Shown: one piece after another, positions 1-64,000 of the stretch
Layout of the letters: the number at the start of each line of letters is the position of its first letter
Numbering within the stretch: the stretch's first letter is position 1
Assembly: GCA_965218775.1 (NCBI GenBank)
Contig: CBDCLS010000005.1
Coordinates: forward strand, 702,498-766,497
Reading direction: 5' to 3'
Source: Acidobacteriota bacterium
GTDB lineage: Bacteria > Acidobacteriota > UBA6911 > RPQK01 > JAJDTT01
Length of the DNA: 64,000 nucleotides
Made by a program: the position numbers and the translations under genes
Notes under the pieces: model-generated
Database searches by the model: none
Seen by the model: only the letters and a program-made list of their open reading frames with translations
Told to the model about the DNA's origin: nothing

Positions 1-464
1 TGCAAACCTATCTGGGGGGCCGAGATCCCGATCCCGCGGACGTGCCCTCTGTTTTTGTCAATGCCCAGGGCCGGCCGATTACCCGTTTTGGGATTCGCTA
101 TATTGTGCGTCGACACGGAGCCCAAGCGGCACAGAGCTGTCCTTCGATCCAAGCCAAGCGCCTCAGTCCTCACCTGCTGAGACACTCGACGGCGATGCAC
201 CTTCTACAGTCGGGCAACGATCTCAGTGTCGTCAAGGACTGGATGGGTCATGCGGATCTGAACACCACTCACGGCTATGTGGAGATCGACATGAAGATGA
301 AACGCAAAGCGCTGCAGGCCGCCGAAGCCCCTCACGTCAAAACGCCGGCCAGCCGCCGTTCCAAATGGCTCCAGCCGGGCATCCTCCAATGGCTCGATGA
401 ACTCTCAAAGGAGGCCAGTATTATGTGCAGTACTGCACCGACCTCGGCTACCGTCAAAGGTTGA
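1..464 (+). CDS. Tyrosine recombinase (third integrase of RIT copy 1), 5'-truncated by the window edge
   Basis: HLLRHS...MGH...THGY catalytic motifs. DNA 1-529 matches 12890-13418 except G42/A12931. Confidence 0.95.
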   Translation, partial: QTYLGGRDPDPADVPSVFVNAQGRPITRFGIRYIVRRHGAQAAQSCPSIQAKRLSPHLLRHSTAMHLLQSGNDLSVVKDWMGHADLNTTHGYVEIDMKMKRKALQAAEAPHVKTPASRRSKWLQPGILQWLDELSKEASIMCSTAPTSATVKG

Positions 465-529
465 CTGATGGGCATCGTAGCGATCTCAGGGAGGACCTAC
501 TTCACATAACGCAACGCTTTACATGTCAT
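1..529 (+). mobile_element. Right end of RIT element copy 1; terminal inverted repeat at 499-529
   Basis: acttcacataacgcaacgctttacatgtcat (499-529) is identical to 13388-13418; the two copies diverge immediately after it. Confidence 0.9.
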
Positions 530-3500
530 GTTCATCGCCATGACGTATTACCCAGGTGAAACTCTGAAGCAGAAGATAGAGAAGGGTCGACTGGGGACGG
601 ACGAGGCGTTGGGAATCACTCGGCAAGTGGCAGAGGGCCTGGCTGTGGCGCACCGACACGGGATCGTCCACCGGGACGTCAAGACGGCCAATATCCTCTT
701 GACCGCCGATGGAACCGTCAAAATCGTCGACTTTGGTGTGGCGAAGGTAGCCGGCGGTGATGCCACCGTGACAGGCAACGTCATGGGCACGGTGGCATAT
801 ATGAGCCCCGAGCAGGTGCAGGGCAAAGGGGTCGATCATCGAACGGATCAGTGGTCACTGGGAGTGGTCTTGTACCAGATGCTAACTGGCAAACAGCCTT
901 TCCAAGGCGAAGATATACCGTCCACTATCTCTTCCATCTTGCTCCAGACTCCGGCACCCCTGGCTCACAGCGTCGAGGACGTCCCCAAAAGCCTCCAGGG
1001 AATTGTCAATCGACTCCTGGCCAAGGATCCAGATAATCGATACGCCGACGAGGCCGAACTGATCGCCGACTTGAAGCTCTCGGCTCCAGTCGCCGTTTCT
1101 GAAGGCGTCGGGGCAAACCCGCAAGAGTTGCGACCCACGCTTCCCAACCAACTACCGACGTCTCTCACGACCTTCATCGGGCGCGAACAAGAAATAGAAC
1201 AGCTGAAGACGCTGCTTTCCCGCACCCGCCTGTTGACACTCATAGGCAGTGGGGGCAGTGGTAAAACACGCCTTGCTCTGCAGGTCGCGACCGAGGTAGC
1301 CCACGACTTTGAGGATGGGGCCTGCTTCATTGGGCTGGCACCCATCACCGATCCCAGTCTCGTGGGATCCAGCATGGCCCAGGTGCTCGGCGTTCGGGAG
1401 GCGGGCGGTGTGCCGATCCACGAGCGTCTCATGACCTTTCTGCGCGATGTGCGGGGGTTGCTTCTTCTTGACAACTTCGAGCAGGTCGTGGAGGCGGCCC
1501 CGTTGGTAGTGTCATTGCTTGAGGCCTGCCCCGGCCTCAAGGTCCTGGTCACTAGCCGGGCCCCTCTTCATGTCCAGGGTGAGCAGGAGTTTCCCGTGCC
1601 ACCCCTGGTGCTCCCCGAGGTTGGAAACCTTCCTTCACCCAAACAATTGGCCGAGTACGAAGCCGTTGCCCTTTTCTTGGAGCGGGCTAAAGCCGTTCGA
1701 CCGGACTTCAGATTAGACGATGACAACGCTACTACCGTGACCGAGGTCTGTGTCCGCCTGGATGGGTTGCCCCTGGCCATTGAGCTAGCCGCCTCCCGGA
1801 TCAAATTGCTTCCTCCTCGGGCAATCCTGACTCGGCTAGAGCATCGTTTTGACCTGCTGACCCACGGGGGCCGAGAGGTGCCGGCCCGACACCGAACCCT
1901 TCGGGAAGCGATTGGCTGGAGCTACGAGCTGCTCAACAAGGACGAGAAGAAACTCTTCCGGCGGACGGCGGTGTTTGCAGGAGGGCACACGGTCGAGGCA
2001 GCAGCAGCGGTGCACCGTGCCGGTATAGGCCAGGAGATCGAGTTGCTCGAAAGCCTCTCCTCGCTAGTGGATCAGAACCTGATCCAACAGCAGGAGCAGG
2101 AGGACGGAGAGCCTCGCTTTCTCAGGCTCGAGACCATCAGGGAGTTTAGCCTGGAGTGCCTGAGGGCAAGCGGAGAAGAAGCTACGGTTCGCCGAAACCA
2201 TCTCGGCTATTTCCTGGATTTGGCGGAGCAAGCAGAACCCTTCCTGACAGGCCCCCAACAGGGGACCTGGCTAGGCCGTCTGGCGCGGGAACAGGATAAC
2301 CTCCGCGTCGCCATGAACTTCGCACTGGAGGTCGACGATCAATCAGCCTGCCGGCTGGGTGTAGCGCTCTGGCGCTTCTGGCTTGTTCATGGGCATCTCA
2401 ACGAAGGCGGCGAACAACTGGATCAGATCCTGACTCAAGCGGGTTCTTCCATATCGGCGGCGATACGAGCCCAACTTCTCACCGGAGCTGGAACGCTGTC
2501 CCACAATCGCGGCTACTACCCTGCGGCTCGCTCGTTCTTCGAAGAAAGCCTCGCCTTCTATCGCGAGCAAGAAAACAAGCAGGGGATCGCCGACACCCTC
2601 AACAACCTGGGCTGGGTGGCGTGGCGGCTGGGCGACTATGCTCATGCTTGGACCCTCTCCGAAGAGGGTCTGGCCCTACATCGGGAGCTGGGGCAGAAAC
2701 GGGGCGCGGCCCTGGCACTGAACAATATGGGTTGGGTGGCACATGCCCGAGGCGACTTTACCGAGGCCCTCCGTCTCCACCAGGAGAGTCTGGAGCTACA
2801 GCGGAAACGAGGCGATGAGCGGGGAACAGCGTTTGCTCTGACTTGCCTGGGATGGTCGACCTACAAGCGGGATGATCCGGAAGGAGCGCGTGATCTCCTG
2901 GAGGAGGCGCAGACACTGTTCCGGCAAGTTGGCGAACGGCAACTCTTGGCGTTTTGCATCAGCATTCTGGCCGAGGTTGTCTACCATCTGGGCGACACCG
3001 AACAGGCGAGCGCCCATCTGAAGGATGAAAGCCTACCCATCTTCGGAGATATCGGCGACCGGTATGGTCTGACCGTGGCGCTTTGCGTATACGGGGACGT
3101 ACTGTGGACGGAGGGAAGTCATGAGGAGGCCAAGAAGTGTTACCAGGAGACCCTGCAGATTCGAGAGGAGATGAGTGACAAGTGGGGTACCGCCCAGTCT
3201 CTGTGTCGGTTGGCTCAGGTTGCCATAGAGGAGCACGACATCGCAGGTGCCATGAAACTGCTGAAGCGGAGTCTCATCCTGCGCCGGGATCTAGAAGACA
3301 AGTACGGGATCGCAGAATGCCTACTGGCACTGGCAGGTGCGGCCCTTCATAGTAACTTGCCGAAGAGAGCTGGATTGCTGCTTGGAGCCGCCGAGGCCTT
3401 ACGACAGTCAATTCGTGGCACGCTTTCGCCTCGCGACAAAGCGACGAGCGAACATCTCCTGACCACCCTGCCAAAGAAACTGAGCCGGAAGGCCTTCTCT

Positions 3501-3578
3501 GCCGCTCGGGCAGAGGGCTCCAAGATGAAGCTCCATGAGTCCATTGCCTGCGGCCTGAATTCGGATGACGCAATTTAA
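528..3578 (+). pseudogene. Ser/Thr kinase + STAND-type ATPase + TPR protein, N-terminally truncated by RIT insertion
   Basis: HRDVKTAN, DFG and MSPEQ kinase motifs are present, but no Gly-rich loop or VAIK lysine. Walker A GSGGSGKT, Walker B LLLLDNFE, and many TPR-like repeats. The ORF starts at the RIT end. Confidence 0.85.
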
Positions 3579-3644
3579 GCAGATTCCGCGCTATTAGTAA
3601 GTGAGACCGTTCCGAGAAACAGAAACTTAAGGAGGACGAAGAGC

Positions 3645-4070
3645 ATGGAAACGAAACCAGCTGTCGACAAGAACGAGAGAAAAGCCCAACTTCATGCCAT
3701 TGCACGTGGGTACGTGACTGAGGGGCTGGGGAAAGGGAACTTCGATGCCATCCCTTACGCCGCCGACGTGTCCCTGCGCGCACCGCTCGCTCCAGGCGGC
3801 TCGACGCATCCCCTTAAAGGCCGGGAGAACCTACGCACGGTATGGTGGGCACCACTGCCCGCTCTAGTGGCAGGGGTCGTGGTCGTGGAGTCGTACGTCA
3901 ATGAGGACTTGACGCGCACTGCGGTCGAGTTTCACCTCCAGGTAACCAACCCGGCCTGCACGCTGCGGATCCTCGACCGGTTCACGGTCAACGAAGAGGG
4001 CGAGATCGTTCAGCAAGAGAACTACTTCGACCCGCGTGACGTCACCAATTCCGGTTGGCGAGATCAGTAG
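3645..4070 (+). CDS. Small SnoaL/NTF2-like protein
   Basis: SD AGGAGG upstream; 141 aa with NTF2-like pattern (ILDRFTVNEEGEIVQQENYFDP). Confidence 0.6.
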   Translation: METKPAVDKNERKAQLHAIARGYVTEGLGKGNFDAIPYAADVSLRAPLAPGGSTHPLKGRENLRTVWWAPLPALVAGVVVVESYVNEDLTRTAVEFHLQVTNPACTLRILDRFTVNEEGEIVQQENYFDPRDVTNSGWRDQ

Positions 4071-4174
4071 CGGTTTGGTGCGAGGATCAATTAGAGTCGG
4101 CACGACGATTGCAGGATCGACACTGGGGCGCCCGGGTTGTGCCAACCCCAAACACCACCCGGTGGGAGAGAAAT

Positions 4175-4528
4175 ATGTCCAGGGATGAAATGGTTTCTGT
4201 CGTCGAAAGCTATATCACCGGTCTCGGCTCTGGAGATTTCTCCGGCGTGCCGTTCTCCAAAGACATTACTTACGAGAGCCCACTCACGCCAAAGATCCAA
4301 GGTCAGGAAGCAATCGACTTTCTGTCTGGCCTGTTTCCACTAATGCGAGGTGCCGAGATCGTCCAGCACATTGTAGAAGGAGAGTATGTAGCTTCTGTGT
4401 TCATCCTTCATACGCCCAATGGAAAGACCCACGTATTCGGCAAGTTCCGGGTCATTGGCGGTGAGCTGAAGGAGATCAATCCCTACTACGATCCCTCTGT
4501 GCTCAACCAGGCAGTTGCATCGCTATGA
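4175..4528 (+). CDS. Small SnoaL/NTF2-like protein
   Basis: ATG 4175 after GGAGAG; 117 aa (YESPLTPKIQG...FRVIGGELKEINPYYDP). Confidence 0.6.
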   Translation: MSRDEMVSVVESYITGLGSGDFSGVPFSKDITYESPLTPKIQGQEAIDFLSGLFPLMRGAEIVQHIVEGEYVASVFILHTPNGKTHVFGKFRVIGGELKEINPYYDPSVLNQAVASL

Positions 4529-4559
4529 ATGCCAACCTGCTCCTTTGCTGACGCGCGGC

Positions 4560-4648
4560 TCAATCGCTGGGGGGGAGCCCGGAACCCAGGTGGAAATCGG
4601 ATGCAAGAATCTCCGCCTCGGGAAGACCCAGCTCCTTCCTGACCAGAT
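4560..4648 (-). pseudogene. 3'-terminal fragment of a MetE-like gene; direct repeat of 14479-14567
   Basis: 83/89 nt identical to 14479-14567; encodes LVRKELGLPEAEILASDFHLGSGLPPSD*; abuts the IS6 left IR. Confidence 0.85.
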
Positions 4649-5446
4649 GGTACTGTCAAGTTGAGAGATGGTCGACGAGAATGATCGGATGAAAACGCTT
4701 TACAAAGGCCATCGCTTTCCCTGTGAAATCATCAGTCGTACCGTGTGGCTTTACCACCGGTTCACCCTCAGTCTGCGAGATGTCGAGGATCTGTTGGCTG
4801 AACGTCGCGTCCTGGTTTCCCATGAGACCATTCGCCACTAGTGTCTCAAATTCGGACCCCAGTACGCTAGGTCGATTCGACGGAAACAAGGTCGGCTGGG
4901 TGATATCTGGCATGTTGATGAGTTGTTCGTGAGGCTTCAAGGAAGGCAGGTGTACCTGTGGCGCGCAGTTGATCAGGATGGCGATGTTCTAGACATTCTG
5001 GTGACCAGGCGTCGGGACAAACGAGCTGCCAAACATTTCTTTCGCAAGGTATTGAAGGAACAAGGCCGACCCCCAGGGAAACTCATCACTGACCAGCTCA
5101 AGACATATCCCGCCGCACATCGCGAAGTGTTTCCTTCAGTTGAGCACAGAACCGGTCGGTACGAGAATAACCGGGCTGAAGTTTCTCACCAACACACCCG
5201 AGAACAGGAGAGGCAGATGAGAGGCTTCAAATCAATCCAGCAGTCTCAACGATTCCTCTCTGTCCATGGTCCGGTTCAAAATCTGTTCCGGGTGCGTCGA
5301 CACCAGCTGAGGGCCGCTCATCAGCGACTCCTCCGCGACCGAGCTTTTGCCGACTGGAGGGAGGCAACGTGTGTCTGCTGAGCAGGAGCTGAGCTAGAGT
5401 GTATGCTGGCTCGGAATCGTCTGCCCAACGTTAACTTGACAGTACC
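4649..5446 (+). mobile_element. IS6-family insertion sequence (798 bp)
   Basis: Perfect 14-bp IRs ggtactgtcaagtt (4649-4662) / aacttgacagtacc (5433-5446); no target duplication. Confidence 0.9.
4689..5381 (+). pseudogene. IS6-family transposase with in-frame TAG at 4839-4841
   Basis: MKTLYKGHRFPCEII...ETIRH*CLKFG...WHVDELF...LWRAVDQDG...YENNRAE; the TAG sits at a normally conserved Trp position. Confidence 0.9.
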
Positions 5447-5845
5447 TCAGCGCCGGTAGTCCAGTGGTGCGGTGCGATCCTTGATCAAGGATGTGTACCT
5501 AAAGCCTGCTCCCCGTCGCTTCTCAAACTCGAGACGTGCCTCAGCAATAATTGAGGGCGCTGTGAACAAATCCAGCACGGTCAGTGCAAGAGTTTTCGCA
5601 GCCACCATCATCCCTTTAGTTCCTATACTTGTTCCACCTGCTGCCACTGCCTGCCATGTGTGGGCTGGAGTCCCGGGCACCCAAGTCGCAGCACGCAGTC
5701 CACTTGTCGGAACCACCCAACTCACATCTCCTACGTCCGTTGATGCGGTGGACCTCCGAAACTCGAATGGCAGAACATGTTCCTGGGATCCCAGAGGCAG
5801 GCCGCGTTTCTGTCTATCAACGAGGATCGCGCGCTCCGAGAAATA
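5447..5845 (-). pseudogene. C-terminal fragment of an M20/AbgB-like amidohydrolase
   Basis: STDVGDVSWVVPT...PGTPAHTWQAVAAGG...KGMMVAAKTLA...PLDYRR*; the N-terminal part is absent. Confidence 0.75.
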
Positions 5846-5846
5846 G

Positions 5847-7412
5847 CTAGTTGTTCCCGCTCCCTCCCGTAGAACCACAGTTGACGACCTGCGCCCCAGT
5901 AGTATCACCGTCAACGACTGAGGTACCGTCACAACTGAGGTCTTTGTCGTTGTCTTCGAGTACGTTGTCAGCAGTTTCAGGAATAAATTCTGCTATGGAA
6001 CCCTTCAGCGCAAGAAATCCTTCCCCCAGATTGTCGTTGACATTCATGCCTCGAAACTGACCGACGGAGCCAAGATTTAGGAAGATACCTGGCCCCTGGT
6101 TTCCGCTGATGTCTGGGACTCCGAAGGAAGTGGCAAACACATGCACACTGGAGAGAGCGTGGCCACTGACTCCTGAAGCAAAGCGAGGAAAAAGGAAGGT
6201 GTTGCCAGTGCCGCCTCCATTACCCGAAATCGTCACACCGCCAAAAATCAGACCAGTTGAACCCAATCGAAGATGGAATCCACCCCAACCGTTGTCCCTG
6301 ATGACCGCATTTTGCCTGACTGAAAGGGTAGCGCCATCTACCCCCACCATCCCAAACCATCCATTTCTCTCAATCGCTGTAGTTCCTGAGACGATAGCAC
6401 GCCCTCCACTACCAACGCGGATTCCGTGACGGCAATTATCAGCGACGCTGTTGTTGTCGCTCAGCACAACCTCTCCAGACTCTAAGACTGTCACACCGTG
6501 AAATCGGCTAAGGTTGACCTCGACTCCCCCCTCAAACCTCACATCGCTGTCGCTTATCACCACTCCCTCACCACCTTCTATATGCATACTTATGGGGGAA
6601 CCGATGAGATGTACATCTGAGGAGTCCTCAATTCTCAAGACGGCACTAGGTGTTGGGTTCACAGTGGAGGGGTCAGTACCGCAGTCAATCATAGGCTGAG
6701 AGAGGGTGGCACTTAATATGCCGGTTTTAATGGTGAGTGGTCCCGTGAATCCAGCGACAGTAAAGGGAACGTAACTCCCATCGACTATCGGATTTTGACA
6801 GTTACCGTTTACCTCAATTGTCCCGCCCCCAGGATGAAGAGTACTTATGGCGGCTTGCAAGTCATCCCCTCCACTACAGTCGAGGCCTGAGAGGAAGAGG
6901 CTGAGTCTTGAGATGTCAAAATTTGTAGGGTCCGGCCCGATTCGGTAAACGACTAAGTTTTGCCCCGCTGACGTAAAGAGCATTGTGGGTAAGTCCAAAC
7001 CGTTGACTAGTGTGACATCGGTAGTCGCCAAATCCACTTTGAAAGCTCTATCACCAACGTCGAATATGAAATTATCCCGAATAGTTCCATCTACCAAAGT
7101 GATGACGCCTACCCCAGAATTAACGAAACTATCAAATATGGTACCGCCGAAGTTCACCATTAAACCACCTGGGTTGAAGGCATACTCTCTGGCCGTGAAG
7201 TCCCAAAAAGTAAGGTCACTACCGGAGAAGTCAGAGGTACTTGACACAAAGGTAGGGTCATAAGAGAACGTCCCACTGATTTGGTGTGCTATTAAGGGGG
7301 AGATGGAGATAACACCCGTTCCTGCTAAAAAGTTAAATGTAACCGGCTGAGCCAACACTGACCCACTTATCAACCCAAACAGAACCACAAAAATTACAAA
7401 TCTAGCTTTCAT
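5847..7412 (-). CDS. Secreted protein with C-terminal right-handed parallel beta-helix repeats; low GC
   Basis: Signal peptide MKARFVIFVVLFGLISGSVLAQ; repeats such as DNCRHGIRV, RNGWFGMV, DNGWGGFH, GNQGPGIFL; sampled lines are 38-45% GC. Confidence 0.7.
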   Translation of the reverse strand: MKARFVIFVVLFGLISGSVLAQPVTFNFLAGTGVISISPLIAHQISGTFSYDPTFVSSTSDFSGSDLTFWDFTAREYAFNPGGLMVNFGGTIFDSFVNSGVGVITLVDGTIRDNFIFDVGDRAFKVDLATTDVTLVNGLDLPTMLFTSAGQNLVVYRIGPDPTNFDISRLSLFLSGLDCSGGDDLQAAISTLHPGGGTIEVNGNCQNPIVDGSYVPFTVAGFTGPLTIKTGILSATLSQPMIDCGTDPSTVNPTPSAVLRIEDSSDVHLIGSPISMHIEGGEGVVISDSDVRFEGGVEVNLSRFHGVTVLESGEVVLSDNNSVADNCRHGIRVGSGGRAIVSGTTAIERNGWFGMVGVDGATLSVRQNAVIRDNGWGGFHLRLGSTGLIFGGVTISGNGGGTGNTFLFPRFASGVSGHALSSVHVFATSFGVPDISGNQGPGIFLNLGSVGQFRGMNVNDNLGEGFLALKGSIAEFIPETADNVLEDNDKDLSCDGTSVVDGDTTGAQVVNCGSTGGSGNN

Positions 7413-7452
7413 CAAGACCCCCTTTTTTTGTAAACACATTCCTCTCGAAAAA

Positions 7453-7481
7453 TGACAGCTTTACAATCATCAAAGCTGTCA
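7453..7481. promoter_or_regulatory. 10-9-10 inverted repeat upstream of the beta-helix gene (possible operator or hairpin)
   Basis: tgacagcttt-N9-aaagctgtca, perfect. Confidence 0.4.
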
Positions 7482-7509
7482 CAACTAGAAAAAGCAAACA
7501 CTTAGAAAT

Positions 7510-8797
7510 CGTAAATAAATAAAGGTATCACTTTGTAGTTAGTAATGCTATGCTGCGCATGCATGGATACGCTGACCGAATTGACTGAGAAATTCCGATC
7601 TGTATGGCCCCTGTTGGATGAACGAACGCGGCGGATTATGGCGGCCAGTGAAGCGAGAGCGTTGGGTCATGGTGGAGTCAGTATGGTACGCCGTGCCTGC
7701 GGACTGTCGCGCAAGGCAATCTCTAAAGGAATCCGTGAAATCGAAGAGGGCGTCGCGCCACTGGAAGGCCGCATCCGCCGGCCCGGAGCCGGACGCAAGC
7801 TCCTGACGGTTTCGGACCCGGGTCTGGTGGAGCAATTGGAAGAAATGATCGATGTCCAAACCCGGGGTGACCCGGAGTCTCCGTTGCGTTGGATCTGCAA
7901 GAGCACGCGGGCCATCGCGAAAGAACTGGCTCGGTACAAACATCCGGTCAGTCATACGAAGGTGGCCCAGATCCTTCATGACCTGGACTACAGTCTCCAA
8001 AGCAATCGGAAGACCGAGGAAGAGAAAGATCATCCGGACCGCGACGCCCAGTTTCGGCACATCAGCGCCACCGTGAGACAATGCCTGAGGGAAGGCAGTC
8101 CGGTCATTTCCGCGGATACCAAGAAGAAAGAACTCATCGGCAACTACGACAACGCGGGCCAGCAATGGCTTCCCGCCGGGCAGCCGATAAAGGTTCAGGG
8201 TCATGACTTTCCCACTCCCGACGTTCCACGTGCCTATCCTTACGGCATTTATGACATTGGGCGCAATACCGGCTTTGTCAATGTCGGCACCGATCACGAC
8301 ACGGGAGCGTTTGCGGTCGCATCGATTCGCGGATGGTGGCGCCAGGAAGGGAGACGGATCTATCCGAATGCAAGAACGATACTGATCACCGCCGACGCCG
8401 GCGGGAGCAACGGTTGGCGGTTGCGCCTTTGGAAATTTGAGTTGCAGAAGTTCGCAGACGAAACGGGCCTCCCTGCTTCGGTCTGTCATTTTCCACCCGG
8501 CACCAGCAAATGGAACAAGATCGAACATCGCCTCTTTTCTTTCATCTCTTCGAACTGGCGCGGCGAACCGTTACGGGACTACGAAACGATTGTTCAACTC
8601 ATCGCGAAGACAACGACAGCTAAAGGACTCAAAGTGACGTGCCGGCTGGATCGCCGCAAGTATCCCACGGGACGCAAAGTCTCCAATGAAGAAATGAAGC
8701 GAATCAAGATGCGGCCCAACCAGTTCCATGGCGAATGGAATTATGTAATAGAACCTAACTCCACTGAAAAATAACATGATACCTTTATTTATTTACG
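7510..8797 (+). mobile_element. ISAzo13-family insertion sequence
   Basis: Perfect 21-bp IR cores cgtaaataaataaaggtatca (7510-7530) and its complement (8777-8797) flank the transposase; exact outer ends uncertain. Confidence 0.85.
7563..8774 (+). CDS. ISAzo13-family DDE transposase
   Basis: LDERTRR, TRGDPESPLRWICKS, ISADTKKKELIG, TADAGGSNG, PPGTSKWNKIEHRLFSFIS motifs. Confidence 0.95.
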   Translation: MDTLTELTEKFRSVWPLLDERTRRIMAASEARALGHGGVSMVRRACGLSRKAISKGIREIEEGVAPLEGRIRRPGAGRKLLTVSDPGLVEQLEEMIDVQTRGDPESPLRWICKSTRAIAKELARYKHPVSHTKVAQILHDLDYSLQSNRKTEEEKDHPDRDAQFRHISATVRQCLREGSPVISADTKKKELIGNYDNAGQQWLPAGQPIKVQGHDFPTPDVPRAYPYGIYDIGRNTGFVNVGTDHDTGAFAVASIRGWWRQEGRRIYPNARTILITADAGGSNGWRLRLWKFELQKFADETGLPASVCHFPPGTSKWNKIEHRLFSFISSNWRGEPLRDYETIVQLIAKTTTAKGLKVTCRLDRRKYPTGRKVSNEEMKRIKMRPNQFHGEWNYVIEPNSTEK

Positions 8798-9045
8798 CCG
8801 CCTTATCGGTGAAATTCTGAACAAGACTTAACGCAATTCCAATTTCCGGTTGGTCGAGTGTTGGGATTGAAAGGTAGAAACCCCCTTGATAAGAGTCAGT
8901 TCAGGGTTTTCTCTTCACCCCAAACCCATTTTGAGGTTCTGCAGGGACGACAGAGGACTAAAACGGGACGACAGGGGAAAAGCGCCCAATCCGCCTGAGT
9001 GTGGAAGGTACACTAAGCTTCGATGGCTTTATCGACTACTACGGA

Positions 9046-9060
9046 GATAGGAGTTTGCTT
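9046..9060 (-). other. Putative oriIS-like end of the IS91-like element
   Basis: Minus strand AAGCAAACTCCTATC resembles the AATTCCTAT oriIS motif of IS91/ISCR and lies ~80 bp downstream of the tnp stop. Confidence 0.4.
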
Positions 9061-9139
9061 TTTTGGGCGTCGGGTATGGGTTGCCATTTTTGCATTATTG
9101 GGGATGAAAAAAAGGGTCGAGGAGGGACGTGGGGGCGCT

Positions 9140-9881
9140 TCAGTCGGAGGTGAAAGAAAAGGTGGGTTGAAATAGCGTGATGGGGGCGTCGAGACCGAGT
9201 TTTGGTTGGAGGATTTGTCGAATCACGTTGGGTTGTTCGATCATCGCGGTGATTTCAAGGGGGTGGCCACATTGGGAACATTCCAAGGGGTCGATCTCAT
9301 AAACCTTGCGCAGTAACCGTGCCCAGCTGCGACGCCGCTGCTGGGAGAAGTGCTCGGCGGCTGAGGGCTGCTCCGAGTCCGACGCCGGGGCGGCAGTGTT
9401 GACAGTGGCCCGGGTGGCGGCTCGGCGCCGTTTCCCTCGCGAGGCATTCGAATAACGGCCATAATAACGGGCGATCTGTTCTCCCCTATCTGGAATATGC
9501 GAGGTCACCAGCGCGATCCAGTCCAGGGCATCCAGGCAACGGCGGACGCCTTTGGCGCTGCGGTATTCGATCCGACCCTGCTCAGGATCGTAGTGCAGTC
9601 GGCTGGCGGCAAAACTGGGACGGAGGATATAGGCGACCAGACGCTCCAGGGCAGGACGCTCGTCGCTCTCGATGGGCCGGCCGCGATAGACGCCAAAGCC
9701 GCTGGGGTGCCAGGCGCGCAGCTTCTGGGCAAAGTCCCGACTCAGACGGCGCTGCTCATCTCCAAGACCTGATGCTGAAAAAGACGAGTGAGGACCTCAG
9801 AATCCACTTCGCCCATCGACTCCGAGCAGCCCTCGGGTGTCCAAGCAGAATCGCTGGCGAGCAGATGAAGATGAGGATGAC
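9140..9881 (-). pseudogene. IS91-like (Y2/HUH) transposase, C-terminal part, with a frameshift near 9757
   Basis: HPHLHLLASDSAW...; after the shift EQRRLSRDF...LERLVAYILRP...VTSHIPDRGEQIARYYGRYSN...WARLLRKVYEIDPLECSQCG. Confidence 0.9.
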
Positions 9882-10040
9882 ATGTGAAGCGTTGTGTTAT
9901 GTGAAGTGATCGATCTGCTTCACGCCAGAATCCTTTCGATATCGCGGCTTCGTGCCACCGGTCCGCGCTTGTACTCCACATAATTCTGGTGCATGACAGC
10001 CCTTTGGAGTCCCGCCTCTGGGACAGAAAAGGAGGTTGTC

Positions 10041-11303
10041 ATGCCCTTGGAAGATCTATTTCGTAGTCGGGAGGCCCTGAAGCGTTTTCGAATGGCGCCA
10101 CTGGGTGCGGAGATGGACCGCTTCGGTGAGTGGCTTCGCGAGCAAGGATTCTGTCGTGACGTGGTGCGCCGCCGAGTCTGGCAAGTGTCGCACTTCAATC
10201 AATACCTTCGAGACGGGGGCCTCCAAGCGGCTCGCGAGGTGGACGAAGAGCTCGCGCAACAGTTTATCGGCCAGCATCTGCCACGCTGCCGATGTGGCGG
10301 TGGGCGGCGGCGCCAACACGGGGAGGTCCCGAGGTCGGTTCGCTGCTTCTTGACGTATCTGTGCGAGCGAGATCTGCTCGCGCCTTGCCCCCAGCCGGCA
10401 TTGGAGCTACCCGGCGTTCTGGAGGAGTTTCTAGAGTACTTGAAGGGCGAAGGCGGCCGGGCTCAGAGGACGATCGATCTGCACCGCCGTTATCTGCTGG
10501 CTTTCCTGGAGGAGGTGGGTGTCGCTTCCGATCGGCAAGCTTTGGCTCAACTGAGACCGGAGCAGGTTCAAGCCGGCTTCGCCCACGTCACCGAAGGCCG
10601 GGGCAAAAGCCTCCCTCGACGCCTGCAAGGCATCTTACGCAACTTCTTCCGCTTCGCTCATCAGCACGGGTCCCTCCAGCGCGATCTGGCACAGGCCGTG
10701 CCCCCGATCCGCAGCTACCGGCTGTCGCACGTTCCCCAGGGTCTGTCCGAGCAGCAAGCCCGGAAGCTGCTCGAGGGCATCGATCGGACGACGGCCCTGG
10801 GCCGGCGCGATTTTGCCATCCTCCAACTGCTGGACACCTACGGAGTCCGAGGAGGCCAGATTCGCGCCCTCCGACTTCAAGACCTCCGCTGGAGAGAGCA
10901 GCAGATCCACTTTCCCGCCCACAAGGGAGGCAAGCCGGTGCGGGTGCCGCTGACCGAGGCAGCCGGCGAAGCCGTCCTGGAGTACCTTCGTCAGGGACGT
11001 CCGCCCGCTCCCTACCCGGAAGTCTTCTTGACCGCCAAGGCCCCGATTCACCCGCTGACCGAGCCGTCTACGGTTTCGGTGATGGTGGCCTCTCGCCTGC
11101 GCCAAGCCGGGATCGACGGATCTGCCAAAGGCTCTCATGCCTTCCGTTATGGCTTCGCCACCCGGATGCTCGCTCAGGGGCAATCCCTCAAGACGATCGC
11201 CGATCTGCTGGGGCACCGTCACATCAACAGCAGCTTCCTCTACACCAAAGTCGACCTGAGCCGGCTCCGAGACTTGCCCCTGCCCTGGCCGGAGGAGGTG
11301 TAA
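10041..11303 (+). CDS. RIT tyrosine recombinase A
   Basis: SD AAGGAGG; YGVRGGQ, HKGG, HAFRY, LGH...FLY catalytic set. Confidence 0.93.
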   Translation: MPLEDLFRSREALKRFRMAPLGAEMDRFGEWLREQGFCRDVVRRRVWQVSHFNQYLRDGGLQAAREVDEELAQQFIGQHLPRCRCGGGRRRQHGEVPRSVRCFLTYLCERDLLAPCPQPALELPGVLEEFLEYLKGEGGRAQRTIDLHRRYLLAFLEEVGVASDRQALAQLRPEQVQAGFAHVTEGRGKSLPRRLQGILRNFFRFAHQHGSLQRDLAQAVPPIRSYRLSHVPQGLSEQQARKLLEGIDRTTALGRRDFAILQLLDTYGVRGGQIRALRLQDLRWREQQIHFPAHKGGKPVRVPLTEAAGEAVLEYLRQGRPPAPYPEVFLTAKAPIHPLTEPSTVSVMVASRLRQAGIDGSAKGSHAFRYGFATRMLAQGQSLKTIADLLGHRHINSSFLYTKVDLSRLRDLPLPWPEEV

Positions 11304-11305
11304 TC

Positions 11306-12283
11306 ATGCCCCAGTCAAACTTTCTCAGCACGCTGGCCGAGCGCCTTGGTGCCTACGTCGAGTTTCGAACTCTGGGCGGCGTCGACGCCCGCGCTCAGAT
11401 CCAACTGCTGCGACCTTTCGACCGCTTCCTTCAGCAGGAAGGGTTTCAAGGGCCGTGGCCCACGCGCGATCTCCTGCAGCGCTATCTCAGCACGCTCGAG
11501 CCCCTGCACCCAGGCTCGCGCGGAAACCGCCTGGCCGTCGTGCGCCAGTTCTGTCGCTACCTGCGTCAGTTTGAACCCGAAGCTTACCTCCCGCCACGCA
11601 TCCGCTCCCTGGAGCGCCGGCCCCTACGGGTTCCCCATATCTATACCCAAAGCGAGATCCAAGCGCTGCTACAGGCGGCGCGCCGTTTGGGGCCTTCGGG
11701 CTCGTTGCGACCCCAGACTTACTGGACTTTCTTCGGACTGCTGTACACCACCGGGCTGCGTTGCGGCGAGGCCTTTGCCCTGAATCTAGGCGATCTTGAT
11801 CTGCCGCAGCAGTTGCTTTACATCCACCGGGGCAAGTTCGGCAAGTCGCGTCTGGTTCCCCTCTCGGCTTCCACCTCGCGGGTGCTGGGGCGCTACCGCA
11901 AGCAGCGTTGCCGAGCCTATCCGCGGGGATCAGACCGTCCCCTGTTCGTCACCCTCACCGGACACCGTCTGTATCATACCAACGCTGATTTTGCCCTCCG
12001 GCAATGTCTCAGCCGCTGCGGTTTGCGCGGGGGAAAGGGGTGTCCCGGGCCCCGCCTCCATGACCTGCGTCACAGCTATGCCTCGACGCGCCTGCTCAGT
12101 TGGTATCGGGAGGGCAAAGACCCGCAGGCGCTGTTGCCGCTTCTGGCCACTTATCTGGGCCATGTTAGCGTCACCTCGACTCAAGTCTACCTCCGAGCTA
12201 CGGCGGAGTTACTCGAGCAGGCCCAAGAGCGTTTCCGGGCGAACTTTCGCCAAAACATCTTGCCGAAGGGAGAAGCACCATGA
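11306..12283 (+). CDS. RIT tyrosine recombinase B
   Basis: ATG 2 nt after the A stop, SD GGAGG; TGLRCGE, GKFGK, HDLRHS, LGH...TQVY. Confidence 0.93.
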   Translation: MPQSNFLSTLAERLGAYVEFRTLGGVDARAQIQLLRPFDRFLQQEGFQGPWPTRDLLQRYLSTLEPLHPGSRGNRLAVVRQFCRYLRQFEPEAYLPPRIRSLERRPLRVPHIYTQSEIQALLQAARRLGPSGSLRPQTYWTFFGLLYTTGLRCGEAFALNLGDLDLPQQLLYIHRGKFGKSRLVPLSASTSRVLGRYRKQRCRAYPRGSDRPLFVTLTGHRLYHTNADFALRQCLSRCGLRGGKGCPGPRLHDLRHSYASTRLLSWYREGKDPQALLPLLATYLGHVSVTSTQVYLRATAELLEQAQERFRANFRQNILPKGEAP

Positions 12284-13353
12284 ACGCCACCCACCTGATC
12301 GCCCGTTTCGTCGAGGGATTTTTCCACGACTACCTCGCCGGACAAAGGGGGCTGAGTCGCAATACCATTGTTAGTTACCGGGACGCTCTGAAGCTCTTTC
12401 TCCGCTTTGCCCGTGAGCGTCTGGGCAAACCCGTCGATAAGCTCACCGTCGAGGACGTCGACCACCAAGTGGTCACCGCCTTTCTGGAGCACCTCGAAGT
12501 CTCCCGAGGCAATAGCCCTCGAACGCGCAACAACCGGCTGGCTGCCCTGCATAGTTTCTTCCGCTATGTGGGCGAACAAGAGCCGTTGCTCTTGGGCCGC
12601 TCTCAGCGCATCTGCGCCATTCCCCTGAAGCGGACCGAGCACCGAACTATCGACTATCTCGAGGATCAGGAGCTGCGGGCTCTGCTCGAGAGCGTCGATC
12701 AGAGCTCGCGAAACGGCCGGCGAGATTATGCCCTGCTCCTGTTTCTGTACAACACCGGTGCCCGGGTTCAAGAAGCGGTCGACCTCGAGCGGACCGACTT
12801 ACGTCTGGAGGCCCCGTTCCAGGTCCGCCTCACCGGCAAAGGCAACAAAGAGCGCGTCTGCCCGCTCTGGCCCGAGACGGTGGCCGCCTTGCAAACCTAT
12901 CTGGGGGGCCGAGATCCCGATCCCGCGGACATGCCCTCTGTTTTTGTCAATGCCCAGGGCCGGCCGATTACCCGTTTTGGGATTCGCTATATTGTGCGTC
13001 GACACGGAGCCCAAGCGGCACAGAGCTGTCCTTCGATCCAAGCCAAGCGCCTCAGTCCTCACCTGCTGAGACACTCGACGGCGATGCACCTTCTACAGTC
13101 GGGCAACGATCTCAGTGTCGTCAAGGACTGGATGGGTCATGCGGATCTGAACACCACTCACGGCTATGTGGAGATCGACATGAAGATGAAACGCAAAGCG
13201 CTGCAGGCCGCCGAAGCCCCTCACGTCAAAACGCCGGCCAGCCGCCGTTCCAAATGGCTCCAGCCGGGCATCCTCCAATGGCTCGATGAACTCTCAAAGG
13301 AGGCCAGTATTATGTGCAGTACTGCACCGACCTCGGCTACCGTCAAAGGTTGA
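12280..13353 (+). CDS. RIT tyrosine recombinase C
   Basis: ATGA overlap with B; TGARVQE, GKGNK, HLLRHS, MGH...THGY. Confidence 0.95.
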   Translation: MNATHLIARFVEGFFHDYLAGQRGLSRNTIVSYRDALKLFLRFARERLGKPVDKLTVEDVDHQVVTAFLEHLEVSRGNSPRTRNNRLAALHSFFRYVGEQEPLLLGRSQRICAIPLKRTEHRTIDYLEDQELRALLESVDQSSRNGRRDYALLLFLYNTGARVQEAVDLERTDLRLEAPFQVRLTGKGNKERVCPLWPETVAALQTYLGGRDPDPADMPSVFVNAQGRPITRFGIRYIVRRHGAQAAQSCPSIQAKRLSPHLLRHSTAMHLLQSGNDLSVVKDWMGHADLNTTHGYVEIDMKMKRKALQAAEAPHVKTPASRRSKWLQPGILQWLDELSKEASIMCSTAPTSATVKG

Positions 13354-13413
13354 CTGATGGGCATCGTAGCGATCTCAGGGAGGACCTACTTCACATAACG
13401 CAACGCTTTACAT

Positions 13414-13449
13414 GTCATCCCTTATGTGGAGCTCCACATAAGGGATGAC
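13414..13449. repeat. 36-bp perfect palindrome at the RIT right junction
   Basis: gtcatcccttatgtggag|ctccacataagggatgac. Confidence 0.95.
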
Positions 13450-13972
13450 TATTGAGCTCGTCGCCATAGGTCTGGATCGCCACCACCGCCCCTGGAACGG
13501 AGCCTTTGCCGAGCGCCGCCTCGGCGTTTTGGCGTAGGCTGATCCAGGCACAGCGACTGAGTTGGCCCAACAACTTACGATCTTTTCGAAAGGCCGGGCG
13601 CAAGACGCGGGGAATAGTCCAGACGTACTGGCGATGATCGACCGGTTCCAGGACTGCTTCGGTCACCCACTCGACAAAAGCGGCCACCCGCTCGCTTTGG
13701 CATGAAGGACAAAAATATCTGGTCTTGCAAGAGAACGCTAACACCGCCTGGTGCGCACATTGCGTACACTTGAGGCGGGCAAAACCGTGGCGCAAGAGGC
13801 CGCACTCCAAGAAGCGCTGAACGGTCTTCTCCACCACCGAGCGCAAGGGTCCATACTCGGATTCATAGAAATAAGGGTAACTCTCCTTGAACTCGTCCCA
13901 ATAGTCCTGCAGACACTGGAAAAAGGGGGTGCTCTCAGGATGGCGGGGCCGGTAGCTGCCGAGGGACATCAA
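13443..13972 (-). pseudogene. IS91-like transposase, N-terminal part (Zn-binding domain through ...QTYGDELNSH)
   Basis: CGLLRHGFARLKCTQC...FSCKTRYFCPSC...HRQYVWTIP motif typical of the IS91 Zn-binding domain. Confidence 0.9.
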
Positions 13973-14084
13973 CTACCGGAAACGCTGGCGGGGCCAAAGC
14001 TATGAGGTCAATTCAGTCTCGACGGGTTCGGAGCCCAGCGAGAAATCTCGCTGAGCTGGAGGCATCCAACTGCCGCTTCCTGGC

Positions 14085-14135
14085 TCAGGAGAGCGTGGCT
14101 TCAAGGTCATGAAGAGACCAGATGAGCTGGGTCAC
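14085..14135 (-). pseudogene. Truncated RelE/ParE-like toxin remnant
   Basis: GTG overlaps the antitoxin stop (GTGA); MTQLIWSLHDLEATLS* resembles a ParE N-terminus. Confidence 0.5.
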
Positions 14136-14314
14136 AGCTCGAGCCGACGCTTGACCTCTTCGTGCGGGAGGCCTTCGCCCCGATCGAGCTCGGCCAGCCC
14201 TGTCTCAATCTTGGCCATGAACAGCAGCCGCTCAATTGCCTCGTCGACTGTAGCGTCTGGAGGAAGCTCCCGGAGTGCCTCGATCATGCGGTCCCGGGTG
14301 TTCTGAACAGGCAT
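14132..14314 (-). CDS. Small putative antitoxin
   Basis: 60 aa, ALRELPPDATVDEAIERLLFMAKIETGLAELDRGEGLPHEEVKRRL, with SD GGAGGT; a type commonly found upstream of ParE/RelE. Confidence 0.7.
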   Translation of the reverse strand: MPVQNTRDRMIEALRELPPDATVDEAIERLLFMAKIETGLAELDRGEGLPHEEVKRRLEL

Positions 14315-14478
14315 CACACCTCCATGCTAGAGCAATTGGCTACTACGAACAAAGTACCACGCGGGGATGCCTCTCACTCAAGGTCAGCCCAACCACTGAA
14401 TATGTTGGTCAGCACTATCCCAGTTGCATGGATGAAATGGTTTCTGTTGTCGAAGCTGCTCCGTCCCTGCCCCGGAAC

Positions 14479-15654
14479 TCAATCGCTGGGAGGGAGCCTG
14501 GAATCCAGATGGGAATCGGATGCAAGAATCTCCGCCTCGGGAAAACCCAGCTCCTTCCTGACCAGATTGGTACCCTCCACCAGCGCAACGCATTTGTAGA
14601 AAGCGATCCGGCGTGAGATTCCTTCTCGTCCGAAGCCGCAATCCGACGTCACCATCAAGCGCTCCACGGGAATGTGACGCAGAGCCTTGCGGATGAGCTC
14701 AGCCACCACTTCAGGTGGCTCGACCACAGTGTTGGTGTGACTGACCGCTCCTATGGCGATCTTCTTGTCGGTGGGATACTTTTCGAAAAGCGGCAGATCA
14801 CGTCCGCCGGTGCTGGCACACTCGAATGTGATCACGTCGGCATCGAGTTCGAGCAGGTGAGGCAAGGCCGCCTCGTAACTAGGACGCTCCCAGAACAGGC
14901 TCTGCTGATTAGGATTACCCCAACAGGTATGGACCCAGATTTCGGCCTTTACCCCCTCGACCTCCCGATTGAAGGCCTCGGTAAAGAAATCCAGGTCGGC
15001 TGGGGTGGTCTTCGGATTCAAGGCGCGGAAATGGTGCTGAGGCTCCTCTACCTGGATCAGACCACAGCCGGCGGCCACCACTTCTTTCAATTCCGCGTTG
15101 ATGATCGAAGCCAGATCCATGATCAACTCGCGGTCGGAGGAATACGCCTGGTTCCACAACATGCTGGAGAGGGACTGGGCACTGATACCGCCAAACTTCA
15201 CGGGACGACCAACTAATCGCTGAGCGGCCTTCCAGACCGCGGCGTACTCAAGGGGTCCGCGTTCGAGCTTCTCCACCGCCGTAGGGGCTTGATAACCCTC
15301 CTGTACCTCCCAAAGGATCTTTCCCGGACGAAGATCCAGTCGCTCTGACCATCCGGGAGCGGTATCCCGATGTCCTTCGATGCCGGAGATTCGCTCCAGG
15401 GGATAGAAGAACCAGGACCTCCCGCCCACATCCAGGTCGAATCGGCAGTCACCATCCGTGAGTATGTCCAGCCCGGCCCGCACCTGATCATTGAGAATGC
15501 AGGCAACGGCATCCAGGTACTGTTCGCGATAACTCGCATCCGTCAATGCCAGCTTGAAGGCCCGCCCCTTGAGACTCTCCTGAAACCACTGGGGCCTCGG
15601 ATAGGAGCCGACGATTGTCGTGGGAAGCAGTGTATTCTTGGTGATTCCAAGCAT
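14479..15654 (-). CDS. Cobalamin-independent methionine synthase II family protein (catalytic domain only)
   Basis: TTIVGSYPRP, DILTDG, HTCWGN, FECA, SDCGFG Zn ligands; no N-terminal folate-binding half. Confidence 0.85.
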   Translation of the reverse strand: MLGITKNTLLPTTIVGSYPRPQWFQESLKGRAFKLALTDASYREQYLDAVACILNDQVRAGLDILTDGDCRFDLDVGGRSWFFYPLERISGIEGHRDTAPGWSERLDLRPGKILWEVQEGYQAPTAVEKLERGPLEYAAVWKAAQRLVGRPVKFGGISAQSLSSMLWNQAYSSDRELIMDLASIINAELKEVVAAGCGLIQVEEPQHHFRALNPKTTPADLDFFTEAFNREVEGVKAEIWVHTCWGNPNQQSLFWERPSYEAALPHLLELDADVITFECASTGGRDLPLFEKYPTDKKIAIGAVSHTNTVVEPPEVVAELIRKALRHIPVERLMVTSDCGFGREGISRRIAFYKCVALVEGTNLVRKELGFPEAEILASDSHLDSRLPPSD

Positions 15655-15727
15655 CGTTGTCCTTTGAGTCCAGTCCTACGGTACGATAATAGCGCTTAAG
15701 ATCAAAGATACCGGTACTCCTTTCTCG

Positions 15728-17134
15728 ATGGCTGATAAACGACCGAACATTCTCTGGTATTGCACCGACCAGCAACGTTTCGACACCATCGGTGCGCTGG
15801 GAAATCCCTACGTACGGACTCCAACCCTGGATCGGCTGGTGGCCAGTGGCACCGCCTTTACCCACGCCTACTGCCAGAGTCCCATTTGTACGCCCAGTCG
15901 ATCGAGCTTCATGACGGGAATGTATCCAGGCCGGATTCACAACTGCCGCAACGGGAATGACTCGTTCAACAACCACCCGAAGCTGATTTCCAAGCAGCTC
16001 GCCGATAGTGGCTATGACTGTGGAATGGTAGGAAAGTTCCACCTCCAGAGCGCGGCCAACCGCACTGAGCCTCGTCTTGATGACGGTTACCGCTACTGGA
16101 GATTCAGCCACGCCCCCCGTGACGACTGGGCCCAGGGCCATGACTACGCCGATTGGGTACGCCGCCAGGCTGGCGACCTGGACTCACTTCGGGTCGGTGA
16201 AGACAGAGTCCCATCCCATCTGCATCAGACCAAGTGGGCCTCGGACTGCGCCATCGAGTTCATCACCCAGGAAGGGGATCAACCCTGGATGTTGACGGTC
16301 AACGTCTACGATCCCCACCCACCTTTCATTCCTCCCCGAAGCTACGCGCAACGGTTCGATGCCGACTCCCTTCCCGGCCCCCACTTTCGGGACACCGATC
16401 TGCAACAACAGAGGCAGCTCGAATCCCTCGATTTCCAGACTCAGGTGAAGCCGCCCTCGGAGTTCGAGGGGCAGCAACAGCAGGCTCTGTATTATGCCAT
16501 GATCGCTCAGATCGATGATCAGCTCGAGCGGATTCTGGCCTGCCTGGAGGAAACGGGAGAGCGAGAGAATACAGTGATTATCTTCACCAGCGACCACGGT
16601 GAGATGCTGGGCGATCATGGCTTGCTCTATAAGGGCTGCCGGTTCTACGAGGGGCTGGTTCGGGTTCCCTTGATCTTCAGCTGGAAGGGCCAGATTGAAG
16701 CGGGTTTGAGAAGCAATGCCCTGGTAGAACTGATCGATAAATCGGCAACGATTCTAGACCTGGCAGGCGTCCCAGCTCCGGCTCAGCTTCAGGGCAAGAG
16801 CCTCATCCCGATCCTGAGGGGTGAAAAGCCACCGAACCACCATCGCGAATTCGTCCGCTGCGAATACTACGACGCGCTCGATTCAGCCTTCGTCCCGGGC
16901 ACCGGAGACGGAACCTTCGCCACGATGTATCGAGACCGACGCTATAAGCTCTGCCTCTATCACGGCCACCAATTGGGCGAGCTCTACGACCTCGAAGAAG
17001 ATCCCTGGGAATTCAACAATCTCTGGAACCATCCCGATCACAGCCGTCTCAGATCCGATCTAATACACGCCAGCTTCGACGCCACCATGCTGTCCTCAGT
17101 GGATGTAGGAAGCCAGCGCATTGGCCCCTACTAA
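15728..17134 (+). CDS. Sulfatase (formylglycine-dependent)
   Basis: RPNILW..TDQQR, CTPSRSS (CxPxR), GKFHL, DHGEMLGDHG. Confidence 0.93.
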   Translation: MADKRPNILWYCTDQQRFDTIGALGNPYVRTPTLDRLVASGTAFTHAYCQSPICTPSRSSFMTGMYPGRIHNCRNGNDSFNNHPKLISKQLADSGYDCGMVGKFHLQSAANRTEPRLDDGYRYWRFSHAPRDDWAQGHDYADWVRRQAGDLDSLRVGEDRVPSHLHQTKWASDCAIEFITQEGDQPWMLTVNVYDPHPPFIPPRSYAQRFDADSLPGPHFRDTDLQQQRQLESLDFQTQVKPPSEFEGQQQQALYYAMIAQIDDQLERILACLEETGERENTVIIFTSDHGEMLGDHGLLYKGCRFYEGLVRVPLIFSWKGQIEAGLRSNALVELIDKSATILDLAGVPAPAQLQGKSLIPILRGEKPPNHHREFVRCEYYDALDSAFVPGTGDGTFATMYRDRRYKLCLYHGHQLGELYDLEEDPWEFNNLWNHPDHSRLRSDLIHASFDATMLSSVDVGSQRIGPY

Positions 17135-17139
17135 GCCGA

Positions 17140-17242
17140 AACTTCATTGGCGAACGTAGCTTTGGCCTCCAGGCCGAAGTCTTATTCTTCCGAGCCTTTG
17201 GCTCGGACGGCGGCCTGGAGCCCACCGCTACGCCAGACCCAA
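17140..17242 (+). repeat. REP doublet (REPIN-like) copy 1
   Basis: GTAGC-ttggcctccaggccga...ccgagcctttggctcgg...cggcctggagcccaccGCTAC; 101/103 nt identical to the reverse complement of 57996-58098. Confidence 0.85.
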
Positions 17243-17365
17243 AGTTCCCTCGTGAATGATCCGGTTCGCAGCCGGGGGATGGGCCAACCGGAAACTTCAT
17301 CGGCAAGAAGAAGGGGTAAGAATCAGCATCTGATAGAGCGGTGTTCTACTACAAGGGTCACTGGA

Positions 17366-18268
17366 TCATCTCCGTAGCCCACGTAGAATCGCCAGCGGAG
17401 CCTGTTCCGGAAGAACCTGAGCCCGGCGGGAAACAATCAGAGTCTGTTCCAGTGCGAATCGACCAGACAAGGCCGCATGGGGGACGATGTCTGTAAAAAC
17501 CAGCCAGCTTGAGCCGGGTGGAAAATCCCAGGAATAGGTCGGGAAGTCGCTCAAGAGGCTCTGGTTTTCCTTGAGGTAGTGGTGAAGCCGGAGCATGAAA
17601 TCGTCATAGGAAGATCCTATCCGTACCGAGAACCCCAGCTTGCGAAGCTGCATCTTCAGGAACCTCGCCGCCTGGCTTGTGGCTCCCGGGGCGGCGAGCA
17701 GATGACTGGGAATACTCCCCTTCCCTTGCAGGTATTGGATGAGTTGGGGGAAGGGATCGGCCGTCAACCAGCTTCTGTGTTGATCCGGGTTGATATTCGT
17801 AAAGAAACGGAGAATCCGATCCCCCTCAGTCGGCCGTGTGGGAAAGGAATCGACGTGCAGCAAATCGTTTCTGGCTCGCAGCCGGACCTCCCGTCCTTCT
17901 TCCTGCTGCGGCCGAAAGCTGGCGTAGTCCACCTTCCAATTCGTTGCATATTCGGGCAACAGCCTGCCAAGAAAACTGATGGCCGCCCCCGAATAGCGTC
18001 GCATGGCTGCGAGCAGATGCTCCCTATCCGTTTCAGAGCCCTTCTTGAATCCCGTGATGCGGTCCAGGTAGGGGCGATAGGCGATGTTCTTGTGAAACTG
18101 AGCCCCGGTCTGTCTCTGACTCAGCAGAAACTCACGATCCGCGTCTGCCAGCTGGAAAGGCAGGTCTTCGAAAAAGAGGATATTCCCCTCCTCCAAAAGT
18201 CGGTAGTAATCTGCCGACGTCCCCTCCTTCTCTTCTCCCGAAGGTCCCTCGACCGGAACGAGCCGCAT
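17366..18268 (-). CDS. Kdo hydroxylase family protein (KdoO-like)
   Basis: LEEGNILFF, DLLHVDSFPTRPT..RILRFFTNIN, LRLHHYLKEN, FTDIVPHAALSGRFALEQT. Confidence 0.8.
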   Translation of the reverse strand: MRLVPVEGPSGEEKEGTSADYYRLLEEGNILFFEDLPFQLADADREFLLSQRQTGAQFHKNIAYRPYLDRITGFKKGSETDREHLLAAMRRYSGAAISFLGRLLPEYATNWKVDYASFRPQQEEGREVRLRARNDLLHVDSFPTRPTEGDRILRFFTNINPDQHRSWLTADPFPQLIQYLQGKGSIPSHLLAAPGATSQAARFLKMQLRKLGFSVRIGSSYDDFMLRLHHYLKENQSLLSDFPTYSWDFPPGSSWLVFTDIVPHAALSGRFALEQTLIVSRRAQVLPEQAPLAILRGLRR

Positions 18269-18439
18269 AACCGAGAGTCTAGAAGTCCGAAAAGGTCAGA
18301 GTCAACCAGCGCCAGTAGCTCTGTCCTGGCTTCCAGACTCCTCTTCCTCTTGGGACTTGGTCCCTGAGTTGACCATGCCAAGGGTTTCCTCCGTAGATCG
18401 CTTTCGCCGGGGGTGATGACCAAGGGCGCACAACCGTCG

Positions 18440-19690
18440 TCACGTAGCAATCCCTTCCAGGAGTGCCAAACGCACCAGCTGTATCGCGCTCAGACTGATA
18501 CGTGTCCGATCTGGCCTGCCCCGTCCCGCGATGTTGTAGGTTTTTGTTCTGTGGTCTTTTCCATCGGTGATGCAAAGATAGGTCGCGCCTTTTCCCAGAT
18601 TGTGGCTGCGCTGGCCCGGCTCGGGCACACCGTGAACGGCAAGTCCCCAGTCCGCTTCTTCTCGAGTACAAACCGCAGAAGCCAGCTCGGCGACCAGGGT
18701 GTTGGGATCCTTCAGAGAACTCATTCCCTCGCTGCTAGAACCGGCGGCAAGCAAACGCTCGACTGATTTGACATCGTTGCAAATGACGCCTCCCAGAAAA
18801 TGCTCGTCGCTGGCCTGCTGTAGTCGCTCTGCTACCATGCCGCTAGTGACATCCTCATAGACGGCAAGGGTCACGTTCCACTGGCGCAAGAGTTTGCCGA
18901 CCGCCTGTTCCAGAGTCTCTTGGTCGACCCCAAAGATATGTCGTCCCAACAGGCTCCGAACCTTCTCCTCGACCGGATCGATGAGCCCTTGAGCCGCCTC
19001 TAGGCTCGAAGCCTTTGCCGCGATCCGTATATCCACCTGGCCAGGATGCGCAAGCACGCCCACCGTGGGATTGCTGGAGCCCGCAATGAGGTCGCCAATC
19101 TGGTGGTCTACGCTGCTCTCACCAATATCGGCAACCTTTAGAATCCGGTAGGTGATGACTTCTGCCAGGCCGAACTTCTTCCGCAGGTAGGGCTCCACTT
19201 CGTGTTCAAAAAGCCACTTCAGCTCGTGAGGCACCCCGGGCAGGGCAAAGATCACACCTCTGGAGTCCTCCACGATGAACGCCGGCGCGGTACCATTCGG
19301 ATTATGTACCGGGATGGCTCCCTCGGGAATGTCCGCTTGACGTTCATTGTTGGCGGTCATGATGAATCCTCGACTCCGAAACCGCAGTTCGATCTCATCC
19401 ATCAGCTGGGGATCACGGACGAGTTTCCGTCCCGTCACCGCCGCAATGACCTCTCGCGTTACATCATCCTGGGTTGGCCCCAGACCGCCGCCCGTTATCA
19501 CAACATCCGAGCGATCCAAGGCCTTGGAAATCACTTCCTCCATCCGATTCTGGTTGTCTCCGACGACGGTTTTGTAAAAGAGATTGACCCCTAGGCTGGT
19601 TAGCCTCTGGGCGATCCAGGCCGAGTTGGTGTCGACGATCTGGCCCAGTAGGAGTTCCGAGCCGATTGCCACTATTTCAGCATTGGCCAT
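18440..19690 (-). CDS. cinA: CinA-family protein (MocF-like domain + PncC-like domain)
   Basis: AEIVAIGSELLLGQIVDTN, GGLGPTQDDVT, LPGVPHE; degenerate C-terminal domain. Confidence 0.85.
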   Translation of the reverse strand: MANAEIVAIGSELLLGQIVDTNSAWIAQRLTSLGVNLFYKTVVGDNQNRMEEVISKALDRSDVVITGGGLGPTQDDVTREVIAAVTGRKLVRDPQLMDEIELRFRSRGFIMTANNERQADIPEGAIPVHNPNGTAPAFIVEDSRGVIFALPGVPHELKWLFEHEVEPYLRKKFGLAEVITYRILKVADIGESSVDHQIGDLIAGSSNPTVGVLAHPGQVDIRIAAKASSLEAAQGLIDPVEEKVRSLLGRHIFGVDQETLEQAVGKLLRQWNVTLAVYEDVTSGMVAERLQQASDEHFLGGVICNDVKSVERLLAAGSSSEGMSSLKDPNTLVAELASAVCTREEADWGLAVHGVPEPGQRSHNLGKGATYLCITDGKDHRTKTYNIAGRGRPDRTRISLSAIQLVRLALLEGIAT

Positions 19691-19777
19691 TTCGTTACCC
19701 TTCGATCTCTGGCCAGGATTCTCGGCAGCGGGGATGATTCAGGCCAACACTTCATATCGGAGCAGGCTTTCCTGGTT

Positions 19778-20779
19778 TCACGTTAGGTATTGGCGGGCGT
19801 GCTCCGCTCCCTTTACCAGCACTCTGAGCTTGCCTCTCGTGATTTCCACCGGCACGTGTTGGAAACCACATTCCGAAGCCAACAGGAGCCGTTCCGGTGA
19901 AAAATAGCGCGTCGCCGGCCTGGTTCTTTCGGTGATCTCGCTGGGCGATTCCATTCTGTCGCTCCTTTGATCCAGGACCCCGACGGCGAACTCGCCCTTG
20001 TAATCGATTTTCTCCCAGAGCGCCATCATGTCGTAATCCAGCGTGCAGTGCTCCAGCGAGAGCTGGTCCACCGGGGCAATCTGGAAGGCTTCCGCCATGT
20101 CCGTGTAGGGCGCGAAATAAGAGCGCTTTCGGTAAGCATTTCCTCCACAGACGTGCAGACCGACCTTCACACCCAGCCCCTCGACCGCAGTCTTCAGCAC
20201 CTCCGCCGCCCAGACCACATCTTCCGGAAAAGCCGTCCAGGCGGGCTCATCGAATTGGATGAACTCACATCCCTCGCGAACCAGGTCCCGAAACTCCTGG
20301 TTCAGGACCCGAGCGTAGGCCAGTGCCAACTCCTGATCATCGGCGTACAGATCCGACCTCTGGTTATCTGAGAACCTGGCCAGCATATGCGGACCGATAC
20401 ACGTCATCTTGACCTCAACCTCGGGTGGTGCCTGATCCCGCGCCACACGCCAGTCGTGAGCCAGACCGATCTTCGGATCCTCGATGGGTCCTAAAACCTG
20501 GGGTAGTTCGATGCCGAATCCGGTGGGGCCGAAGGCACGGAAGGACATCTGCTCGAAGCTAACGCCTCCGACTCTTTTCTGCACGAAATAGTACATGTTC
20601 TCACGGCGTCCCTCCCCGTCGGTGACGATGTCCAGCCCGGCTTCGACCTGCTCTCTCACTGCCCAGCAAATCACCTCGTCTGCTTCCTGACGCGATAGCT
20701 CTGGCTTTCTGAGGGTATCCGCGGGTTGAACCGGTCGGGGAAAACTACCCGTGACCGTCGTTCGGAAAGGTTTCGTCAT
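19778..20779 (-). CDS. Second short methionine synthase II family protein
   Basis: TTVTGSFPRP, DIVTDGEGRR, HVCGGN, SECGF. Confidence 0.85.
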   Translation of the reverse strand: MTKPFRTTVTGSFPRPVQPADTLRKPELSRQEADEVICWAVREQVEAGLDIVTDGEGRRENMYYFVQKRVGGVSFEQMSFRAFGPTGFGIELPQVLGPIEDPKIGLAHDWRVARDQAPPEVEVKMTCIGPHMLARFSDNQRSDLYADDQELALAYARVLNQEFRDLVREGCEFIQFDEPAWTAFPEDVVWAAEVLKTAVEGLGVKVGLHVCGGNAYRKRSYFAPYTDMAEAFQIAPVDQLSLEHCTLDYDMMALWEKIDYKGEFAVGVLDQRSDRMESPSEITERTRPATRYFSPERLLLASECGFQHVPVEITRGKLRVLVKGAEHARQYLT

Positions 20780-20883
20780 ATTTGTATCACTGCCCTTCGG
20801 TTGCGCTGTGTGGTGATATCAAATCGTGAGTCCAGGTGCAATCGGCAGTCCGCTTTGGCAGCGCGCTCCAGTTGCAGCTCGGA

Positions 20884-22236
20884 CTACCGAAACAGCTCCT
20901 TGAGAACCCTTCCCTGAGCCCGCGAAAACTCTACCTCCAGGATCCTCGCGATGGTCGGAGCCAGATCCAGTAGCCGCACGGTTTCCAAGCGATGGGCCTG
21001 TTTGATCCCGGGCCCCTTGGCCAGGAACGCGGCCTTCAGACCTGGGAAGTCGGGGCCGTAGCCATGCATCCCTCGCGTATCCGAGGGGGAGACGAGTTCT
21101 CCCTGTACCTCAGCGCTGAAGAAGTATCCGGGACGTGCTTCCAGCACGGCCAGAGCTCGACTAAATCCCCCCGTCTGGCTCAGCTCGGACCCCATGTAGA
21201 CTCGTCCTATACCATAGCTGGGGTTTGATTTTAATAAATTGACCAGATCGAGCACCTTCTGGCGACTGTCGGGAGAAGCGGCGGGATGAGGCACGATTGC
21301 CAGGGAACCCCCAGCGGCCCAGGGAGCCGCTTGCCAGGAAGTAATCTCTCCGTGTCCATCGGCTTGTAGTAAATCGAGAGCGCGCATCAAGACCCCGGGT
21401 TTGATGACGCTGTCGACTGCCACGAAGCCATGGTCTGAGACCACCAGGATGCTGGTCGACTCCCAGCGCCCCGCCTGATCCAGAGCAGTGAAGAGCTCAC
21501 CCAGATGGCCGTCGATCTTCTCCAGGGCCTGCTTGGCTGGGATGCTGCCGGGTCCATGCCGATGCTGAGCCCCATCCAGTTCGAGGTAGTGGATCGCCAT
21601 GAGTCCCGGCTTCTTCCCCAGAAAGTACAGTGCCACTCGAGTCCGAATGTCATCGCCCATCCGAACCAGCTTCTCGGCCGGGGGAAGGAAGTCCCGAAGA
21701 TCCTGGTCCGACACCAGGCTGCGAAGATTCTTGGCCTCATGAAGATTCGGCACCGGATACATGTCGGGCAGGTTCCAGTCGATAGGAGCCCCGGCGGTCA
21801 CGGGCCAGGTCACGGAAGCTGTTCGTATCCCCAGCTTCCGCGCAGCGTCGAAGATCGTGCCTACCTTGAGATCCTCGTAGAACCAGTGCCAGCCCCCTCC
21901 CAGTGCTCCATCCGGATCGAACACAAGATTGCTCTCGATGCCGTGACGGGCCGGATTGACCCCTGTGATCATGGTGGTGTGAGCGGGAAAGGTTACCGAA
22001 GGCATCACACTGAGGGCTCCCTCAGCGTACGAGCCCTCCAGCATCAATCGCCGGAGGTTGGGGATCTTCAAACCCAGATCATCAGCGCGGAGGTAGTAAT
22101 CCGGCATCAGGCCGTCAATGGAAACCAGGATCACGTCTCCAGCCCAGACCGGCATTACCAGGAGTGCGAGGCAACCCAGAGCGGATGTCAGTAGACAAAG
22201 TCGCCGCCGAGCCGTGTAGCCAGCTAATCGGATCAT
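20884..22236 (-). CDS. Secreted nucleotide pyrophosphatase/phosphodiesterase (alkaline phosphatase superfamily)
   Basis: LVSIDG, PSVTFPAHTTMITG, LDGAQH..G, VSDHG, GMHGY. Confidence 0.9.
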   Translation of the reverse strand: MIRLAGYTARRRLCLLTSALGCLALLVMPVWAGDVILVSIDGLMPDYYLRADDLGLKIPNLRRLMLEGSYAEGALSVMPSVTFPAHTTMITGVNPARHGIESNLVFDPDGALGGGWHWFYEDLKVGTIFDAARKLGIRTASVTWPVTAGAPIDWNLPDMYPVPNLHEAKNLRSLVSDQDLRDFLPPAEKLVRMGDDIRTRVALYFLGKKPGLMAIHYLELDGAQHRHGPGSIPAKQALEKIDGHLGELFTALDQAGRWESTSILVVSDHGFVAVDSVIKPGVLMRALDLLQADGHGEITSWQAAPWAAGGSLAIVPHPAASPDSRQKVLDLVNLLKSNPSYGIGRVYMGSELSQTGGFSRALAVLEARPGYFFSAEVQGELVSPSDTRGMHGYGPDFPGLKAAFLAKGPGIKQAHRLETVRLLDLAPTIARILEVEFSRAQGRVLKELFR

Positions 22237-22522
22237 CGCCCCTCTCCTTTCAACGATTCCCACTGAAGGCGCCCTCCAGAAATTGCTCTCGGCTGGCAGG
22301 AGATTCCACCTTTTCAGGTATCTGCCAGCGCGTCTCCTTTTGAGTACACCCGGCTGCTGCGAAAACGATGCCTGCGCCCAGCAAGAGCAGACGAAAAAGG
22401 TCGTAGGAGCAGTATCGACTCGACGGTCGGTCGTTGATCATTTTCTCAGGTCCTCGTCTGATGGCGGGAGGGGGCACGAGACCGCACAGTCCCCACACGA
22501 GAACTGCCAGGAAGAGACCCTC

Positions 22523-23602
22523 TCACTTCACCTCGGCAACCCAGTGGCTCTTGAATCCGACTTCTTGATAGCTATTCTGCGAGGAGGGCCCATCGCTGAC
22601 CCAGAGTGTCTGACGTCCTAGATCCATCACGATGGAACACAGGGTCTGAAGCCAACTGGCAGCGTCGGCCTGGGTGCAATCGGCTAGCTGACAGATCGAG
22701 TTCCCTCCGTCCGAACGATCGGCGAGCCAGCCCTGCACCGTCTCTGGCGTAACGGATGAAGATTGGTCGGTCAACTGGGCCCAACGCAGACCCCGAATCC
22801 TGCTGTTTTCAAAATTGCAGGGTTCGTCTTCGTGGAGGCAATGATTCGTGTGCCAGTAGACTTGTTTGGGAGTGAGGTCGGCCCGCACTATTCTTCCCGG
22901 AGCGGACTCAAAGTTCACCGCCCGGCCCCGATCGTCCGCTACCAGAACATTCACTGTCGCCAATGGCGCAGATTCGGTCATGACTTCGCACGCCTGAGCA
23001 AGGGTCTTCTGGGCCAGAATCTCCCGACCTAGCACAACGAACAACTGATCGCCGATACTGGCCTTCTCGCGGCATCTCAGCCCCGCCGCGACCAGCCCCA
23101 GACCATGCTGATTCAGACCGTACTTACCGGGCTGCCCGCACTCGGTCACCATGATGTGGTCGGGAACGTCATCGCATCGAGCGACGAAGACTGCTCTGAA
23201 ATCCATGACCTCGGGCCGCCAGTCCCAGCTTTGTCCCAGCAGCGTATTGCCGCTTTGGGACTTCTGCGGACCCACGAAGAGATTGGAACAGTCACCTAGG
23301 GCCACTGTTTCGAACGTGATCTCATAGCGCGCAGAAAGGACCAGAATATCTTCCAGCGTCTGCCCCGAGCCTTCCGCGATGCCCTCGTATTCGTCGAACA
23401 ACAGGGGACTCACCCGATGCGTCGGCTCGATAAAGGCAGCCGCTCGCTGGCGCAGCGCTTCGGGTTCCAATCCCAGGTGACGCTGAAAGAACCAACGATA
23501 GAACTCGACCGCCCACTCGATGGGAGCCTTCAGCAAGCGTCCATGCTGCTGCCCCCGCTGGCGGCTGCTTCCCTTCAACTCGATGAAATGTAGTTTCGAC
23601 AT
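22523..23602 (-). CDS. C45 family Ntn-hydrolase (acyl-CoA:6-APA acyltransferase-like)
   Basis: GSSRQRGQQHG, GD|CSN autocleavage Cys, GQSWDW, GLNQHGL, HTNH. Confidence 0.85.
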   Translation of the reverse strand: MSKLHFIELKGSSRQRGQQHGRLLKAPIEWAVEFYRWFFQRHLGLEPEALRQRAAAFIEPTHRVSPLLFDEYEGIAEGSGQTLEDILVLSARYEITFETVALGDCSNLFVGPQKSQSGNTLLGQSWDWRPEVMDFRAVFVARCDDVPDHIMVTECGQPGKYGLNQHGLGLVAAGLRCREKASIGDQLFVVLGREILAQKTLAQACEVMTESAPLATVNVLVADDRGRAVNFESAPGRIVRADLTPKQVYWHTNHCLHEDEPCNFENSRIRGLRWAQLTDQSSSVTPETVQGWLADRSDGGNSICQLADCTQADAASWLQTLCSIVMDLGRQTLWVSDGPSSQNSYQEVGFKSHWVAEVK

Positions 23603-23715
23603 GGGGCTTACTTCTTCCCTCGGGCTATCGGCACAGCAAATTCGAAGTCAGTAGCGTCGCCAGCGGCTCGAGATCGTTGAGGGGGGAACTTCGGCTCTGG
23701 GATCGGGGAAGATTC

Positions 23716-23792
23716 TGCTGTTGTCCGGCTCTCTCGCCGGAACTTGGGCTCGCATTGCTGACAAGTCAAGTCGTTCGCTGCTCTGTCGGACG
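23716..23792. repeat. Conserved 77-bp intergenic element, copy A
   Basis: 63/77 nt ungapped identity with 48076-48152. Confidence 0.7.
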
Positions 23793-23858
23793 CTGCTTCA
23801 TGTTGGTGGTGGTCCCGGTCTTCGCAGTTCTCTTTGACCTGCAACCTGTGACCAATTC

Positions 23859-25082
23859 TCAGTCCCGGGAGGGCAGTTGATGGACGATTTTTCCCGATTT
23901 GATGACCGTCCGGGGAGCCCGAAGCACCTCGAGATCTTCCAGTGGATTCCCTTCCACAAGAATCAAGTCTGCTCGATAATCTTCCTTGACCTCTCCCAAC
24001 TTCGGCAACTTCATGAGAGAGGCTCCCTCACTGGTCACGGTGCGGAGCGCCTCTGTTCTGGAGAGACCGGCCTCAGTGTAGGACTCGATCTCATCGACCA
24101 GTGAGTTGAAGGGTGTATTGGTGGCGCCGCAGTCGGTGCCGCCGATTATCTTCATCCCCAGTCGGTGGAAGTGTCCGGTATTGGTAAGACGTCCTTCGAG
24201 TCGTTCCACAGCCGCAACGTCCCCTGGGTTGTGGGCAGCACCCGTTTGCCTGAAACGTCGGGCGGTCTGAAGAGCGCAGTAGACGGTTGGGCTAACGACG
24301 ATGCCTTTATCCCTGATGCGCTTTGAGATCTCCGCATCGTAGCGGTAACGACCCGGCGGCTCGACGTAACTGACATGCTCGATCATATCAAGATCGGCCT
24401 CAATAGCCCGCTCTACACTTTCAGTGGCGTGGCAATGAGCTGTGATCTGTACCCCGTTGGCGTGAGCCATGTCCGCCGCTTCTTTCATCAGTTCGATTGC
24501 CAGGTCGGCCTCGTGCGGCACCGTGCCGGGAGTCAGGCCGCCTCCGGAGGCCATCAGCTTCACGAACCCGGCGCCCTGCTCGAGGTGCGACTCGATCCTT
24601 CGACGCAGTTCCTCAACGGTCGCCACCTCACCACCTAAGAAGTGACAATGCCCTTTGGGCCTCATCAGTGCATGTCCACAGCTGATGATGTGCGGACCCG
24701 AAATCTCGTTTCGCTCGACTCGCTGTTGAAACTGAAACATGAGAGGGCCCGGAGCTCCGCAGTCCCGCATGGTAGTGATCCCCGCCTGGATGGCGATGCG
24801 GGCGTTGCTCACCGCCGTAGCCATCCGCGCTTCATCATCGCTGCCGATGTAACTTCCCCTCGGATCGCCTCCGGCGTCCAGGAAGAAGTGCACGTGGCAG
24901 TCGATCAGTCCGGGACAGAGGTACAATCCGGTCCCGTCAATGGTCCGTCCAGACCAATCGCTCGGAGGCGAACCCACGGATTTAATCCGATCGCCTTGGA
25001 TGATCGCAGTCCCTCGTTCCAGAATCGTGCCTCCTCTCACGTTCACGACGTTGGCATTCTGGATGCAGAATGAGCTATCCAT
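23859..25082 (-). CDS. Metal-dependent amidohydrolase (imidazolonepropionase-like family)
   Basis: PGLIDCHVH, GITTMRDCG, VKLMASGG, AHCH, IEH, GTDCG, ADLILVEGNPL. Confidence 0.9.
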   Translation of the reverse strand: MDSSFCIQNANVVNVRGGTILERGTAIIQGDRIKSVGSPPSDWSGRTIDGTGLYLCPGLIDCHVHFFLDAGGDPRGSYIGSDDEARMATAVSNARIAIQAGITTMRDCGAPGPLMFQFQQRVERNEISGPHIISCGHALMRPKGHCHFLGGEVATVEELRRRIESHLEQGAGFVKLMASGGGLTPGTVPHEADLAIELMKEAADMAHANGVQITAHCHATESVERAIEADLDMIEHVSYVEPPGRYRYDAEISKRIRDKGIVVSPTVYCALQTARRFRQTGAAHNPGDVAAVERLEGRLTNTGHFHRLGMKIIGGTDCGATNTPFNSLVDEIESYTEAGLSRTEALRTVTSEGASLMKLPKLGEVKEDYRADLILVEGNPLEDLEVLRAPRTVIKSGKIVHQLPSRD

Positions 25083-25335
25083 ATCGACTTATCTCCCTGG
25101 ATTCTAAACTTCGGGCTCGCGAAGTCAGCTTTCTCGAAAGGATGATACCACCGCACCTATCTATCCAATAGACCCAGAGGGTCTTCTTCGATTACCACGT
25201 TGTTCGGGAGAGATTAGATGCCACGGGGATTGTAATGCCAGGCCGGGCGGCACTACACTCACTTCACAAACTTGCAAGGAGGAGTCGTCGAATGAAGTTC
25301 GTAAGAGTTGGCGGAGCTCTCTGTTTGCAGGCCAA

Positions 25336-28300
25336 ATGACTTACGGTTTTCGGCTACGCAGAATCATCGTACAAGACCTTTGTCTGGCCCTTGGGCTACT
25401 CACCCTGGGCGGCTGCAGGGAGGGGACATCGCCACCCTATTCGCCAGAGGAGGCACTTTGGACTTTCCGACTACCCCAGGGATTTCGCATCGAGCTTGTG
25501 GCCTCAGAGCCGATGATCGGCGACCCGGTGGCCATGGCATTCGACGCTCAGGGACGCATGTTCGTTCTGGAGATGGGCGACTATCCCATGCAGCCGGATC
25601 CCCAAGGGAGGGTCATCGTCCTGGAGGACTCCGACGGCCAGGGGGTATTCACCAAGCGCAGCGTGTACGCCGACAATCTCCCCTTCCCAACCGGCTTGAT
25701 GCCTTGGAGGGACGGTGTGCTGGTTGCCGCCGCACCGCACATCTATTACCTACCCGATGAAGATCAAGACCTGCAGGCCGACGAAAGACGTGTGCTGCTC
25801 ACAGGCTTCAATCCCTATAACCCCCAGCTCCGAGTGAACGGACTTCTCTACGGCATCGACAATTGGATCTACGGAGCCTATCCCAAAGTGGGTCCCTCCA
25901 GGCGCCATCCCAGACTTTTCGGTCAGCCAGGCGAGCCCCTTCACTTTCCAGATCACCCCGAGGTCCCAGCGGTCGACGTCTCCAGCCTGGGCACCGATTT
26001 CCGCTTTCGACCAGATCTACAGAAGCTGGAGCCAGTCTCCGGGAATTCCCAATACGGCAATGCCTTTGACGCCCGAGGGAATCGCTTCGGGCTCTGGAAC
26101 AACAACCATATCCGCCATCCCGTGGTTGCCCATCGCTACCTGGCCCGTAATCCCTATCTGGCTGTGTCCAGTACCATGCAGTTCCCTTCCGACCACGAGA
26201 ATCAATCTACGGTCTATCCCCTCACCGACAACCCGATCTACATCCATGAGTCCCAGGTGGGAAAATTCACTTCCAGCTGCGGCAATTCCATCTATAGCGC
26301 CGCCCAGTTCCCGGACAGATTGCGTGGAGCCTATTTCGTCTGCGATCCGCTCCACAATCTGGTGCACTGCGATCTTCTCTCCCCTGACGGCCCCACCTTT
26401 TCCGCTAAGAGAGCCTTTGAACAGAAAGAGTTCCTGGCTTCCACCGACGCCTGGTTCAAACCGGTGTTCACCACGGTCGGGCCAGATGGAGCGCTCTATG
26501 TGGTCGACTACTATCGTAAGTACATCGAGCATCCGGACTATGTCCCGGAGGGCCTGGAAGGCCAGTTCGACCTGCGCGCGGGAGCCGGCAGGGGACGCAT
26601 CTATAGGGTGCTCTATGAAGGGACTCAGCTTGAACCAACAAAGCCAGAGCTGCAGTTTGCAGACTCCAGGCAACTGGCCCAGACGCTGGCCCATGCCAAC
26701 ATGTGGTGGCGAATCACGGCCCAACGCCTGCTGGTTGAGCGGCAGGCCGAGTCTGCCCTGCCCCACTTGCGGAAGCTCCTGCAGAGAGCTGATTCCCCGG
26801 AAAGCCGAATCCACGCACTCTGGACTCTGGAGGGAATCGGTGGGCTAGAGCCTGATCTGCTGCTGCAGGCTCTCCTCGACGAAGACGCAGGAGTTCGCGA
26901 ACATGCGGTTCGGCTTTCTGAGCAGGTTGAATCAGCTTTCCTCAAAGCAAAGCTTCTGAAGCTATTGGACGATCCAGATGATCGTGTTCAGTTTCAGCTG
27001 GCTTGTACCCTGGGGCTCCTCCCCGAAGCAGAGTCATTTCCAGCGCTCACCCAGATCCTCAAGCAACATCAAGAGAACCGCTGGTTTCAAGTCGCCGTTC
27101 TAACTTCGGCTGCCGAGAATGCGCAGGGATGGTTCCAGACGCTCACCGGAGACCGCACCTTTCTTTCATCAGAGTCTGAAGGAAAGCGAGAGCTCCTCTC
27201 CAGAATCACTCATATCCTTGGTGCCCGCCAGCTCGAGACCGAGATTGCGGCAGTTCTCGACTTCCTGGTGGGTACCCCAAAGTCTCCCGATGATTGGTGG
27301 CGAGCCGCCAGCTTGGCCGGACTCGGCCAAGGATTGGGACAAGCCGCGTCAAGCAAGTTTTCCCTGGCCCCAACTGCCGAGCGGGACCTCTTTGAGCTTA
27401 TCGCCTCATCGTCGCCAAAGATTGCGGAGGCCGCCTTGGACCTGGCCTCCCGCATTCAGTTGATTTACTCGCAGCCCCTCCGCGGGCTTGTCAAAGATGC
27501 CGTAGCCGCGTCGGCCCGGAAACCCGAGATAGCCTCCAGGGTCAACGCCGTCCGGATCATGGCGCTCGACCCTACTGAGTCCACCATTCCGGTTCTCGAC
27601 CAGCTCCTGGATCCCCGGGAGCCTTCGGAGATTCAAACTGCCGCTGCCAAGGCCCTCCTCCAGCAAGGCCACGCGAAGTCGGTTCCATTCCTGCTGCGCA
27701 AGTGGAAAAGCTATACTGAGCCCGTCCGGAAAGTCGTCTGGGAAGGGTTTCTGGGCCGAAAGGATTTCTTGAAGGTGCTGATCGAGAGCATCAGAAACGA
27801 AACAGTCCCTGCCTGGACCGTCAGTCGCCCTCGTGCCAATCAACTGCTGCAATCTCCTGACGAGAGCGTCCGGCGCCAAGCCGAGGCTCTCTTCGCCGAT
27901 CTATCGCAGGACAGACAGGCGCTGATAGAAAGGTACAAGCCTGCTCTATCCGTCCAGGGTAAAGTCTCGAAGGGTCGAGAGGTCTTTCGCCGGAATTGCA
28001 GCCGCTGTCACAGGTTGGACGGGATGGGCAACGAAGTCGGTCCTGACTTGACAGATGTGATCGGGCGCCGGCCCAAGGGGTTCTTCCTCACCAAGGTGCT
28101 GGATCCCAACCTCAACATCTCGCCCGGCTACGAGACGTACGTCATCGAGACACGGAGTGGATCCACCATCACAGGCGTCGTCGCCCAGGAGAGTCCCAGT
28201 TCCATGATACTAAGGCGGGAAGAAGGAGAAGAAGAAACGGTTCTCCGCAGGAGCATCACCTCACTCCGGGTGTCCGCCGTGTCTACCATGCCAGAGGGCT

Positions 28301-28380
28301 TGGAGGAAGAAATTGATCTGAAGGCGATGGCTGATTTGCTGCAATACCTTCAGAGGCTCGGGACACCTGGTCCTTTGTAG
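25336..28380 (+). CDS. PVC-type membrane-bound dehydrogenase-like protein (propeller + HEAT repeats + CxxCH cytochrome c)
   Basis: FRLPQGFRIELVASEP..DPVAMAFD, GPDGALYV, HEAT repeats, NCSRCH, VGPDLT, STMPEGLE. Confidence 0.88.
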   Translation: MTYGFRLRRIIVQDLCLALGLLTLGGCREGTSPPYSPEEALWTFRLPQGFRIELVASEPMIGDPVAMAFDAQGRMFVLEMGDYPMQPDPQGRVIVLEDSDGQGVFTKRSVYADNLPFPTGLMPWRDGVLVAAAPHIYYLPDEDQDLQADERRVLLTGFNPYNPQLRVNGLLYGIDNWIYGAYPKVGPSRRHPRLFGQPGEPLHFPDHPEVPAVDVSSLGTDFRFRPDLQKLEPVSGNSQYGNAFDARGNRFGLWNNNHIRHPVVAHRYLARNPYLAVSSTMQFPSDHENQSTVYPLTDNPIYIHESQVGKFTSSCGNSIYSAAQFPDRLRGAYFVCDPLHNLVHCDLLSPDGPTFSAKRAFEQKEFLASTDAWFKPVFTTVGPDGALYVVDYYRKYIEHPDYVPEGLEGQFDLRAGAGRGRIYRVLYEGTQLEPTKPELQFADSRQLAQTLAHANMWWRITAQRLLVERQAESALPHLRKLLQRADSPESRIHALWTLEGIGGLEPDLLLQALLDEDAGVREHAVRLSEQVESAFLKAKLLKLLDDPDDRVQFQLACTLGLLPEAESFPALTQILKQHQENRWFQVAVLTSAAENAQGWFQTLTGDRTFLSSESEGKRELLSRITHILGARQLETEIAAVLDFLVGTPKSPDDWWRAASLAGLGQGLGQAASSKFSLAPTAERDLFELIASSSPKIAEAALDLASRIQLIYSQPLRGLVKDAVAASARKPEIASRVNAVRIMALDPTESTIPVLDQLLDPREPSEIQTAAAKALLQQGHAKSVPFLLRKWKSYTEPVRKVVWEGFLGRKDFLKVLIESIRNETVPAWTVSRPRANQLLQSPDESVRRQAEALFADLSQDRQALIERYKPALSVQGKVSKGREVFRRNCSRCHRLDGMGNEVGPDLTDVIGRRPKGFFLTKVLDPNLNISPGYETYVIETRSGSTITGVVAQESPSSMILRREEGEEETVLRRSITSLRVSAVSTMPEGLEEEIDLKAMADLLQYLQRLGTPGPL

Positions 28381-28415
28381 TCAGGCAACAGACAGCCCCA
28401 CCATTTAACTCGTTC

Positions 28416-30812
28416 TTGTCAGGCTTACAGAAAACGGGAGTTTCCAAATTGATTCGCTGGACGAAAGCAACCTGCTTGATTCTGCTGCTCAGCAGCGTCC
28501 CTTTGCGGTCTGAGAGCCGACCTGCTCTTCCCAACACGACCCGGCTGGAAGGAAAGGACGATCTGTCGGCTCGTATGGTTGCAGGTATCGATCGCTTTCT
28601 CATGAGACGGCTGGAGCGCTCTGTTCAGGCCCGCCAACGCTTCTGGAATCGCGACTTCTCCTCCGCTGCTCCCTACCGGGAATCACTCGACCCGAATCTT
28701 CAGCGCTTCCGAAGAGTGATCGGTCTCGTGGATGAAAGGCTCCCCGCTCGGATGGAGTACTTTCGCGATTACGGCGGCTCACCCCAGCTGTCGCAGAACG
28801 ACCGTTATCAAATCTGGCAGGTCCGCTGGCCCGCTGTCGAAGGCGTCTTCGGCGAAGGCCTGCTGCTGCAGCCGACCAGCGAACCCAGGGGCTACGTGGT
28901 GGCGCTCCCGGATGCGGACTATACGCCCGAGCAACTCGTCGGCCTCAGTCCCGGAATTGATCCCAAATCGCAGTTTGCTCGCCGAATGGCCGAAAGCGGG
29001 TTTCTGGTCATCGTCCCAACCCTCATCGACCGATCGAGCCGCTTTTCCGGAAACCCCGACTTGAACACGGATTCCCTGAGAATGACCAACATGCCCCACC
29101 GCGAATGGCTCTATCGGATGTCGTACGAGATGGGGCGTCACTTAATTGGTTACGAGGTGCAGAAGGTCCTGGCAGCCGTGGACTGGTTGCAGCGGGAATT
29201 CGGTGACGGGGCCCGCGTGGGCGTGGCCGGCTATGCGGAAGGAGGCTTGATCGCACTGTATTCCGCGGCTCTGGACGCACGCATCGACTCCTGCCTCGTG
29301 AGTGGTTATTTCGGACCCCGGGAGCGCGTCTGGGAGGAACCCATCTACCGGAATATCTGGACCCTGCTGCACGAGTTCGGGGATGCGGAAATTGCCAGTA
29401 TGGTTCTTCCCCGTAGCCTGGTGATTGAGTACAGCTCCACCCCCAGCCTGGAGGGTCGACCTCCTGCCGAGAATTGGCAGAGAGATGTCGCTGCCCCGGG
29501 TCGCCTGTCGACACCGGAGGCAGCGGCGGTCAGGCGCGAGTTCGAGCGCCTGGAAAAATGGCAACAGCGATTGCCCGCTCCCCTGAATCGTTCCGCCCGA
29601 CTGGTGCCGGAATCCCCCCAGGCGAACCCAGTTGGACCTGGTTCAACCGCGGCTCTAGAAGCCTTTTTGCAGCCCTTGACTCCCGCCGAACACATCCAGG
29701 TCGATCCAACTCCAGGCTTCCTAGGGCAAGTGGGCACGGAGTTCGGCAGGGAGGATCGCCAGCGGCGCCAAGTCAAGGAGATCGAGAACCACGTCCAGCA
29801 AGTCCTGCGGACTTCCGGCGTCATACGTGAGAAGTTTTTCTTGGAGCAGGTTCCCTACGATTCCGCCGGTCAGTTCACCCAGGGGGCCAAGCCGCTACGG
29901 AAATACTTCTGGGAGGAAGTCCTGGGAAAGGTGGACGAGCCCTTCCTGGCCGCGAATCCGCGTACTCGCCTTCGCTATGACCGTCCGCAGTGGAGGGGAT
30001 ACGATGTGGTTCTGGACGTTTGGCCGGATGTTTTCGCCTGGGGTATTCTGCTGCTGCCGAAGGACCTGAAGCCTGGGGAGAGGCGACCTGTCGTCGTAGC
30101 CCAGCATGGACTGGAGACGTTGCCGCAGGATGTCATCACGGAGGAGGGACGCGGCTTCCGTTCCTACCAGGCCTTCGCAGCCAGACTTGCCGAACGTGGT
30201 TTCATCGTCTTTGCACCCCACAACCCCTACCGGGGAAAGGATCTATTCCGTGTCCTCCAGTTCAAAGCCAATCCCTTAAAGCTCTCACTCTTCTCCTTCA
30301 TCGTGGGGCAGCACCAGCAAATCATCAACTGGCTCAAGACCTTGCCCAACGTGGACCGGGATCGCATCGCCTTCTACGGCCTCAGCTACGGCGGAAAGAC
30401 AGCGATGCGCGTACCTGCTATCGTGGAAGATTACTGTCTGTCCATCTGCTCCGCTGACTTCAACGAGTGGATCTGGAAGAACGTAACCGTCGACTGGAGC
30501 AACAGTTATGCCTTCACCAAAGAGTACGAGATGCCTGATTTTGGGCTGGGTATCAGCTTCAACTACGCGGAAATGGCCTACCTGATCTTCCCTCGGCCCT
30601 TCATGGTAGAACGAGGACACCGGGACGGCGTAGGTCTCGACGAGTGGGTCGCCTATGAGTACGCCAAAATCCGCCGCCTCTATAATGAGTTGGGCCGAGG
30701 TGACAAGACCGAAATCGAGTTCTTCAAGGGAGGCCACCAGATCAACGGACAAGGGACGTTCGAGTTCCTGCACCACCACCTGAAGTGGCCCCGGCGGTCG
30801 AGTGAGCAGTGA
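28416..30812 (+). CDS. Secreted tandem alpha/beta-hydrolase (dienelactone hydrolase-like)
   Basis: Two hydrolase-like modules (VAGYAEGG; FYGLSYGG...GHRDGV...GGH); start codon uncertain. Confidence 0.7.
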   Translation: MSGLQKTGVSKLIRWTKATCLILLLSSVPLRSESRPALPNTTRLEGKDDLSARMVAGIDRFLMRRLERSVQARQRFWNRDFSSAAPYRESLDPNLQRFRRVIGLVDERLPARMEYFRDYGGSPQLSQNDRYQIWQVRWPAVEGVFGEGLLLQPTSEPRGYVVALPDADYTPEQLVGLSPGIDPKSQFARRMAESGFLVIVPTLIDRSSRFSGNPDLNTDSLRMTNMPHREWLYRMSYEMGRHLIGYEVQKVLAAVDWLQREFGDGARVGVAGYAEGGLIALYSAALDARIDSCLVSGYFGPRERVWEEPIYRNIWTLLHEFGDAEIASMVLPRSLVIEYSSTPSLEGRPPAENWQRDVAAPGRLSTPEAAAVRREFERLEKWQQRLPAPLNRSARLVPESPQANPVGPGSTAALEAFLQPLTPAEHIQVDPTPGFLGQVGTEFGREDRQRRQVKEIENHVQQVLRTSGVIREKFFLEQVPYDSAGQFTQGAKPLRKYFWEEVLGKVDEPFLAANPRTRLRYDRPQWRGYDVVLDVWPDVFAWGILLLPKDLKPGERRPVVVAQHGLETLPQDVITEEGRGFRSYQAFAARLAERGFIVFAPHNPYRGKDLFRVLQFKANPLKLSLFSFIVGQHQQIINWLKTLPNVDRDRIAFYGLSYGGKTAMRVPAIVEDYCLSICSADFNEWIWKNVTVDWSNSYAFTKEYEMPDFGLGISFNYAEMAYLIFPRPFMVERGHRDGVGLDEWVAYEYAKIRRLYNELGRGDKTEIEFFKGGHQINGQGTFEFLHHHLKWPRRSSEQ

Positions 30813-30921
30813 GCAGTTTTCAGTCTGCCAGAGCTGGAAAAGGCCAGCTTCAGGACGGAATCCGTTGGGATTGACATCGTTGTCGAACTGTGAAGATAGC
30901 CCGGAATCCGATCATCAGCCG

Positions 30922-32382
30922 ATGAAACTCAGACCTCCTTTCGCTCCTGGACTTCTGTTGTCGTGTGGGTTACTGCTGAGCCTGACCCTCACCGCAGATC
31001 TGAGTTTTACCGAAGGAAAGAAGCGGACACTGAAGGCGGGAGCCTACGCCGCCGACATCACACCCACCAGGTTTCCGGTCTCATCCAACGGCAGCATGCG
31101 CGACCGGTTCGCCCAGTCCGCCCATGATCCGCTGCAGGCGCGCGCCCTGGTGTTGGACAACGGAGTCTCCCAGATCGCCATCGTCGTCGCTGACAGCTGC
31201 ATGATTCCACGGGATATCTTCGACAACGCCAAGGAAAAAGCATCCCGTGCTACCGGGATTCCGGCAACAAACATGCTGATGTCGGCGACCCATACACATT
31301 CCGCCGTCACGGTAGCTGGCGTCTTCCAAAGCGAGCCGGACACCGCCTATGGCAAGTTTCTAGCGGATCGGATCGCCCACGCAGTTTTAGAAGCCGCCTC
31401 TCGTCGGGAAGCTGCCCGGGTGGGTTGGGCGGTAGGAAACAACGGGCACCAGGTCTTCAATCGCCGCTGGCTGATGCGACCCGGTTTCGACTATAGCGAT
31501 CCCTTTGACAGTGCCAGCGACAAGGTAAGAATGAATCCGCCCAGCGGCAGCAACAGGTTGCTGAAGCCGGCGGGACCTACCGACCCCGAAGTTCCGGTGT
31601 TGGCCGTCGAGGCCGTCGATGGCCGGCCACTCGCTTTGTTGGCGAACTACGCACTGCACTATGTGGGTGGTGTGCCGGCGAACATGCTCTCAGCAGACTA
31701 CTTCGGCGAGTTCGGTCGACGAATCCAGCGCCTAGTCAGAGCTCAGAATCTGGAGCCGGCATTCGTAGGCATCATGTCCAACGGGACCAGCGGTGATGTC
31801 AACAATGTGAACTTCTTCGAATCGGCAGTTCGCCGTGCTCCCTTTGAGCAAATCCGAATCGTGGCCTCGGATCTAGCGGCCTCGGCATTCCAGGCCTACC
31901 GGCGGATCGAATACGAGGACTGGGTACCCCTACTGGCCGACGAGACCCAGATCGAACTGGGAGTCCGGCTGCCAAGCAAGGATGACATCCGGCGCGCGCA
32001 AGAGATTCTAGAGACCGCTGGATCGGGACCCTATGCCGAAAGACGTCAGATCTACGCGCGCGAGACAATGCTGCTGGCGGAATATCCCGCGACGGTGCGG
32101 GTGAAGCTGCAGGCCATACGGATCGGTGGACTTGGAATCGTCAGCAGCCCCTGCGAGACCTTTGTAGAGACCGGACTGGCCATCAAGAAACAGAGCCCGC
32201 TGCAACCAACCTTTGTCATCGAGCTAGCCAACGGCTATAACGGTTACCTGCCGACCTCTCGGCAGCACCAACTCGGTGGATACGAAACCTGGCGCGCCCG
32301 ATCGAGCTACTTGACCATCGACTCCGAAGCCAAGGTCCGAGCTACGCTGCTTCGACTCCTGGCCAGGGTGGCAAAGGACTGA
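30922..32382 (+). CDS. Neutral/alkaline ceramidase N-terminal-domain family protein
   Basis: AGAYAADITP, HDPLQARALVL, SATHTHSA, NYALHY, ANGYNGYLP..HQLGGYET. Confidence 0.8.
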   Translation: MKLRPPFAPGLLLSCGLLLSLTLTADLSFTEGKKRTLKAGAYAADITPTRFPVSSNGSMRDRFAQSAHDPLQARALVLDNGVSQIAIVVADSCMIPRDIFDNAKEKASRATGIPATNMLMSATHTHSAVTVAGVFQSEPDTAYGKFLADRIAHAVLEAASRREAARVGWAVGNNGHQVFNRRWLMRPGFDYSDPFDSASDKVRMNPPSGSNRLLKPAGPTDPEVPVLAVEAVDGRPLALLANYALHYVGGVPANMLSADYFGEFGRRIQRLVRAQNLEPAFVGIMSNGTSGDVNNVNFFESAVRRAPFEQIRIVASDLAASAFQAYRRIEYEDWVPLLADETQIELGVRLPSKDDIRRAQEILETAGSGPYAERRQIYARETMLLAEYPATVRVKLQAIRIGGLGIVSSPCETFVETGLAIKKQSPLQPTFVIELANGYNGYLPTSRQHQLGGYETWRARSSYLTIDSEAKVRATLLRLLARVAKD

Positions 32383-32403
32383 CCGGATCGAACCAAAAAG
32401 GAG

Positions 32404-33912
32404 ATGCTCATGAGACGCTTATTTCTGTTCAGTGTGATGGGATTGTGGGGACTGGGGTTCTTGCCTTCGGTCAGGGCTGGAGACGTCATCGACATCGGAT
32501 CACGACGTGAGCTCTTCGTTGATCGACTTCTGATCTCCAGATTGGTCGGTGCAGATCTCGAGCTCAAGCAACCGGTTCCTGCAGGAATAGCCGTCCGCTT
32601 CGACGATCCCTGGGAGGGACCTTTGGCGTTCTATTCGACCGTCTTCAAGGACGGCGACAAGTACCGTCTGTATTACCGAGGGCTCTATGGAAAGGTCGGA
32701 ACGACCTGCTATGCCGAGAGTCTGGATGGTATTCATTGGACCAAACCCGAGCTGGGACTGGTTTCGATTGACGGGTCTACCAAGAACGGCGTGATTCTTC
32801 CCTCGTCTGGACAATTCTGTCCCTTTATCGATAGGCGACCCGGCGTTCCGGACTCGGAGCGCTACAAGGCCAACTCACGAGGTCCTGAGGATCCCCACGC
32901 CCTGATCGGCTACGTCTCCGCTGACGGCCTCCGCTGGCGACAGATCCAAGAGGAGCCGATCGTTCCGATGGCTCTGGTAAACAATTTCGATTCGCAGAAC
33001 GTCATGTTCTGGTCGGAGGTAGAGAAACAATACGTGCTCTATGCCCGACACATGGAGGGAGGACGCCGTGCCACAGCCCGGGCGACCTCTCCCGATTTTC
33101 GGAACTGGAGCCAGCAGACACTGATGACCTACAGCGACACGGGAACCACCACCCCTTCAGCCCAGTTCTATACCAACCAGACGCAGCCATACTTCCGGGC
33201 TCCTCACATTTACATCTCTCTTCCGGCCCGTATCCTCTTTGCCGATGAGGGCTCGATCAACCGAGAAGACGATATCGAGGCGGCACGGCGCCAGGCGCTC
33301 ACTGTGACGCCGGAGCTCCGCGAGTTTGTCATAGAGCATATGAAGCCGATGGGAACGCGGGGCACGGGAGACCGGTCCGACGCCGTCCTGATGACGAGCC
33401 GGGCTGGCACGACCCGCTTCGACTTTACGTTGAGGGAGAGTCTTATCCGTCCGGGAATCGGCATCAACAATTGGACCACCCGCACCAACTATCCAGTCTG
33501 CGGTGTCGTCCAGACTGGGCCGGAGGAGATGTCCCTCTACGTGCAGCGCGATTACGGGCAGAAAACCGCTCATCTCGAACGGATGACGCTTCGGTTGGAC
33601 GGATTTGCCTCCCTCAACGCTCCCTACCAGGGGGGAGAGATGCTGACTCATCCCTTGAAGTTCTCGGGAAGTCGGCTCGAGATTAACTACTCCACGAGTG
33701 CTGCAGGCGGTCTGCGGGTCGAGATTCAGGATGCCCAGGGTCAGCCTATCCCTGGTTTCTCACTCGCTGAATGTCCAGAGATCCTAGGCGACGAGATCCA
33801 GCGCATCGTTTCCTGGGAAGTCGGCTCCGATGTGAGCTCTCTGGCTGGCAAGACGGTTAGGCTTCGCTTCGTCATGAAGGACGCCGATCTCTACTCGATC
33901 CGGTTCCATTAG
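32404..33912 (+). CDS. Secreted beta-propeller glycoside hydrolase-like protein
   Basis: ELFVD, YAESLDGIHWTKP, SADGLRW, FDSQN, LRLDGFASL; paralog of 56396-57898. Confidence 0.65.
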   Translation: MLMRRLFLFSVMGLWGLGFLPSVRAGDVIDIGSRRELFVDRLLISRLVGADLELKQPVPAGIAVRFDDPWEGPLAFYSTVFKDGDKYRLYYRGLYGKVGTTCYAESLDGIHWTKPELGLVSIDGSTKNGVILPSSGQFCPFIDRRPGVPDSERYKANSRGPEDPHALIGYVSADGLRWRQIQEEPIVPMALVNNFDSQNVMFWSEVEKQYVLYARHMEGGRRATARATSPDFRNWSQQTLMTYSDTGTTTPSAQFYTNQTQPYFRAPHIYISLPARILFADEGSINREDDIEAARRQALTVTPELREFVIEHMKPMGTRGTGDRSDAVLMTSRAGTTRFDFTLRESLIRPGIGINNWTTRTNYPVCGVVQTGPEEMSLYVQRDYGQKTAHLERMTLRLDGFASLNAPYQGGEMLTHPLKFSGSRLEINYSTSAAGGLRVEIQDAQGQPIPGFSLAECPEILGDEIQRIVSWEVGSDVSSLAGKTVRLRFVMKDADLYSIRFH

Positions 33913-33942
33913 TGTCCCCATCGAGCAAAGGCGCTCTTCTAC

Positions 33943-34020
33943 GTAGCTTTGGCCTCCAGGCCGAAGTTCTTTCCGCCGAGCCTGGCGGCTCGAAATAGGG
34001 CGGCCTGAAGACTATCCCCA
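33943..34020 (+). repeat. REP doublet copy 2 (degenerate)
   Basis: gtagctttggcctccaggccgaagt...ccgagcctggcggctcg...gcggcctgaag. Confidence 0.7.
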
Positions 34021-35537
34021 CGGAGGAACCCTCGAAGGTGGACAACTTGATTTTCTCTCCCAATCATGTAGGCTTTAGCCCGGATTTCTCATAGTGAAAG
34101 CAGAAAGGCTGATTTTAGTCGATTTTTCGACTCTGGTTTGAGCCGAAGTCTCAGTTGAGGGCACTGTAGAGTGCGAGAGCTTGGTGACACCTATGTTGAA
34201 GGCGGAAAACCGGTTTTTCAGACACACCTCAGCCGCCTCAGTTGCAGATGGTTGGGATTTCCGGTTTGCCTCCGCTCAGCCGAGCTGTTGAAGCTGGGCC
34301 AAGGTTTGGGCGTAGAGTGTTTGGTAAGGATAACCCTCGCTCAGCGACAAGCTCACCCGTCGGACACTGACCCGAATCTGGCCTCCTATCTTCAACAGTT
34401 TGAGGCGAATCGTCTGGCATTGCGCCTTCGCCCACTGGGTCCCCTTCAAAGCGACACACCTGAGCGTGTGCAGCAGATTGTAAGCCACCGAGGAAAACCA
34501 CAGGCGCAGCTGATTGCTCTTCATGCGGTGCGTCGAGGTCCGATCGGCAAACAGCTCTAGCTGCTGCTCCTTAATCCGATTCTCCGCTTCCCCTCGCGCG
34601 CAGTACAGCTCCTCGTACAGCTTTTGGGCGGGCCACCGCTTCGCTCCCAGCGAGGTGACGACAAAGCGGGGATTGGATCCCTTACCCGTGTACTCGGCCT
34701 TGCCCACCACTCGCCGCTCTTGACTCCAGCTTTTGCGCGTCTGGTAACGAAAGTCCTTGTAGACTCGGGCGCTGCTGCCGTTGGCTTGTTGCAGTGCCTG
34801 GGCCTGTTCCAACTCGGACTCCAGGGCCCCCTCTAAGCGCTGATTGCGGGCCAGACCGAAGACGTAATCCACTCGATGCTCCTCACACCATTTCATCAAC
34901 GCCTCGCGGGCAAAGCTGCTGTCCGCCCGCAGAGTAATGCGGACCTTCGGCCACTTCGCCCGCAGTTGTCCCACCATCCGCTCCATCTCCTGGACCGCTC
35001 CTTCGGAGCCATCCAGGTTCGACACCCGCAGCTTGGCCCCCAGCACATACCCCTCGCAAAACACATACAGCGGCAGGTAGCAGTAACACCGGTAGTAGCC
35101 ATGGTAGAAACGACCCTCCTGTTCTCCGTGCAGCGGATCATCCGTCGCATCCAGGTCCAAGACCAACTCCTTCGGTTTCCCGCCTCGCACCCGAATGAAC
35201 TGCTCCACCAAAAACGCTTCGACCGCGGCTTCATCCACCGGCGTCTTGCGATATTTATCCTGCGTCACCGAGGACAACTCCAAACGATTGAGGGTGCTCT
35301 TGCCCGCACACGCCTTGCCTCGATCCGCTTCCGCTCGCCGATCCCTCCCCAAGGGATCTTCCTTGCCGACCAACACCGCCATCAGCGGATCTGCCCGGAG
35401 CTCCTCATGATCGTTGACATCCTCATAGCCTAGGGCCAGTCCGTAAATCCGCTGCCCCACCAGTTCCTCCACACTGAACTCGGTGAAGCGAGGATCGCGC
35501 CGGTCCCCAAAGCAGGCGGCCAAGCCGCTAATGAACC

Positions 35538-37302
35538 GAGGGTGTCGTAAAAGTTCACGTGGCGACCGGGAGTAAGTGGGGCGACACTTTGTCGTGCGGC
35601 TATGCCGAAAAACACAAGGAGAGGCGCTGCAGACGCTGGAAAAGGCCGATCGGCGCATGTAGGAGCCTCCAAAAAGCGCTAAATAGGACGGACGGGGTCA
35701 GGGCAATCAGCCGTCGGAGGTTGTGGGCGCTGGCATGAAGGGCAAACTCCAGACCGACATTCTTCAACCCTCTCCGCTTGAACCGATGTAATCCTTGGAT
35801 CCCTTTCAGTTCGCTGAAGACGGGCTCCACCATCTGTTTGCGCTGACGATAGGCCTCTTGAGCCCGGGGCTGGCGCATCACTTCCCGCTCCGCATCCTTG
35901 ATCTCCTCATCCTCATAGCGTTTGACCGTTCGACCTTTCCGACTGCTGGTGCACTGGCTCCTCAACCCGCAACTCTCACAGGGGGCTCCTCCGTAGCGCA
36001 CATACCGCTTGCCCCCATCGCTGCCCTTTTGGACCGGGTGCAGTTTCTGTCCCGCCGGACAGTGATAACGATCTTCCCACTCCTCGTAGCGAAAGGCCGC
36101 TTTAGCCAAGCACTTCGTCGACTTCTTCTCCCAACCCACTCGGGGGCTCGATCCCTCAGGACAAAGCACATCCTCCACCCCTTCTTCTAGGGCCGTCTCC
36201 AGCGCTTGCCCCGAGAAAAACCCCGCATCCATCAACAGTTGTTGGATCGCTCCACCCACCCGCTTGCCTTGCTGCAACAGCGCTTGCAGCACCCCCGTCT
36301 CCGAGGAGGGATCCACCGCCTGGGCCACTATAATGCGATCCTGGTTGGCCAAGACCACCCCCTTGTAGCTGGCGGCCTTCGCTTTGTTCTTCAGGGGCTG
36401 GATCACCGCCTCCGGTTCACTCGGACTCACGGCCGTATGCTCCGTGCTCTTGCGTTGCGCCTGCCGCGCCGCCACCCGCTCGCGTACCGCTTGCGCCACT
36501 TCCTCCGCTTGCTTGGCCTGACGCGCCAATTGCTCGTTCTTCGGATCCGCTTCTGCCCGACGACGCTTTTCCGCCGCGGCCGCTTCGGCCGCCTCCTTCT
36601 TCACCCGTCGGTAACGCGAGGCCGCCGCCTGTACCACCGTGCCGTCGGCCGCCAAACTCACGCCCTCCTTCTTCCCCTTGTCCTTGTCCTTCCCAGTCCT
36701 TTTCAACACTTCCTGGGTCAGCTCCACAAAGAACTCTTCCCTCAGCCTCTCCCCGTGTTCATTGATAAAGCGGCCGATGACCGAGTGATCCGGCGTGATC
36801 CCCCCCGTGAACCACCAGCAACGGGTATCCACCCGGGCCAGGGTTTCCAGCTGACGCAGCGATCCCTTGCCCTCCAGAATCCCGAACAGAATCAATCCCA
36901 CCAGCGCTGCCGGATGGTACGGCCGTCTCCCTCCCCCTCGGTACTTCGCTTCAAAGGCCTCCCACGACAAACTCCGGATCACCTCCCGAGCCACAAAGAC
37001 CCACGTCTGCGACATCTTCACCAGAAACTCTGCAAGACTCTCATCGCCGATCAAGATCCCCCGCGGGGAGGGATCTTCGAATTGTTTCGCCCCGGGCCGC
37101 TTCCTTTTCCGGCGCTTCCCCTGGCCTTCCTTCTCATTCATCCCTCGAAAGAGCCCCCATTGGCCGCTCGAATCGATCTTGACCACCGGTCGTTTAATTG
37201 CTTGCTCCATCCCCCCTATTTTCGCAGCCTACTCCGACTCTTCTTTGCTAGCCTGGGAGGATTCTTAGTACTGATTTGAAACGGGTCTTTTACGACACCC
37301 TC
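35538..37302 (-). mobile_element. IS1182-family element
   Basis: 16-bp IRs gagggtgtcgtaaaag / cttttacgacaccctc; GAACC duplication at 35533-35537 and 37303-37307 (alternatively a 17-bp IR with AAC). Confidence 0.88.
35600..37210 (-). CDS. IS1182-family transposase
   Basis: GRRPYHPAAL, PDHSVIGRF, AADGT, LMDAGF, YHCPAGQKL, CESCGLRSQC, RKQMVEPVF..LK. Confidence 0.88.
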   Translation of the reverse strand: MEQAIKRPVVKIDSSGQWGLFRGMNEKEGQGKRRKRKRPGAKQFEDPSPRGILIGDESLAEFLVKMSQTWVFVAREVIRSLSWEAFEAKYRGGGRRPYHPAALVGLILFGILEGKGSLRQLETLARVDTRCWWFTGGITPDHSVIGRFINEHGERLREEFFVELTQEVLKRTGKDKDKGKKEGVSLAADGTVVQAAASRYRRVKKEAAEAAAAEKRRRAEADPKNEQLARQAKQAEEVAQAVRERVAARQAQRKSTEHTAVSPSEPEAVIQPLKNKAKAASYKGVVLANQDRIIVAQAVDPSSETGVLQALLQQGKRVGGAIQQLLMDAGFFSGQALETALEEGVEDVLCPEGSSPRVGWEKKSTKCLAKAAFRYEEWEDRYHCPAGQKLHPVQKGSDGGKRYVRYGGAPCESCGLRSQCTSSRKGRTVKRYEDEEIKDAEREVMRQPRAQEAYRQRKQMVEPVFSELKGIQGLHRFKRRGLKNVGLEFALHASAHNLRRLIALTPSVLFSAFWRLLHAPIGLFQRLQRLSLCFSA

Positions 37303-37597
37303 GAACCCATAGCGGCTCTCCACCTCCCGTAACAGCAACCCCCCGGAGTCTGAGGTGATCTGCCCCCCATTGAATTCTGCCTCGACTCGGCGCCCTTCTA
37401 GCTCTTGAAACTCCAGCTTGGAAGCGATACACTCTGTGGTCATAGTAGTCAGCTCCTTGTGATTATTAAGTATCTGATAACAAAGACTTTATATCACATA
37501 GAGCTGACTGCTTTTTCTTGTCTTTGAGAAATCCGGGTTAGCATCTTACTGGGCTTGGTCGTTAACGCAGTTGCCAACTAATTGGAGGCAGATCCTG

Positions 37598-40318
37598 ATG
37601 TCCAAGGAAAAAACCACGCGAAGATTGCTAACGGTCTCTCTACTCTTGGTCCTTTTCACGATTTCGATCAATAGCCTCTCCGCTGCGACGGAAGTGTACT
37701 TTGCACAGGCTCTGCGGGGCAGTGCTAACAGCGGCACCAGCTGCATTCTGATCTGGAATCCCACTGACACCGCAGCAAGCGTTACTATCATGTTTACCAA
37801 CCAGGCAGGAACCGTCGATGAAACCCAGAGTTTCTCTGTGGCAGCACAGGCGACCCAGAAGCGAACCCTGGGGGGAGCGGGAGTTTCCCTGACGGTCGGC
37901 TCGGTCAAGGTCACGTCGGCAACAACAGGCATTCTAGCGACCCTCTTATTCAGCATCTCGGGCTTGCCAGAGGTCGGAGTGCTTTCGGTCCTGGGTAACT
38001 CATGGTGGAGCGGCGTGGGTCAAGTGGATGACGATGTCAACACGGGGTTGGCCGTGCGCGCTACTGGAGGTCCAGCTGTCTGCACCTTGACGGCATACAG
38101 GGCAAATGGCTCGCTGGCGGGCACAGCGCCGGTCGCGCTGGGTGCCGACGATCAGACGGCGATGTTCCTGGACGAGATGATCGATAACCTGCCGACTCCC
38201 TACCGAGGCTGCTTTAGCCTGCATTGTGAGGGTAGTGTCGCCGCCGTGGCCCTCAGACAACGAAGAAGCGACGGCTTCTTTACTACGATCGCCATGGGTA
38301 ACTCAGAGGGTGAGAACGAAGCAGTCTACGCCCAAGCCGTACGAGGCAGCGCAGCCAGTGGGACGAGTCGTATCCTGGTCTGGAATCCGGGTGGTAGCCC
38401 AGCCAGCGTTACCGTCAGGTTCAGGAACCAGGGGGGCACCGGCCTGGAAAGCCAGACAACCAGCGTGCCGCCCAAGGCAACCGAGGAGATCGTCCTGGGA
38501 GGACCAGGAGTGCCACTGACAGTAGGCTCGGTGAGTGTAACGTCCGCAGCCGGAATCCTTTCAACCCTGCTCTTCAACCTCAGCGGTTTGCCGACCGTAG
38601 GAGTCCTACCGAACACTGGAGACGGATGGTGGAGCGGGGTCGGCCAGGTGGACGACGACGTGAACACGGGTGTCGCCGCACGTAACACCGGATCCCCGAC
38701 TACGTGCAAGCTGACAGCTTACCGGGCAAACGGCACCATGGCCGGCATGAAAGACCTCGACTTCGGTACCAACGAACAGATTGCCATGTTCCTGGACGAG
38801 CTCATTCCTGGACTGTCAACTCCGTATCGCGGGTGTTTCAGCCTGCACTGTGAGGACGGCACTGTGGCTGCGGTGGCCCTGAGACAGCAGCGAAGCGACG
38901 GCATTTTTACTACCATCGCCATGTCTCCCATTCCAGGCGATGGAAACGGTGGGCCGGGAACCGGGGACGGCACCGATTTGTTGCGTAGAAGAGTAGACCC
39001 TCTGAGTATGACGACCAACCAGACCCGGAACGTGGTGCTACCTCTGGGCAGCAGGATTACTGGTACCGTCCAAACCTCAGGCGGCCCTCTATTTCTGCGA
39101 ACCGGTGGCACAAATCCCACCACCCAGTTCGTCAGCTTAGTCGAGGCAGAATGCAACAAAGAAGTCTATCCCGGAGTCACTACTGCCCCCTTTGGTTCCG
39201 AGTTTATCGTGGTCACTCCGACGGGAGTTTCCTGCAATCTGACGGTTTCCTATACCGAGACGAGTTTCGCGCTGAGCCGGGAAGCCTCTCCTCAAACTGG
39301 AACCGTCCCAGCGGCGCTTCTTTTGAGGTTCAGAGATCCTACGTCAGTCCAGTCTCCTGGGACACGAAACGTCTCGCTCCCCAGTACAGCCACTGGGACA
39401 GCGTCTGGGACAGTCAACGTAGACAACGTCCCGGCGGCCCTGTCGTCATTCTCGAAGAGCCTGCTCTTTACCACAGGAGATGGCCGCGTACTGGTCTTTG
39501 CTGGGCTGGACGGGTTGGGTCCTTTGAGCGGAGCACAACCTCAAGGAGGACAGTTAGTACCGTACAGTGTCGATCTACCGATAAACGAAACCTACAACGT
39601 CGGGCTCCTCTTCGCCCCTTCTGGCCGCAGTCTATCCACGCTGAGTGAGGCTGTGCTGCAGGGGGGTAGCTCCGGGTTCCAGGTGACGAGCTTCTTCATC
39701 GGGACCTTGAACATGGGGAGCGGCAACCAGACAACCAACTTCACGGCACCCCGGGTAGTCAAGGTTTCGGGGACTGTGACGCAGGCCCAGACGTCCCCAA
39801 AGGAAGGCTTCGTCGCCTTTTTCGATACCAGGAGCAGCATCCTGAGCGCCACACCTCAATCCGGTTTCCTGGGAAGCGTTTCGTCCATTTCGTCCTCGGG
39901 AGCATACGACCCCTATGTCATCCAAGGTCAGTCTTACGACGCCTTTGCCTCGCTCACCTTGGACGAGAATTGCACTTGGAACACGCCTAATCCGTTCGTG
40001 GCGGGGAGCCAAACGTTCAACGTGGACACGACGCTGAACTTCGCTTTTCCAAACTTTCCTCCCGAAACGACTCTTTCCGGACAGGTCACCGATCCAGGCG
40101 GAGCCGGGGTACCCGACGTGGACGTGAGTGTGGTCTGCTCGGGCTCAACCGGTGCTCCCAACACCCAACTAATCAAGGATGGCCAAACGAACGCCCAGGG
40201 TAACTACACAATCTCGGGAATCTTCAGTTCGGGCGACTGCAGCGCAACCTACACGCCCCTGCCCCCAGATGCGCCGGGAGGAGGCTTTCCCATTCCTGTT
40301 GAAGGAGAGGAAGAATAG
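37598..40318 (+). CDS. Large secreted/surface protein with two ~210-aa tandem N-terminal repeats and a C-terminal carboxypeptidase-regulatory-like Ig domain
   Basis: SD GGAGG; signal peptide; repeats begin near 37691 and 38321; LSGQVTDPGGAGVPDVDV...TNAQGNYTI. Confidence 0.75.
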   Translation: MSKEKTTRRLLTVSLLLVLFTISINSLSAATEVYFAQALRGSANSGTSCILIWNPTDTAASVTIMFTNQAGTVDETQSFSVAAQATQKRTLGGAGVSLTVGSVKVTSATTGILATLLFSISGLPEVGVLSVLGNSWWSGVGQVDDDVNTGLAVRATGGPAVCTLTAYRANGSLAGTAPVALGADDQTAMFLDEMIDNLPTPYRGCFSLHCEGSVAAVALRQRRSDGFFTTIAMGNSEGENEAVYAQAVRGSAASGTSRILVWNPGGSPASVTVRFRNQGGTGLESQTTSVPPKATEEIVLGGPGVPLTVGSVSVTSAAGILSTLLFNLSGLPTVGVLPNTGDGWWSGVGQVDDDVNTGVAARNTGSPTTCKLTAYRANGTMAGMKDLDFGTNEQIAMFLDELIPGLSTPYRGCFSLHCEDGTVAAVALRQQRSDGIFTTIAMSPIPGDGNGGPGTGDGTDLLRRRVDPLSMTTNQTRNVVLPLGSRITGTVQTSGGPLFLRTGGTNPTTQFVSLVEAECNKEVYPGVTTAPFGSEFIVVTPTGVSCNLTVSYTETSFALSREASPQTGTVPAALLLRFRDPTSVQSPGTRNVSLPSTATGTASGTVNVDNVPAALSSFSKSLLFTTGDGRVLVFAGLDGLGPLSGAQPQGGQLVPYSVDLPINETYNVGLLFAPSGRSLSTLSEAVLQGGSSGFQVTSFFIGTLNMGSGNQTTNFTAPRVVKVSGTVTQAQTSPKEGFVAFFDTRSSILSATPQSGFLGSVSSISSSGAYDPYVIQGQSYDAFASLTLDENCTWNTPNPFVAGSQTFNVDTTLNFAFPNFPPETTLSGQVTDPGGAGVPDVDVSVVCSGSTGAPNTQLIKDGQTNAQGNYTISGIFSSGDCSATYTPLPPDAPGGGFPIPVEGEEE

Positions 40319-40419
40319 TAAACGTTCGGCGAGCACCTCGAGGGCCGCGGACCAATCAGGAATGGCTGGAGCTGGGCCAACAGTATGTCCTGCGCCATCC
40401 TCATCGGACCGCGCCCCTC

Positions 40420-41709
40420 GTGCCCGAGAGAGGCGACGGCATCTACATCTGGGATGTCGAGGGCAAGAGGTATATCGATTTCCAGTCCGGCCAGCTCTGC
40501 GTGACCCTGGGCCACTCGCACCCGAAATACGTCGAGGCGCTTAGTCAACAGGCACGGAAGATCGTCCAAACCGGCACCCTCTTCATTGCCCCCTCCGAGG
40601 TGCTGTTAGCCCAAAAAATCGCAGAACTGACTCCGGATCCACTGCAAAAATCCTTCTTTGCCTGCACTGGATCAGAGTCCAACGAGCTGGCTCTTCGTCT
40701 AGTCAGGAAATACACCGGTCGCTTCGAAGTGATCGCAGTGATGCGCGGCTATCACGGCCAGACCGCCGGCAGCGCATCGATTACCGGCAGAGGCGGCATG
40801 CTACGTGAAGGCTACGGGCCCCTGCCCACTGGGACCGGATTCATTCCCACTCCTTATCCCTACCGCTGCCAGTACTGCCGGAATGAAAGTAGCTGCAATC
40901 TAGGATGCGCCGAGTCAGCGGAGACACTCATCGACACTGCGACCTCGGGAAAACCGGCCGCCCTGTTCTTCGAACCCTTGATGAGCGCCGCCGGGCAGAT
41001 CGTCCCGCCGGTCGAGTGGATGCAGGAAATGGCACGCATCTGTCGAGAACGCGGCATCCTGATGGTGGCGGATGAAGCCCTTACCGGATTTGGCCGCACC
41101 GGCAAATGGTTCGCCTTTGAACACTTCGGAATCGTTCCCGACGTGCTGACCTGCTCCAAGGGCCTGGGCGGCGGTGTCCCACTGTGTGCGGTGACCACGA
41201 GCGCAGAAATCGCCGACGAAGCGGTGAACAAAGGCTTTAGCCAATTCTCCTCACATTCCGGAGATCCCCTGCTGTGTGCTACCGGACTGGCCAACATCGA
41301 GATCGTCGAGCAGGAAAACCTGGTCGAGAACGCCCGTGTCGTCGGGAACTACATGAAGGTAAAGCTGGAAGCAATGCAGCAGCGATTTGAGATCGTGGGA
41401 GAGGCCAGAGGGCTCGGTCTCTGTCTTGGACTGGAGTTCGTTACCGACAAAGAGAGCCGCACCCCGAACTTTGAGGGTACATCGGTGGTTGCAAACTACT
41501 GCCTGGACCACGGCCTGTGGCTGCCCATCGCCATTCCAATGCACTCTCCTGATCGTCTGGAGCGACGCTTCATGGAGATGTCGGGAGCCCAGGTGCTGCG
41601 CTTCATGCCACCCATTACGGTGACTACCGAGCAGGTGGATGAAGCCCTGGAAATCCTGGAAGGCGGTATCCAATTTGCGGAGGAGACAACCGCTGCAAGC
41701 ACTCCCTGA
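40420..41709 (+). CDS. Class III PLP-dependent aminotransferase
   Basis: ERGDGIYIWDVEGKRYIDF, GSESNE, DEALTGFGRTG, SKGLGGG; true start unclear. Confidence 0.9.
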   Translation: MPERGDGIYIWDVEGKRYIDFQSGQLCVTLGHSHPKYVEALSQQARKIVQTGTLFIAPSEVLLAQKIAELTPDPLQKSFFACTGSESNELALRLVRKYTGRFEVIAVMRGYHGQTAGSASITGRGGMLREGYGPLPTGTGFIPTPYPYRCQYCRNESSCNLGCAESAETLIDTATSGKPAALFFEPLMSAAGQIVPPVEWMQEMARICRERGILMVADEALTGFGRTGKWFAFEHFGIVPDVLTCSKGLGGGVPLCAVTTSAEIADEAVNKGFSQFSSHSGDPLLCATGLANIEIVEQENLVENARVVGNYMKVKLEAMQQRFEIVGEARGLGLCLGLEFVTDKESRTPNFEGTSVVANYCLDHGLWLPIAIPMHSPDRLERRFMEMSGAQVLRFMPPITVTTEQVDEALEILEGGIQFAEETTAASTP

Positions 41710-41714
41710 GTAGA

Positions 41715-42719
41715 CTACTCAACGGGAGTCAGAGAACAGGTCCCCTTCCGGGCAATACTCACACCGGCAGCCGCTGCATCGCAGGCGTTGGAGTAGGTCA
41801 CGCCATCACAGCCGCAGACCGGATTGAATTCTTCGGTACACACCTCGGGTCGGTTTCTGCACTTCCCTTCGCCTGTACACCTGCCCGGCGGTCGGAGACA
41901 GAATGCGGCATTCCCACAATCACTGTTCTCGACGCATCTTCCCGGCTCGGATCCCGATCGTCCCATCCGAACCGCAGTAGTACTTCGCTCACAGATGCGC
42001 TGCTGAATCAGAGCGCCACCCGGATCGACGGTTTCTTCGATCGTTCCGCCTGCGCTGGTTAGAACAAGGGTCTGCCGATCGAGGCTGATCTGGCCCACGT
42101 CGGTAAAGTGAAGGAGAGACGGAAGATGACCGACTTCGCAGGTAAAATCCACGACCAGGCGCCCGCCTGGCCCCACCTCATAGAACATTTCACATTTCAG
42201 GGTGCGAGGAAACTCGGGCCCTGGCAAGGGGCCTCCAGTAGGCCCCCCCGGTTCCGGTGAATTTTCATTGCCCGGCTCTTCACCTGTTGGATCCTCCGGA
42301 TTCGGAAAGAGCTGCAGCGAGGAGTCCCGGAAACTCGCGATTCCGGTACCGTCTCCATGAAACTGAAGGGTCCCGTGTAGGCTACCCATCTGGCTGACGA
42401 AGCGGCCAACGGGCTTCAAGGTCTTGGGTTCAAAGGTGGGAGGACCATCGGGATCCAGGAAGGGAGTTGCCCTGCAGGACTGAAAAGTGGTCGACCCAAA
42501 GCGGCCCGCCACGAGTCGGTCAGGGCTTGTCCCGGCCTCCAAAAAATCCTGCCTCCCAGCAAACACTAGAAGCAGGACACACGCGGCAGACAGGATGCGG
42601 GCAACCGGGATACATCTTCCCTGGCTAAATGACCTGGGATAGCGCTTAAACACGGAACCCAGGTTGCGTCTGGAAACAGCTGAACCTGCTGCATCTCGGT
42701 TCCGACTCCTGATCTTCAT
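41715..42719 (-). CDS. Secreted protein with C-terminal Cys-rich and Kazal-type domain
   Basis: CTEEFNPVCGCDGVTYSNAC...KGTC at ~41736-41840; N-terminal hydrophobic segment. Confidence 0.75.
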   Translation of the reverse strand: MKIRSRNRDAAGSAVSRRNLGSVFKRYPRSFSQGRCIPVARILSAACVLLLVFAGRQDFLEAGTSPDRLVAGRFGSTTFQSCRATPFLDPDGPPTFEPKTLKPVGRFVSQMGSLHGTLQFHGDGTGIASFRDSSLQLFPNPEDPTGEEPGNENSPEPGGPTGGPLPGPEFPRTLKCEMFYEVGPGGRLVVDFTCEVGHLPSLLHFTDVGQISLDRQTLVLTSAGGTIEETVDPGGALIQQRICERSTTAVRMGRSGSEPGRCVENSDCGNAAFCLRPPGRCTGEGKCRNRPEVCTEEFNPVCGCDGVTYSNACDAAAAGVSIARKGTCSLTPVE

Positions 42720-42948
42720 TGTGCCCTCGTCCATTTTGAGAAGTCCTCCGATATCTGTCCCCCCCGACCTCCCACTCTTTTACCACGGCGAAGTGCCTAA
42801 CCTAAAGCATCAAGAGCCTGTTTCGATGACTAAGGTTGAGTGGACAGGGAGAAGAGCACAAGAAGAGAACCAAGATATCGCTTACAATCAGACAAGGCCG
42901 CCCCTAACGATCCGGGGACGAGCATTTTCCAGGGGAACGCGCAGGACA

Positions 42949-44484
42949 GTGCACGACGACCACAGCCTCTCACAGAGATATCTAGAGAAGATCCTCAAGG
43001 CTCGGGTCTATGACGTGGCGATTGAAACACCGCTGGAACCAGCGAAAAATCTATCGAAGCGGCTTGGTAACCTGGTGTTACTAAAACGCGAGGATCTGCA
43101 GCCTGTCTTCTCTTTCAAGCTGAGAGGCGCCTATAACAAGCTCTCACAGCTGCCCCCCGATCTCTTGAAGAAGGGCGTCGCCTGCAGTTCCGCTGGCAAC
43201 CACGCACAAGGGGTCGCCCTCGCCAGCAAGAAGCTGGGCTGCGAGGCCTGGATCGTCATGCCGGAGACGACACCATCCATCAAAGTAAGGTCCGTGCGGG
43301 ATCTGGGTGCCCAGGTGGTTATTCACGGTGAAGGCTACGATGAGGCCTATTCACACGCTCGATTGCTGGCAGAGGAACGCGGCCTGACTTTTGTTCATCC
43401 TTTTGATGACCCTGACGTTATCGCCGGCCAAGGCACCATTGCCATGGAGATCGTCCGCCAGCATGCTGGTCCGATCGACGCGGTCTTCGTTCCCGTCGGT
43501 GGCGGCGGCCTCATCTCAGGGATAGCCGTGTTTCTCAAGGCCCTGTTCCCCACTACAAAAGTGATCGGAGTCCAACCGCAGGACTCGCCGGCCATGTCGG
43601 AGGCACTCAAGGCCGGCAACCCGGTCACGCTCGACCATGTCGGAATCTTTGCAGACGGAGTCGCCGTCCGCAGGGTAGGAGATGAGACCTTTCGCCTATG
43701 TCGAGACTTCGTCGACGAGATCGTGCTCGTTTCTACCGACGAGATCTGTGCTGCCATCAGGGATATCTTTGAAGACACACGCTCTGTGATGGAACCTGCG
43801 GGAGCACTGGCCGTTGCCGGACTCAAGCGCTATCTTGCCGGCAATGCGGAAAGGGAGAAGACTCTGATTTCGATCAACTGCGGCGCAAACGTCAACTTCG
43901 ACCGCCTGCGGCATATCGCTGAGCGGGCCGCTATTGGTGAGAACCGTGAAGCCCTGATCGCCGTTGAGATACCGGAGCGCCCGGGAAGTTTCCGTGCCTT
44001 TTGCAGCGCTCTCGGCCGCAGGAACGTGACCGAGTTCAACTATCGACTGGGAGATCCTCGGCAAGCCAAGATCTTTGTCGGCGTCGAGTTGCAACAAGGC
44101 CTGGACGAGAAAATCAAGCTCATCCAGGAGCTTCGCAGTCAGGGCTATCCAGTTACCGATATGAGCGACAACGAGGTGGCCAAACTCCACCTTCGCCACA
44201 TGGTCGGAGGTTCCTCTCCCCAAAGCGTCGTAGACGAGCGACTCTATCGCTTTGAGTTTCCTGAGCGGCCCGGCGCACTAATGGACTTCCTGATGGCTAT
44301 CGGTGATCAGTGGAATATAAGTCTGTTTCACTATCGAAATCATGGGTCGGACTACGGCCGGGTCCTGGCAGGAATCCAGATTCCGAAGCTGGAGCTCGAC
44401 CGCTTTCATCGGCATACACGTGATCTCGGCTACCCGTTTACCGAAGAGACGGAAAATCAGGCATATCAACTCTTTTTGCGGTAG
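42949..44484 (+). CDS. ilvA: Threonine ammonia-lyase, biosynthetic
   Basis: KREDLQPVFSFKLRGAYNK, SAGNHAQG, VGGGGL, two C-terminal regulatory domains. Confidence 0.96.
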   Translation: MHDDHSLSQRYLEKILKARVYDVAIETPLEPAKNLSKRLGNLVLLKREDLQPVFSFKLRGAYNKLSQLPPDLLKKGVACSSAGNHAQGVALASKKLGCEAWIVMPETTPSIKVRSVRDLGAQVVIHGEGYDEAYSHARLLAEERGLTFVHPFDDPDVIAGQGTIAMEIVRQHAGPIDAVFVPVGGGGLISGIAVFLKALFPTTKVIGVQPQDSPAMSEALKAGNPVTLDHVGIFADGVAVRRVGDETFRLCRDFVDEIVLVSTDEICAAIRDIFEDTRSVMEPAGALAVAGLKRYLAGNAEREKTLISINCGANVNFDRLRHIAERAAIGENREALIAVEIPERPGSFRAFCSALGRRNVTEFNYRLGDPRQAKIFVGVELQQGLDEKIKLIQELRSQGYPVTDMSDNEVAKLHLRHMVGGSSPQSVVDERLYRFEFPERPGALMDFLMAIGDQWNISLFHYRNHGSDYGRVLAGIQIPKLELDRFHRHTRDLGYPFTEETENQAYQLFLR

Positions 44485-44492
44485 GAATTCAT

Positions 44493-45494
44493 ATGAGTAC
44501 GCAAGACCCAACTGGGATGTGGCGACGTTGTTCACAAATGGCTCAGATTATTTTCTTCTGTCTGCTTCAGCTATCAGCGACACCGCCAGAGGTCGGGGTT
44601 CAGCGGGTGGGAGACAAGCTCGACATTGAACTCGATTCACGGCCCTTCACCAGTTTTCACTTCGGCTCAAATTGGCCCAAACCCTTCCTGCATCCTCTTC
44701 GGAGTCCATCCGGTGTGGTCGTGACCCGGGGCTTCCCGGTAGAGGAGATCGCCGGTGAGAGCCACGATCATCGGTGGCACCGTGGACTCTTTTTTGGTCA
44801 TGGCGATATACAAGGGATCGATTTCTGGCGCGAGATCGGTCCTGAGAAAACGCGATTTCCGCTCCCGATTGGGACCATCGTCCTGCGAACCGTTGGCCCT
44901 GTCCAGAAGCTGGAAGATGCCGCCGTCGTGACTGCAATCTTTGACCTGCAGGCCCCCGGACCACGCCGACTGGGCAGTCTCCGCCAACGCTATCGCTTCC
45001 ATAGGCTGGGAAAACACAATGCGATTGATGCCAGGATGACCCTCACTGCGGACGCCGGCCAGTCTCTAAGAATGGGAGATACGGAAGAAGGAACCTTTGC
45101 GATTCGGGTAGCTCCGGGACTTCGCCAGGATCAAGGAGCGATACTGAGAAATCGGCAAGGCCTGGTCGGGACCGAGAACATCTGGGGTAAAGCCTCCAGC
45201 TGGGTGGACTACTCCGGTCGGGTTGGGGGAAAGATGGTGGGCATTGCGATATTTGACCATCCCTCCAATCCCAAGCACCCCACCCACTGGCATGCTCGTG
45301 GCTACGGCCTGTTCTCGGCCAATCCCTTCGGGGAACACGATTTTTACAAAGATCCTTCAAGGGATGGCAGCCTGACCATCGAAGACGGCAAGACTCTGAC
45401 ACTTCGCTACCGGGTTGTCGTGCACGAGGGAGACGGGGCCAGCATTGACCTGGAATCACTTTACCGGAGCTACGGTGCCGAAGAGCCGGATTGA
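44493..45494 (+). CDS. PmoA-like/DUF6807-type secreted protein
   Basis: KPFLHPLRSPSG..VTR, DHRWHRGLFF, WVDYSG, FDHPSN..HPTHWHARGYGL. Confidence 0.7.
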   Translation: MSTQDPTGMWRRCSQMAQIIFFCLLQLSATPPEVGVQRVGDKLDIELDSRPFTSFHFGSNWPKPFLHPLRSPSGVVVTRGFPVEEIAGESHDHRWHRGLFFGHGDIQGIDFWREIGPEKTRFPLPIGTIVLRTVGPVQKLEDAAVVTAIFDLQAPGPRRLGSLRQRYRFHRLGKHNAIDARMTLTADAGQSLRMGDTEEGTFAIRVAPGLRQDQGAILRNRQGLVGTENIWGKASSWVDYSGRVGGKMVGIAIFDHPSNPKHPTHWHARGYGLFSANPFGEHDFYKDPSRDGSLTIEDGKTLTLRYRVVVHEGDGASIDLESLYRSYGAEEPD

Positions 45495-46042
45495 TCGGCG
45501 CCTCCGCTGACGAATTCCTGCCTCAGAATGCGGTACAAGACCATCTCTGCTTCCGCACGAGGAAGACCCAGCTCCCGTCCCCTCAACCGGCGCTGAAACT
45601 GCATCCCCAGTCTTTCCATCACTCGGTGGGAAGGCTTGTTCTCCGGATGGGCGATTGCTATCACCCGGTCGAGGTGCAACTCATCAAAAGCGAAGGTCAC
45701 AGCACGTCTGCCGGCCTCTGTGGCGAAACCCTGCCCCCATTGCCCCCTCGCGAGCCACCAGCCGACCTCTACGTCCCCGGTGGTACCCAGGTACTGAATT
45801 CCACAATGTCCTAACAACCGTCCGTCGGCCTTGGACTCCAAAGGACCGACGCAGAAACCGTCCTTTGTCACATTTTCGCGCTGACGACCTACGAATTCCT
45901 CAACTTGCGTCTGAGTCCAGACAATTCCCTCGCCGATGTAGCGCATTACTTCAGGATCACTGGCGATTTCGAGAAACGGCGCGAGATCACTGTCGGACCA
46001 TTCCCGGATGATCAGCCGCTCGGTCTCAATTCGGAAAGACAT
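45470..46042 (-). CDS. GNAT acetyltransferase (RimJ/RimL-like)
   Basis: IETERLIIREW, EVGWWL...WGQGFATEA, NKPSHRVMERLG. Confidence 0.9.
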   Translation of the reverse strand: MSFRIETERLIIREWSDSDLAPFLEIASDPEVMRYIGEGIVWTQTQVEEFVGRQRENVTKDGFCVGPLESKADGRLLGHCGIQYLGTTGDVEVGWWLARGQWGQGFATEAGRRAVTFAFDELHLDRVIAIAHPENKPSHRVMERLGMQFQRRLRGRELGLPRAEAEMVLYRILRQEFVSGGADQSGSSAP

Positions 46043-46070
46043 ATGTTAGGTGGATTGAGCAATCTTATGA

Positions 46071-47549
46071 TTAGCTTGACTGAAAATAAGAAACGATCAC
46101 CCGGACGCCGAGACCCACCATGACAGTGCCCGCCACGACCGTGGCCAGTTTCAACTTCCAACTCATGCGCAGTGGCGCCGGAAGCCGAACACGGTCCGCC
46201 CAGAGCATGGCAAAGCACCAGATGCCGGAGGCGGCGGCCCCTCCACTGATGACGCTGGTGAAGGTGAGGCGTCCGAGTACGTTGCCGGCAATCTCCCGGG
46301 GAAGCCAAACAAGAGCCAAGCCTCCCAGAAAGCAGTAGAAAATGACGATCGTGCGCAGGTTCCGAAGACTTCGCGAGGCTGCCAGTCGTGGGAAGATACT
46401 CCTCACCCCCTCGGCGACTACCCGATAGTAGACCTCGAAGGCCCCATAAAGGGTTCCGATAAAAGCCAGGAAGGCCCCGATCCGGTAGAGCCATTTCAGT
46501 TGCGGGTGCAGCGCCGTCAAGAAAGCCTCCTGGACAGTGAGAAATTCACTGCCATCGGGGATCGCCCGGTTCGGATTCAGAACCAGCGCACCGAGCGCAG
46601 CAAACATCAGGGTCACCAGAATGACAAAGGTGAATGAGATGGTGGTGTCCAGCAGTGGAGCCCGGATCCAGGTGCGGGCGCGTTCAACCTCCGCAGAGGT
46701 ATCTCCAGTAGCTTTCTCCAACTCCTCCCGACTGGCAACACTCCTACCCGCCAAACCCCATCCCTTTTCCCGAAGAAAACCGATGTAGCCCACATAGTCC
46801 TGGGACCCTCCACCGACCGCGCCGAGATAGAGTGTCACTTCCAGCCAGGGGCTCCGCCCTGTGAAGGTTTCGGCGTAGTTCTGGAACACCCAGCTTGGGT
46901 AGTCGGAGACACTCGGAATCATGAGGCCAGAGATCAGGGCTGGGATGTCAGGACCAAGCACCAGCAAAGCGCTCGCAATACAGAACACCATGATCCCCAG
47001 GATCACTGTGGAGATACGCTCCACGAGCTCGTAGGTCGAGACCCAGGCGAGTATGAGACAAAATGTGAGCACCACCGTCGCCCAGACATTGATCCAGTAC
47101 TCCAGATGATTCCAGGGCCCCACGTCCGGACCTGAGATGGCTCCCCCCAACAATCGATGAATGAAGGTAGCCAGGATCTCCGGGAGGGCTGAGAATCCGA
47201 CCAGCATCAGAAACACAGCTGGCAGCACGATCAAGAGAGGAAACCAGAGAGGCGGTCCGGGCATAGACCGCCAGGTCACCAGGGGATGCTCACCCGTCAA
47301 GACGATGTGTCGGGCAGCCGTGTAGACCTGAATTCCCTTGAAAATCCCTGCGTAGAGAAAACACCAGAGCATGCTGTAGCCGAAGATGGCTCCACTGCGG
47401 GAGGCGAAGACGAGCTCGCCACTGGCGATCGTGACCGACGCGATGATGATGCCTGGGCCCAGATAGGTCAGGAGCGAGGAGGGTGTCGGTTTGGCCAGCG
47501 AAGCCGGTGGGGACGGATACACCTGAGAATCGGTGGTGGGACTGTTCAC
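46071..47549 (-). CDS. Nramp-like/APC-fold membrane transporter
   Basis: LGPGIIIASVTIASGELV...GAIFGYSMLW; ~11 hydrophobic segments. Confidence 0.75.
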   Translation of the reverse strand: MNSPTTDSQVYPSPPASLAKPTPSSLLTYLGPGIIIASVTIASGELVFASRSGAIFGYSMLWCFLYAGIFKGIQVYTAARHIVLTGEHPLVTWRSMPGPPLWFPLLIVLPAVFLMLVGFSALPEILATFIHRLLGGAISGPDVGPWNHLEYWINVWATVVLTFCLILAWVSTYELVERISTVILGIMVFCIASALLVLGPDIPALISGLMIPSVSDYPSWVFQNYAETFTGRSPWLEVTLYLGAVGGGSQDYVGYIGFLREKGWGLAGRSVASREELEKATGDTSAEVERARTWIRAPLLDTTISFTFVILVTLMFAALGALVLNPNRAIPDGSEFLTVQEAFLTALHPQLKWLYRIGAFLAFIGTLYGAFEVYYRVVAEGVRSIFPRLAASRSLRNLRTIVIFYCFLGGLALVWLPREIAGNVLGRLTFTSVISGGAAASGIWCFAMLWADRVRLPAPLRMSWKLKLATVVAGTVMVGLGVRVIVSYFQSS

Positions 47550-47595
47550 GCCGGCACGGCCCCTTTCAGTGCAGGAAAAGCGACGTCCGAAACTC

Positions 47596-48018
47596 TCAAG
47601 AGGACCGACCCGGGGATCTGCCCTGAACGCGGGATCTGTGGCGATGGATTTGAGGCGGTTTTCCTTCCAGGTAGGTCGTTCCTTGAAACGGGTCCTTAAC
47701 CGGGAAGAAGGCCATGATCCGTGCGACTCCAGGCCCCGGATTGGTGAAGGAGTGTGGCATGAGGGCGGGGATGATCACAGTCTGCTCGGGCCCGGCCCGA
47801 TGGACCTCCGATCCCAGCCGGAACTCCAGAGTCCCCTCCAGGACCACGATCAGCTCTTCCGCGTCATGAAAATGCAGCGGGGCTCCTACGCCTACGCCAA
47901 CCAGACTCCACGACAGCGTGCTGGCCGTGGTCCCGTCCCCCTCACGGGTGATATCCCAACTGTGGTAGTCAGGCCTCCAGGGTTTCTCGTACAGGTTACG
48001 ATGGTCGATGACAGGCAT
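47596..48018 (-). CDS. Cupin-domain protein
   Basis: PLHFHDAEE..VVLEG...IPALMPHSFTN. Confidence 0.88.
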   Translation of the reverse strand: MPVIDHRNLYEKPWRPDYHSWDITREGDGTTASTLSWSLVGVGVGAPLHFHDAEELIVVLEGTLEFRLGSEVHRAGPEQTVIIPALMPHSFTNPGPGVARIMAFFPVKDPFQGTTYLEGKPPQIHRHRSRVQGRSPGRSS

Positions 48019-48075
48019 GGGTGCCTCCTCAGAAGTGTGGCATTGTAGCCGAGTCGAGCCCCAAAAGAGAACTGG

Positions 48076-48152
48076 TGCCGTTGTCCAGCTCTCTCCTCGG
48101 AACTTCGGCTCATACTGCTAACGAATCAAGTCGTTCGCGGCTCTGCCGGCCG
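48076..48152. repeat. Conserved 77-bp intergenic element, copy B
   Basis: 63/77 nt identity with 23716-23792. Confidence 0.7.
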
Positions 48153-48222
48153 TGGAATCGTAGTACTGGTAGTCTACCCGTTTGTCGGACCGCGGTGCTG
48201 CCCCATTCGAGAACGAAACTTC

Positions 48223-48322
48223 GGGTCCGGCGTAGCGGTGGCCTCCAGGCCGCCGTCCGAGCCAAAGGCTCAGAGGAATAGGACTTCGGCCTGGAAGCCA
48301 AAGCTACTTCTGCAAATGAAGT
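48223..48322 (-). repeat. REP doublet copy 3
   Basis: gggtccggcgtagcggtggcctccaggccgccgtccgagccaaaggctc...cttcggcctggaagccaaagctac. Confidence 0.85.
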
Positions 48323-48328
48323 GTCATC

Positions 48329-49552
48329 TTAGATTCGCACTGCCCGTCGGGTAGCCGAGGACTCCTTGGCAGCCTCGATGATCTCCAGCATGTGGACGTT
48401 GTCCTGAATGGGAGAGGGGGCAGGAGCCCCCGTCTTGGATGCCTCCAGAAAATCCCGGAAAAGCTCCTCCGCCATGATGCCACCGTAGCCGGGAGTCTCA
48501 GGGATCTCATAGGTCTTCCGGTGCCGGCGACCGCTGATCCAGTGCCGGGCCTCGCTGTAGAGGCTAAACGCTCCCCCTGCGGTGGCAGCGTTCGCGCTCT
48601 GGTGCTGCACCGGCTCGACCAGCGGCAGGATGGAGAAGCCCTCGGTTCCGCGCATGCCTATGTAGAAGTCGTAGACGCTCTTACTTCCCTTCATGTGATA
48701 TCCCGCCTGAAACGTCCCCATGGTCCCACTCTCGAAACTCAGCAACAACAAACCGGTGTCTTCGACCGGAACTTTCTTGGGATTCAGGTTTCCCACCATA
48801 GCCATTACTTCCACCACTCGCTCCTGCATCAGACACAACACCAGGTCCAAGCAATGGCACCCCAACCAGGAGAGGATACCGGCGCCCGTCTTGGGATCGA
48901 AGAGATAGGTAGACGTGTCGCGGTACTCGAGTAGCCCGTTCAGCAGCTTGGCCTCGATGGTCATGATACTGCCCAGGGCGCCATCGGCCAGGGCCCGCTT
49001 CAAGTCCAGAACCATCGGATTGTACCGCCACTGAAGCATGGCTCCGGCTGTCACCCCCTTCTTCTCCGCCAACTCGGCCACCTTGCGGAGGTAGGATGAA
49101 TGGGTCGTCGCCGGTTTGTCGTACAAGACCGGCAAGCCGGCGGAAACAACCTGTTCCAGAATGGCTGGCGCCTGGTCGGGGCGAGCACAGACCGTTACCG
49201 CATCCAGGTCGTCTCGAGCCAGAAACCGGGCCAGATCAGTGCTCTTCGAGGCCACCTTCGAGGACTCAGCCGCAAGCTGTTCGACATCGGCGAGTTCGGT
49301 GGCGGCGCAAACATGGATTTTGCCTACCTCTGAGAGTTGATCGAGCACACGCACGTGCCCACGGGCGTGGCCGTGGCCAGAAATTGCCCCCACCACCATG
49401 GATCCGTCTGCAGCAGAACTCCCCTTGTATCTCGATGGTACGGGGCTGCCACTCACTCTCAGCGGCTCGTTTCCGGCCGCGGCCTTACTGCCGAGAGATC
49501 CAATCGCTGCCGCTGACGGCAGGGTATAGCCGAGAAAGGTACGTCTCTTCAT
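48329..49552 (-). CDS. Gfo/Idh/MocA oxidoreductase with Tat-like signal
   Basis: MKRRTFLG; DAVTVCARP, LYDKP, GILSWLGCHCLD. Confidence 0.85.
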   Translation of the reverse strand: MKRRTFLGYTLPSAAAIGSLGSKAAAGNEPLRVSGSPVPSRYKGSSAADGSMVVGAISGHGHARGHVRVLDQLSEVGKIHVCAATELADVEQLAAESSKVASKSTDLARFLARDDLDAVTVCARPDQAPAILEQVVSAGLPVLYDKPATTHSSYLRKVAELAEKKGVTAGAMLQWRYNPMVLDLKRALADGALGSIMTIEAKLLNGLLEYRDTSTYLFDPKTGAGILSWLGCHCLDLVLCLMQERVVEVMAMVGNLNPKKVPVEDTGLLLLSFESGTMGTFQAGYHMKGSKSVYDFYIGMRGTEGFSILPLVEPVQHQSANAATAGGAFSLYSEARHWISGRRHRKTYEIPETPGYGGIMAEELFRDFLEASKTGAPAPSPIQDNVHMLEIIEAAKESSATRRAVRI

Positions 49553-49569
49553 TGACAATTTCTCCTATT

Positions 49570-50343
49570 TCATGCAATCCCTACTCCCCCCACCTGCACG
49601 TGCTTCATGGTCTCGTAGGCCGGAGAAGGCTTTCCCTGGACGTGAAGAAATGGATAGCGGTAGTCCCCTTTCCCCTTCCATCGGGCTTCGCCCGTCATGA
49701 AGATCACCGTGTAGGCCTGGCGCGAGTGCTGGCTTCGGTTGGGCTCGCTGCGATGGTAGGTGAGGCAGTGATGGAAGCCGATACTTCCTTTGGACAGCTC
49801 AAGCGGAATCTCATCACCAAGTTTGCTCAGAGCCTTCTGGGTCAACATCCAGGTATTGCCTGGAACATCCGTCTCTTCGTGCTCTAACAGGCCTAACTTG
49901 TGACTTGCTGGAATCACCGTCATGCAACCGTTCTCCCGGGTGGCATCCTCGAGGGCGATCCAGGCCGTCAGCATCTTGTAGGGTTCGAAGCTCCAGTAGT
50001 ACATGTCCTGATGAGGCGGTACCACACTCCCATCACGGGCCGGCTTGGCGAAAAGACCATCGGCGTAGATATCCAGATCGGGGCCTAGTAATTCCTGGAC
50101 GATTGAGATCAGCCGTGGATTGGTGGCAACCGTGTGGAAAGCAGGGTCACGATGCAGCAGGCCAAAGGCGTTCCTGAGAACAGACGGATTGGAAGGCTCC
50201 CATTTGAGATCACTCTCGGGAAAGGGGGTATGTTGACCCTCCAAGGCGCCCACCCGTCGCAGGAGGTCGTCCATTTCTTCTTCGGTAAAAACTCCCTCTG
50301 TAGTCAGGTAACCGTTGTCGTCAAAGAACCGCTTGCGATCCAT
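49570..50343 (-). CDS. Phytanoyl-CoA dioxygenase (PhyH) family Fe/2OG oxygenase
   Basis: FFDDNGYL, PPHQDMYYW (HxD), AWIALEDAT.ENGC, HHCLTYHRSEPN. Confidence 0.9.
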   Translation of the reverse strand: MDRKRFFDDNGYLTTEGVFTEEEMDDLLRRVGALEGQHTPFPESDLKWEPSNPSVLRNAFGLLHRDPAFHTVATNPRLISIVQELLGPDLDIYADGLFAKPARDGSVVPPHQDMYYWSFEPYKMLTAWIALEDATRENGCMTVIPASHKLGLLEHEETDVPGNTWMLTQKALSKLGDEIPLELSKGSIGFHHCLTYHRSEPNRSQHSRQAYTVIFMTGEARWKGKGDYRYPFLHVQGKPSPAYETMKHVQVGGVGIA

Positions 50344-50425
50344 TATTTCTCCTCTTATGACTCCACTGTCTGAATGACCGAGACCAATATAGACATAGGT
50401 CACTTCCCGGTCAAAGCCATTGCGC

Positions 50426-50526
50426 CTCCCTTGCCTTTGCCCGTGCCCGTGCCTTTGCCCGAAGACACAGCGACAAGCAGGGTACTTCAGAAAGATGAGA
50501 TCAGGGCACGGGCAAAGGCAAGGGAG
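50426..50526. repeat. 23-bp perfect inverted repeat with 55-bp spacer
   Basis: ctcccttgcctttgcccgtgccc (50426-50448) / gggcacgggcaaaggcaagggag (50504-50526). Confidence 0.8.
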
Positions 50527-50640
50527 AGAGCGTGAAACAGATACCCTTGACCACCCCATTGAACCATTGACCACCATTGACACAATGGAGCGGCTTCTCT
50601 ATCGTGTCAGAGGAGACCTATCTCATAGTCTGCAAAGGAG

Positions 50641-51483
50641 TTGAGGTTGGCTAACCGCTCCGCATATGGCTGCCGGAAAGTTTTCTTCCCGACACTCTAT
50701 GGAACCGTTCTACTCACGGCATCTTTGTGGGCACAGCAGCCTGCGGAGCATCCGAACGTCAAAGCGCTATCCAAAGGAGAAATTGGGACCAGGCTGTTCC
50801 TGGAACAGATCCAGCCCCTGTTTGAGAAGAATTGTCTCGCCTGCCACTCGAACACAACCAAACAGGCAGGACTCGATCTTTCCAGCCGGCAGGGTCTATT
50901 AGAAGGTGGCGACCACGGTCCCGCCGTGGTGCCCGGTAGCAGCAAAGATAGCCTTCTCTACGGGGTAATCACTCACTCCCAGCAGCCTGCGATGCCGCCT
51001 CAAGAAGAAAAGCTGCCTACACAGGCCGCGGCCCTCATCGGCCTCTGGATCGATCTGGGCGTTCCCTACGGCCACCGCGACTCCGACGACGATGTCACGC
51101 TTACGGATGAATCCAGCAGCAGGAATGCGGCCGGCCCAGATGACCTCTTCGACCAGGTCAGATCGACCTTGGAGACCCAGTGCCTTCACTGTCACGGAGG
51201 CAAGTTTCGCCAAGCCGGCCTCGATCTTTCCGAGCGTGAAGGACTCCTGAAGGGAAGCGATGAACACACTGACGTGGTCGTTCCCGGGAAGCCTGAAGCT
51301 AGTCTGCTGGTCAAGAAGGTCAGACACCAGCATGAGCCGGGCATGCCCTACCAGGGCCAGCGACTCTCTTTTCCTCCTTCTGGGGATGGGGCAAGCCCTC
51401 TTTTTTGGTCAGAGCCGAGGCAGGTCCCCGGGAAGAAAATTCTCCGGGTCCGGGTGTTGGGTGCACGTGGGAAAAATTCATAA
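50641..51483 (+). pseudogene. Planctomycete cytochrome c (PSCyt1-type) double-domain protein, probably 3'-truncated
   Basis: NCLACH...GLDLSSR...MPP and QCLHCHG...GLDLSER...MPY; homology appears to end abruptly at ~51366. Confidence 0.7.
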
Positions 51484-51904
51484 TTGGACTCCTGATTGAG
51501 GCCTACTGTATATGATCGGCTTCCGCTCGGTTGACCTTTAGCATCTCACGCTGGGCCTTTGCGGCAGATCAACGTGTGCACGTCAGCTGCGGTGACGGCG
51601 GACGACTGAGCGGCGGCTGAAATGGAGGAGATACGCTCCATCGGTCTCAGGGGTAAGAATCGCGTCATCACAGAGTCGGGCCGGGGCCTGCCTCCGTGGG
51701 GCAGTAGTTGCACCCCAATTACGTGTGCGAATCGAAACCCGCAAACCTATTTGCAATCCTCTGATTCTCGGGAATACGATAAGGGAGAGTACTGCTTGGA
51801 TTGATAAGCCAGAGGAATCTCGATCGGTATGTTCTCGGATACGGTTTTCGAGAACAGAACCTCCTTCTGGCGCGATCCCCTTCCCGACAGGAGGCAAACG
51901 GACG

Positions 51905-52255
51905 ATGGCAAACAGCAATCTCGAGAGGCTGAGGAAAGCCTTGGAAAATCTCGCAACCCTGGATATTGTGACGGTCGTTGGGCCGGTGAGTGTCTCCAAA
52001 AAGGATGGCAAGCTCACTGCCGAAGTTCGAGATCCCAGCCAGGCAAGCGCAATGCAGACGAGCATCGATCTCATTGGGGGTGATATCTGCAACCAGATCG
52101 ATAGTGCCTACACCACTGGTGATCTGACCAGTCTGCGTGATTTTCATCTTCAACAGGTGAAAGCGGGCCACGATATCATCGTCAACAACTTCAAGGCCAT
52201 GATCGATCTGTTCAAGGTCCTGGGCGATGCGGTCAGCGGTTCGCAGGAAGAGTGA
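51905..52255 (+). CDS. Hypothetical protein A (116 aa) of a three-paralog cluster
   Basis: SD AGGAGG; shares the MQTxIxL-GD...LxDFHLQ motif with B. Confidence 0.8.
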   Translation: MANSNLERLRKALENLATLDIVTVVGPVSVSKKDGKLTAEVRDPSQASAMQTSIDLIGGDICNQIDSAYTTGDLTSLRDFHLQQVKAGHDIIVNNFKAMIDLFKVLGDAVSGSQEE

Positions 52256-52496
52256 TACACCAGGCAAATCTCCGGCTCTGAGCCCATGGGGCGAAGTATC
52301 CTTGCCGCCAACCTACCTTCATGGCAAGGACCGATAGCATTCCTCTTCTACCTGGACGGAGTTCGACCTCCACCCCCACAGGAGGGCGGACTGCTCTCAC
52401 CCCACAACCGACACCCACCCGGTCGGCCCCAATCGCGGGCAAGCATGTTAGCTGCTCATCGCCGGGGATCGATTGAGGTTACGGAAGGAGAGTTCT

Positions 52497-53255
52497 ATGA
52501 ATGAGTTCAAGGAAAGCTTGCGACAAATCGGACGGGATTTGCTCAATCTGGAGATCAACACCATAGTCAAGAGCAATGTGACCGCCCGAAAGATGCCGGT
52601 TGTACCCCACGCCGTCCTCGACATTGCCCAAACTTACGCTGACAAGCTGAATACTCTGCAGGTCAATCTCAATCTCTTCTTTGACGGCGAGAAAGAAGAG
52701 AAGGAGATCAGCGATTCAAAGTATTGGGGGGAAACCAGAAAACCGACAAACGACAGATTCAACAACGAGTGCCTGAGAAACGGGTTCGACACCTTCATGC
52801 GACTGCGATGGGCAGCGCGGGCCGCCGTGGAAGAAAAAGGGGCCGACCCCGCAATCGATTCCTCCGACGTAGTGATCTTGCAGCGGATCCGTCGCAACAG
52901 CGATCAGCTGAGAGCCGTTTTGCAAACCCTCGAGCGCAAGCATTCAGATCTGTTTGGCAAAAAGAGAGCCGAGTTGGGCTACGAGAAACAGAGGCAGACT
53001 CCGTTCAACGCTGACGATCTGGCGCTGATCCGAAAGATATGGGAGATCGGTATTGAGAAGGTCGTGATGCAGACAGTCATACAACTGGACGGGGACTTGA
53101 TTACTCGAATCCAGCAAGACTACGCCAAACCTCAGTTCAAGTATCTGCACGATTTCCACCTGCAGGGGATCGTCATGGCCATGAGATCCTGGGAGATGAT
53201 AGCCAAGGCAGTGGCCACGTTCTTCAGCGGGCTAGCTGGAGCGATTGGCCGTTAG
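52497..53255 (+). CDS. Hypothetical protein B (252 aa) of a three-paralog cluster
   Basis: SD AAGGAG; N-terminal LEINTIV and C-terminal MQTVIQLDGDLITRI...LHDFHLQ. Confidence 0.8.
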   Translation: MNEFKESLRQIGRDLLNLEINTIVKSNVTARKMPVVPHAVLDIAQTYADKLNTLQVNLNLFFDGEKEEKEISDSKYWGETRKPTNDRFNNECLRNGFDTFMRLRWAARAAVEEKGADPAIDSSDVVILQRIRRNSDQLRAVLQTLERKHSDLFGKKRAELGYEKQRQTPFNADDLALIRKIWEIGIEKVVMQTVIQLDGDLITRIQQDYAKPQFKYLHDFHLQGIVMAMRSWEMIAKAVATFFSGLAGAIGR

Positions 53256-53258
53256 GGT

Positions 53259-53747
53259 ATGCACCGCGGCAAGATTTTCCTGAAGCCAAAGATTGCCTAC
53301 GATCACTTTGCCGACCTGAAGGAGCTCGTCACCAGCGGAGGCATCAGTATCGAATCGAAAGATACTGAAGGAGAGATCTACGCCCTAACGCTGGTCCAGC
53401 CCGATGGAGACATCGTCTCGCGAGTCCGCAGGGGAAGCAATCCCAGTCTCTATGAGCAGCATTATCTTGAGGTCGGTGACCATTTGACCGCGGTTGGTAA
53501 ACTCCTGGGTAATATTCAGCTGATCCTCACGTTTCTTGGCGCCTTTCTGGCCCTTCTTTGCCAAATCAGCCTAGTTTTCGGCAAACTGTATCAGCGGGCC
53601 GGTACGGATCTCGCTTTGGTGCTCTGGCAGAGCTGCCGGAGCTTGCTGATCCAGCTGGCCTTGATCTCTATTTCAGCCTACCTTTTGCGGGTTTTTGTTC
53701 TACCCTGGTTAATCCGACGGTTCACACGGAATCTGGCCTCCGATTGA
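53259..53747 (+). CDS. Hypothetical membrane protein C (162 aa) of a three-paralog cluster
   Basis: Starts 3 nt after the B stop; LTLVQPDGDIVSRV...LYEQH motif, then two hydrophobic helices. Confidence 0.75.
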   Translation: MHRGKIFLKPKIAYDHFADLKELVTSGGISIESKDTEGEIYALTLVQPDGDIVSRVRRGSNPSLYEQHYLEVGDHLTAVGKLLGNIQLILTFLGAFLALLCQISLVFGKLYQRAGTDLALVLWQSCRSLLIQLALISISAYLLRVFVLPWLIRRFTRNLASD

Positions 53748-53917
53748 GCAGCCAGGGAAACTCCTATTCACCGGCTAGAGACCCGCAGCCGGGGGGCTTG
53801 CGTTTGGGTTACCAGCCATTTACGATCGCTATAGTATGCTTCGAGGTACGGTTCAGTCAGCCCCGTCACTTGACCACCGATTTGTGAACTAACCCAGGGC
53901 TTTGGGGGAGCCAGACA

Positions 53918-54233
53918 ATGACTGAATTCGGACACACCACAGCCAAAGTAGCGGCGTGGAATCTTGCCGGTTTCGGAGAGATTCTCCAGGAGCGGCTCGA
54001 ACGTCAGGCCGAAGGACTCGCGCTTCTCGATGCGGAAGTCGTGGCCCTCGTAGAGATCAAACCTACTGGATGGCTTTGCCATAAATCGGACATTCGGTGG
54101 GGAGTACATACGGGGAAGCCTACGCCTCTTTCCCATGCATTGGAGTATGGATATGGGTCGTCAGCGATTTCGAGACACGGTGTCGGACCATCTGCCATTC
54201 GTTGCTTCGTTCAGAATCGATCGAGAGCGCTGA
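53918..54233 (+). pseudogene. Endonuclease/exonuclease/phosphatase (EEP) gene with internal deletion
   Basis: N-terminal KVAAWNLAGF...DAEVVALVEI; C-terminal VSDHLPFVASF* in another frame ending at 54233. Confidence 0.7.
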
Positions 54234-54307
54234 TCTAACCTTAACCTAGCGGCTTGGCGGTGGACGCTCCGTGAGGCTTCTCCCGTGTTCGAGGTCGAGA
54301 CTCCAGG

Positions 54308-55942
54308 ATGCCGCAAAGCACTGAAGTGGTTCATCGTCCCATCGAAGAAAAGATGAGGGACCTGATTATGATTCGGACCTGGAAAAATTGCCTGATCTGC
54401 CTTCTCCTACTCTCGGGTGGAAACACCCTTGCCGCCGACAAGATCCGGGTGCTGCTGATCGACGGCCAGAACAACCATAACTGGGTCGAGACCAGCCAGT
54501 CACTGCGTGCGATCCTTGATCGTGCCGAACTGTTCGAGGTGACAACCGCGAGCAGCCCACCAGCCGAAGCCAACGAAGGCACCTGGGAGAGTTGGCAGCT
54601 TGATTTCAAAAGGTTTGATGTCGTCGTGAGTAACTACAACGGACGACTTTGGCCAGCTTCGATGCAGAAGGCATTCGTCGACTATGTCCGCTCCGGCGGA
54701 GGCGTCGCCATTGTCCATGCGGCCAACAACGCCTTCCCCGGCTGGAAGGAATACAACGAAATGATCGGCCTCGGCTGGCGCGATCGAGACTACGGCGAGG
54801 GCGTAAACGTCGAGGACAACACTGGAAAGCTGCTACGCATCCCTGCGGGCGCCGGTATCGGAGCCGGGCACGGCCTGCGACACTCCTACCTCGTCAAATT
54901 GAGACAGCCTGACCATCCCATACTAAAGGGCATCCCGGAAGAGTGGCTGCACGCTACCGACGAGCTCTATCACGCTCAACGAGGGCCAGCCCGGAACATG
55001 ACTGTACTGGCTTCCGCCTTCTCGGACCCCAGACAAGGGGGCAGCGGTGGACACGAGCCGCTGCTCTGGAACATTCCCTTTGGTAAGGGCCGCGTCGTGA
55101 CAAACCTCATGGGGCACCTTTGGCCCGGACAGGATCATCGAAACGCCCTTCAGTGCGTTGGATTTCAGACGATCTTCGCTCGCACGGCTGAGTGGTTGGG
55201 CAGAGGCGAGGTCACCCAACCGGTACCGGAGCTATTTCCCGGCAGGACCGAGGCGGTGCTCGTCGATCCAGTCCAGCTGCCAGCAAACCAACTGCCTCCG
55301 CACCACCGCCTACTCTACCTCCAGAGAATGAGGAGGGCGAGCGCAGTTCACGATTTTGCATTCTCCGACCCTGCGGCTTGGAGATACCGCAAGGGCGGCC
55401 AGGAGCAACCCGCCCTCGAGCTGTTTCAGCAAAGCCAGTATGAGCCACCGCATCGCTCACCCGTAAACATTGCTCTCGTCGACGGGCAACGGTTCGACTC
55501 CTTCGTGGTAGACATGAAGCTCCAACAAACAGGTCGAGAGTATGGACACAGAGACCTTTGCCTGTTCTTCGGCTTCCAAGACCCTTCTCACTTCTACTAT
55601 GCGCACATTGCCAGCCAGACGGATGACCATGCGCACAACCTCTTCGTAGTGAACGGGGCTCCCCGGATAAAGATTTCGACCTCAACCACTTCTGGTCATG
55701 ATTGGGGAAAAAGGCAGTGGCATCATGTCCGCATCGAGCGGAATGTTGAAACTGGCTCGATAAGGGTATTTGTAAACGACATGGCCCAGCCCATCATGAC
55801 AGCCAAGGATAAGACCTTCGGCCATGGCTGGATCGGGTGGGGATCGTTTGACGACACTGGAATGGTCAGCGATATCCAAATCTGGGCAGAGGATTTCGAG
55901 TCGAAAGACATCGATTTCTTCGGTGCAAGCGGCTCTCGCTAG
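54308..55942 (+). CDS. ThuA-like domain + C-terminal ConA-like/DUF1080-type domain protein
   Basis: IRVLLIDGQNNHNW, GGGVAIVHAANNAF, DELYH, GKGRV...MGH; C-terminal WHHVRIER...IGWGSFDD. Confidence 0.75.
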   Translation: MPQSTEVVHRPIEEKMRDLIMIRTWKNCLICLLLLSGGNTLAADKIRVLLIDGQNNHNWVETSQSLRAILDRAELFEVTTASSPPAEANEGTWESWQLDFKRFDVVVSNYNGRLWPASMQKAFVDYVRSGGGVAIVHAANNAFPGWKEYNEMIGLGWRDRDYGEGVNVEDNTGKLLRIPAGAGIGAGHGLRHSYLVKLRQPDHPILKGIPEEWLHATDELYHAQRGPARNMTVLASAFSDPRQGGSGGHEPLLWNIPFGKGRVVTNLMGHLWPGQDHRNALQCVGFQTIFARTAEWLGRGEVTQPVPELFPGRTEAVLVDPVQLPANQLPPHHRLLYLQRMRRASAVHDFAFSDPAAWRYRKGGQEQPALELFQQSQYEPPHRSPVNIALVDGQRFDSFVVDMKLQQTGREYGHRDLCLFFGFQDPSHFYYAHIASQTDDHAHNLFVVNGAPRIKISTSTTSGHDWGKRQWHHVRIERNVETGSIRVFVNDMAQPIMTAKDKTFGHGWIGWGSFDDTGMVSDIQIWAEDFESKDIDFFGASGSR

Positions 55943-56376
55943 ATCATCGCCACCGCATCCATCTCGATCAAGGCATCGGGATGAACCAATCCCGCTACCT
56001 GAACCAGAGTCGAAGCAGGAAGGTGGTCGGGAGGAAAGTACTCGAGCCTCACTTCGTGGATCGCCCTGAAGTCTGTTAGATCGGTCACGAATACCTGCAC
56101 CCGAACGACATCTCGAAAGCTCGCTCCGGATTCGGACAGAGCCTTCCCGAGATTCGTCAGCACCTGCCGAGTCTGAGCCCTCATGTCGCCCTTGCCGACC
56201 AGCTGCATGTTTTGATCGAACGCAAGCTGTCCGGACACGAAGACCATCGTGCCCCCACTGACACTCACTGCGTTGGAGAAGGCAACTGGCCCTGCAAATG
56301 ACCCGGAGCGGGCCAACTGGTTCCCTCCAGGTAACGGGTAGATCGTCTTGTTCACGACCTGAAGACTCCTCGGCAA
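55939..56376 (-). CDS. RidA/YjgF family protein
   Basis: FVSGQLA, AQTRQVLTNL, PASTLVQVAGL...LIEMDAVA. Confidence 0.92.
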   Translation of the reverse strand: MPRSLQVVNKTIYPLPGGNQLARSGSFAGPVAFSNAVSVSGGTMVFVSGQLAFDQNMQLVGKGDMRAQTRQVLTNLGKALSESGASFRDVVRVQVFVTDLTDFRAIHEVRLEYFPPDHLPASTLVQVAGLVHPDALIEMDAVAMI

Positions 56377-56395
56377 GACTCTGGAAAGTCGCCTG

Positions 56396-57898
56396 CTATT
56401 TGAACTGGATCGAGTAGAGGTCGGCGTCGGTCATCACGAAACGCAACCTGACTACACTCCCAACGATCCGCTTCAGCTGATTCTCTCGGTCTCGGCTCCT
56501 GCCACGTCTCCAAGCCGCGATGCCTTCGATCTCGTCTCCCCAGATGGGCATTGAGTCTTCGAGCGAGAAACCTGCCAGCGGGAGACCGTTGGCTGCCTGA
56601 ATTTCTACTCGTATGCTGCCAGCGGCTGAGGTGGAGTAGTTAAGCCGCAGGTTCTCGCCCCGGAATACCAGGGGTGGGGTCACGAATTCCCCTCCGGGAT
56701 AACCCGCGCTTACCGAAGCGAAGCCATCGGTGCGTATAACCATCCGCCGAAGATGGGCGGTTGGGTAGGTGTAGTGTTGCATGACGTATAGCGAGATCTC
56801 ATCGGAAGCGCTCGAATGAATCCCGCGGGCCACAAAGTTCGTCCGGTGAATCCAATTGCGGCGATCACGTCCGGGTCGGATGAATGCTTCCACAAAACGG
56901 TGCCAATGTCTCCCGTCGCGGCTGCTCATGAACACTGAGTCGGAGAGGCCGGCAAGCTCCGAGTTGCGCACTGCAGGGGAGTGCTGGGGAGAGCGCCAGG
57001 GAACAAACCGTTTGGGAAACGCCAGATAGATGTGGGGAGCACGAAAATAGGGCACGGTGGACGTGGTGTACAGGTGTTCCGAGGGGGCCTCTCCATAGTC
57101 CACCCACTCTCCTGGTGTCCAGTGCACGAAGTCTTTGGAGGTCGCGTACTTGACCGTCCGCACACCGTGTATGAAGTCCCGGTAGAGCGAGACGTAGGTT
57201 CCACGAACGCCGTCCCAGAAAGCGAGGTTGTGAGAATCGAAAGCTCCATCCGTGATGACCGGCTCTTCTGCCATCCACTTCCAGTTAACCGCGTCGGCTG
57301 ACTCCAGTACGACCAGTCCCCGCTTGTCACCCACCCGAGCAAAAGCGATCCCCTTGTATCGCGAGGAGTCCGGGGCCTGTGGATTGGCGTCCTTGAAGGG
57401 GTTGAACTTGGCGGCACCACCAATCTCCAGGATGTTGTTCTCCTTGGAGCCGTTGAACTCTACCTGACGCAGCGAAGGGCGAGTCCAATTGATACCGTCC
57501 TGACTTTCGGCATAACACGACACCTTAGTGTGCGCAGAGACAAATTTCTCGTTGGGCTCGAGGTCCTGCTTGATCAGGTAATCAGGTGCCGAGCTACCAC
57601 GGTAATACATCCGGTAGACGTCTCCGTCCTTGAAGATTGCCAAGTGAAAGGGGATATTTCCTTCCCAAGGCTGGTCGAACACGAATACCTTCTCGGCTTT
57701 CTGCGGATGGTGGAGTTCCAGTTCGACGCCCTCTGCGGACTCGATCAGGTGATCATCGACAAAGAGTTCGAGACGGGACCCAAGGTCGAGGACCTGCCCG
57801 GAGCCGCCCTCCGTTTCCGAGGTGGGTCCAGCTTTGGCACCGATGCCTAGGAAACAACTTGAAAGTAATAAGACGGAAACGATTCTCAGAATTGTCAT
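56396..57898 (-). CDS. Secreted beta-propeller glycoside hydrolase-like protein
   Basis: LGSRLELFVD, YAESQDGINWTRP, FDSHN, IRTDGFASV, LRFVMTDADLYSIQF. Confidence 0.65.
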   Translation of the reverse strand: MTILRIVSVLLLSSCFLGIGAKAGPTSETEGGSGQVLDLGSRLELFVDDHLIESAEGVELELHHPQKAEKVFVFDQPWEGNIPFHLAIFKDGDVYRMYYRGSSAPDYLIKQDLEPNEKFVSAHTKVSCYAESQDGINWTRPSLRQVEFNGSKENNILEIGGAAKFNPFKDANPQAPDSSRYKGIAFARVGDKRGLVVLESADAVNWKWMAEEPVITDGAFDSHNLAFWDGVRGTYVSLYRDFIHGVRTVKYATSKDFVHWTPGEWVDYGEAPSEHLYTTSTVPYFRAPHIYLAFPKRFVPWRSPQHSPAVRNSELAGLSDSVFMSSRDGRHWHRFVEAFIRPGRDRRNWIHRTNFVARGIHSSASDEISLYVMQHYTYPTAHLRRMVIRTDGFASVSAGYPGGEFVTPPLVFRGENLRLNYSTSAAGSIRVEIQAANGLPLAGFSLEDSMPIWGDEIEGIAAWRRGRSRDRENQLKRIVGSVVRLRFVMTDADLYSIQFK

Positions 57899-57995
57899 AG
57901 CAGCGATTCTAGAATCCCTTTGCATTGGTTTCAATGCTCGGATTCCAGCCAGCTGTTTGCGGCACTTCTCACCGATCGCGAGAAAAAAACCTCAG

Positions 57996-58098
57996 TTGGG
58001 TCCGGCGTAGCGGTGGGCTCCAGGCCGCCGTCCGAGCCAAAGGCTCGGAAGAATAAGACTTCGGCCTGGAGGCCAAAGCTACGTTCGCCGATGAAGTT
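57996..58098 (-). repeat. REP doublet copy 4
   Basis: Reverse complement of copy 1 with 2 mismatches. Confidence 0.85.
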
Positions 58099-58109
58099 AC
58101 TTCTCAGAT

Positions 58110-58751
58110 CTAGACAGGGCCCCGCTCATCAGGAGCCTGCAGCCGCTGCAATTGCTCTCGAAGTTCCTGGACTTCCTCCTCCAAACGAGTCACTCGCTCC
58201 TCCAGGGGAGAAGAAAGACTTTCAGACGCTTGCACCGTCATCACATCTGCAACAGCGTGATCCTGGCTCGCCAGACCCCAACGGCTCTCCTTTTGGCCGG
58301 GTCTGCGGGATAGCTCTATGACCAGGGGGACCTCCTCATTTGCCATCGCCGCCAATTGCTCCTGTACTTCCGATAGAGAGGCAAAGGGATGCATCCTCTC
58401 GGTTCGGATTCTCAATTCACCCAGGGTTTGAACTCCCCTCAAGAACAGCACTGTCAAGAGGGTTTTCCACTCCGAACGAAAGTGGAGCCTCTCGTCGACC
58501 CGGTGGCTCCAGCGGTCGGTGCGCGCGGCGCTGATGCGGTCTACCAGGGAATCTTGGAGCAGGACTCGAAGGATGTTCAGCGTATCTAGCTCTGTCAGTG
58601 TCATGACTGGGTTGCGATTCGTCTTCTGGTTACACGCCGCCACCAGAGCATTCAGGGTCATGGGATAGTAGTCGGGGGTCGTCTGCTCCTTCTCCATCAA
58701 TGCTCCCAGTACCCGAAACTCGCCCGCCTGCAGCTCAGTCAAATGACGCAT
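58110..58751 (-). CDS. YceH/DUF480 family protein
   Basis: RVLGALMEKEQTTPDYYPMTLNALVAACNQKTNRNPVM; RRPGQKESRW. Confidence 0.93.
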   Translation of the reverse strand: MRHLTELQAGEFRVLGALMEKEQTTPDYYPMTLNALVAACNQKTNRNPVMTLTELDTLNILRVLLQDSLVDRISAARTDRWSHRVDERLHFRSEWKTLLTVLFLRGVQTLGELRIRTERMHPFASLSEVQEQLAAMANEEVPLVIELSRRPGQKESRWGLASQDHAVADVMTVQASESLSSPLEERVTRLEEEVQELREQLQRLQAPDERGPV

Positions 58752-59295
58752 TACAATAACCTCCTTGATCCCACCACATCTTGACGCTGTGACAACCGAC
58801 CGCTAGATTAATCTGCGGGATCGATCTGGGCAATGCCTGGAGGTCCTCGGAGCCTGAATTGTTTTGAGCCTGCTTTCCCACATCGATCATCTGGTTTACG
58901 CGACGCCCGATCTAGAGCGTGAGGTCGAGCATCTCCACACGTTGCTTGGAGTCCGTGCCACGCCGGGTGGAAGGCACCCCGGATGGGGGACTCGCAACGC
59001 CCTCATCTCACTCGGAGAATCTACCTACCTCGAAATCATCGGGCCAGATCCGGACCAGAGCATCCCATTGGCAGACCTCCGCTTCGGGATTGGGGATCTG
59101 GATCAGCCGGCTCTGGTGAGTTGGGCCGTAAAGACAGAAGAACTGGAGCGGCTGGCGGAAAAAGCCAGGCTTCTCGGTCTAGACCGAAGTTCCCTGAGAC
59201 TTTAGCAGATAACTGACTGACTCTACAGGAGATAAAGGGATTTTTGGACTGTATTGTGTAGGCATGTAATTGTGGCTTATATTTCAATAGTGTGC

Positions 59296-59324
59296 TTGAC
59301 TTTAAGGATTATATAGGGTATAGT
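59296..59324 (+). promoter_or_regulatory. sigma70-type promoter of the IS1634 transposase
   Basis: TTGACT-N17-TATAGT, with the ATG 7 nt downstream. Confidence 0.65.
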
Positions 59325-59331
59325 GGTAATC

Positions 59332-61296
59332 ATGTACATCACCTCCGTCCCCAACCGCGGCTCTCCCCCCGCCATCCTGCTGCGCGAGAGCTACCGCCAA
59401 GGCGGTCAGGTTAAGACCCGCACCCTTGCCAATCTCTCCAAGTTGCCCGCCGAAGCGATCGCCCTGCTGCGCCGCAGCCTTAAGGGGGAAACCCTGCTGG
59501 CCCCGGAGGACGCCTTCGAGGCCATCGCCTCCTTCCAGCAGGGACACGTCCAAGCCGTGCTCACGGCCATGCGCCGACTCGGCCTCCCCCAACTGCTGGC
59601 CTCGCGGCCCTCGCGTCAACGCCAGTTGGTCTTGGCCCTGGTGGCGGCGCGCATCCTGGAACCAGCCAGTAAGCTGGCGACCACGCGCTGGTGGCAGGTC
59701 ACCACCCTGCCCTCGGAGCTGGGAGTGGAGGAGGCCGACCAGGAGGACCTGTATGCGGCGCTGGACTGGTTAGGGCAACGCCAGGCGCCGATCGAGAAAA
59801 AGCTGGCCGCTCGACACCTCCGTGAGGACGGCCTGGCGCCGTACGATCTGACCTCCACCTACTTCGAGGGCACCACCTGTTCGCTGGCCAGCCTCGGGTA
59901 CAATCGGGACGGAAAGCGCGGCAAGCTCCAGATCAACTACGGGTTGCTGACCAACCGCCGCGGGATTCCCGTCTCGGTCTCGGTCTTCGAGGGCAAGACC
60001 GGGGACCCGAAAACCCTGCTGCCGGAGGTGGACAAGCTCCGACAGCAGTTCGGGATCGAGCGGCTGGCCCTGGTGGGGGACCGGGGGATGATCACCCACA
60101 AACAGATCGATGCCCTGCGCCCGATCGACGGCATCGACTGGATCAGCGCGCTCCGCTCGGAGACCATCCGCAAGCTAGTGGAGGGCGGGGCGATCCAAAG
60201 GGGACTCTTCGATGAGCGCAACCTGTTCGAGCTCTCCCATCCGGACCTCCCCGGCGAACGACTCGTCGCCTGTCGGAATCCGGAGCTCGCCCAAAGACGG
60301 GCGCGCCACCGCAGCAGCCTGCTGGAGGCCACCACCCGGGAGCTGGAGAAGGTGCGCCGGATGGTCACCGCAGGGCGTCTGCAGGGGCAGGAGCAGATCG
60401 GCAAGCGCGTGCGCCAGGTGCTCGGTCAGTACCGGCTGGGCCAACACTATCGGCTGCAGATACGGGAGGACGGTTTCGAGTCTCGAGCCGATGAAGAGGC
60501 GATCGCCGCCGAGCTGGCCCAAGCGGCGAGCAAGAGCCCAGAGTTGGCGCAAAGACGACAGCAGCACTACGCCCGTCATCGCCAGGCGATCGACCAACAG
60601 CTAGAGCACCTCCGCCAGCGGATCCAGCGGGGGCGTCTGTACGGCAAGGAGCACATCGGGGTTCGGGTGGGAAAGGTGCTCAACAAGTACAAAGTCGGCA
60701 AGCACTTCCAACTGCACATCGAGGAGGATCGATTCGACTTCGAGATCGACCCGGAGAAGGTCCAAGCCGAAGCGGCCCTCGACGGTCTCTACGTGGTGCG
60801 CACGAGCCTGCCCCAAGAGACGCTCGACGCCGCCCAGACGGTCCTCAGCTACAAACTCCTGGGCAGCGTGGAGCGGGCCTTTCGCTCCTTCAAGACGATG
60901 GACCTCAACGTCCGACCCATCCACCACCGCCTGGCCCGCCGGGTCCGGGCCCACATCTTTTTGTGTCTGCTCGCCTACTACGTCCTCTGGCACATGCTCG
61001 AGGCATGGCGTCCGCTGCTCTTCGCCGACGAGGATCTGGAAGCGAAGAGGACGCGCGACCCGGTGGCGCCGGCCCGCCGTTCCCAGCAAGCGCTCCGTAA
61101 GGTGCACTCCAGAACCCTTGAGGATGGCACCGAGGTGCACAGCTTTCAGACGCTTCTGAAGTTCTTGAGCAGCATCACCCGCAACCTGTGCCGGGTCCGC
61201 AGCGCAGCCCCTGAGGCCACCACCTTCGAGATCCTCACCACACCCAGCGCCAAGCAGCAACGCGCCTTTGATCTTCTGGAGACCATTCGAGTGTAG
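59332..61296 (+). CDS. IS1634-family transposase (654 aa)
   Basis: MYITSVPNRGSPPAILLRESYR, YDLTSTYFEG, VGDRGM, EAALDGLYVVRT, VERAFRSFK, RVRAHIFLC. Confidence 0.93.
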   Translation: MYITSVPNRGSPPAILLRESYRQGGQVKTRTLANLSKLPAEAIALLRRSLKGETLLAPEDAFEAIASFQQGHVQAVLTAMRRLGLPQLLASRPSRQRQLVLALVAARILEPASKLATTRWWQVTTLPSELGVEEADQEDLYAALDWLGQRQAPIEKKLAARHLREDGLAPYDLTSTYFEGTTCSLASLGYNRDGKRGKLQINYGLLTNRRGIPVSVSVFEGKTGDPKTLLPEVDKLRQQFGIERLALVGDRGMITHKQIDALRPIDGIDWISALRSETIRKLVEGGAIQRGLFDERNLFELSHPDLPGERLVACRNPELAQRRARHRSSLLEATTRELEKVRRMVTAGRLQGQEQIGKRVRQVLGQYRLGQHYRLQIREDGFESRADEEAIAAELAQAASKSPELAQRRQQHYARHRQAIDQQLEHLRQRIQRGRLYGKEHIGVRVGKVLNKYKVGKHFQLHIEEDRFDFEIDPEKVQAEAALDGLYVVRTSLPQETLDAAQTVLSYKLLGSVERAFRSFKTMDLNVRPIHHRLARRVRAHIFLCLLAYYVLWHMLEAWRPLLFADEDLEAKRTRDPVAPARRSQQALRKVHSRTLEDGTEVHSFQTLLKFLSSITRNLCRVRSAAPEATTFEILTTPSAKQQRAFDLLETIRV

Positions 61297-61713
61297 GCAG
61301 ACCGCTGCAGCCCCTATTGCACGTATCCCTTTGAAATCATGGTACTTTTCTGCTCCCAACAGAAAGGAACTTCAGTCTAGAGTTGGGGCCTATTTCGGAG
61401 GGTAGGAGGAAGCAGACCAACGGAACCCTCCTGTCCTGGAACTTGACGGCTCCCCGTCCCTTGCAGGGGGGCCTCGTACCCTTTTTTATCGACTGGGGAA
61501 AGGCCATGAGCCCTGCTCAAGGTGCGGTCAAGGGCTGCTCACTAAGGGAACTACGGGGGATCCATCCTGCCCCGGAGGAAATCCGATCGAGGCTTGCGGG
61601 TCTTGGTTTGGATCTGCCTATCAGCCGCGGTTCAGTCCCTGGAATTGTCGCGATCCTGGACACTCCACGCGGAACGGTAGAATTGAGTTAGGGAGTCTTC
61701 CGGTGGCACCGCC

Positions 61714-62814
61714 TCAGACGGGCACCTCTACAGCTTTGTTCAGGGCGGGCATGAGCGCCTTGGCGAACAGCTCCAAGCTGCGGATCCAGCTTTCCTTGTC
61801 ATCCCAATCATAGGACATCAGGACAAGTGTGCCGAAGTGCCCGGTTTCTTCTCTCATCAGGAGCAGCCGCCGGAGGACCTCGTCCACATCACCGGCAATG
61901 ATCTGCTCCGTCATCAGGAAGTCCAGGTTGCAGTCAGCGTCGCTCATGGCGGGGTCGCGCTTGTAGAGCTGGCGTCCCAACCCTTTGTCGAGGAGGCGGC
62001 CAATGTATTCGAAATTCTGACCCAGGCTGTTAGTCCTGGCGAGGCGCGTCGCTTCTTCAGTGCTATCGGCCAGGAAAATCGCGCGGGCAATCTTGAAGTC
62101 GCCACGATCCGGCTGACGTCCCGCTTCCAACGCGGCTCCCTCGTAGGTCTGCCATACATCGGCCAGGACGTTGGCCGTGATGAGACAGTGCGCGAAGGGC
62201 TTATAGCCCTTCCTACCGGCATACCTCATGCTGTAGGAGCCTCGGCTCATACCCGGTATTGCGATGGGTGGATGGGGTCGTTGCAGCGGCTTGTGGATAA
62301 ACCCGATCCCCGTCTCCTTGTCCACTGTGTCTCGAAGACGAATCGACCAGAATTCGCCCTCGTATTCATAGGGGGGCTCCGATCCCCACAGCTTGAGAAT
62401 TATCTCGATGGCCTCCCCCACCATCTTCCCCCCCTGCTTGGGATCCACGCCATAGAGCTCCTGATCGGCGGTGACGCTGCTGTTTCCGAAGCAGAGGTTG
62501 AGCCTTCCCTTGGAAAGGTGATCCAGAAAGGACAGCCGGGACGCCACATGAGCGGGGTGGTGCTGATTGAGACACACGGGTGCGGGCCCCATTCGGATCT
62601 GCTTCGTCTCTCCTAGAGCACGAGCAATGAAAATCTCAGGCATCACGATGTTCTCGTATTTCATCGTGTGGTGCTCGCCGATCCAGAATTCCGAAAAACC
62701 CAGCTCATCGGCACGGATGAGCAGTTCGAGATCCTCGTCGTAACACTGGCTCAGAGGCTTTCCCGAGGCATGAAAAGGCATGATGAACATGCCGTACTTG
62801 ATTGCGTCGTCCAT
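61714..62814 (-). CDS. LLM-class (luciferase-like) flavin-dependent oxidoreductase
   Basis: YGMFIMPFH, ADELGFSEFWIGEHH, LDHLSKGRLNL, PLQRPHPPI. Confidence 0.92.
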   Translation of the reverse strand: MDDAIKYGMFIMPFHASGKPLSQCYDEDLELLIRADELGFSEFWIGEHHTMKYENIVMPEIFIARALGETKQIRMGPAPVCLNQHHPAHVASRLSFLDHLSKGRLNLCFGNSSVTADQELYGVDPKQGGKMVGEAIEIILKLWGSEPPYEYEGEFWSIRLRDTVDKETGIGFIHKPLQRPHPPIAIPGMSRGSYSMRYAGRKGYKPFAHCLITANVLADVWQTYEGAALEAGRQPDRGDFKIARAIFLADSTEEATRLARTNSLGQNFEYIGRLLDKGLGRQLYKRDPAMSDADCNLDFLMTEQIIAGDVDEVLRRLLLMREETGHFGTLVLMSYDWDDKESWIRSLELFAKALMPALNKAVEVPV

Positions 62815-62935
62815 GGAGCTACTCCCTTAAGAGATTGAGAGGTCCGGTCATGGAACTACTGGACCGGTCGCCCAGATGATAGATCAGGGTTTGGCGGGTT
62901 ACAAGACGCTCACCTGGGTACCGTGGCGAAGAAAG

Positions 62936-63682
62936 CTACTGCGCATGGTGTCCGCCGTCCACTACTAACTCACTTCCTGTGATGAATGACGCTTCATCCG
63001 AGGCGAGAAACATTACCGCCCATGCCACTTCCCGCGGAGTCCCAATGCGTCCCAGCGGATTAGCACCCCGACTCCGCTCAAGGTGTTCCTGGGAATAGGC
63101 CTCCGTCAGCATTTCGGTGTCGACGGAACCCGGATAAACCGAGTTCACCCTGATATTGTCCTTCGCGTACTCCAAGGCTCCGACCCGTGAAAGGGTCCGT
63201 ATTGCACCTTTCGAAGCATGATAAGCAGCTGCCCAGGGACTCGCCGTCATGGCGGATACCGAGGAGATATTTACGATGGCTCCCCCTCCAGCACGCCGCA
63301 TCCCGGCAAGGGCATGTTTCATCCCAAGAAAGACACCGGTAGCGTTCACACCCATCACCCTATCCCACCCTTCCCGAGTCGTCTTCTCGACACCCTCCAC
63401 CTGAAGGATTGCCGCGTTGTTGACCAGAATATCCAACTTTCCGAACACCGCTACGGTGGCTTCGACGGCGGCCTGCCAATCCTTCTCCGAAGCCACGTCC
63501 AGACGCACGAAAAGGGCTCGGCTACCGGTCTGGACGATTTCTGCCTCGAGACTTCTTCCCTCCTCCTCCTTGAGATCTCCGATCACAACAGCCGCTCCCT
63601 CTCTTGAAAAGAGTCTGGCCTCTTCCGCACCTTGGCCACGCGCTCCTCCGCTAATCAACGCCACTTTCCCAGAAAGCCTCAT
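62936..63682 (-). CDS. Short-chain dehydrogenase/reductase
   Basis: SGGARGQG, LVNNAA, NISS, YHASK (YxxxK), IRVNSVYPG, ITGSELVVDGG. Confidence 0.95.
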   Translation of the reverse strand: MRLSGKVALISGGARGQGAEEARLFSREGAAVVIGDLKEEEGRSLEAEIVQTGSRALFVRLDVASEKDWQAAVEATVAVFGKLDILVNNAAILQVEGVEKTTREGWDRVMGVNATGVFLGMKHALAGMRRAGGGAIVNISSVSAMTASPWAAAYHASKGAIRTLSRVGALEYAKDNIRVNSVYPGSVDTEMLTEAYSQEHLERSRGANPLGRIGTPREVAWAVMFLASDEASFITGSELVVDGGHHAQ

Positions 63683-64000
63683 CGTCCCTCCTACCTACGT
63701 TCTGCGGTACAAGCAATCGGACGCCTTCTATCTGCCCTAACCCTACCGGAGTCCCCAGCAACTCTATTGAGGCTCCACCATTGGGTCAATGGCAAGTCCA
63801 ACACATCCAAGAAACGGGGAGTGCACTTCCGACTTCGGGTGTCAATTCGTTGTCGCCCGGGCCACTCCTTGTTGACGATTCTCCTGCTTCATGCTCGATC
63901 TCGAGGCTCCTGCCACCTCCTCTAGCGTGGACGTCGAGCAAAGGATCATAGGCGAAACCACCTCCTACAACTTCCAAGAGATCCCGCTCTGGCACACTCC

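Follow-up and report, generated by a model that had tools for sequence, protein, structure and literature searches.

Recombinase-in-trio (RIT) elements have reportedly been described by Van Houdt (2009 and 2012) and Ricker (2013), and to our knowledge nobody since the 2009 description has shown their movement, their targets or the need for the three recombinases. In Tn916 and Tn1545 about 6 bp of donor flank travel with the element as coupling sequences, integration gives no target duplication and the overlap regions may be heterologous. Xer-type enzymes normally require spacer homology, and telomere resolvases cut 6 bp apart across the centre of a dyad and so produce hairpins. For the ends of RIT elements, 'sequence variation at the ends' and an 'overlapping palindromic sequence' were noted earlier (PMC3414803), and imperfect palindromes of 47-51 bp were reported (PMC5737581). 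A third paper states 'no transposition of RITs ... reproduced', and target specificity was not tested there (PMC10214605). No palindrome function, target rule or mechanism for RITs is given in these three papers. Integrative elements of the IMEX type use partial spacer homology and a one-sided exchange that is finished by replication (PMC5357621), and the Tn554/SE elements carry over 6 bp of donor flank, make no duplication and tolerate heterologous overlaps (PMC10214605).

The window, that is the whole stretch of 64,000 nucleotides analysed here, carries RIT copy 2 and the 3' part of RIT copy 1. The element shares with described RITs three adjacent, overlapping tyrosine recombinase genes in the order ritA-ritB-ritC, a length of about 3.5 kb, terminal inverted repeats (IRs) of about 30 bp and multiple identical copies. 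The features are as follows; PAL denotes a 20-bp palindromic core, and T1 and T2 the two sides of a target.

1 to 526, forward strand: 3' part of RIT copy 1 (3' end of ritC and right inverted repeat, IRR; outer arm 516-526), 1 nt different from copy 2
527 to 532, forward strand: right-end spacer of copy 1 (the end without PAL), CATGTT, which belongs to the kinase gene
528 to 3578, forward strand: Ser/Thr kinase gene without its first ~170 codons, target of copy 1 (side T2)
9140 to 9873, reverse strand: remainder of an IS91-family gene (target side T2, beginning CATCTTCATCTG), itself degenerate
9874 to 9879, forward strand: spacer AGGATG at the PAL-less left end of copy 2, CATCCT when read outward
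9880 to 9907, forward strand: left inverted repeat (IRL), with outer arm ACATGTGAAGC (9880-9890), 6 bp GTTGTG and inner arm TTATGTGAAGT (9897-9907)
9975 to 9983, forward strand: third arm-like motif TCCACATAA, in opposite orientation, inside the left end
10041 to 11303, forward strand: ritA, tyrosine recombinase, 420 aa (Pfam Phage_integrase)
11306 to 12283, forward strand: ritB, tyrosine recombinase, 325 aa (Pfam Phage_integrase)
12280 to 13353, forward strand: ritC, tyrosine recombinase, 357 aa (Pfam Phage_integrase), with a 4-bp overlap with ritB
13388 to 13415, forward strand: IRR, with inner arm ACTTCACATAA (13388-13398), 6 bp CGCAAC and outer arm GCTTTACATGT (13405-13415)
13416 to 13421, forward strand: inner spacer CATCCC, separating PAL from the outer arm of the IRR
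13422 to 13441, no strand: PAL, the 20-bp core TTATGTGGAGCTCCACATAA, made of TTATGTGGAG followed by CTCCACATAA; two putative recombinase half-sites, back to back
13442 to 13447, forward strand: outer spacer GGGATG, CATCCC from the target side; recombinant joint with the IS91 target
13448 to 13972, reverse strand: N-terminal part of an IS91-family transposase gene (target side T1; NF033538 transpos_IS91, 89 bits)

The best NCBIfam matches of RitA, RitB and RitC were XerC/XerD models (below the cut-off for RitA), with RitC the most Xer-like of the three. Searches with tblastn matched the RitA-RitB-RitC order in RITs from many genomes and plasmids, and RitC was matched by 590 plasmid records. The RitC of copy 2 has a private V-to-M change. 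Comparison of IRL and IRR revealed complementarity at 26 of 28 positions, and the third motif inside the left end has a mirror partner, TTATGTGCA, at 13310-13318.

Adjoining the IRR of copy 2 is a perfect 36-bp palindrome (13414-13449), which reads GTCATCCCTTATGTGGAG followed directly by CTCCACATAAGGGATGAC, with arms of 18 nt, 100% complementarity and a gap of 0. It is the sole palindrome of such quality within the 64 kb, and its central 22-mer has no second match in the window even when 3 mismatches are allowed (0 in 100 shuffled sequences). Folded as single-stranded DNA it gives -17.5 kcal/mol (z = -7.6). The heptamer GGATGAC is repeated at the left junction of copy 2 (9875-9881), and TTATGTGRA occurs 6 times against 0.43 expected, always within RIT ends or the palindrome. 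Re-reading of the window bore out all that an earlier note on this DNA, made from the sequence alone, had stated about the sequence of the palindrome, the junctions and the motifs. An assembly artefact, which that note had entertained, or a chance palindrome appears a negligible explanation. Fold-back chimeras can create palindromes, but the same structure recurs in independent assemblies and isolates of many phyla, and we estimate the chance expectation of a perfect 18+18 palindrome in 64 kb at about 1e-6. A role as transcription terminator or regulatory hairpin, for either ritC or the IS91 gene, is highly improbable for the palindrome. A stable hairpin does lie 60 nt 3' of the ritC stop codon, but it has no T-run, no terminator call and no match in an Rfam search; the structure stands upstream of ritA in many copies, and its conservation across phyla is one of DNA sequence and holds for both orientations. 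A promoter reading of the palindrome region was likewise negative.

Copy 2 is inserted in the His-Pro-His-Leu-His codons of the IS91 transposase gene. Joining T1, CATCCT and T2 restored the IS91 sequence ...YGDELNSHPHLHLL, so that the left spacer CATCCT represents the His-Pro codons belonging to the target itself, and the T1-side frame enters PAL and terminates in GGGATGA. No intact IS91 paralogue was present among the retrieved loci. The canonical CATCCC stands on both sides of PAL, and since the target reads AGT-CATCCT the palindrome reaches 36 bp. On its inner side CATCCC is the central region of an intact dif-like core, GCTTTACATGT-CATCCC-TTATGTGGAGC.

Many phyla carry the exact PAL 20-mer, which was identified in 115 or more genome stretches, and the RITs beside it encode proteins with 24-67% identity to those of the window RIT. 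All 64 IR-adjacent PALs of other lineages showed the same geometry, arm(11)-6-arm(11)-6-PAL-6, and in 34 of the 64 the two 6-mers around PAL were perfect inverted copies of each other (chance 1 in 4096). The dif-like core layout, two inverted arms of about 11 bp around a 6-bp centre, was thus found in the window core, in locus L036 (GCTTCACATAA-CGCGAC-TTATGTGGAGC) and at these 64 ends. In the other lineages PAL lies on the ritC side 23 times and on the ritA side 15 times, and two RITs carry one at each end. In 8 of about 13 other lineages the outer spacer is identical to the spacer of the PAL-less end, as expected if the crossover region is shared. Analysis of an unbiased sample of 12 plasmid RITs revealed a lineage-specific perfect or near-perfect palindrome of at least 20 bp at one end in eight, whose halves co-vary with the IR arm motif, for example TTATGCCGAT followed by ATCGGCATAA with ..GGCATAA arms and CTAATCCCGA followed by ACTCGGGATTAG with ..CGGGATAA arms. 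At least 20 well-supported PALs stand alone, away from any RIT, and a few of these solo PALs (L030, L034 and L049) lie within genes between direct 6-bp repeats.

Nine insertions of the window RIT were compared. Sample ERZ25067264 contains at least six sites of the RIT, and a RitB look-up contributed one new site, L148. Target duplications were found in none of the nine. The earlier note was right that the palindrome travels with the element, as identical RIT copies bring PAL into at least seven unrelated targets; the same RIT takes it into IS91-a, IS91-b, an amidase gene, a DUF7933 gene, the 5' region of a methyltransferase gene and the kinase gene. Removal of spacer, PAL, spacer and RIT reopened the frames of IS91-a, IS91-b and the amidase, DUF7933 and methyltransferase genes, and these five restored frames together with the empty kinase site establish the absence of duplication; the full-length target reconstruction of L148 was frameshifted downstream and was left out. 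PAL was located at the IRR side in five loci and at the IRL side in four, always 5' (T1) of the target's CA-spacer, in agreement with the claimed position on the upstream side of the target. On the contrary, the proposal that copy 2 had acquired target-specific arms did not stand: the same CATCCC/GGGATG arms occur at the unrelated targets L004, L009 and L002, so that the match to IS91 (CATCCT, 5/6) reflects site choice and not acquisition. The T1 sequences weakly resemble the IR and PAL arms (GAGCTC...; TTGAG), and three of them come from IS91 paralogues; as a target signal this similarity was too weak and was dropped.

The explanation that we favour, with a probability of roughly 0.65, is that the palindrome is a part of the RIT recombination site, consisting of two back-to-back dif-like half-sites, and that it moves with the element through a form in which the ends are joined. 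One of the three Xer-like Rit recombinases would use PAL as two half-sites, TTATGTGGAGC and its complement, and a PAL half, the 6-bp spacer and the outermost 11-bp IR arm would together form a dif-like 11-6-11 core site. In the mobile form, probably a circle, the ends would be joined via PAL in the order IRR arm-spacer-PAL-spacer'-IRL arm, giving a long palindrome with two mirrored cores. Either core could recombine with a target of the form T1-CANNNN-CAY..., and the element would then enter in both orientations, PAL ending on the T1 side of the target, joined to whichever IR went unused, with no target duplication made. The term 'orientation adapter', used in the earlier note, is a fair one, as PAL supplies an element whose ends are inverted with two half-sites in direct orientation. 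Strand exchange would take place at both edges of the 6-bp spacer and tolerate mismatch, and in consequence excision could carry off the 6 bp of the PAL-less end, which would then stand between IR and PAL after the next insertion. Heterology is the difficulty here: only 'CA' is common to several targets, and the exchange must either tolerate mismatch or be finished by replication.

Comparison of the spacers revealed that the 6 bp flanking the PAL-less end at a donor site recur between IR and PAL at a recipient site. Every non-canonical inner spacer was the PAL-less-end spacer of another locus, at the same IR, and five pairs were obtained: L148 to L006 (CAGTGT), L009 to L002 (CACGAA), L008 to L007 (CAACTA), window copy 2 to copy 1 (CATCCT) and window-type IS91-a to L148 (CATCCT). 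The partners come from the same sample in four of the five pairs. In the first pair the donor's former inner spacer is also the recipient's outer spacer, and in L007, which is the copy 2 locus in another sample, CATCCC has been replaced by CAACTA, the flank of L008. By our estimate four such matches would arise by chance with a probability below 1e-6, the links being 6-mers with 4 free positions in metagenome assemblies where strains are possibly mixed. The acquired 6 bp thus probably come from the previous donor site and end up between IR and PAL. Indirectly, the spacer swaps place the exchange within +/-2 nt of the edge between IR arm and spacer, and at the edge between spacer and PAL. Since a donor flank lies between IR and PAL, PAL would have to be within the joined intermediate.

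Copy 1 in the kinase gene allowed a prediction. Its right end (499-526) is the same as that of copy 2 through ...ACATGTCAT and then reads GTTCATCG, without a palindrome. The empty kinase site, found in L011, reads GCAGGACT CATGTT CATCGCC and contains no PAL, which upholds the statement that the 22-bp centre of the palindrome is foreign to the host. The left junction of copy 1 lies outside the window; it was predicted from the model as kinase-CATCCC-PAL-AGGATG-IRL, i.e. ...GCAGGACT CATCCC TTATGTGGAGCTCCACATAA AGGATG ACATGTGAAGCG, and the prediction was tested by exact look-up of the fusion proteins. The predicted 181-aa kinase/PAL fusion (...ETNAGLIPYVELHIKDDM) was matched exactly in a public collection, and none of six alternative junctions was, a result at the protein level that comprises 12 diagnostic residues and reads the same for IRL and IRR. 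The contig with the matching protein is as long as the one with the truncated kinase of the window (2,498,293 bp). The earlier note had expected at this end both the palindrome and arms matching the kinase core: the palindrome is there, while the CATGTT/AACATG versions are absent and the arms flanking PAL are, at the protein level, CATCCC and AGGATG. Copy 1 probably descends from copy 2 or from the same allele, its IRL-side spacer CATCCT having come from the IS91 target. Excision footprints, solo-PAL kinase alleles and the native amidase gave no match in exact look-ups, an uninformative outcome.

The solo PALs speak for a different origin, in which PAL would be a miniature element of its own, or a landing pad, formed of two terminal arms joined directly; RITs would insert beside existing PALs as a PAL-less circle (IRR-6-IRL) and occasionally co-mobilise them. 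The few that lie between direct 6-bp repeats resemble a tiny insertion with a duplication, two RITs carry PAL on both sides, and PAL itself has the form of an IRL-type arm plus an IRR-type arm. Against this, PAL is present at every newly occupied site of the window RIT family with both ends readable, the targets lack it when reconstructed or seen empty, a donor flank spacer lies between IR and PAL at the next site, and the copy 1 junction was predicted with PAL in the intermediate. We consider such an origin unlikely; with PAL as part of the recombination site, the solo PALs need a second, less regular mode of excision.

The change of PAL from one side to the other could also arise by inversion of the RIT in place, between its IRs only, with PAL fixed on one side of the target and no integration at an alternate core. 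An intact core (PAL half-spacer-IR arm) does remain beside the element, inverted relative to the other end, and the L008 contig folds back as A-RIT-A', its arms being 99.9% identical, as if both orientations coexist. Inversion alone can neither place a donor's foreign 6-mer between IR and PAL elsewhere nor explain new insertions, and as the whole explanation it is quite unlikely; it may well occur besides transposition.

A perfect palindrome exactly at the element boundary, also a mark of protelomerase sites and their enzymes of the tyrosine recombinase fold, invites a hairpin or telomere-resolvase-like route with hairpin-capped linear intermediates, of the kind that Nielsen et al. 2017 and the earlier note proposed. 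RIT DNA was protected from exonuclease and circle junctions went undetected (PMC5737581), and in two loci, L150 and L149, PAL is the centre of a long fold-back palindrome. Nevertheless the RIT half-sites face away from the centre, with TTATG beside the flanking spacers and the cores beside the dyad and not on it; the spacer swaps put the exchange at the edges between IR arm and spacer, outside PAL; and the element contains only Xer-like recombinase genes and no protelomerase-like or resolvase-type gene. The switching of PAL between ends and the trapped donor 6-mers are predicted by end-joining and not by hairpin capping, and a circle junction forming a palindrome of about 100 bp would itself escape paired-end read mapping. 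This route is therefore very unlikely. Among 241 million metagenome records only these two loci had IR arms on both sides of PAL. In L150, the better of them, a perfect fold-back stands at the contig start, reaches 8 nt past the IR and is likely an artefact or a head-to-head copy, and L149, with a single extra IR arm beside PAL, is not a convincing circle junction; viral contigs and the retrieved loci contained no IRR-PAL-IRL junction.

With PAL as part of the recombination site, the RIT system is closest to Xer/dif sites, sharing Xer-like recombinases and 11-bp arms ..CATAA / TTATG.. around a 6-bp centre. CATAA and TTATG face the spacers in RIT cores as in dif, GGTGCGCATAA-TGTATA-TTATGTTAAAT, and about 15 of 22 arm positions agree with E. 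coli dif. Unlike the users of Xer/dif (IMEX, CTX/VGJ phages), the RIT encodes three recombinases of its own, it has two cores fused back to back through a shared palindrome, and its targets are not dif. Like Tn916, Tn554 and SE elements it carries 6 bp of donor flank (five spacer matches, at the correct IR) and makes no target duplication; those elements have asymmetric ends and one joint, whereas the RIT has inverted-repeat ends and a palindromic module that alternates between them. The circle junctions of IS3, IS30 and IS911 (IRR-spacer-IRL) also abut inverted ends as an active site, as the RIT would; they belong to DDE transposases that make target duplications, in contrast to a conservative tyrosine recombinase system with an extra 20-bp palindrome in the junction. 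The exact PAL sequence is in no searchable paper. With respect to the RIT literature it is new that the cores can be read as dif-like 11-6-11 sites, that PAL may stand at one end or the other, that the exact 20-mer is common to many phyla, that insertion makes no target duplication and that spacers are inherited; part of the anatomy of RIT ends may already be described (Ricker et al. 2013).

A fuller version of the model, to which we give slightly less than even odds, holds that the joined-end junction is a palindrome of about 100 bp with two mirrored dif-like cores, that successive hops shuffle 6-bp coupling sequences as PAL alternates between ends, that the recombinases divide among themselves the PAL half-site, the outer IR arm and the accessory arms, and that the target is a CAY sequence with 6-bp periodicity. 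If this is true, the spacers would be a readable record of the element's itinerary, and the preference for CAY repeats would create hotspots in competing transposase genes (IS91, IS200-like), at their HUH-motif codons.

RIT elements are widespread, occurring in many phyla, on genomic islands and on catabolic plasmids. The window and its sister loci amount to a natural transposition experiment, in which the likely core site consists of 28-bp dif-like units, the palindrome is a passenger at every readable new site of the window RIT family, a target rule is obtained and the model correctly predicted, at the protein level, the unseen junction of copy 1. According to the model a palindromic joint evades read mapping, and circle junctions would therefore be missed in mobilome data. 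Spacers can be used for ordering transposition events within a genome and solo PALs as markers of past RIT activity, and a compact system of Xer-like type, able to insert both ways round, could be of interest for genome engineering.

Recomputation showed that the sequence statements of the earlier note on the palindrome and on the RIT (recombinase-in-trio) junctions were all correct. Positions 13414-13449, GTCATCCCTTATGTGGAG/CTCCACATAAGGGATGAC, form a perfect palindrome of 36 bp that starts two bases inside the right terminal inverted repeat (IRR) of the complete element, copy 2. Its 22-bp centre occurs once in the window, even with 3 mismatches allowed, and was matched in none of 100 shuffles; no comparable second palindrome was found within the 64 kb. 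As single-stranded DNA it is predicted to fold into a stem of 16 bp (-17.5 kcal/mol, z = -7.6). By every sequence criterion the element is a RIT. From the sequence, its ends are best read as 11-6-11 units, in which two IR arms enclose 6 bp, and a spacer is the 6-mer beside an IR or beside PAL, the palindromic core of 20 bp.

Features of copy 2 (window positions)
9874-9879, left end, PAL-less spacer AGGATG, host DNA outside
9880-9890, outer arm of the left inverted repeat (IRL), ACATGTGAAGC
6 bp between the IRL arms, GTTGTG
9897-9907, inner IRL arm, TTATGTGAAGT
10041-11303, ritA, Pfam Phage_integrase, best models XerC/XerD
11306-12283, ritB, Pfam Phage_integrase, best models XerC/XerD
12280-13353, ritC, Pfam Phage_integrase, best models XerC/XerD
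13388-13398, right end, inner IRR arm, ACTTCACATAA
6 bp between the IRR arms, CGCAAC
13405-13415, outer IRR arm, GCTTTACATGT
13416-13421, inner spacer CATCCC
13422-13441, PAL, TTATGTGGAG/CTCCACATAA
13442-13447, outer spacer GGGATG, host DNA beyond

Copy 2 lies in a minus-strand gene for an IS91-family transposase. Junction reconstruction showed that the two gene parts plus the left-end 6-mer read ...YGDELNSHPHLHLL with the HUH motif intact; the inserted DNA is therefore CATCCC, PAL, GGGATG and the RIT, and the target is not duplicated. The palindrome owes its full 36 bp solely to a chance resemblance of the target ..AGT CATCCT.. to the IR tip and spacer ..TGT CATCCC... The IS91-family gene (9140-9873, minus) is itself decayed, with a stop within about 45 codons after the restored motif and the C-terminal zinc-finger part in another frame.

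Copy 1 enters the window from outside and spans positions 1 to 526. It matches copy 2 as far as ...ACATGTCAT, beyond which the kinase gene follows, and its right end is without a palindrome. The sole difference in the shared 528 nt (G at 42, A at 12931) turns RitC ..ADVPS.. of copy 1 into ..ADMPS.. of copy 2, and exact look-up of the copy-2 protein returned no record elsewhere. Two further repeats are unrelated to the RIT: one of 112-116 nt in three copies (17131-17246, 48217-48334 and 57996-58109; 88-95% identical, one inverted) containing a 27-nt imperfect hairpin, and a 115-nt direct repeat (4534-4648 and 14453-14567, 87% identity).

Exact look-up of RitA and RitB in other metagenome assemblies recovered the same RIT at eight further loci (comparison loci are numbered with L). 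PAL is located 6 bp from IRR in the window, L004 (in an amidase gene), L006, L007 (the window's IS91 locus from another sample) and L009, and 6 bp from IRL in L001 (another IS91, with the RIT in opposite orientation), L002 and L148. Deletion in silico of spacer, PAL, spacer and RIT regained the open frame at five targets. Locus L009 (junctions about 9834 and 13378) has hybrid flanks, a third IS91 paralogue on the PAL side and a region downstream of a kinase/TPR gene on the other; joining them restored no frame, and L009 probably arose when two RIT copies rearranged with each other.

L011 is a genuine empty copy-1 site, with an intact kinase of 1185 aa reading GCAGGACT-CATGTT-CATCGCC, and the filled right junction of copy 1 reads IRR-CATGTT-CATCGCC, so the PAL-less end abuts unaltered target sequence. 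At L011:6833-6845, in the kinase gene outside the window and 50 nt upstream of the insertion point, CATCCTTATGTGG (codons His-Pro-Tyr-Val) resembles the RIT spacer followed by the first bases of PAL (CATCCCTTATGTGG), either by coincidence or perhaps as a natural pseudo half-site close to the target.

For the unseen left end of copy 1, the joined-end model set out below predicted, as a blind test, the 5' target side (T1) of the kinase (..GGACT), CATCCC, PAL, GGGATG or AGGATG, and IRL. Read-through proteins were built for these two junctions, and likewise for a junction with kinase-specific arms (CATGTT/AACATG), two mixed versions and two junctions without PAL. By exact look-up in a collection of 15 billion proteins, the sole fusion matched was ...ETNAGLIPYVELHIKDDM (CATCCC-PAL-AGGATG), on one contig of 2,498,293 bp, and the window's truncated kinase of 1016 aa was on an equally long contig; the GGGATG, CATGTT/AACATG, mixed and PAL-less proteins had no match in that collection. 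At the protein level, therefore, the left end of copy 1 carries PAL, as the earlier note had predicted, and the kinase-specific arms it had expected were not borne out. The inner spacer CATCCT (IRL) of copy 1 equals the IS91-derived 6-mer flanking IRL of copy 2, so that its donor was copy 2 or the same allele.

Scanning one genome per species, a set biased by its choice through PAL match, the exact 20-mer was found in at least 115 genome stretches from Beta-, Gamma-, Alpha- and Deltaproteobacteria, Verrucomicrobiota, Planctomycetota, Acidobacteriota, Nitrospirota, Firmicutes and Myxococcota. A ritABC trio adjoins PAL wherever the fetched piece was long enough, with identities to the window's proteins of 24-53% (RitA), 32-63% (RitB) and 34-67% (RitC); PAL is next to ritC in 23 cases and next to ritA in 15. 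Outside the window's RIT family the layout arm(11)-6-arm(11)-6-PAL-6 was present in 64 of 64 IR-adjacent PALs; the arms vary (..CACATAA, ..CAACATAA, ..CGCATAA, ..CAGATAA). On the two sides of PAL, the 6-mers are exact inverted copies of each other in 34/64 and agree at 4-5 of 6 positions in most others. Two RITs, L013 (2307, 5516) and L126 (2544, 6060), have PAL at both ends and four identical spacers; in L024 (4283) one end bears the exact PAL and the opposite end a palindromic variant, TTATGTCGAGCTCGACATAA.

To offset this bias, 12 plasmid RITs were picked by protein similarity alone. None carried the exact 20-mer; eight had a lineage-specific perfect or near-perfect palindrome of at least 20 bp at one end (for example TTATGCCGATATCGGCATAA, TTATGTTCAGCTGAACATAA, AAATGTGCTGCAGCACATTT, TTATGTGGCACGCCACATAA and CTAATCCCGAACTCGGGATTAG), whose halves resemble the IR arms of their own element in each case. 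RITs thus generally bear a palindrome at one end, the window's version being one very widespread allele. Its recurrence in independent assemblies excludes an artefact or chance palindrome. A terminator was rejected as well, there being no T-run, terminator call or Rfam match, and the position alternating between the RIT ends.

E. coli dif, GGTGCGCATAA-TGTATA-TTATGTTAAAT, has two 11-bp arms and a 6-bp central region, cut by XerC/XerD at its edges (PMC5357621). The RIT unit of outer IR arm, 6 bp and PAL half is laid out in the same way and with the same polarity, as in the window core GCTTTACATGT-CATCCC-TTATGTGGAGC and the L036 core GCTTCACATAA-CGCGAC-TTATGTGGAGC, about 15 of 22 arm positions being identical to dif. 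Since the PAL halves point outward, PAL serves the spacer on either side rather than its own centre, which argues against a reaction at the dyad as carried out by telomere resolvases. The hairpin route suggested in the earlier note is disfavoured by this polarity, by gene content and by the spacers described below. Overall, the observation is confirmed and its interpretation in the earlier note partly borne out.

Spacers in the window's RIT family, read from the IR arm outward or from T1 to PAL (locus: outer; inner; PAL-less end)
Window copy 2: CATCCC; CATCCC (IRR); CATCCT (IRL)
Window copy 1: CATCCC; CATCCT (IRL), both from the protein-level match; CATGTT (IRR)
L001: CACCCC; CATCCC (IRL); CATCCC (IRR)
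L002: CATCCC; CACGAA (IRL); CATCCC (IRR)
L004: CATCCC; CATCCC (IRR); CAGCGA (IRL)
L006: CATCCT; CAGTGT (IRR); CATTAG (IRL)
L007: CATCCC; CAACTA (IRR); CATCCC (IRL)
L008: none; none; CAACTA at both PAL-less ends
L009: CATCCC; CATCCC (IRR); CACGAA (IRL)
L148: CATCCC; CATCCT (IRL); CAGTGT (IRR)

Each non-canonical inner spacer is the PAL-less-end spacer of another locus, at the same IR and usually from the same sample (donor to recipient: L148 to L006, L009 to L002, L008 to L007), and in the first pair the donor's inner spacer CATCCT was also found as the recipient's outer spacer. The best explanation, to which we give roughly two chances in three, is a mobile RIT with its ends joined through PAL, two mirrored dif-like cores and carry-over of the 6-bp spacers. 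Excision would join the PAL-less IR and its flanking 6 bp to PAL, giving IRR-sp-PAL-sp'-IRL, and the next integration would use the other core, so that PAL would switch ends at each such hop. Exchange would occur at both spacer edges, followed by heteroduplex segregation. The roughly even split of inherited and canonical spacers fits such an exchange, as do both the element spacer on the T1 side (copy 1, L004, L148, L006) and the reverse pattern (L001). The coupling sequences of Tn916 behave in this way. With Tn554 and SE elements, too, 6 bp of the donor are passed on to the recipient (PMC10214605). Outer and PAL-less-end spacers usually agree in other lineages, all three being equal in L036, L037, L063, L064, L077 and L111 and the inner one alone differing in L113 and L119, as is normal when a crossover region is shared.

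Compared with the window's IS91 locus, L007 has inner CAACTA for CATCCC and PAL-less-end CATCCC for CATCCT, which fits a first occupant leaving with CATCCT and re-occupation by a copy from L008; CATCCT is now present in L148 and window copy 1. The flanks of the L008 RIT (9840-13375) are inverted copies over about 8 kb, 99.9% identical with indels only, both junctions being CAACTA and PAL absent. This fold-back is either an assembler effect of coexisting RIT orientations or a real inverted duplication. It suggests that in-place inversion probably takes place in addition to transposition, though inversion is unable to yield new insertions.

At least 20 solo PALs, with at least 1.5 kb on both sides and neither Rit gene nor IR arm (L012-L126; for example L017:1589, L026:6255, L033:1836, L076:3414), suggest instead that PAL is an independent landing pad, which leaves its co-transfer into PAL-free targets unexplained; they may represent either footprints of excision or landing pads. 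Eleven of them are flanked by inverted 6-bp arms, in most cases TCGGCC-PAL-GGCCGA in Betaproteobacteria, and two in the strict count have direct 6-bp repeats (L034:5573, L049:2258), as has L030:6941, inside an IS91 gene and too near the locus end for that count. The solo PAL L052:3110 joins two different, facing N-terminal fragments of Y1 transposases (..VLMENHY, PAL, reverse complement of ..CLMTNHI) and looks as if two IS200-like genes, each occupied by a RIT, had recombined.

Coming back to the joining of ends through PAL, we infer a circular intermediate. A pattern search for IR arms on both sides of PAL gave no hit in 148 loci or in viral contigs and two in 241 million metagenome records (L149, L150), with no convincing circle junction in any of these sets. 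L150:1-102, at the beginning of its contig, is a perfect fold-back of about 100 bp with a ritA-like gene behind it; its symmetry runs 8 nt past the IR and so points rather to an artefact or to a head-to-head arrangement. L149:1012-1075 has one extra outer arm only, on the flank side, giving a perfect palindrome of 54 bp. Assemblies would not be expected to contain transient circles, and a palindromic joint of about 100 bp is hard to assemble or map. This may also explain why Nielsen et al. found RIT DNA protected from exonuclease without junction reads (PMC5737581).

The PAL-less-end spacer begins with CA and the next hexamer with CAY in 9/9 independent targets of the window's RIT family (window 527-550 and 9850-9879, L001, L002, L004, L006, L008, L009, L148), and the third hexamer with CAY in 6/9. 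This CAY motif with a period of 6 bp is exactly what His-x-His-x-His codons yield, and the rule would explain the repeated hits on HUH motifs in IS91-family transposase genes, of which three different paralogues were hit. Members of a related sublineage lie directly behind the codons ..(L/I)M-x-N-H-(Y/I) in short N-terminal fragments (PAL-side flanks of L047, L103, L113, L117, L070, L052, L042, L105, L087 and L040), which have weak, sub-threshold matches to Pfam Y1_Tnp (IS200-like) ending at the HUH motif. RITs thus seem repeatedly to disrupt rival HUH transposase genes.

[quoted passage not shown] The PAL sequence was in no searchable paper, Ricker et al. 2013 being outside the search. What is new here is the reading of the RIT palindrome and the comparative evidence for it, with which a question on RITs that has stood open since 2009 becomes directly testable.

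Follow-up and report, generated by a model that had tools for sequence, protein, structure and literature searches.

A conserved trio of paralogous proteins with a predicted membrane tether, and its possible role as a non-phage lysis or release cassette

Three adjacent genes, here called A, B and C, form a conserved unit that recurs in many bacterial phyla and in two archaea. By sequence and profile comparison their products are paralogs; A and B are soluble, and C is the predicted membrane tether of the trio. We analysed a copy in a 64,000-nucleotide stretch of an Acidobacteriota genome (contig CBDCLS010000005.1; hereafter the window) together with its relatives. Our leading reading, still a tentative one, is that the trio acts as a lysis cassette in the manner of type 10 secretion, with a holin-like membrane component that does not stem from phages and with soluble paralogs as its regulators.

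Three genes sharing one module

Genes A (51905-52255; 116 aa), B (52497-53255; 252 aa) and C (53259-53747; 162 aa) are open reading frames that run in the same direction on the + strand. The source contig's gene caller reported the identical three genes, confirming the cluster proposed in an earlier sequence-only reading of this DNA. Ribosome-binding sites precede A (AGGAGG at 51889-51894) and B (AAGGAG at 52485-52490), and A was matched by its family HMM with an E value of 1.7e-34. An alternative TTG start of B at 52473 would give a protein of 260 aa. The ORF coordinates place the start of C 3 nt after the B stop codon, as had been read. At 241 nt the A-B spacer (52256-52496, no strand) is unusually long compared with those of relatives, which range from overlap to 59 nt. 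It had no Rfam match, its promoter and terminator matches were at chance level, and no feature was seen in it.

Outside the cassette, an upstream ORF (50641-51483, + strand; 280 aa) encodes two PSCyt1 (planctomycete cytochrome c) domains (E 3e-28). It is absent from the source contig's gene calls and is probably a truncated gene; a comparison with a 915-aa ORF of the window was uninformative, the two not being paralogs. The small ORFs downstream of C matched no family and thus gave no sign of being gene remnants. The suggestion that the cluster lies between two broken genes therefore finds support on the upstream side, where the PSCyt1 ORF looks truncated, and none on the downstream one.

The module common to the three proteins comprises ~55 residues that form a beta-hairpin and a helix, with conserved Thr, Gly-Asp and His. 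It occupies aa ~48-85 of A (52046-52159, + strand), where the hairpin MQTSIDLIGGDICNQID leads into a helix start with the invariant H81, and aa ~188-225 of B (53058-53171, + strand), with the hairpin MQTVIQLDGDLITRIQ and a helix start carrying H221. The copy in C (aa ~41-72; 53379-53474, + strand) consists of the hairpin LTLVQPDGDIVSRV and a helix with His68, a residue that is 100% conserved within the C family. BLASTP aligned A with B around MQTxI..DFHLQ (15/34 identities, E 8e-6) and returned no significant match for A-C or B-C. Aligned as family profiles with hhalign, the pairs scored 96.6% (E 6.9e-10) for B-C, 84.9% (E 6.4e-6) for A-B and 24.5% (E 8e-4) for A-C, and the HMM of each family matched both other families. 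On these comparisons A, B and C are paralogs, in agreement with the mutual homology claimed earlier.

A is soluble and acidic (pI 4.9) and represents the minimal version of the shared fold: an N-terminal helix, a beta-meander and a long C-terminal helix. B, a soluble paralog, adds a helical insert to the A fold. Aligning A onto B with MAFFT paired the N-terminal helix-strand and the C-terminal hairpin-helix, left L16, T23, Q51, G59 and D60 invariant, and placed the insert at residues ~25-170, giving ~145 aa against the ~130 first estimated. Its conserved motifs are KMP..HALLDIA, LRWAA, RI..N.DQ and IRKIWE. Consistent with this alignment and with the shared N-terminal helix-strand noticed from sequence, AlphaFold secondary structure was alike in A and B (helix 2-15, then a strand from 17/18 to 24, ending in a hairpin and a long helix). 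Acidity is a family trait, with median pI values of 5.1 for A and 5.6 for B. The AF2 model of B reached pLDDT 90.7 and pTM 0.85. That of A (pLDDT 85) was built from A aligned with B homologs in place of an A-family alignment, and hence leans on B covariation.

C consists of an N-terminal copy of the module, predicted to be cytoplasmic, two hydrophobic helices and the basic tail RRFTRN. The predicted transmembrane region (53493-53699, + strand) covers hydrophobic stretches at aa ~79-107 and ~118-147. Across the families, at least one hydrophobic segment was found in 50/55 C proteins, compared with 3/85 A and 3/68 B proteins. C proteins carry one to three such helices of poorly conserved sequence, the last followed by a conserved basic RW..RR motif. 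This pattern bears out the earlier assignment of C as the membrane tether of the trio through predicted C-terminal transmembrane helices. In its layout C also resembles holins: it is small, has one or more predicted transmembrane helices and ends in a hydrophilic, charged tail. It had no Pfam or PHROGs match to described holin families, and none of 26 C-family members produced one at E <= 1. The ~90-aa cytoplasmic domain of C and the presence of two paralogous partners are both atypical for holins, and we counted them against a lysis role.

As the sequence-only reading had found, no family could be assigned: A, B and C had no match in Pfam, NCBIfam, PADLOC or PHROGs, and PDB sequences did not place them either. 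When PDB and BFVD were searched by Foldseek with the model of B, no hit was better than E 0.2 and TM 0.25. For the A model the top matches were all members of the YbaB/EbfC family (1j8b, E 0.07 and probability 0.72; 1pug; 3f42; 1ybx), at weak scores throughout (E 0.07-2, probability up to 0.72, TM 0.29-0.45). Kinship with YbaB found no support at the sequence level: aligned to the A profile with hhalign, E. coli YbaB reached a probability of 1.8%, and Pfam YbaB (PF02575) matched neither window A, B and C nor any of 28 A, 57 B and 26 C relatives at E <= 1. The best PDB sequence match of the A profile, the N-terminal domain of anthrax lethal factor (E 0.15), shares an IVDGDIT-like stretch and was judged a chance match because the ATLF Pfam family matched 0/28 A-family members. 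Literature searches with the motif QLDGD and with the Azospirillum accession numbers found nothing relevant. The A/B/C family is therefore uncharacterised, with a weak YbaB-like topology as the sole lead and no detectable relative.

Gene order and spread of the trio

At 50% identity the B family falls into at least 906 clusters among 1.84 billion representatives. Relatives of A and C were gathered from loci found by B searches, and the A-B-C order recurs at ~130 loci with unrelated flanks. In two sets of loci with room for the neighbouring gene, A lay upstream of B in 56/62 and 31/34 cases and C downstream of B in 55/61 and 32/33, so that the homologs are clustered elsewhere too. Genes of the trio in relatives are separated by 0-70 nt or have overlapping stop and start codons. 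B and C are naturally fused into one protein in Paractinoplanes globisporus (443 aa) and on a metagenome contig (409 aa), both at loci of actinobacterial type. Because of these fusions and the tight spacing, we favour the formation of a hetero-oligomer by the three proteins, although the evidence singles out none of the ring, filament and pore forms that had been suggested.

The distribution is very patchy, with 63 loci among 185,579 species representatives for the search patterns used. Scattered occurrence of this kind, across many phyla and in two archaea, is compatible with the trio having moved horizontally as a whole, and to this extent agrees with the idea that it was acquired as a unit. 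In the window, A, B and C have a third-position GC of 0.64-0.69 and the neighbouring genes span 0.60-0.73; a recent acquisition is thus not visible there. No copy of the cassette was found in 50,697 phage records and 2.9 million viral contigs; this absence from phages, where holins abound, was counted against a lysis role.

Neighbouring genes and candidate functions

Hydrolases and giant toxin machines stand beside the trio in some relatives. Among 50 lineage clusters (defined at 70% identity) with readable flanks, a hydrolase was present in 6, a toxin machine in 4 and either of them in 8. The binomial tail for the six hydrolase clusters is 3e-5 to 4e-3 on an assumed background of 1.2-3%, a figure that is our rough guess and no measurement. 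In ~84% of lineage clusters, including the window, the cyanobacteria and Rhodospirillales, neither kind of neighbour was present within the flanks read. Both this fraction and the estimated nature of the background rate were counted against the lysis reading.

At least two catalytic classes of hydrolase, Amidase_2 and CHAP, recur by the trio. At locus L080, whose B is 41% identical to window B, a T7-lysozyme-like amidase starts 65 nt past C (PDB 1lba, E 3e-15), and at L022 the start of a T7-lysozyme-like amidase with a peptidoglycan (PG)-binding domain overlaps the C stop codon (E 2e-17). Proteins combining CHAP and PG_binding_1 are encoded just upstream of the trio in Polaribacter, in a Cytophagales genome and at L010. 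At L111-114 the trio is followed after 0.7 kb by a protein with two PG-binding repeats (508 aa at L111), and a PG-binding fragment lies upstream of it at L106. By inspection, no signal peptide was seen in the hydrolases adjoining the trio. Such endolysin-type proteins stand beside it at L010, L022, L034, L053 and L080, with a candidate nearby at L111-114. C is the sole transmembrane protein seen in the mini-operons of L022, L034 and L080, and likewise at L010 among the listed ORFs of at least 90 aa. Large candidate cargo lacking signal peptides was found as TcA toxin subunits at L017 (YenA2, E 3e-53) and L111 (E 2e-21), and as contractile injection system genes at L010 (Pvc16_N, sheath) and L105 (Baseplate_J array). 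Near the window copy no hydrolase, spanin, toxin or other cargo gene was found. Spanin-like genes were identified neither in the window nor at the relatives' loci, which we also counted against a lysis role.

The hydrolase and toxin-machine neighbours hint at a new device for controlled lysis or release, and lend indirect support to the role in secretion that had been among the earlier speculations. As the trio may work, A, B and C would be subunits of one membrane-tethered hetero-oligomer on the cytoplasmic face, built from the shared alpha/beta module (N-terminal helix, strand, Gly-Asp-turn hairpin and long helix with the conserved His). C would enter the membrane by its poorly conserved C-terminal helices and end in the basic tail. 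A would supply the bare module; B would add to it a conserved helical bundle, the probable binding site of a partner or signal. The trio would thereby form the membrane-acting and timing part of the system, comparable to what holin and antiholin do in type 10 secretion. Oligomerisation of C through its module would breach the cytoplasmic membrane and give endolysin-type hydrolases without signal peptides access to the cell wall, so letting bulky cargo out of the cytoplasm, for example Tc toxins and contractile injection particles. We infer a regulatory role for A and B, which would pair with the module of C and so hold or time the breach. For the window copy, the partner may be encoded elsewhere in the genome, or the function may be another one.

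A bolder version of this proposal, which we regard as doubtful, holds that the trio is a new membrane-breaching and lysis-timing class unrelated to phage holins. Here three paralogs of a YbaB-like module at the inner membrane face would gate endolysin-type hydrolases and the release of megadalton toxin complexes. The class would have spread horizontally among bacteria and into archaea, with other uses in, for example, filamentous cyanobacteria.

In many genera of filamentous cyanobacteria the trio sits in the syntenic arrangement psbP-maf-A1-A2-B-C; one neighbour family spans 19 loci, and Maf made up 9/150 neighbours examined. This synteny gives the set the look of vertically inherited housekeeping genes and not of a suicide device, and was counted against the lysis reading. 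It speaks for the foremost alternative, which we consider unlikely: a housekeeping membrane-anchored scaffold for envelope growth, division or shape, whose hydrolase neighbours in several lineages would serve wall remodelling instead of lysis. Maf is classically tied to septation and to mre operons. On plasmid p2 of Azospirillum brasilense Sp7, parA-parB immediately precede the trio and a FemA/FemB-family gene lies 3 kb away, and the GC3 of the window copy matches the host genome, both as such a scaffold would have it. The very patchy distribution is nevertheless unlike that of a core morphogenetic system, and Moorena has kept A and B and lost C. Moreover, the adjoining hydrolases are of phage-endolysin types in which no signal peptide was seen, and the scaffold leaves the TcA and contractile-injection neighbours unexplained.

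Lower still we rank an anti-phage abortive-infection or toxin-antitoxin-like system, in which the effector, C, would disrupt the membrane, and A and B would act as its sensors or neutralisers; we think this quite improbable. Effectors commonly pair a membrane protein with soluble partners, and the cassette is small, self-contained, horizontally spread and found in variable contexts, with an integrase or IS element adjoining some copies (L006, L001). PADLOC-DB 2.0, however, had no match for A, B or C. The PADLOC matches among the 150 neighbours were mostly transposon TnpB-like and kinase-like proteins, without a defence-island pattern or enrichment, and vertical conservation of the cassette in cyanobacteria also argues against such a system. 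Together with the lack of phage copies, these results do not bear out the defence role once put forward. Least probable is a YbaB-like nucleic-acid-binding complex tethering plasmid or nucleoid DNA to the membrane, for which the YbaB/EbfC matches of the A model and the position after parAB in Azospirillum would speak, and against which stand the weak Foldseek scores, the failure of both hhalign and Pfam to find YbaB, the restriction of parAB adjacency to one genus and, weakly, the acidity of A and B.

Research is only beginning to explain how cells let out very large toxins and phage-tail-like particles that lack signal peptides. The recognised exit route runs through phage-derived holin/endolysin/spanin cassettes (PMC10847048). 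The A/B/C family is a candidate alternative release device of non-phage origin that can be tested directly. Its cultivated carriers include the model organism Azospirillum brasilense Sp7 (AMK58_RS24010-24020), Azospirillum halopraeferens DSM 3675, Plasticicumulans lactativorans DSM 25287 and Paractinoplanes globisporus DSM 43857. Should the lysis role be true, the function would be of a known kind and the machine new. If it is wrong, a confidently modelled fold without matches, in three paralogs with one membrane tether, would make a new widespread protein complex. Annotation pipelines gain three families now labelled 'hypothetical protein'.

Comparison with known systems

Holin/endolysin/spanin cassettes let Tc toxins and tailocins out of the cell and are found embedded in Tc operons (PMC10847048, PMC7815802, PMC10598620). 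Outside phages, a cluster of holin, endolysin and spanin constitutes the type 10 secretion system (T10SS; PMC10847048). Like the T10SS YenLC of Yersinia entomophaga and tailocin lysis cassettes, the trio stands beside endolysin-type hydrolases and/or TcA or contractile-injection genes in the 8/50 clusters given above, a genomic setting known from T10SS, and C resembles their holins in being small, membrane-bound by prediction and charged at its C-terminal tail. In contrast to these cassettes, C shows no sequence or fold kinship to Pfam or PHROGs holin families, and the trio consists of three paralogs, two of them soluble, in place of one small holin. It is also absent from phages, and most copies, including that of the window, have no hydrolase nearby. 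The full T10SS component set was not found at the loci read: relatives have hydrolases and cargo, and neither a spanin nor a canonical holin was identified there.

The order of elements in the trio is similar to that of YbaB/EbfC, an alpha-beta3-alpha 'tweezers' dimer: a helix, strands with a glycine-containing hairpin turn, and a long helix. The trio differs in the two extra strands of A, in the 145-aa helical insert that B carries in the same loop, in having a membrane-anchored paralog and in the acidity of its proteins, and the similarity stays at TM <0.5. That YbaB is a dimer suggests how the paralogous modules of the trio could pair.

In phage T4, the holin T has a sizeable soluble domain, and its hole formation is restrained by the bound soluble antiholins RI and RIII. 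The two systems are not known to be homologous; the T4 regulators are not paralogs of their holin, and the soluble domain of T is periplasmic whereas the module of C is predicted to be cytoplasmic. T4 nonetheless offers a precedent for the proposed logic, in which C would be held by A and B.

Three paralogous genes in the window

The trio comprises three co-directional genes on the forward strand, A (116 aa; 51905–52255), B (252 aa; 52497–53255) and C (162 aa; 53259–53747), and the gene calls on the source metagenome contig (2.9 Mb) are the identical three ORFs. No member of the set is missing, the reading frames are unbroken, and ribosome-binding sites are present: Shine-Dalgarno motifs precede A (AGGAGG, 51889–51894) and B (AAGGAG, 52485–52490), and C starts 3 nt past the B stop codon. 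The 241-nt A–B spacer (52256–52496) is unusually long, the other loci read ranging from an overlap to 59 nt; it matched nothing in Rfam, and hits to promoters and terminators did not exceed chance level. No second copy was found in the 64-kb window, and the codon-position GC of all three genes resembles that of adjoining genes. Families around the trio include PSCyt1, ThuA, GFO/IDH/MocA, PhyH and DUF6807, and suggest a genome of Planctomycetota-like character. Upstream of A, two PSCyt1 cytochrome-c domains (E 3e-28) are encoded in a 280-aa ORF (50641–51483, forward strand) whose C-terminal stretch has no domain match. It is probably a truncated gene, in agreement with the sequence-only reading, which had seen the cluster as lying between two broken genes; the small ORFs downstream of C gave no family match. 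At this position the source-contig gene caller chose instead an antisense 144-aa ORF without family (window ~50899–51333). Further along, an ORF on the forward strand (59323–61296) may be of foreign origin, or atypical in composition for another reason, with a GC of 0.655 and third-position GC of 0.84 against 0.58 and 0.60–0.73 in the rest of the window.

The sequence-only reading had also proposed that the three proteins are mutually homologous, that B is A with an insert, and that C is membrane-anchored; all three proposals were borne out. Pairwise BLASTP supported homology for A and B (15/34 identities, E 8e-6) but not for A–C or B–C. Comparison of family alignments by hhalign gave probabilities of 96.6% for B–C (E 6.9e-10), 84.9% for A–B (E 6.4e-6) and 24.5% for A–C (E 8e-4), and the HMM of each family matched members of the other two. 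Their common core consists, in order, of a helix-strand with a conserved Thr (further upstream), a hairpin with a Gly-Asp turn (DGD in B and C) and a helix with a conserved His. The corresponding residues show little or no variation within the families of A (T23, G59, D60 and H81), B (T22, G199, D200 and H221) and C (T33, 87%; D49, G50, D51; H68, 100%). MAFFT aligned the two halves of A to the two ends of B, leaving B residues ~25–170 as an insert.

Hydrophobic helices are a trait of the C family, being present in 50 of 55 C proteins compared with 3/85 A and 3/68 B proteins. What is conserved is not their sequence but a basic RW..RR motif that follows the last helix, a pattern more in keeping with an anchor or a holin-type membrane segment than with a specific channel.

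Distribution and variants of the cassette

A word-indexed search returned 57 relatives of B, each of them annotated as 'hypothetical' and lacking any Pfam domain; exhaustive searching yielded 906 clusters at E ≤ 1e-3, 745 of them at E ≤ 1e-10. The first seven contexts read showed B between two small genes on a single strand, with tight or overlapping junctions and unrelated flanks. A metagenome scan added 61 loci to the 63 identified by scanning one genome per species. Bacterial carriers of these 63 are Alpha- and Gammaproteobacteria, Desulfobacterota, anammox Planctomycetota, Gemmatimonadota, Actinomycetota, Myxococcota, Chloroflexota, Bacteroidota, Acidobacteriota and many filamentous cyanobacteria; two archaea (Methanophagales and Methanocellales) are carriers as well. 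On contigs with room, A lay upstream of B in 56/62 and 31/34 loci and C downstream in 55/61 and 32/33 (two scans), several of the 'missing' A and C genes being present but scoring below threshold. The A-B-C order recurs in most loci amid unrelated flanks; the homologs are clustered elsewhere too.

Variants involve extra paralogs, not replacement by other genes: two A genes occur in cyanobacteria, Bacteroidota and locus L022, and two B genes in L094. In-frame B–C fusions are encoded by Paractinoplanes globisporus (L027:1006-2337, 443 aa) and another contig (L096:3809-5038, 409 aa), both of which also encode separate A and B. Together with the tight or overlapping junctions, these fusions are the best available evidence from which we infer that the products work together physically.

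Several settings were also observed. Filamentous cyanobacteria (L037-L073; Coleofasciculus, Symploca, Caldora, Spirulina and others) share the arrangement psbP-maf-A1-A2-B-C (for example L060:1011-5490), in which A2 has a tail of 200–700 aa where Asp+Glu make up 22–31% and Lys and Arg are nearly absent. Four Moorena loci (L055, L058, L061 and L066) keep A and B with no C-like gene after B; the sole ORF at this place in L055 is hydrophobic and 90 aa long. An extended variant (L034:980-5100, L053:310-4234 and L023:3625-7885) adds a divergent A-like gene (122–162 aa) and a 525–556-aa protein without Pfam domain, whose C-terminus appears by eye to form a strongly cationic amphipathic helix. On Azospirillum brasilense Sp7 plasmid p2, an 819-kb replicon (L075:4433-8483), a parA-like ATPase gene and parB directly precede the trio on the same strand, and a FemA/FemB-family gene lies 3 kb downstream. 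All three genes of this copy (AMK58_RS24010-24020) carry the annotation 'hypothetical protein', and we found no paper on it.

Search for known families and folds

As the sequence-only reading had stated, the family could not be assigned. A, B and C gave no matches in Pfam, NCBIfam, PADLOC or PHROGs; single scans of 28 A, 57 B and 26 C relatives at E ≤ 1 revealed no recurring family, and profile searches of all PDB sequences returned nothing below E 0.1. Among PDB sequences, the A-family profile best matched the anthrax lethal factor N-terminal domain (E 0.15, through a shared IVDGDIT-like strand); this match was judged to be chance. The structure of B was predicted with high confidence (pLDDT 90.7, pTM 0.85) and contains H2-15, E17-24, a helical bundle, H172-184, a hairpin (E188-196/E201-205) and a long helix (H212-251). 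Foldseek of this model against PDB and BFVD found no neighbour (best match E 0.2, TM < 0.25). The trio is a widespread, unannotated three-paralog cassette whose predicted fold is without match among solved structures; the original observation holds up, and its scope exceeds what was first thought.

Neighbouring genes and a candidate role in release

Context is the only handle on trio function, and most neighbouring genes are unrelated. Endolysin-type peptidoglycan hydrolases directly adjoin the trio in unrelated lineages; inspection revealed no signal peptide in them. In L080, whose B ranks with those nearest to the window B (41% identity), a T7-lysozyme-like amidase (E 3e-15 to PDB 1lba) follows C by 65 nt, and in L022 the start of such an amidase, with a PG-binding domain, overlaps the C stop. 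CHAP plus PG_binding_1 proteins lie immediately upstream of the trio in Polaribacter, a Cytophagales genome and L010. In L111-114 a protein with two PG-binding repeats is found 0.7 kb downstream, and in L106 a PG-binding fragment lies upstream. TcA toxin subunits adjoin the trio in L017 and L111 (E 3e-53 and 2e-21 to YenA2), and contractile-injection-system genes in L010 and L105. Among 50 lineage clusters (70% identity) with readable flanks, six had a hydrolase, four a toxin machine and eight either. The binomial tail for 6/50 hydrolase neighbours was 3e-5 to 4e-3, for a background of 1.2–3% that is a rough guess and not measured. No transmembrane protein other than C was seen in three mini-operons (L022, L034 and L080), nor in the longer L010 ORFs that were listed. 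In L080 (L080:2913-6741) the amidase is followed by a 641-aa protein whose N-terminus has a hydrophobic segment, a 275-aa protein with a lipoprotein-type signal (LLLTSC, by eye) and a 327-aa ORF that looks, by eye, like a patatin-like phospholipase.

We tentatively favour a role in lysis, short of calling it probable. C would be a holin-like membrane subunit whose assembly is driven by its cytoplasmic module; the soluble paralogs A and B would pair with that module too, thereby restraining or timing the breach of the membrane, with the conserved helical insert of B as the likely input site. Against this, no lysis partner or cargo is seen in the window or in 84% of lineage clusters, spanins were not found, and the fixed cyanobacterial setting looks like housekeeping. 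An envelope or division scaffold is an unlikely alternative reading of the same trio. A membrane effector in defence, which the sequence-only reading had floated, or of a toxin-antitoxin-like kind, is more unlikely still: besides the lack of PADLOC matches, defence genes were not enriched among 150 neighbours, and the cassette was absent from phage records and viral contigs. A YbaB-like DNA–membrane tether is very improbable. YbaB is treated as a topological lead only: the A model (built on the alignment of B homologs, not of the A family; pLDDT 85; a helix, five-strand meander and 40-residue helix) had YbaB/EbfC proteins as all its best Foldseek matches, at a weak E 0.07–2 and TM 0.29–0.45, and hhalign against E. 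coli YbaB gave 1.8% probability.

With the candidate lysis or release role, the trio now carries a specific, testable functional lead. Two or more catalytic classes partner the same trio, which resembles the behaviour of endolysin modules in lysis cassettes. Tc toxins and tailocins are released via holin/endolysin/spanin cassettes, now type 10 secretion systems, and such cassettes are situated inside Tc operons (PMC10847048, PMC7815802, PMC10598620).
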